A DNA stretch of 20,000 nt. Source: an uncultured virus (IMG/VR IMGVR_UViG_3300016662_000010) (lineage: Duplodnaviria > Heunggongvirae > Uroviricota > Caudoviricetes). The stretch lies in IMG/VR virus record IMGVR_UViG_3300016662_000010; one strand, given 5' to 3'. How positions within the stretch are numbered: the first letter of the stretch is position 1; the number at the start of each line of letters is the position of its first letter. Positions 1 to 20,000 of this stretch are shown in pieces. Under the pieces are notes generated by a model. That model worked only from the letters and a program-made list of their open reading frames with translations. It did not search any database and had not been told where the DNA came from. The translations under genes and the position numbers were made by a program.

Positions 1-1
1 T

Positions 2-235
2 TTCGTGGCGCGAGAAAAAGGCGGCCATGCGCTTGATGGTGTCATAACTCAGGGCTTCCCCATTGGCCAAGCTCGTGGCTCGTGCCACACCACTACCAAT
101 CCCTTGCTTGCCAGCCTCTTGCGTGGTCAAGCCTCCCTTGTGATACTTTCGTCGTAGTTCTAAGCCTCGACGCGCTGCAGCCCTCACGGACGATGGAGGG
201 GAGAAGCTAGCAGCATCAAGGCTCAGTCCTTTGGG
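2..235 (-). CDS. Partial phage head-associated basic domain (runs off the window edge); probably reached by -1 frameshift from the upstream 80-aa ORF
   Basis: Open frame PKGLSLDAASFSPPSSVRAAARRGLELRRKYHKGGLTTQEAGKQGIGSGVARATSLANGEALSYDTIKRMAAFFSRHE, resembling a recurrent phage head-region module. The first in-frame start codon after the upstream stop is GTG at 187. Not in the ORF track. Confidence 0.75.
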
Positions 236-465
236 CAGCCATTCTCCATTTCGCTTTCAGGATCTTCCTCTTCCGTCAAGGTCAGCACGTAGGAATCCCA
301 GTATTCATCAGTCTTGGCTCCCTTGCTAATGCCTGCTTCAGACAAGGCAATGGCAACAGCCTGGCGCTGGTTTTTAACCTTATCGCCACTGCTGCTTTTG
401 AGAGTACCAGCCTTGAACTCTCGCATCACCTTGCGAATCTTGGCAGTACGGGCTTTTTGGTTCAT
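223..465 (-). CDS. Small basic phage protein (DUF6496-like) with acidic tail
   Basis: KIRKVMREFKAGTLKSSSGDKVKNQRQAVAIALSEAG motif; ends TGC CCA AAG GAC TGA. Confidence 0.75.
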   Translation of the reverse strand: MNQKARTAKIRKVMREFKAGTLKSSSGDKVKNQRQAVAIALSEAGISKGAKTDEYWDSYVLTLTEEEDPESEMENGCPKD

Positions 466-467
466 CG

Positions 468-1007
468 TCAGTCATGTTTCACTCCTACAAAGTATAAATC
501 ATGAGCGGTGGGATTAGTCTCAAACCCAAAGTAACGGAAATGCTCACTAAGGTTAAGCCTTTGCGTAAAGTCCTCTGGTGTCAAGTTGCGATAATACTCC
601 CATCCTTTGCTAATTGTTAGCGGACTGTCTTGTGGAGTGGTGCGCGACGTACCGTGCTCAGGACGACCTGTGGTAGCGCAAGTCATGATTACAAGTCCGC
701 CGGGACGACAAAGGCGGATCATGTTAGCAAAAGTGTCTTTCCATCTCGGATTGTGTTCCATACATTCACAAGAAATAACACAATCAAAACGTTCATCAGT
801 GTCATACTTGTCGCCATCGCAGACAATATCTACTCCAGGTCCTTCCCCTACGTCAAGACCAATGTAATGCTGAGGATTATCAAAAAACTGTCGTACTGTT
901 CCATTGATATTTAGGCTCCCAACTTCCAGCACTTTGCTGTTGGTAAAATAATTGCCATACATACCCTTAATGGCATTGATGAAAGACAGTTGAGCGGGGT
1001 GGGCCAT
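468..1007 (-). CDS. Class I SAM-dependent methyltransferase
   Basis: VLEVGSLNING motif I, YIGLD, FDCVISCECMEH, RPGGLVIMT. Confidence 0.85.
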   Translation of the reverse strand: MAHPAQLSFINAIKGMYGNYFTNSKVLEVGSLNINGTVRQFFDNPQHYIGLDVGEGPGVDIVCDGDKYDTDERFDCVISCECMEHNPRWKDTFANMIRLCRPGGLVIMTCATTGRPEHGTSRTTPQDSPLTISKGWEYYRNLTPEDFTQRLNLSEHFRYFGFETNPTAHDLYFVGVKHD

Positions 1008-1011
1008 GGCG

Positions 1012-1710
1012 TTAGCAGTGCTGCCTCAGTTTAATCAGATTTTCAATGGACCGATCGCCCTCTTGCTCTTTTGACGGAGCAAACATGGCCCGGTTCCGTG
1101 ATGGTGCATTTGTACTGGCAGGACTCATGTAATACACTGCAATGCTCTTACGAAATTGTCCGTCAGGACACCGTAGCGGCGATGGCAAACCGTGCCATGA
1201 TTGTTGATCAGTACGAAAAATAACTGCTCTATTGAAACGACAGGGAATTGTAGCCTCTAGACGCAAGGGGCGATTGCGCTCGTAATCGTGACTCCAGAAC
1301 TCCAAGCCTCCACCCCATTCCTGTTTCCAACCTTCAGAGAGATAAACAATTAAGTTGATGCGTCGTTGCAGGCCAGTTTTGGGATGGAGGGAATAATCTT
1401 GATGGACATTAAGTTTACCTCCAGCACCATGAATATGCCATCCACCACCATGCAAGCCAATATCGCCACTAACGTCAAATGGAAGATGAACAAAGGGTCC
1501 ATTTTTTACGAGTGTTGAAATTATGGAATAAGTGGTAGGGGGAAACCTGTCCCAGTGGTTACAAGTCTTTTTGTTCTCAAGTGGATTGTCATAGTGGAAC
1601 CACATGGGATCATCAAAGGCCGGAAACTCTTGCTCAAGTTGCCTTGCAGTTTCCAGTGGAAAAAAGTCATCAATAATCCAATGGTCAAAAGGAATAGTGC
1701 TTTGTTTCAT
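1012..1710 (-). CDS. 2OG-Fe(II) oxygenase (prolyl-hydroxylase-like)
   Basis: HxD (HQD), RRINLIVYL, EWGGGLEFW, FNRAVIF, distal His in SWHG, RxS in RKS. Confidence 0.9.
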   Translation of the reverse strand: MKQSTIPFDHWIIDDFFPLETARQLEQEFPAFDDPMWFHYDNPLENKKTCNHWDRFPPTTYSIISTLVKNGPFVHLPFDVSGDIGLHGGGWHIHGAGGKLNVHQDYSLHPKTGLQRRINLIVYLSEGWKQEWGGGLEFWSHDYERNRPLRLEATIPCRFNRAVIFRTDQQSWHGLPSPLRCPDGQFRKSIAVYYMSPASTNAPSRNRAMFAPSKEQEGDRSIENLIKLRQHC

Positions 1711-2441
1711 TGGCCGTGAAATACGATTGGAGCACTTTCAATCGGGCCAAGGCGCAATGCGTCACGATAAAGGACCATGGCGGTGAATAACCGTTCGGCA
1801 ATAAATGCAATACCGCGCTGATTGTACCCTTGCTGCTGCCTAAATTGCTGCTCATAATCCTTCCACAGTGGCATACAAAAGCCCTCCAAAAGCATCGCCA
1901 TGAACGGCTCGTAGAGATACTTTGGTCCTCTAGCCATAAGACAACCATGAAAAGTGTTTTGTCGCCAAACTTTGTCTAGTTGATCAGCGGACAATGGCAG
2001 CAAACCACGACTTGCTACTTCCATCGTCATTTCATACCCTGGCAATCCATTGTGGCCTCCTTCAAATTGTTGTTTAAGAGAACACCCAAATTGCGCTGGA
2101 TGGGGAACATAAAGCACAGAAGAACTAGACGGAACGATTGCCTCTTCTTGCCAAGACCTACGATATTGAGCATTGCCAATCAGTCTGCTGCCATCAAAAT
2201 CTTGCGTAAGCCTCAAAACTGTCTCAATACAAGATAAGTCGGCCCAATAGGCATTATCTATTGACTTTGGGCCATCGTCGTACTCCCACTTGGGGCAAGG
2301 CATGTCGCTCACCAGTTGCTTTGGAGTTGCCCGCCAGCGTTTTGCGCCACAGAATACAGGCACTACCTTCGCAGCACTAGACCATCGCACAGGCTCGTGC
2401 AGAATACAGCCTGCATAAATTGTCAGATCAGAGCTTTGCAT
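1707..2441 (-). CDS. DUF4422-like putative glycosyltransferase
   Basis: NAYWADLS, IGNAQYRR and QRGIAFIAERLF resemble DUF4422/WbbM-type motifs. Start taken at ATG 2441 (MQSSDL), overlapping the upstream gene end. Confidence 0.6.
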   Translation of the reverse strand: MQSSDLTIYAGCILHEPVRWSSAAKVVPVFCGAKRWRATPKQLVSDMPCPKWEYDDGPKSIDNAYWADLSCIETVLRLTQDFDGSRLIGNAQYRRSWQEEAIVPSSSSVLYVPHPAQFGCSLKQQFEGGHNGLPGYEMTMEVASRGLLPLSADQLDKVWRQNTFHGCLMARGPKYLYEPFMAMLLEGFCMPLWKDYEQQFRQQQGYNQRGIAFIAERLFTAMVLYRDALRLGPIESAPIVFHGQ

Positions 2442-3144
2442 AGACTTGTCGTTTTTGCCATAATTCGTTGTAGTTGTTGACGCCAGTGGCTCCAAGAGCA
2501 GTCAAGTCACCGCCGCCAGCGGGCTTACTCCAAGCCATGATTGTACCGTCAGGTAAGACAAAAGCTCGATTCTTTTGTTCGTATGATGGTGTCAACTCTA
2601 GGTAATCGCCAAACACGTAATCTGCATCACTTCCATGCCTTGCCAAAGACTGTCCTAGCAAGGTCGGACCAGTCGGACACAATGGGGTGATGCCATAGTA
2701 TTCCCGCTTGCAATTCTCTACAATTTGACGAATAGCGATGGAAAGAGCGTGATTGTTGGGTTGGGCATACAAAACTGTTGTTGCACAAGCAAAACTTGTA
2801 AAGCTAAACCGTTGAATATCACGAAAGGCGAGGAGCTTAATCCTCTCTCCAATCTCAACTGGAGCCACTCCCCTAACGCCAATGTCAAAGTACCAGCCTC
2901 CCAGTGCGTTCAAGATGCAAAAGCGGCCAAGATCAGCCCTGTATGAATAAGGTCGGAGAGTGTTAAAAGCCCACAGCACTTCTTCGTCATAGTGACTTTT
3001 GATCAGGTCACGTAGATCCTTGTTTCCATAGAGCCTGTAATCAGCATCAGGAAACAAAGCCTTGATTGTGCTTGTTGCGTATTGCAAGTGAGGCGATAAC
3101 TCAAGGCTATTCGCTTCATTGATGAAGATTTGCGAAACTTGCAT
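2428..3144 (-). CDS. DXD-motif glycosyltransferase (GT32/OCH1-like)
   Basis: RADLGRFCILNALGGWYFDIG and TGPTLL motifs. The canonical DxD reads DIG here. Confidence 0.8.
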   Translation of the reverse strand: MQVSQIFINEANSLELSPHLQYATSTIKALFPDADYRLYGNKDLRDLIKSHYDEEVLWAFNTLRPYSYRADLGRFCILNALGGWYFDIGVRGVAPVEIGERIKLLAFRDIQRFSFTSFACATTVLYAQPNNHALSIAIRQIVENCKREYYGITPLCPTGPTLLGQSLARHGSDADYVFGDYLELTPSYEQKNRAFVLPDGTIMAWSKPAGGGDLTALGATGVNNYNELWQKRQVYAKL

Positions 3145-4364
3145 CAGCCCAGCCTCACTGGAGTACCAAAACCCTTGAAGGCAGGTGCTGGTTTTTCATT
3201 CAGGCAGCGATCAATAATGCCAATCATTTGCTGCGAGATCAGCCCCCAGTCATAGGCGGGGTCAGTGGCGCGATCAAAGCACCATTTTGCTGCTGTGCCA
3301 AGAAGGCCACGATCTTCGTGGTATGCCGTCAAGCAATCAGCCATACTTTTAGTTGACGGAATTGGACGCTCCAAGCCATAACCACGATCAGTTTCAGCCT
3401 CCAGGCAATCAATTCGCCTGACACCATCGAAAATCTCTTTTAGGCTTGTGTGATCTGGCACCAGTTGCGCTACACCAGTAGCAGCGTGCTCAAAGTTGAC
3501 TAGGCCCCATCCTTCGGCAATGCAAGTGTTGACACCAATGTCCGCAGCATTATATGCCCGATTGAGGTCAGCAATGGACAAGCAGTTGTTGACGCTGAAG
3601 TTGTGATTGGTCAGAATCAAACGGCTAGTTGGGTCGTAATCATAGTCTCGTGCGACCCGATTAAACAACGGAATGATGTCCCAGCCTTGATCCTTGATTC
3701 CCATGTGGAGCCAAAGCCTTGCATTAGGAAAATGCTTGGCAAAATGAATGAAGCCCTTGATGGTAATGTCAATGCGCTTACGCGGCTGATTGCGGTTGCC
3801 ATTGAACACCACAAAGTCATCCTTTGCAATGCCCATGGCTCGCCTGGCGTCATCCCTATCCAAGGGAAAAAACTTAGAGCGATCCACTCCATGAGGAATC
3901 ACATCAATGGTTTTCGTGTAACCAGCCTTCTCTAGTTCTGCTTTGCCAAATTGCGTATAGGTGCCAAGGCCGTCCAGCCCATCAAGATGCTGCATGAACT
4001 CCGGGAAAATGCCATAGGAGTCAATGGGCGAATAACCATACACTTTCATCGGCACTTGCTCTCGCGCTGGCTTAAGAGCTTGCAGAAATGGCGGAATACA
4101 CCAGAGATCATTGGTGATCCATACAAGGTCTGGCTGAATGGCTGCCGCCAATTCCGCAATGCGATGGGAGCCAAAAGGATCAGGGCCACCAACTTGTGCT
4201 GGATACATGCGGCAATACTGCTGCATGGGCGACGGATCACCATGCCAATTCACTGCTAGGCCATGGATTTCGTGCTTGTCCGACAGGCGAGGGATAAGCT
4301 CCTCTGCTACACGACCAAATCCAGTCTGGGCTCCAATGTCACCACAGTAAAGAATGCGTGCCAC
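3144..4364 (-). CDS. GT-B fold family 4 glycosyltransferase
   Basis: TGFGRV, IPHGVD, NRNQPRKRID, YNAADIGVNTCIAEGWGLVNFEHAATG. Likely start is GTG 4364 (VARILYCGD), not 4457. Confidence 0.9.
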   Translation of the reverse strand: MARILYCGDIGAQTGFGRVAEELIPRLSDKHEIHGLAVNWHGDPSPMQQYCRMYPAQVGGPDPFGSHRIAELAAAIQPDLVWITNDLWCIPPFLQALKPAREQVPMKVYGYSPIDSYGIFPEFMQHLDGLDGLGTYTQFGKAELEKAGYTKTIDVIPHGVDRSKFFPLDRDDARRAMGIAKDDFVVFNGNRNQPRKRIDITIKGFIHFAKHFPNARLWLHMGIKDQGWDIIPLFNRVARDYDYDPTSRLILTNHNFSVNNCLSIADLNRAYNAADIGVNTCIAEGWGLVNFEHAATGVAQLVPDHTSLKEIFDGVRRIDCLEAETDRGYGLERPIPSTKSMADCLTAYHEDRGLLGTAAKWCFDRATDPAYDWGLISQQMIGIIDRCLNEKPAPAFKGFGTPVRLG

Positions 4365-4398
4365 AAAAAACGAATAACTGCCACCATGGTAGTGGTCG

Positions 4399-5076
4399 TT
4401 ATGGCATTTGCGAGCGATAGTAACGAATGGTGCAGCGGCATCTTGCCTTGCATTCACAACGCTGCCCTGGCATTGGCAGAGCCCCTAAGGCCACAATTCC
4501 GGCAGCAGCATAACGAAGACAGTCTTGACAGTGCTGGGCCTGGGGATCAAGGATGCGTTTCATTAACGTATAGCCTTGCTTCTCTTGCCGGATGGTGGTA
4601 CCAGTCCAGTATGAGCCCCTGACGCTATCGGCATAGAGACCAATACGGGCCAAGGCCATGGGCACTGATACTCTTTGCTCCAGGAGGTCTTTGGCAAAGC
4701 CCTCCAGATAGCGATATTCTTCCCTCAGGCGCCATCCCACACGTCCCCATGCTGCAGCGTCCATTCCTTGCTGGCCACCATTCCCGACCAAAGCAGCTTG
4801 GATATGAGCCCGCTTAATTTCGGCCCTCACTTGCACTTGCCATTGCTCTAGGCTCAAAGTGCCATCAGCTAAAGAGGCTGTTAGTGCCCTTAGGTCGCTT
4901 TTTGTCCTGTTCACTCGACCATCAATGATGGCCTCAACAGTGGCGCCGCTCAAGAACCTGCCATTGGCGGCCCGGTAGCGGCCTGTGCGGGGATCGTAGG
5001 ACCAGTCCTCGTCCAGCCTTGCGCTAAGGGCAATGGAGTCGGCCAGGAGGGATGCTGGGGATAGTTCCTGCATCAT
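4399..5076 (-). CDS. Minor head / head morphogenesis protein (phage Mu F-like)
   Basis: Directly downstream of the portal with ATGA overlap; HCQDC and PGQRCECKARCRC at the C-terminus. Confidence 0.7.
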   Translation of the reverse strand: MMQELSPASLLADSIALSARLDEDWSYDPRTGRYRAANGRFLSGATVEAIIDGRVNRTKSDLRALTASLADGTLSLEQWQVQVRAEIKRAHIQAALVGNGGQQGMDAAAWGRVGWRLREEYRYLEGFAKDLLEQRVSVPMALARIGLYADSVRGSYWTGTTIRQEKQGYTLMKRILDPQAQHCQDCLRYAAAGIVALGALPMPGQRCECKARCRCTIRYYRSQMP

Positions 5077-7157
5077 TGCTGCTGCGGGTCAAGGTCGGTG
5101 GCCTCAAGAAGCGTCTTGTACCGTTCCGGGGCCTCCCGTTTCCATTCTTCCAATGCCGCCTGAATATCGGCCTGTTCAATGATTGCCGCTTCGTCAATGC
5201 CACTAATGATTGTGCCTTCTACTTTCAGGGGATCAATGGCATCAACTTTGCTGCTGACCATTCGTGCCGGTCCTTTCCTTTCAGGATCAGGGTCGGCCTT
5301 GCGCTTGCGGGCAACAATCGTTTGGCGCTCCTCTTTGCTCATGGCTGCAGCCTTGGCCTGTGGCAAGCACTTAGGTTTGCCTTCCTCCTGTCCTCGACCA
5401 CCACAAGGCCCCATGATTTCGCCATTGCTACCAATCCTCACCCACTTTTCCTTGAACCATCGGTCAAGATCATCAGCATGGATTTCACCATCGTCTCCCT
5501 TAAAAGCACCTGAGAGTGAGCCATGTTTTTCCTTATAGAGAGCTTTGTATTGCTGTACCACGTAGCCACTGGCATAAGCCGATGGCCAAACCTTAAACTT
5601 GCTTTTTGCTGCTGACACGGCCTGACTATGTAATCCTTCATCGGCAAACTTCACGTCACCGCGACGCTCCTCTAAATCTCGCGGCATAAACAATCCCGCC
5701 TCACTGTCTTGCACCTCCCTACTGCCGTCCATTGGCAGCGTGCCATTCTGTTCATTCAGGGGATCACGTCCGCCAGGAGGCACTGGCTTACCTTGTGTCT
5801 GCTGGGGCAGTTCGCGAGGGAGCGATGGGTCAAGAGTAAGCTCCATTGTCCATTCGCTGCCGCCATAACGCGCTTCTGCCACTTCTTTCGGATGCAAGAC
5901 GCCAAGTTGGATGTAGCGGCCATCAACGGCTGCCACTCGGGCTCTTACGTCAGCCTTTTCCCTTTCGTTTAGCTCAAACAGATCATTGAACTTGATGCGC
6001 CAAGAATCGGGGATTTGCCCATTGGTGGGACCTTCCTTGCTCAGCAAGATATACTCCATGAGCTTTTTCAATGGGCGGCGGAAGTGACTGCTTTGATAGT
6101 CACCTAAGAGCTTGGCAAAATCTCGTTCTTCACTACGGCCAGTGGCGCCAATCCCACTGGGACTTTCGCCAAACAAGATAGTATGAGGAATCTGAGAAGC
6201 GCCAATAATGTCAATTCTCAGTTTCTCTAGTACATCGCCAATACCAGAGAACTGCCTGCTAATGAACTCAAGCTCCTCTTTCTCAGCATCAATGGCAAAT
6301 CCCCTATACACGCTCTTGCTCATATCATTCAGAATGAGCCTATTTTTTACGTCACCTTCTTTGCCATTAGCCAGCATCTGAGACAAGTTACGAATCTTGT
6401 GGACAAAAATGTCAAACTCGCTTAGCAGCATGGACGATGAATGAATGCCAGTCCAGTAGTGGCGGAAACTATCGTAAATTGGCTGCACACTACTCATTCC
6501 CCATCCATAGTTCCTTTGACGAATCCGGTAGGGAAGCCACATGCCATCAAAGCGCAAGATGCGATCCTTGTGGATTTTTTGAAGTGTCGGCTGCTGAATA
6601 AGATCGCCTGAAATGATCTGGTAGTACGTGGCCTTGGAATAGTCGTACAGGCTTTCTTCGCTAATCAATGGTGCAATCTGATAACGGTCAAGCACCTCCA
6701 TGCCTTCTACTTCTACGATTGCATTCTTGTTGACTGGCTGGTCAGCAGAGCGTCCATCGTTGATGTAAAGCAGGATTGCAGCGCCACCATATAGCCTTTC
6801 GTTCTTGCCGGCGAGGTTAAAGTTTTCTAGGATCATCAAGTCTTCTATGACTTGCTCTACGCCAACCACTTCCTCTGCCTTGACACCATCGCCACCAAAT
6901 AAGATACGAAAACCCTTGCGGGTGGCCTGATCGGCAACAATGTCTACCACTCGACGTGGAATCCACTCGCCATAGAGCCCCTCCAGTTCCTCTTGCGTGA
7001 GAAAAATGATGGGCTGGGAAATAGTGGCCTGTGACTTGTCTCTACTGGTTCCCATGCCAGTGAAGACATTGGCTAGGCCGTCAGCCCTATAGCCCTCCCC
7101 GTCGAAATGCCCAAAGTTAATAATGGGGCCACCATCTTTCGCGCTCAGTGTGGTCAT
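5073..7157 (-). CDS. Portal protein (DUF1073/HI1409 family) with a ~250-aa C-terminal extension of extra modules
   Basis: DGLANVFTGMGTSRDK, RLYGG, IHKDRILRFDG, WGMS, IPHTILFGESPSG; extension contains KVWPSAYASGYVVQQYK and LDRWFKEKW...KPKCLP. Confidence 0.85.
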   Translation of the reverse strand: MTTLSAKDGGPIINFGHFDGEGYRADGLANVFTGMGTSRDKSQATISQPIIFLTQEELEGLYGEWIPRRVVDIVADQATRKGFRILFGGDGVKAEEVVGVEQVIEDLMILENFNLAGKNERLYGGAAILLYINDGRSADQPVNKNAIVEVEGMEVLDRYQIAPLISEESLYDYSKATYYQIISGDLIQQPTLQKIHKDRILRFDGMWLPYRIRQRNYGWGMSSVQPIYDSFRHYWTGIHSSSMLLSEFDIFVHKIRNLSQMLANGKEGDVKNRLILNDMSKSVYRGFAIDAEKEELEFISRQFSGIGDVLEKLRIDIIGASQIPHTILFGESPSGIGATGRSEERDFAKLLGDYQSSHFRRPLKKLMEYILLSKEGPTNGQIPDSWRIKFNDLFELNEREKADVRARVAAVDGRYIQLGVLHPKEVAEARYGGSEWTMELTLDPSLPRELPQQTQGKPVPPGGRDPLNEQNGTLPMDGSREVQDSEAGLFMPRDLEERRGDVKFADEGLHSQAVSAAKSKFKVWPSAYASGYVVQQYKALYKEKHGSLSGAFKGDDGEIHADDLDRWFKEKWVRIGSNGEIMGPCGGRGQEEGKPKCLPQAKAAAMSKEERQTIVARKRKADPDPERKGPARMVSSKVDAIDPLKVEGTIISGIDEAAIIEQADIQAALEEWKREAPERYKTLLEATDLDPQQQ

Positions 7158-7218
7158 ATTGTTGGCTTGTTTTCTCCACTCTAATTGCCGTTATGATATT
7201 GGCGGTTGCGCCTCTTTC

Positions 7219-7728
7219 ATGGCCCTGCAAGTCATTTTGACCGAAGACGAAAGCCTTTCTGCCATAGAGGAGGCCCATCGTCGCCAAAAGACGAATGAAG
7301 CAAAAGGGCTATGGGGAAGGAATGGTGGGGCTAGAACTGGCGGCAAGGCCATTGAAATGCACGTTATGGGCGCCATGGGCGAAATGGCGGTGGCAAAGCA
7401 CTTGGGCCTTAAAGGCTTTCTTTATCAAGAGGCCGAAGCCAAGCGTGGTTCTGTTGACTTGCCGCCAGACATTGACGTTAAAACTCGCAAAGGCCATGAT
7501 CGTGACTTAATCGTGCAACTTTCTGACAGGCGAGATAAGCGTTATATTCTGGTTACTTGGATGAATCCCGCGCAGTTGTTCATTCATGGATGGATTAGTG
7601 GCGAAAAAGCTATGCAGCCACAATACATTCTTGATCCAGCGCGAGGGCGCAAAGCCTACTTTGTGCCACAATCTGTCCTTATGCCAATGACACATTTTGA
7701 CAATGCTCAAGTGCTCACAGTTTGCTGA
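7219..7728 (+). CDS. Phage hypothetical protein, possibly PD-(D/E)XK nuclease-like
   Basis: GAMGEMAVAKHLG...VDLPPDIDVKTR...IHGWI...AYFVPQ. Start at ATG 7219 avoids overlap with the portal start. Confidence 0.6.
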   Translation: MALQVILTEDESLSAIEEAHRRQKTNEAKGLWGRNGGARTGGKAIEMHVMGAMGEMAVAKHLGLKGFLYQEAEAKRGSVDLPPDIDVKTRKGHDRDLIVQLSDRRDKRYILVTWMNPAQLFIHGWISGEKAMQPQYILDPARGRKAYFVPQSVLMPMTHFDNAQVLTVC

Positions 7729-9529
7729 ATACGCCTTAGGCCTTACTTTATGGGATAAGCAGAAAGAAATTGTTGATGAATACTTCAATGGCACCAAAAC
7801 GCATGGTGTTTGGGCGCTTGGCCGCCGTTGTGTCACTGGAGACACGCTTATTACTACAAGTCAAGGAAACATAAAAATTAAAGAGTTAGCAGATCGCGGT
7901 GAGACGCTAACGCTAGAAGACGGAAGCAAATGGCAAACGTGTTCTGCACAAGTGGCCCAACTGGATGGCAGTTATGCTTCCGCAGAGCTTGTGCACGTTG
8001 GGGGAATAGAGCCAACCCGAAAAATTACACTAGCCAATGGCCTCTTTATTGCCGGCACTCTGGAACATCCCATCATGGTCATGGGAAGCAATGGAGCAGA
8101 ATGGAAGGAACTACAACATATCAAGACTGGCGATTTAGTTTTTACTGTTTCCATGAAAAGGAGCAATGGGCGAGAACTGGTGTCGGTAATTGGCAATGAC
8201 GAGAATGGGCTGCATCAAGTATTTGATCTACACGTTCCTAGTACAAATGCTTTTATTGGCAATGGCATCTGTAATCACAATAGCGGTAAAACTCTGCTTG
8301 CCGCAGTAGCGGCCCTCTATGTCTGCTTTGTCCTAGAAGAACGGTATAGGCGCAAAGTAAGAAAGAAAGAGAAGTGGTACATTGTCACTATTGCCAATGA
8401 TCAATCCCAAGCAAAGTTGGCCCTAAATAACATCCGTCAACTGCTCATTGACAGTCAGTTTGCCAAAGAAATCACCAGGGAAACTGCCACTGAAATTGAA
8501 ATCAGCAACGGCTGTGTATTCCAGGCAATTCCAGCCTCGGCCCGTGCTTCACGAGGTAAGGCCGTGGTCATGATCATCATGGATGAACTTGCGTTCAGCA
8601 TTGAAGGCGATGCCAACCGTGGCGCAAAGGCCATCTACACCGCTCTGTCCCCCTCCATTGCCCAGTTTGGTGACGATGGGCGAATCCTAGAGCTTTCATC
8701 GCCATGGCTCACGGACGGCCTGTTCTATGAACACTACTGCGAAGCTCAAAGTGGTGAATACAAGTTCATGCAAGCCATCAACATTCCAACATGGGAAATC
8801 AATCCCAACCTGCCGTGGGGCTGTAGTTTCTTAGAGGCAGAGCTTAAGCGCGATCCCGAGAAGTTCTGGGTGGAATATGGCGCCCAATTCTCCAAGAATC
8901 TATCAGCCTTGCTAGCGCCAGAAGTGGTGGAGGCAGCCGTAGACAAAAAGCGTGGCATCCTGTTGCCACAACGCGATTTCCAGAGCATGTACTACCTGGC
9001 CCTAGACCCCGCCAAAGGTGGTGTTGGCCGCGATAATTATACGGCAGCCATTGTCCACTACGAAGGTGAAACGCTAGTCGTGGACAAGTTCCATTCGTTT
9101 GATGCTGATTTTGAGATCAATGGTAAAAAGGAAGTCAATATCAAAGGAGTGGAGCAATGGATTGTGGAACACCATAAAGCCTATGGTTTCAAGGAAATTG
9201 TGCTTGACCAGTTCAATAGTGCTTCCACCATCCAAACGCTTGCCGAAAGTTTCCCAATTAGCGAACTGACGTGGAGTGTTTCCACTAAGATGAAGGCGTT
9301 TAGCAAGATGCGACAGTTGTTCAATGCTGGCCTGATCAGTCTCTATCCACATGAAATTGCAATCAAACAGATCAAAAACCTTAGCGTGGTGTATCGACAA
9401 TCAGGACAATGGACAGTGACTGGTGGTAAAGAAGCAAATGTTGACGACTATCCCTTTGCATTGGCTGCTGCCATCATGGTGGCATCAGAAGGTGATGATA
9501 TTGACTGGATCAATTCTTTAGTTCGCTAA
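7703..9529 (+). CDS. terL: Terminase large subunit, intein-containing
   Basis: Walker A GRR|SGKT split by an intein, Walker B MIIMDE, LSSP coupling motif, RNase H-like LALDPA...DN, DD near the C-terminus. Confidence 0.92.
   Translation: MLKCSQFAEYALGLTLWDKQKEIVDEYFNGTKTHGVWALGRRCVTGDTLITTSQGNIKIKELADRGETLTLEDGSKWQTCSAQVAQLDGSYASAELVHVGGIEPTRKITLANGLFIAGTLEHPIMVMGSNGAEWKELQHIKTGDLVFTVSMKRSNGRELVSVIGNDENGLHQVFDLHVPSTNAFIGNGICNHNSGKTLLAAVAALYVCFVLEERYRRKVRKKEKWYIVTIANDQSQAKLALNNIRQLLIDSQFAKEITRETATEIEISNGCVFQAIPASARASRGKAVVMIIMDELAFSIEGDANRGAKAIYTALSPSIAQFGDDGRILELSSPWLTDGLFYEHYCEAQSGEYKFMQAINIPTWEINPNLPWGCSFLEAELKRDPEKFWVEYGAQFSKNLSALLAPEVVEAAVDKKRGILLPQRDFQSMYYLALDPAKGGVGRDNYTAAIVHYEGETLVVDKFHSFDADFEINGKKEVNIKGVEQWIVEHHKAYGFKEIVLDQFNSASTIQTLAESFPISELTWSVSTKMKAFSKMRQLFNAGLISLYPHEIAIKQIKNLSVVYRQSGQWTVTGGKEANVDDYPFALAAAIMVASEGDDIDWINSLVR
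7829..8281 (+). mobile_element. Mini-intein (151 aa, no homing endonuclease)
   Basis: Begins CVTGDT, block B GTLEHPI, block F VFDLHV, ends HN followed by Ser+1. Removal restores GRRSGKT. Confidence 0.93.
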
Positions 9530-9564
9530 GGCTATTAGTATGGCAATAGTTTTCCCATGGTAAG

Positions 9565-9738
9565 GTGCTTGTTGACTTAGAGGCAAAAGAAATCACTTTC
9601 CTGCTGGCATTGCTTGATGCTGACAAGCAAACAGCATTGCAACTACTGGCAGCGGATCATTTTTATGAACCCAAGCTCCTGCCAAAGTTACGAAAAGCTG
9701 AAAGAGAAGCGCGGCGTCAAGCTCCAGAGGCAGGCTAG
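9565..9738 (+). CDS. Small hypothetical protein (57 aa)
   Basis: GTG-start ORF MLVDLEAKEITFLLALLDADKQTALQLLAADHFYEPKLLPKLRKAEREARRQAPEAG fills the gap after terL; below the ORF-track cutoff. Confidence 0.6.
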   Translation: MLVDLEAKEITFLLALLDADKQTALQLLAADHFYEPKLLPKLRKAEREARRQAPEAG

Positions 9739-9766
9739 ACTACAACAGAACGACTCGTCGCTTTCT

Positions 9767-10003
9767 ATGGCCCAGATTCTCAGCGCAAAAGCAGAAGCAG
9801 CCTGGCTTGAGCTTGTTGATGCTGCTTATGATGCCTGTGATGATGTGGATAGTGGCAACCCGTTTTTTTATTTGACCAGCCAGTATTCGCAATGCCTTGC
9901 AGAATACCATCAGGCAATGGAGGAAAACGATAGGGACTTATTCTGGGACAGGAAGTGCAGTGAAGATCCCAGTATGGTCGAATGCCGCATTTACGACTGC
10001 TGA
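9767..10003 (+). CDS. cp12: CP12-like protein (78 aa)
   Basis: C-terminal FWDRKCSEDPSMVECRIYDC matches the CP12 C-x8-C-RIYD motif; acidic. ATG 9767 follows a TAGACT -10-like hexamer. Confidence 0.65.
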   Translation: MAQILSAKAEAAWLELVDAAYDACDDVDSGNPFFYLTSQYSQCLAEYHQAMEENDRDLFWDRKCSEDPSMVECRIYDC

Positions 10004-10140
10004 TGGTTCGGCTTTGTTATTCCATGAAAGGCAAGCGATATGAGGCTTGCCTGTCTATCAAGGAAGCAATCAAACTAAATCAACGCCTATTAGCTGCTGG
10101 AGCGGCAGTGTATTGGACCGAACGACTTTCCCTTCCATAG
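10003..10140 (+). CDS. Small hypothetical protein (45 aa)
   Basis: TGATG coupling with the CP12-like gene; MVRLCYSMKGKRYEACLSIKEAIKLNQRLLAAGAAVYWTERLSLP. Confidence 0.55.
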   Translation: MVRLCYSMKGKRYEACLSIKEAIKLNQRLLAAGAAVYWTERLSLP

Positions 10141-10204
10141 CCCAACCGGAAGAGGCAGCGCCCTTAAAAGGCGTATAGTGTCAGTTCGACTCTGACTGGA
10201 GGGA
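10131..10204 (+). tRNA. trnL: tRNA-Leu(TAA), short variable arm, CCA not encoded
   Basis: Acceptor CCTTCCA/TGGAGGG, D arm GCC..GG..GGC, anticodon arm GCGCC-CT TAA AA-GGCGT, T arm GTCAG-TTCGACT-CTGAC, discriminator A. Confidence 0.88.
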
Positions 10205-10717
10205 TTCCATTTCAGCTTTTACCACTTCCCAGGCGATTGGGGCGAAATTGGTGTGCTCCACGCACACGGAATAGTAGAGCGGATCAATGGTACCGTCAAG
10301 TAGCGTGATACGTCCTGTATGCAAGTGGCCATGAATGTTGCCACGATACCGTTCTACTGAACCACGATGGCAAGGAATATGAGAAAACAGAAAGCGATCG
10401 TTGTTGACGAAAGCTCCCCGAATGTCATAGAAGAACTCTGTGTAGTCAGAGAGCCTAAAGATGTCGTGGTTGCCACGAATCAATGCTTTCTTTCCATTGA
10501 GACGGCCAAGGATTTTGAGAGACTGCCTAGGAATGGCCACGTCGCCTAGATGGTACACAGTATCTTGCGGCTTAACCACTGCATTCCACCGCTCTACCAT
10601 GGCTTCATCCATGGCTTCTACGGTATCCCACGGGCGAGTCTTGTTGCCATTGGCGTCAACAAAGGAGCAAGACTTAACGTGGCCAAAATGCGTATCAGAG
10701 ATCAGAAAGAGGCTCAT
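10181..10717 (-). CDS. Calcineurin-like metallophosphoesterase
   Basis: SDTHFGH, YHLGD, RGNHD, SHIP, HGHLH motifs. Confidence 0.92.
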   Translation of the reverse strand: MSLFLISDTHFGHVKSCSFVDANGNKTRPWDTVEAMDEAMVERWNAVVKPQDTVYHLGDVAIPRQSLKILGRLNGKKALIRGNHDIFRLSDYTEFFYDIRGAFVNNDRFLFSHIPCHRGSVERYRGNIHGHLHTGRITLLDGTIDPLYYSVCVEHTNFAPIAWEVVKAEMESLQSESN

Positions 10718-11135
10718 GGAGATTGGAGTTATCTTGAACTGTTAATTCACGTTCGTTGAAGTCTACTTCAATTTGCAAACCATTGATATGTACCACGGCA
10801 TAACCAAGTGAAGGATAGTTGTGCACTGAATTGCTGAAACGACTAACAACAGTTATGTGTTGTTCTTGAGCTTCTGTTTCTTGTGCACTGGGAACAGCAT
10901 TGTCTTCGGGTTTATCAGCCGGAGCTTCGGTGACTTCCTCTTCGTCTGGTAGGAGCCTGAGCAGTTCAAACATTGGGTACGCATAATGAATGTTGCTTTG
11001 GCCTTCGTGATGGTAGTGATACCAAATGCCACCAATGAGAGCAGACCTGTCTTCAAGGCCCAAAACAGTCACCACTTTTCCGTCCGCCCTTTTCCAGCGT
11101 TGCCCCAGTTTTAAGATTTCCTTGCTGAACTCCAC
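10695..11135 (-). CDS. Hypothetical protein (146 aa)
   Basis: Likely GTG start at 11135 (VEFSKEILK), just downstream of a predicted promoter. The longer ORF-track version crosses a terminator and a tRNA-like element. Confidence 0.65.
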   Translation of the reverse strand: MEFSKEILKLGQRWKRADGKVVTVLGLEDRSALIGGIWYHYHHEGQSNIHYAYPMFELLRLLPDEEEVTEAPADKPEDNAVPSAQETEAQEQHITVVSRFSNSVHNYPSLGYAVVHINGLQIEVDFNERELTVQDNSNLHEPLSDL

Positions 11136-11162
11136 GATTGCTCTATTGCGGCGTGCCCTGCG

Positions 11163-11191
11163 AGAATACCATGGACAGAACGGGAATGCAA
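11163..11191 (-). promoter_or_regulatory. Sigma70-like promoter
   Basis: TTGCAT-N17-TATTCT with extended -10 TG. Confidence 0.6.
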
Positions 11192-11224
11192 GAAAAAGGC
11201 CCCGGGATTGCCGTCCCGAGACCT
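11190..11224 (-). terminator. Rho-independent terminator
   Basis: AGGTCTCGGGA-CGGCAA-TCCCGGGGCCT followed by TTTTCTT; the G-U pairs work only on the minus strand. Confidence 0.8.
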
Positions 11225-11276
11225 GAGGTGATTCACAACCGAACCGGGGAGAGAGGCCCCAGCCCATCAGATCATA

Positions 11277-11351
11277 ACACCCAGGCGGGATTTGAACCCA
11301 CATCGTCCTGCAGCAGCAGAACCGTCTTGTCCAGTTAGCTCGGACTAGGTG
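11277..11351 (-). tRNA. Degenerate tRNA or tRNA-like element, anticodon undetermined
   Basis: Acceptor CACCTAG/CTGGGTG, T arm GTGGG-TTCAAAT-CCCGC, D-loop-like AACTGGA; the anticodon arm GTTCTG-CTGCTG-CAGGAC lacks a canonical 7-nt loop. Confidence 0.55.
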
Positions 11352-11665
11352 AGCAGCCTCCCGATTTGAGCATCGTTGAGAGGCTTGGGAGGATGGGTCC
11401 GTTGCAGTGGGGCTCGAAAGTCCATGCCAGTGGAACCATACTGTTCAGAAGGCGTCCCTTCTGGCCCGCAATCACGGGACTTATCCCAGACCAGGAAAGA
11501 ACGAACTAGAGTCGAACTTTAGAACTGGCTGGACTCCATCGACAGAGCAATGGAGGGAAAGCAATTCCAGTTGCCGGTCATTCCACCCCTGGGATGGAGT
11601 GGGAGTCGAACCCACAAAGGCCAGCCCCTAGGGGCCGCTGGGAGTTCCACCCAGATTGCTCATTG

Positions 11666-11694
11666 ACTATAGCGTCACTTGAGCCCTATGGCAA
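11666..11694 (-). promoter_or_regulatory. Sigma70-like promoter for the ncRNA unit
   Basis: TTGCCA-N17-TATAGT. Confidence 0.7.
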
Positions 11695-11750
11695 TGGTGA
11701 TGGGCTGACCGTGCCGCCCTCTAGGCTATCTGCCTAGCGCGTACAGAGGA

Positions 11751-12833
11751 TCAGCCTCCATCATTGGCTATTGTAGCTATACGACGCTGGCTAATTTCGT
11801 AGTACGCCTGTTCCTTCTCTATTCCAATAAAGCCAAACCCTTCCTCAGCAGCCGCAATGCCAGTCGTTCCACTGCCCATAAATGGGTCAAGGACGGTCCC
11901 GCCTGGGGGAGTCACAAGACGGCACAAGTAGCGCATTAGACTGAGAGGTTTGACAGTGGGATGATTGTTGCCTTCTCCACGTTCGCGCTTACTGGTTTTG
12001 GAGCAGTAGAAAAAGCGGGCAGCAGAGCCTAGTTGAACCACTACCTCGTCGCTGCCATTGTGGAGCAAGTTGGCGGGCCAGCGGCCAATGGATTCACCAG
12101 GGCGCTGCTCGTTGTAACTAGCGGGCCTGGCCGGCGTCTCCCAACCAGTCGCGCCAGTCGATGCGTTTGGGGCTGCGTGAGTGCGTCGCTCAACAGATGG
12201 TGATGGCTCGCCTTCCACCCTGCATCCATCCACGTTGATCCCTCCAGTCCCCCATTGCAGCACATTGGCAGCAACGGTTCCCTTAAATGGTTTGCGGGCC
12301 ATGGTGATAATTTCAGTGGCTGGTTTCAATGCCGTGCCCCATCCCTCCCATCGCTTTGCCTCATCAGTGACAGGTGCTGTGATCATCGCGCTATCTGGCA
12401 TTCCCACTGCACTCATGTTCAGCGAATTACCTCCAGCCTTGTTGCCAGCGGGATTGGGATGAAGGCCAATCACAGTTCGCTCTACGCCAGCGGCCTTGTC
12501 CAAGGCCTTGCTGATGTCCAATGACTTGGGAAATCCACTGCCATAATGCCACATCACAAGATCCCTAATCTCAAATCCTGCATCTTCAATTTTGATTGCC
12601 ATTCGATGCTGAGTACGAGTGCCAGCAAAAGCCAATAAGTGTCCACCAGGCTTCAAGACTCGCAAGCATTCAGCCCATATCTCCTCACTTGGCACGTCAT
12701 AATCCCATTTCTTGCCCATGAAAGAAAGGCCATACGGAGGGTCTGTGACAATGGCGTCAACAGAAGCATCAGGCATGGCCTTGAGTTCGTCTAGGCAGTC
12801 ACCATGAATCAAATGGGACGATGGAGAAGGCAT
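11751..12833 (-). CDS. DNA methyltransferase (N6-adenine/N4-cytosine, beta-type order)
   Basis: VTDPPY, RVLKPGG, GRWPAN, HPTVKP, LDPFMGSGTTG. Confidence 0.93.
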   Translation of the reverse strand: MPSPSSHLIHGDCLDELKAMPDASVDAIVTDPPYGLSFMGKKWDYDVPSEEIWAECLRVLKPGGHLLAFAGTRTQHRMAIKIEDAGFEIRDLVMWHYGSGFPKSLDISKALDKAAGVERTVIGLHPNPAGNKAGGNSLNMSAVGMPDSAMITAPVTDEAKRWEGWGTALKPATEIITMARKPFKGTVAANVLQWGTGGINVDGCRVEGEPSPSVERRTHAAPNASTGATGWETPARPASYNEQRPGESIGRWPANLLHNGSDEVVVQLGSAARFFYCSKTSKRERGEGNNHPTVKPLSLMRYLCRLVTPPGGTVLDPFMGSGTTGIAAAEEGFGFIGIEKEQAYYEISQRRIATIANDGG

Positions 12834-12859
12834 TGATTAGCACAAAGTCGTACCAGCAC

Positions 12860-13126
12860 AGCTTATCGCCCATAGCTCGGTTGCGAAGTTGATGGCTCAA
12901 TGACTACAGCGCCTACTGGTTTCGTGGCAAAGGTACTCGTTTGCTGATTCGGGGAACTACAAACTTGGTCACTTTTTCAATCTCTTCTCTCCCGACCCTG
13001 CTCATTAGTATGTCATAAGCGCTGACAAAAGCAACTCCAGAACGAGAGACTTTGATTTCAGGCTTCTCAAACTTTGCTTCAGACATGAATAGCTTATCGC
13101 CCATAGCTCGGTTGCGAAGTTGATGG
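12860..13126. repeat. Perfect 36-bp direct repeat (12860-12895 and 13091-13126)
   Basis: AGCTTATCGCCCATAGCTCGGTTGCGAAGTTGATGG in both copies; it duplicates the 3' end of the RNR beta gene. Confidence 0.95.
12913..13086 (-). CDS. Small hypothetical protein (57 aa) between the direct repeats
   Basis: ATG 13086 lies 7 nt after the RNR beta stop; MSEAKFEKPEIKVSRSGVAFVSAYDILMS... Confidence 0.55.
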   Translation of the reverse strand: MSEAKFEKPEIKVSRSGVAFVSAYDILMSRVGREEIEKVTKFVVPRISKRVPLPRNQ

Positions 13127-13834
13127 TGACTCAAAGAACGAAATCATCCGGCTTGCACGCGATTCCACCATGTCAGGCGCTTTGCCCTTTTCGTACAAGC
13201 TATCACTTTGCCGCAGCCAGAAGTCTTTATCTAACCACTTGTCTGCATTAGCTCCAAGACAATCAAAAAGCCATAGTGCAGTGGCACGTCTCAAGCGGTT
13301 AAGGCTATTCGTTGTAGCTTCATTCAACTCTGCGGCCAGCAAGCTATTGACTCCTACATGCACTTGTTCATCGCGGCTAATATCTTGGCTGACAGTCCTC
13401 ATGCCAATATCGCCATTAAATCGAAAGAACGGCAAGGCAACAAAGAAAATGGACCGCTCCAGAATAGCAGCCTTAAGGATGGGATGGGCGGGATGCTCCA
13501 TCCAAGCCTTGCGAATGGACTGGGCTTCTGCTTCGGCCTTGTCGTCAGTGCCATGGGCAAGAGCAACGTAGTTCAGGGCCTGATCATGCCGTTCTTCGTC
13601 CTCTTGATTGCTCAGCAGCGCCTCAACGATGCCTGGAGTGGCGGGAAGCTCCTTTGCCATGCCTTGCTCCAAAAGCTCAGCCACAGGCAGTTCTAGGGCT
13701 CTCAGGGCCAGACAGCGAAACAACGTATCGCCAGCGCCGTCTTTCACTGCGCCTTTGTCCACGGCCACAGCAGACCATGGCCGCTTTTTACTAATCATGT
13801 TGGAATAGGGAGAAGCCAAGGCAGAAGAAGTCAC
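13094..13834 (-). CDS. nrdB: Ferritin-like ribonucleotide reductase beta subunit (cyanophage P-SSP7/P60 type)
   Basis: Dimetal ligands LEL, DEERH, LERSIFF, DEQVH; adjacent to the alpha subunit; likely start GTG 13834. Confidence 0.8.
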   Translation of the reverse strand: MTSSALASPYSNMISKKRPWSAVAVDKGAVKDGAGDTLFRCLALRALELPVAELLEQGMAKELPATPGIVEALLSNQEDEERHDQALNYVALAHGTDDKAEAEAQSIRKAWMEHPAHPILKAAILERSIFFVALPFFRFNGDIGMRTVSQDISRDEQVHVGVNSLLAAELNEATTNSLNRLRRATALWLFDCLGANADKWLDKDFWLRQSDSLYEKGKAPDMVESRASRMISFFESPSTSQPSYGR

Positions 13835-13856
13835 AATGGAGAAAGCAATAGGGACT

Positions 13857-13883
13857 AAAAAGGGGGCCGAATTAGTGGCCCCC
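13857..13883 (-). terminator. Terminator-like hairpin between RNR alpha and beta
   Basis: GGGGGCC-ACTAATTC-GGCCCCC-TTTTT. Confidence 0.7.
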
Positions 13884-13906
13884 AAAGTTAAAAGCGGGAG
13901 CCAGTA

Positions 13907-15304
13907 TTATTCGCTACAGGACGTGCATTGTTGCCCTTGCGGCAAGTAATCTTCTAAGCCAAACAGTTCCTTGAACTCATCATCCAATGCCACGTAGGCA
14001 TCATCTTTAGCTTGAATGTTTGGCATTACAGGCAGGGCATAATACAGGCTGGTTTGTGGACTTACCAGCCAATCACGAAGGAACGCTTCGTCACATTGAA
14101 CCATGTCTGACCACCAGTTATAGGAATAACCGTGGAACAGACCAGTCGCTTGCATCATGCTAACAATGCCATTGGCTACGCGCTTGTATACGTCCCATCC
14201 CACTTCTGATGCAATTTCCACTTCGCCATAGTCAAAAGACTCAACGCCAAAAGTACCACTATCGCGGTCAACAGTTTGACCAATGGGCGGAGCAATTTCG
14301 GGGGCAGTAGTGAAACCTTTGCTATCAAGATGGCGATAGGCGCAAGAGGCAGTGGGAGCAATGCAAAAAGCACGTTCCATTTCGTTGGCACGAGCAATTT
14401 CAGCGGCCTCGTTAATACCTGCCCGAATCAAGGCGACCAAAGCATTGGCATCTGGACGGTCTGATTTCCCTTCCAAGGCATCAGCAAAGTTTGCATAGCT
14501 AATGCCATGAATGGCAAGGCAGTTCGCCAATCCCAGCAAGCCAAGGCCCACTTGACGATCAATGGAAGGAAGCAGATATTCGCCAGTGTTACCAACACCG
14601 GTCCTACTGTGCAGTTCACACAGTTGCGCCATGCCTTGCCTAAACACGCCACGGAACTGTTCGGGCTCCATGATGGACAAAGCTCCAAGATTGACGTGCT
14701 GCAAGAGGCAAGTGCCGCGATGGGGCAGCAGGACTTCCAAGCAGACATTCCCGTAAATGCGGGCGCCACTATCATCAGTCTTCATCTTTGTCAGCCACAC
14801 ATCGCCATTCGTGATGCCTTTAATCGCGGCAGCAATTAATTCGGGTGATGCTTTGTCTAGGAAATGATTATCAACATTCAAGCAGCGTTTCGCCCATGGA
14901 AACAAAGCTCGTGGTGCTGAAACAAACTTAATGGCATCAGGATGGGAATAGTCAAGATGCAACACTACTGCCCCATTCTTGAACTTACCACCACGACGCA
15001 GCACTTCATTGAGCTTGCTGTAAATCATGCCGAAACTAACAGGCCCACTGGCAACAAGCCCTTTTCCATTGTCACTACCCTCGGGGCGCAGTTTAGACAA
15101 ATGAACGGCAACTCCAGCACCATTCCGCAAACCATGCGAAACAAAACGCCATGACGCTTCAATACCATCTTCATCTTCCATGCCATCATTAACCACGAAA
15201 ACAGTACATGATACTGGCAGACGACCTGATGGATCATCAAGCCAATCTTGCACGCGACCAGTACGAGCAATGGGCAAGCAGCGAGCGTTGTCTTTGAGCG
15301 CCAT
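13907..15304 (-). CDS. nrdA: Minimal ribonucleotide reductase catalytic (alpha) subunit, cyanophage type
   Basis: IARTGRVQDW, LPVSCTVF, RRGG, NVCLEV finger loop, CLL, IAPTASC, SLYY, C-terminal CxxC. Confidence 0.9.
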   Translation of the reverse strand: MALKDNARCLPIARTGRVQDWLDDPSGRLPVSCTVFVVNDGMEDEDGIEASWRFVSHGLRNGAGVAVHLSKLRPEGSDNGKGLVASGPVSFGMIYSKLNEVLRRGGKFKNGAVVLHLDYSHPDAIKFVSAPRALFPWAKRCLNVDNHFLDKASPELIAAAIKGITNGDVWLTKMKTDDSGARIYGNVCLEVLLPHRGTCLLQHVNLGALSIMEPEQFRGVFRQGMAQLCELHSRTGVGNTGEYLLPSIDRQVGLGLLGLANCLAIHGISYANFADALEGKSDRPDANALVALIRAGINEAAEIARANEMERAFCIAPTASCAYRHLDSKGFTTAPEIAPPIGQTVDRDSGTFGVESFDYGEVEIASEVGWDVYKRVANGIVSMMQATGLFHGYSYNWWSDMVQCDEAFLRDWLVSPQTSLYYALPVMPNIQAKDDAYVALDDEFKELFGLEDYLPQGQQCTSCSE

Positions 15305-15310
15305 AGACAG

Positions 15311-15330
15311 AAAAGGGGCCTTGAGGCCCC
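15311..15330 (-). terminator. Terminator-like hairpin immediately upstream of RNR alpha
   Basis: GGGGCC-TCAA-GGCCCC-TTTT. Confidence 0.6.
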
Positions 15331-15362
15331 GGGGGTGAACAAAGGTAGCCTAGCACCAAAGC

Positions 15363-15554
15363 TCAGTTGCAAATGCCATCTTCCGGTGCGTCTAGCTTGT
15401 CTTTAGCAAATAGCATGGCCTCAGCCTTGCTCCTGAACCAGTAGGGTTTGCCTTCATAGGCAATAAACCACTGAAAACCAGGACGGCTATAGCAAGGCCA
15501 TACTTTGATTTTACCAATGTACCATGGGTCAACGTATTGAGAAAGGGAAATCAT
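15363..15554 (-). CDS. Hypothetical protein (63 aa, aromatic-rich)
   Basis: ATG start; fits the co-directional small-gene array. Confidence 0.65.
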   Translation of the reverse strand: MISLSQYVDPWYIGKIKVWPCYSRPGFQWFIAYEGKPYWFRSKAEAMLFAKDKLDAPEDGICN

Positions 15555-15584
15555 TGCATCAAGGCTTTGGTTTATTGTAAGAGG

Positions 15585-15800
15585 CTAATCAATATCATTT
15601 CGTAACCATTGCAACAGTTGCCATCGCATTGTGGCAGCCAATGGGAAATAGCGTGGTTTTTGGTAATGTTGCCACAAGAGGGCATGGCCATAAAGGCTTA
15701 CGGTTCCCCAGTAAAGCGAAAAGGGATGGTCAAGAATGCTATTGGTCCAATGCACTGAACCAATCTGCCCACCATGGGAATCAACACGAATGATGATCAT
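15585..15800 (-). CDS. Hypothetical protein, paralog of 16001-16240
   Basis: VDSHGGQIGSVHWTNS motif; start ATG 15800. Confidence 0.65.
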   Translation of the reverse strand: MIIIRVDSHGGQIGSVHWTNSILDHPFSLYWGTVSLYGHALLWQHYQKPRYFPLAATMRWQLLQWLRNDID

Positions 15801-15804
15801 GGCG

Positions 15805-16008
15805 CTATGAACAAGTGTGGAGTTGAGTGTCAACTATGTTGTTGACTAAATCTCTTGTGGACAGTTCCTCTAAGCGTTCATGCGTAGACATTTCTCCATT
15901 CGCAAGCTCCTCGGCCATTGCCAGGGCTTCATGGAAATAGGCTGCTTCTAAAATCACTTCGGTTTGAACTTTGATATAGTCTGTGATCTGAAAGGTGTAT
16001 TCAGGCAT
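15805..16008 (-). CDS. Hypothetical protein (67 aa)
   Basis: Tightly packed in the array, acidic. Confidence 0.65.
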   Translation of the reverse strand: MPEYTFQITDYIKVQTEVILEAAYFHEALAMAEELANGEMSTHERLEELSTRDLVNNIVDTQLHTCS

Positions 16009-16240
16009 GATTGGCTAGACGCTGTAGAAGAGAGGAGACAATGGAGGGGAAAATAGGGCCTTCGTATTGCTCGTAGTAAAACCGCAAGCAGTCCCATGTG
16101 ACGCAGCCCCATCGAGAATGAGGAGCCGTTAGGACGGCTTGATCGTCCAATTCAACAACTGCCATATCAACAAGCTCAGTGTTGCTATTGGTCCAGAAGA
16201 TGCGGCCAATGTGGCCACCAGAAGAGTTGACGAAAATCAT
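16001..16240 (-). CDS. Hypothetical protein, paralog of 15585-15800
   Basis: VNSSGGHIGRIFWTNS motif; ATGA overlap with the upstream ORF. Confidence 0.65.
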   Translation of the reverse strand: MIFVNSSGGHIGRIFWTNSNTELVDMAVVELDDQAVLTAPHSRWGCVTWDCLRFYYEQYEGPIFPSIVSSLLQRLANHA

Positions 16241-16416
16241 GGCCTAGGAGGAAAATGAGAATGTCCAGAAAAGTGCAGCAGAGCGTCCCTAACAGTGATG
16301 TAGTCGCTCCTGACTTCCATGAGCGTTTGCCCGCCCATGGCAAGCGCCTGGAGGGACTCTAGAGCCTCCTCAAGCGTAGGAGGGGGCGATGGAGGGGAAT
16401 TAGGGGGAATGGTCAT
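16237..16416 (-). CDS. Hypothetical protein (59 aa, Pro-rich N-terminus)
   Basis: ATGA overlaps at both ends; MTIPPNSPPSPPPTLEEALESLQAL...; below the ORF-track cutoff. Confidence 0.6.
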   Translation of the reverse strand: MTIPPNSPPSPPPTLEEALESLQALAMGGQTLMEVRSDYITVRDALLHFSGHSHFPPRP

Positions 16417-16709
16417 GGTAGGAAGTCTTCTTGTGAGAAAAACCTAGGCTTAACTGGCTTACCAGTGAACGGGTTGGTGGGCTGCCGATCAGCTCCTGGG
16501 TCTGGATAGTTGATTGAGCAGATGAAGGGGCGTTGCAAGCCTAGGCTGTCAAGCCGGTGGTCGTCGAAGCGTCGTGGTCGCCTACGACTTGAGGACGGGT
16601 TGGTGTTCTTGTGGCTGAACCGGCTGAACCTTGGATGCCACGGCCAGCCAAACACAACCGCACTACAAGTGGCACCAATGGCAAACCATGCAAGACGAGG
16701 ATCAATCAT
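16413..16709 (-). CDS. Hypothetical protein with N-terminal hydrophobic segment
   Basis: LAWFAIGATCSAVVFGW; packed in the array. Confidence 0.55.
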   Translation of the reverse strand: MIDPRLAWFAIGATCSAVVFGWPWHPRFSRFSHKNTNPSSSRRRPRRFDDHRLDSLGLQRPFICSINYPDPGADRQPTNPFTGKPVKPRFFSQEDFLP

Positions 16710-16712
16710 AAG

Positions 16713-16955
16713 TCACAAGCCCCAAAGCCATTTGCCCAAAAACTTGGCAACATAGCCTGTATCACCACAGGTGTCGCAAGGTACATGAATCACTTTGCCA
16801 TAGGCATAATCTGGCCAGTCATCAAGACAGAACTCTTTGGCTTCTTGTTCTGAGCACCTTCGTTCCAAATCATCGTGAGGCCGTTCTTTTAAGGCATAAT
16901 CAATCCACCATTCCCCGCCAGCACCATCACAATCTAGGCACTTTATGGTTTCCAT
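16713..16955 (-). CDS. DnaJ-type zinc-finger-like small protein
   Basis: CLDCDGAG ... CDTCGDTG. Confidence 0.65.
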   Translation of the reverse strand: METIKCLDCDGAGGEWWIDYALKERPHDDLERRCSEQEAKEFCLDDWPDYAYGKVIHVPCDTCGDTGYVAKFLGKWLWGL

Positions 16956-17392
16956 TACTTTTCCTCCATTGCTTTCTTAACGGCCATGACGCCAGCCCTA
17001 GCAATATCACTAGCAGAACCATGGCTCCAAAATGATGGCACCAAAGCTCCAGTCTTGGCCATTGCATCACGAAAGTCTTGAATGAGCTTTTGTTGCTCTG
17101 CCGTGTAGGGCTCATTCTGCGCACTAGGCTTGCCTTTGGCAGCCTCTTCCATGGCCTGTTCCATTGCCACTTGAGCAACAGAAGCCGCCGCCAGGAAAGC
17201 CGCATGATCAGGCTCAATGCTCATGTAAGTGCGATGATGGCCAGTGGTGATGCAATGGACAAGACGAAAGGAGCCTGCTTCCATTAGATCGTGGTCGTGG
17301 TCCCGCCAGTCATTTGCATTGCCCCATGGAACATAGCGCCTGCCTTTCTTAGCGAAAAGCTGAATGCCAGAATCTAAGCTAGTGGTGTTCAT
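16955..17392 (-). CDS. Hypothetical protein (145 aa)
   Basis: TAATG coupling to the downstream gene; KKGRRYVP motif. Confidence 0.7.
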   Translation of the reverse strand: MNTTSLDSGIQLFAKKGRRYVPWGNANDWRDHDHDLMEAGSFRLVHCITTGHHRTYMSIEPDHAAFLAAASVAQVAMEQAMEEAAKGKPSAQNEPYTAEQQKLIQDFRDAMAKTGALVPSFWSHGSASDIARAGVMAVKKAMEEK

Positions 17393-17420
17393 TAGAGATT
17401 AGCCTCAATCCTCTTTGCTT

Positions 17421-17606
17421 TCAACGACGCTTCCATGATTTCCTCCAGATGCGAATGATACGACGAGTCCAAGAATAGGGAAGGACAATGGGCCAAAGCA
17501 AGCCTCCTATTGCTGCTCCAGTCCATTCCTGCCAAGAGTTTTCCCTGTTGGGCCTCACTAGCAAGAACATGGTTCCCCAGAAGCCAATAGCATAAAGTTC
17601 AGCCAC
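17421..17606 (-). CDS. Small predicted membrane protein
   Basis: Two hydrophobic segments with LLWPI and a basic tail. Confidence 0.6.
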   Translation of the reverse strand: MAELYAIGFWGTMFLLVRPNRENSWQEWTGAAIGGLLWPIVLPYSWTRRIIRIWRKSWKRR

Positions 17607-17847
17607 GATGCTCCTTGCTCAAAAGTTTTAGGGCAGCAATGATGTTCAGTTCACCATAGGCTTCATCAAATGCCCGGCAAGTGGCAAAGCTCATGGTTTC
17701 AGCTTCGCCTAAAGCACGATCATAGTCATCATCATCAAACATGGCATTAGAGAAACGCTGAGCAGCACAATTTGCAATGTTGAACCAATCTTCAAAATGA
17801 AGAGAGGAATCAATGGGCAAAGCAGAAGAAACAGGAAGGCTAATCAT
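17599..17847 (-). CDS. Hypothetical protein
   Basis: ATG 17847 (MISLPV) overlaps the upstream stop as ATGA. Confidence 0.6.
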   Translation of the reverse strand: MISLPVSSALPIDSSLHFEDWFNIANCAAQRFSNAMFDDDDYDRALGEAETMSFATCRAFDEAYGELNIIAALKLLSKEHRG

Positions 17848-18008
17848 TTGGCAATGGAGGAGCAAAGTTCAATGTTGTTATTGCCAAGTTCAGCCAGACA
17901 CCTCAGGATAAAATCCTGCCGTTGGTGAACTTGGAGACAGCAAATCAAAGCGACAGTTAAAGCAATAATGGCGATCGAAATGGCAAAGCCCAAACTGCTG
18001 GATGCCAT
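17844..18008 (-). CDS. Small membrane protein (54 aa), first gene after a strong promoter
   Basis: MASSSLGFAISIAIIALTVALICCLQVHQRQDFILRCLAELGNNNIELCSSIAK; not in the ORF track. Confidence 0.6.
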   Translation of the reverse strand: MASSSLGFAISIAIIALTVALICCLQVHQRQDFILRCLAELGNNNIELCSSIAK

Positions 18009-18034
18009 AGGCCCTGAGAAACGGTGGCCCTATG

Positions 18035-18063
18035 ACAATAGAGCTAGGAGCCTGGCCTGTCAA
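18035..18063 (-). promoter_or_regulatory. Sigma70-like promoter driving the small-gene array
   Basis: TTGACA-N17-TATTGT. Confidence 0.75.
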
Positions 18064-18179
18064 GCCTTTCCTGCCCATTGCCTCTGATTGTTAAGAAATC
18101 CTACAGTTTCAGACCGTCTCTAGCCCCTGTTTTCTGGCCATTTCCCTGACTTCCCTTGCTATCACTAGCTTTCCACTTC

Positions 18180-18503
18180 TTAAGCAAACATAAAGAGCAC
18201 GTTCTACGCGATATATGCTTAAAAGAGGGAACCGACATGGTTCCGACACTGAAGCAGGTTCAGTGTCTGCCAAAGGAGCTTTCGGCCTGAGCCCCCTCGG
18301 GGGGCTTTATTCGTAGCTCCGCTCCTTCTAGTTCCCTCTCAGGCCCCTCCTGCCTCAGGAGCCTCTGCCGGAAAGCCCTTTCGGCCAGAGCCCCCCAAGG
18401 GCGATGATTAGTAGGCTTTCCTCTCACAAGCTCCCTTTCAATAACGAATTAGTAAGCGGGAGCATTAGCCAGGCCCCCAAAAGGGCTTAGACGGGCTCCC
18501 GCT
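18180..18503. other. Non-coding block of nested inverted repeats (origin-like or structured RNA)
   Basis: Several 7-9-bp perfect stems, e.g. AGAGGGAAC/GTTCCCTCT, GACACTGAA/TTCAGTGTC, AGCGGGAGC/GCTCCCGCT. Confidence 0.6.
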
Positions 18504-18673
18504 GAAAGGCTTCTATAAAGGAAAATCAATTAAAGGACGCTCCTATACCAAGGGAGTAGTGTGGCCCCGACTAGGGAATGTATCGTTTGATACAGAATCA
18601 ATGGGGAAGAGGCTTGTTTGGAGAAGCAATGGGCAAAAGCAAAAGGAAACAATAGACAATCCCCTAGACAAAC

Positions 18674-18698
18674 AAAAAAGCCCCCTGAAAAGGAGGCC
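18674..18698 (-). terminator. Rho-independent terminator
   Basis: GGCCTCCT-TTTC-AGGGGGCT-TTTTT. Confidence 0.75.
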
Positions 18699-18726
18699 CT
18701 GTAACTATCGCCCTTATGGGCTCTGA

Positions 18727-19005
18727 CTATTGGGCCTCCTTGGCCTTGATCACAAGCACACAATTTACATCACCGCTAAGTACACGACGCAACTCTTCAT
18801 TCTCAACACTTAAGCTAATTGTTGCCTCTATCTTTTTACTTGGCGGACCATAAAATGCGCCTAGTTCTATTGTTTGCCTTGCGTCTCCCAATACATTCGC
18901 CTCGTAATTGCCTTTGCAGGATACAACTCGTAAATCGTGTTCAGACGTTTCGCCTTTAGCATTGATTACAACTAAGCCTAGGGCTGGAAGAGAAGTCATG
19001 GTCAT
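18727..19005 (-). CDS. Hypothetical protein (92 aa)
   Basis: ATG start, followed by a terminator. Confidence 0.6.
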   Translation of the reverse strand: MTMTSLPALGLVVINAKGETSEHDLRVVSCKGNYEANVLGDARQTIELGAFYGPPSKKIEATISLSVENEELRRVLSGDVNCVLVIKAKEAQ

Positions 19006-19045
19006 TGGTAATAAAACAATGGGAAAAGCTAATAGTGGCTAACGA

Positions 19046-19384
19046 TTATTCCTCCGCAATGTTCTCCTCAATCCAATTCGCAATGGCCAGAAAACTTAGC
19101 CCATCACCATCATTCATGTCTATCAACTTATCCTCTTGTCCATCCTCCATATCAACAAGCTGATGCAAAAACGTTGGCAAAACGTTCTTGTCTTGTTCCT
19201 CTCCTCGCTTATAGAGATACCCCATACTAGATGAATGCTCCCATTCCCCTTCGCCACTAATATCACACAACACTCCCAAACAACAAAACTCGTCCCTACT
19301 ATTCCTCAGCCTATACTTCCCTTGCTTATACCTCCCGCTCCTCAACGCCTCTAGCCACTGTGCCTTTAGCTCGCGTTTCATCAC
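19046..19384 (-). CDS. Widespread phage hypothetical protein
   Basis: WLEALRSGRYKQG...FCCLGVLCD...MND...F.AIANWIE; GGAGG Shine-Dalgarno upstream. Confidence 0.8.
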   Translation of the reverse strand: MMKRELKAQWLEALRSGRYKQGKYRLRNSRDEFCCLGVLCDISGEGEWEHSSSMGYLYKRGEEQDKNVLPTFLHQLVDMEDGQEDKLIDMNDGDGLSFLAIANWIEENIAEE

Positions 19385-19395
19385 CAGTCCTCCAT

Positions 19396-19420
19396 AAAAG
19401 AAAGCCCCTCTCGGGGCTTT
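19396..19420 (-). terminator. Hairpin / terminator
   Basis: AAAGCCCC-GAGA-GGGGCTTT-CTTTT. Confidence 0.55.
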
Positions 19421-19423
19421 GGC

Positions 19424-19452
19424 ACCTTACTCCCTCTCCTCCACCTAGTCAA
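19424..19452 (-). promoter_or_regulatory. Sigma70-like promoter
   Basis: TTGACT-N17-TAAGGT. Confidence 0.6.
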
Positions 19453-19494
19453 CTTCCACTGGTGGTGCCCTCTCGTCCTTACCGCAAAACTTGA

Positions 19495-19556
19495 ATGAAA
19501 AATGGTGGCGCTTCTAAAAGGATTTTCGGATGAAAAATGACGCCGCTTCTAAAAGG
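19495..19556. repeat. Imperfect 27-bp tandem repeat with 35-bp period
   Basis: ATGAAAAATGGTGGCGCTTCTAAAAGG (19495-19521) and ATGAAAAATGACGCCGCTTCTAAAAGG (19530-19556), 24/27 identical. Confidence 0.85.
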
Positions 19557-19632
19557 GGGTAGCCCTACATGCGGGCTCCCTGGAGAGCCCGTTACCGCGC
19601 CAGGAAGGGGGCAGAACCTGCCCCCGCGATTG

Positions 19633-19959
19633 TTATTTGGCAGGCTCACACAAGTAACGCCAAGTGCGATGCGTCCCGTCCGCTTCCGTTGTGACGGTTT
19701 TATCAAAATTAGGGTCAAAGCGGCTCAAAACCCCTACCACGTACTCATTTTTTTCGTCGAAGACTCTACCGCCCTCTTCATCGTATGCTTCGGGCGCTTC
19801 CAGTACCACAACCAAATCCAGGAATGGACGGAAGGCTTCGTCTCGTGAGTGCGGGCCGCTGCCGTTCCATCCGCTTCTGATAGCAGCATGCCGGTAGGTA
19901 TTATATTTTACGACGCCTCCGGCAGGCATCTGATCCAGCACTGACTGAAAGGTTTGCAT
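19633..19959 (-). CDS. Hypothetical protein (108 aa)
   Basis: ATG start; followed by the hairpin GGGGGCAG-GTT-CTGCCCCC (19607-19625). Confidence 0.65.
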   Translation of the reverse strand: MQTFQSVLDQMPAGGVVKYNTYRHAAIRSGWNGSGPHSRDEAFRPFLDLVVVLEAPEAYDEEGGRVFDEKNEYVVGVLSRFDPNFDKTVTTEADGTHRTWRYLCEPAK

Positions 19960-20000
19960 GATGGGATGTGATTCAGGACAAAGGAAGACTAAACCCAGAC

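Follow-up and report, generated by a model that had tools for sequence, protein, structure and literature searches.

What is the role of a structured unit, seemingly devoid of protein-coding capacity, which lies on the minus strand of a cyanophage genome and was described in an earlier note as a transcription unit assembled from tRNA-like modules? The phage is related to Synechococcus phage S-CBS4, with which it shares the same gene order, the RNR alpha and portal proteins being 67% and 65% identical, respectively. In the window, meaning the whole 20,000 nt stretch of DNA that was analysed, the unit fills a variable slot with the RNR beta gene (here then a DNA methylase gene) on one side and a phosphoesterase gene on the other. 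Elsewhere in the window, the terminase large subunit gene (7697-9529, plus strand) appears to contain a short intein-like insert running from Cys to His-Asn, at approximately residues 45-195.

The non-coding unit extends from 11775 to 11190 on the minus strand, and no ATG-started ORF longer than 48 codons is present on either strand between 11190 and 11765, as expected from the previous description. That description had enclosed the unit within 11694-11190; the unit itself is real, but it starts approximately 70 nt further upstream, such that one module, M1 (11762-11699), was missed. A -10 box, TACAAT (P1; 11770-11775, minus strand), is located 7 nt before M1, where the DNA methylase gene has its final codons. 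The identical hexamer is found at the identical 7 nt spacing in a diverged relative contig with a loose end at 11762, and a similar box in the relative L009; P1 is a putative promoter. The sigma-70-type promoter originally proposed (P2; 11666-11694, minus strand) is present with a 10/12 match, the joint best, although its class of promoter-like sites is not above chance (21 observed versus 19.3 expected), and it is internal to the unit, because M1 with its own -10 box sits upstream; L009 has a -10-like box in the equivalent place after M1. The intrinsic terminator (11190-11224, minus strand), also correctly located, consists of an 11 bp hairpin (11224-11197) and a T run, is the best of 31 and is kept in the relatives L009 and L010. 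The nearest record, G001, has the terminator loop in inverted orientation (window 11197-11224 compared with L006), representing either a small inversion or an assembly artefact. The completeness of this record is 21%, and the M5-M7-abiF part of the unit that it seemed to lack coincides with an NN join, which is no evidence of a deletion. A pyrimidine-loop hairpin (11241-11265, minus strand) is kept in the closest relatives only.

The fold of a 476 nt stretch of the unit is only moderately better than that of shuffled sequences (z = -2.0; 2/100 shuffles as good). Seven different modules are arranged within the whole unit in the order M1, A, M4, M5, M7, abiF and C, with one copy of each; tandem repetition of a single antitoxin unit is absent, and five of the seven are not tRNA folds. 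An Rfam scan of the unit gave one match above cut-off, to the abiF module. Weak Rfam matches to tRNA-Sec, the Tymo tRNA-like structure and mascRNA all fall far below theirs.

The segment matched (11356-11392, minus strand) had been considered a simple hairpin, AGCCTCTC/GGGAGGCT, and is instead the abiF motif RF03085, aligned to the whole model (positions 1-37) with 57.3 bits against a cut-off of 37 (E 1.4e-8). Such motifs are reported to form an RNA that neutralises AbiF in cis and in trans by direct binding, which requires the integrity of the stem (10.1101/2025.04.15.648962), and, according to a review, the HEPN nuclease AbiF has AbiFr as its RNA antitoxin (PMC12737573). Here, abiF is followed on its 3' side by C and the terminator, with no Abi_2 toxin gene directly downstream; furthermore, neither Abi_2 (PF07751) nor the NYN protein considered below was found in any of five phage records (G001 and four complete relatives), two of the complete relatives carrying abiF. 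Judged by its sequence, the motif in the window is an orphan AbiF antitoxin-type RNA. The same stretch matches many mycobacteriophage records, including that of LittleE, in which it is intergenic among small hypothetical genes, and abiF is also positioned directly 3' of tRNA genes in three unrelated contigs. In these contigs (L001:1230-1350, L002 and L003), abiF is succeeded by another conserved, unnamed RNA-like motif that ends in a T run.

The first module, M1 (11699-11762, minus strand), is a stem with a CUCU/AC internal loop; its host counterpart, in picocyanobacteria, is an RNA positioned at the 5' end of Abi_2 (AbiF-family) genes. In the window, the variable tip of M1 is a 5 bp hairpin with a 7 nt CNNAUAG loop; this type of hairpin (window 11711-11741, minus strand; L009, L014, L068 and L151) not only forms the M1 tip but can also be a module by itself, or the anticodon arm of a short tRNA-like fold in relatives. 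The M1 pattern matches at least 120 viral contigs, in many of which, among the matches listed, genuine tRNA genes of other phage types flank or adjoin it. By comparison, there were four matches in the GTDB collection, three without a paired stem; the fourth, in a Prochlorococcaceae genome (L214), has a TTGACA promoter in front of it and sits where an Abi_2 gene (PF07751, E 1e-45, with an RxxxxH motif) begins. Genes of this family are present in 19/401 genomes of the Prochlorococcaceae family, and a leader RNA is found right behind the promoter in 17 of the 19: three of the M1 type (L214, L228 and L229), eleven of an extended abiF type and three of a third, abiF-like type, although these leaders represent three clades only. 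In the remaining two genomes, the gene is either broken or a fragment at a contig edge. The Rfam abiF model scored two of the leaders at 30.7 and 29.1 bits, below its cut-off, and did not recognise M1, the stem core of which differs between the window and the host copy. The third leader type (L218, L219 and L234), just 5' of Abi_2, scores 29 bits, likewise below the Rfam cut-off, and none was seen in the phage loci searched.

A comparable association is evident for M4 (11485-11556, minus strand), a two-stem RNA that constitutes the 3' part of a feature previously described as a loose cloverleaf, B (11583-11499). This is not a cloverleaf, and comprises M4 plus a weak hairpin; homologs keep the two M4 stems, a CUCUGU-loop hairpin and a long second stem, and not the TTCGACT motif on which a T loop had been proposed. 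A covariance model built solely from phage copies matched 19 of 151 cyanobacterial genomes at E <= 0.01. Strong matches (E ~1e-8) were found in three of the 151, each between a promoter and an NYN-domain gene, and the next five that were inspected were ordinary sequence; the three loci (L249-L251) are near-identical, and therefore amount to about one independent case. The NYN domain of this host partner is below the Pfam cut-off (E 0.0026) and has an ESM Atlas value of 0.97 (NYN 85%), while most homologs of the protein carry PF01936, and the acidic residues D126, D151 and D153 are invariant in 35 sequences. At 80 metagenomic loci (L285-L364) encoding NYN homologs 38-46% identical, the two-stem RNA is plain by eye. 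The phage-built model identified it in 28 of 70 NYN loci searched (E <= 0.05); every match was in the flanks, and two of them were a different upstream hairpin. A descriptor detected it in 64/80 loci, 52 upstream, seven upstream on the other strand and five downstream on the other strand, and in 0/480 coding windows, the figure of 64/80 being partly circular as the descriptor was written after seeing the loci. Within ~200 nt of the NYN gene (L285-L364; L249-L251), on either strand and across many bacteria, there is a widespread, conserved two-stem RNA that has no Rfam family; Rfam scans of 16 NYN-type loci returned no match at E <= 1. This NYN/LabA-DUF88 subfamily and its RNA form a candidate new RNA-antitoxin system, in which the layout suggests the protein would be the toxin and the RNA its antitoxin; M4 counts as an antitoxin mimic only if the pair is indeed a toxin-antitoxin system.

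On sequence comparison, then, abiF, M1 and M4 can be shown to be toxin-less copies of RNAs that, in bacteria, are sited between a promoter and the gene for an AbiF-family HEPN or NYN nuclease. As three modules copy RNAs beside known or likely RNA-cutting bacterial defence toxins, it is probable that the array is a kit of decoy antitoxins to be mixed and matched, ending in a tRNA look-alike. We assign a probability of roughly 65% to the reading that it is a library of orphan antitoxin-mimic RNAs keeping host RNase defences off, with its tRNA-like folds serving as handles for processing or stability. A different explanation for the same associations is that the modules are protein-binding or attenuator elements through which host nuclease genes are autoregulated, and that their phage copies serve as cis elements or titrate regulation, with no toxin being neutralised. 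The leader position of the host copies is in keeping with this, as are the T-rich tails on 37 of the 52 same-strand NYN-linked copies, which could be attenuators, and the C. difficile RNA RCd22, which is reported also to act in cis (10.1101/2025.04.15.648962). However, the RNA is on the opposite strand in 12/80 NYN loci, and hence is a separate transcript rather than only a leader; the phage modules follow one another head to tail without intervening genes, M4 lacking a T run; and the activity of abiF in trans described in the same report is not that of a purely cis-acting element. We consider this explanation unlikely.

For the remaining modules, the search for host partners was less productive. 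M5 (11446-11482, minus strand), two adjacent hairpins that recur as an array module, matched 6/151 genomes with E values above 1e-3, in no case within a promoter-RNA-nuclease arrangement, and had no real match in 70 NYN loci. M7 (11396-11437, minus strand), a nested stem module with a UUCG hairpin, is found in nine viral contigs, all of them arrays, and in 0/151 host genomes using a low-diversity model. The core of M6, a module of relatives, was found in 0/201 genomes; a joint pattern for M6 and M7 was uninformative across 21 genomes. When viral sequences were scanned for M5 and M6, the matches were either arrays or due to chance, with no adjoining toxin gene in the contexts listed, and no host partner was found for A.

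The two modules that do resemble tRNAs are A and C. The former (11592-11652, minus strand) is a 61 nt mini-tRNA fold with the acceptor and T arm originally described and, additionally, a single 6 bp middle hairpin. Pattern scans found no other homolog, four exact-pattern matches being unrelated, save for a freshwater metatranscriptome contig, ~90% identical and spanning 11274-11762, in which a compensatory T-stem change (11614 with 11600) is among the differences listed. The latter (11277-11351, minus strand) is confirmed as a tRNA-like cloverleaf, without an encoded CCA, in which the anticodon arm is a 7 bp hairpin with a 3-4 nt loop; five homologs have a 7-9 bp stem with a 3-4 nt loop at this position, not a 5 bp anticodon stem and 7 nt loop. 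Neither ARAGORN nor the Rfam tRNA model, RF00005, called a tRNA at A, B or C, and ARAGORN called none in the unit. tRNA-like folds can be processing signals, as in mascRNA/menRNA (RF01684), where such a fold is found at the 3' end of a longer ncRNA. The similarity is one of analogy only, a relative's terminal fold scoring 21 bits (E 0.086) against this model, far below the cut-off of 42.5.

These folds raise the alternative that the array consists mainly of tRNA mimics, soaking up anticodon nucleases or other tRNA-binding defences, as had first been envisaged. It draws on the tRNA-like character of A and C, on the presence of a tRNA-like end in 57 of 61 arrays, and on the movement of the anticodon-like CNNAUAG hairpin between scaffolds. 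Nevertheless, B is not tRNA-like and most of the unit is not tRNA-derived; C lacks the 7 nt anticodon loop that is the usual target; and at least four types of terminal fold can replace one another. While a decoy-type role is supported for the structured non-coding unit, no evidence was found for its tRNA-like parts being decoys of anticodon nucleases. As an account of the whole array, tRNA mimicry is therefore improbable, though A and C may have a tRNA-decoy role alongside an antitoxin-mimic library.

The behaviour of the array across relatives was surveyed in 82 regions, the best 80 of 242 RNR-beta relatives plus the window and S-CBS4, parsed by motif patterns. At least one module was found in 64/82 regions, in 34 different module strings of one to nine modules, the order of which changes; S-CBS4, an isolated phage, has a short form of the array. 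A non-tRNA module is present in 61 regions, the four of these without a recognised tRNA-like end being two that stop at contig ends, one that runs into a tRNA-Met and one variant missed by the patterns. Two-sided changes were found in 6/13 pairs of M1 (19 sequences), 7/16 pairs of M4 (13 sequences), 11/19 pairs of C (five distinct homologs, in which three stems are 100% paired) and 12/21 pairs of the short tRNA-like type of relatives (16 sequences). In each of the four sets, the covariation score was reached by 0/500 shuffles, with slid controls falling far lower, although these counts are not probabilities, as the sequences share kinship. The modules are not decayed tRNAs, because their stems covary; the uncompensated stem decay that would mark tRNA pseudogenes was not observed. 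A view of the array as a relic that no longer works, its modules left over from captured toxin-antitoxin loci and tRNAs after loss of the proteins, would accommodate the interruption of the array by two ORFs in L009 and L010 and the frequent loss of modules. It is very difficult to reconcile with compensatory changes in all four sets tested, window-specific ones included, or with a conserved slot with a promoter and a spread across several phage types, and we regard it as most improbable. A single large structured RNA or scaffold of the GOLLD, ROOL or manA kind, to which the whole-unit z of -2.0 and single promoter-terminator frame might have pointed, is scarcely credible for a shuffled array with no such Rfam match and no fixed multi-domain layout.

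Returning to the library of antitoxin mimics, the array would be transcribed from P1 and P2 during infection, supplying the abiF, M1 and M4 RNAs. Host AbiF and NYN RNases would then stay RNA-bound once the host's own antitoxin RNA decays, such that abortive infection might be avoided. A and C could be cut or protected by host tRNA-processing enzymes, freeing and stabilising the modules, and real tRNAs may play the same handle role for these modules in other phages. M5 and M7 might mimic the RNAs of further host systems, and the gain and loss of modules could track a patchy distribution of host defences, given Abi_2 in 19/401 genomes and the M4-NYN pair in 3/151. Expression is only hinted at by RNA-library contigs: relatives of the array occur in three RNA libraries from two studies, as contig-level presence that does not give strand, ends or level, as is also the case for strand and ends in the freshwater contig.

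The closest precedent among described phage systems is PhiTE, which is reported to evade ToxIN through pseudo-ToxI repeats, a phage ncRNA resembling a host RNA antitoxin in the absence of the toxin (PMC3475682); abiF and M1 likewise resemble host RNA antitoxins and lack the toxin. PhiTE, however, expands one repeat against one system (PMC3475682), whereas the window has different, shuffled modules, at least two protein families as counterparts, and a tRNA-like end. Similarly, RNA anti-CRISPRs (Racrs) are described as decoys, each a lone copy, in a virus, of a defence RNA of the host (PMC10651486), but the targets here would be stand-alone RNases, and no CRISPR-repeat match was found in Rfam. 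The type III-like AbiF-abiF/AbiFr toxin-antitoxin system shares with the window the full abiF motif and, through M1, the CUCU internal loop and location at host Abi_2 genes; in contrast, the window has no toxin gene after the RNA, has unrelated modules around it, and includes M1, which is not in Rfam. The C. difficile antitoxin is reported to have two abiF motifs (10.1101/2025.04.15.648962), compared with one in the window. An orphan abiF was also reported as a small RNA in cyanophage S-CREM1, near manA and wcaG RNAs, as an Rfam match without an antitoxin link in the portion of that account concerned with it (PMC9964418); the window lacks manA and wcaG. By analogy, the array probably works like the pseudo-ToxI and Racr decoys while belonging to no described system. 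No such array is named in the relevant part of a 2026 overview of phage counter-defence (PMC13728456), and no paper on a mixed antitoxin-RNA array or an NYN-linked RNA was found in the literature searched, which covered few subscription journals; single modules may be listed as unnamed candidates in the supplements of PMC5737381 and PMC10690425.

A broader and more tentative proposal, to which we give slightly less than even odds, is that cyanophages of several types draw on a common, exchangeable library of orphan antitoxin RNAs, which tRNA-like handles release, with each module marking a host RNA-inhibited nuclease. M4 would then denote a widespread, undescribed family of NYN-nuclease/RNA toxin-antitoxin systems, M1 would add a second fold to the AbiF antitoxins, and M5, M6 and M7 would stand for systems yet to be found. 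RNA-based counter-defence has so far consisted, in the sources consulted, of single-target cases, namely pseudo-ToxI and Racrs. Were the proposal true, the presence in wild cyanophages of an RNA cassette that is shuffled and aimed at several targets would make RNA-inhibited RNases a major and under-counted component of picocyanobacterial defence. The array could also serve as a finding list, one module having already pointed the way to a conserved NYN-RNA pair for which Rfam has no family.

When the unit or L024 was compared with plasmids by BLAST, only short matches appeared (E >= 0.6), and L053 against phages yielded only those with E >= 2; these negatives say little, because a BLAST search of an array against ten host-genus genomes missed even the known M1 copy. 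Several further arrangements were observed in other contigs. In L104 and L106, a tRNA-like fold with two T-loop motifs follows M1 and closes the first part of the array, after which come a second promoter and further modules. M2-like and M5 modules are directly 5' of a tRNA in L416 (620-800), a contig that comes from an isolate genome and differs in its gene context. Finally, the glutamine-II riboswitch (RF01704), which had no match above cut-off in the window, was found in 10 of 15 relatives scanned (L060:3930-3986, L044, L021, L046, L055, L042, L082, L053, L080 and L017), mostly adjoining a tRNA-Leu.
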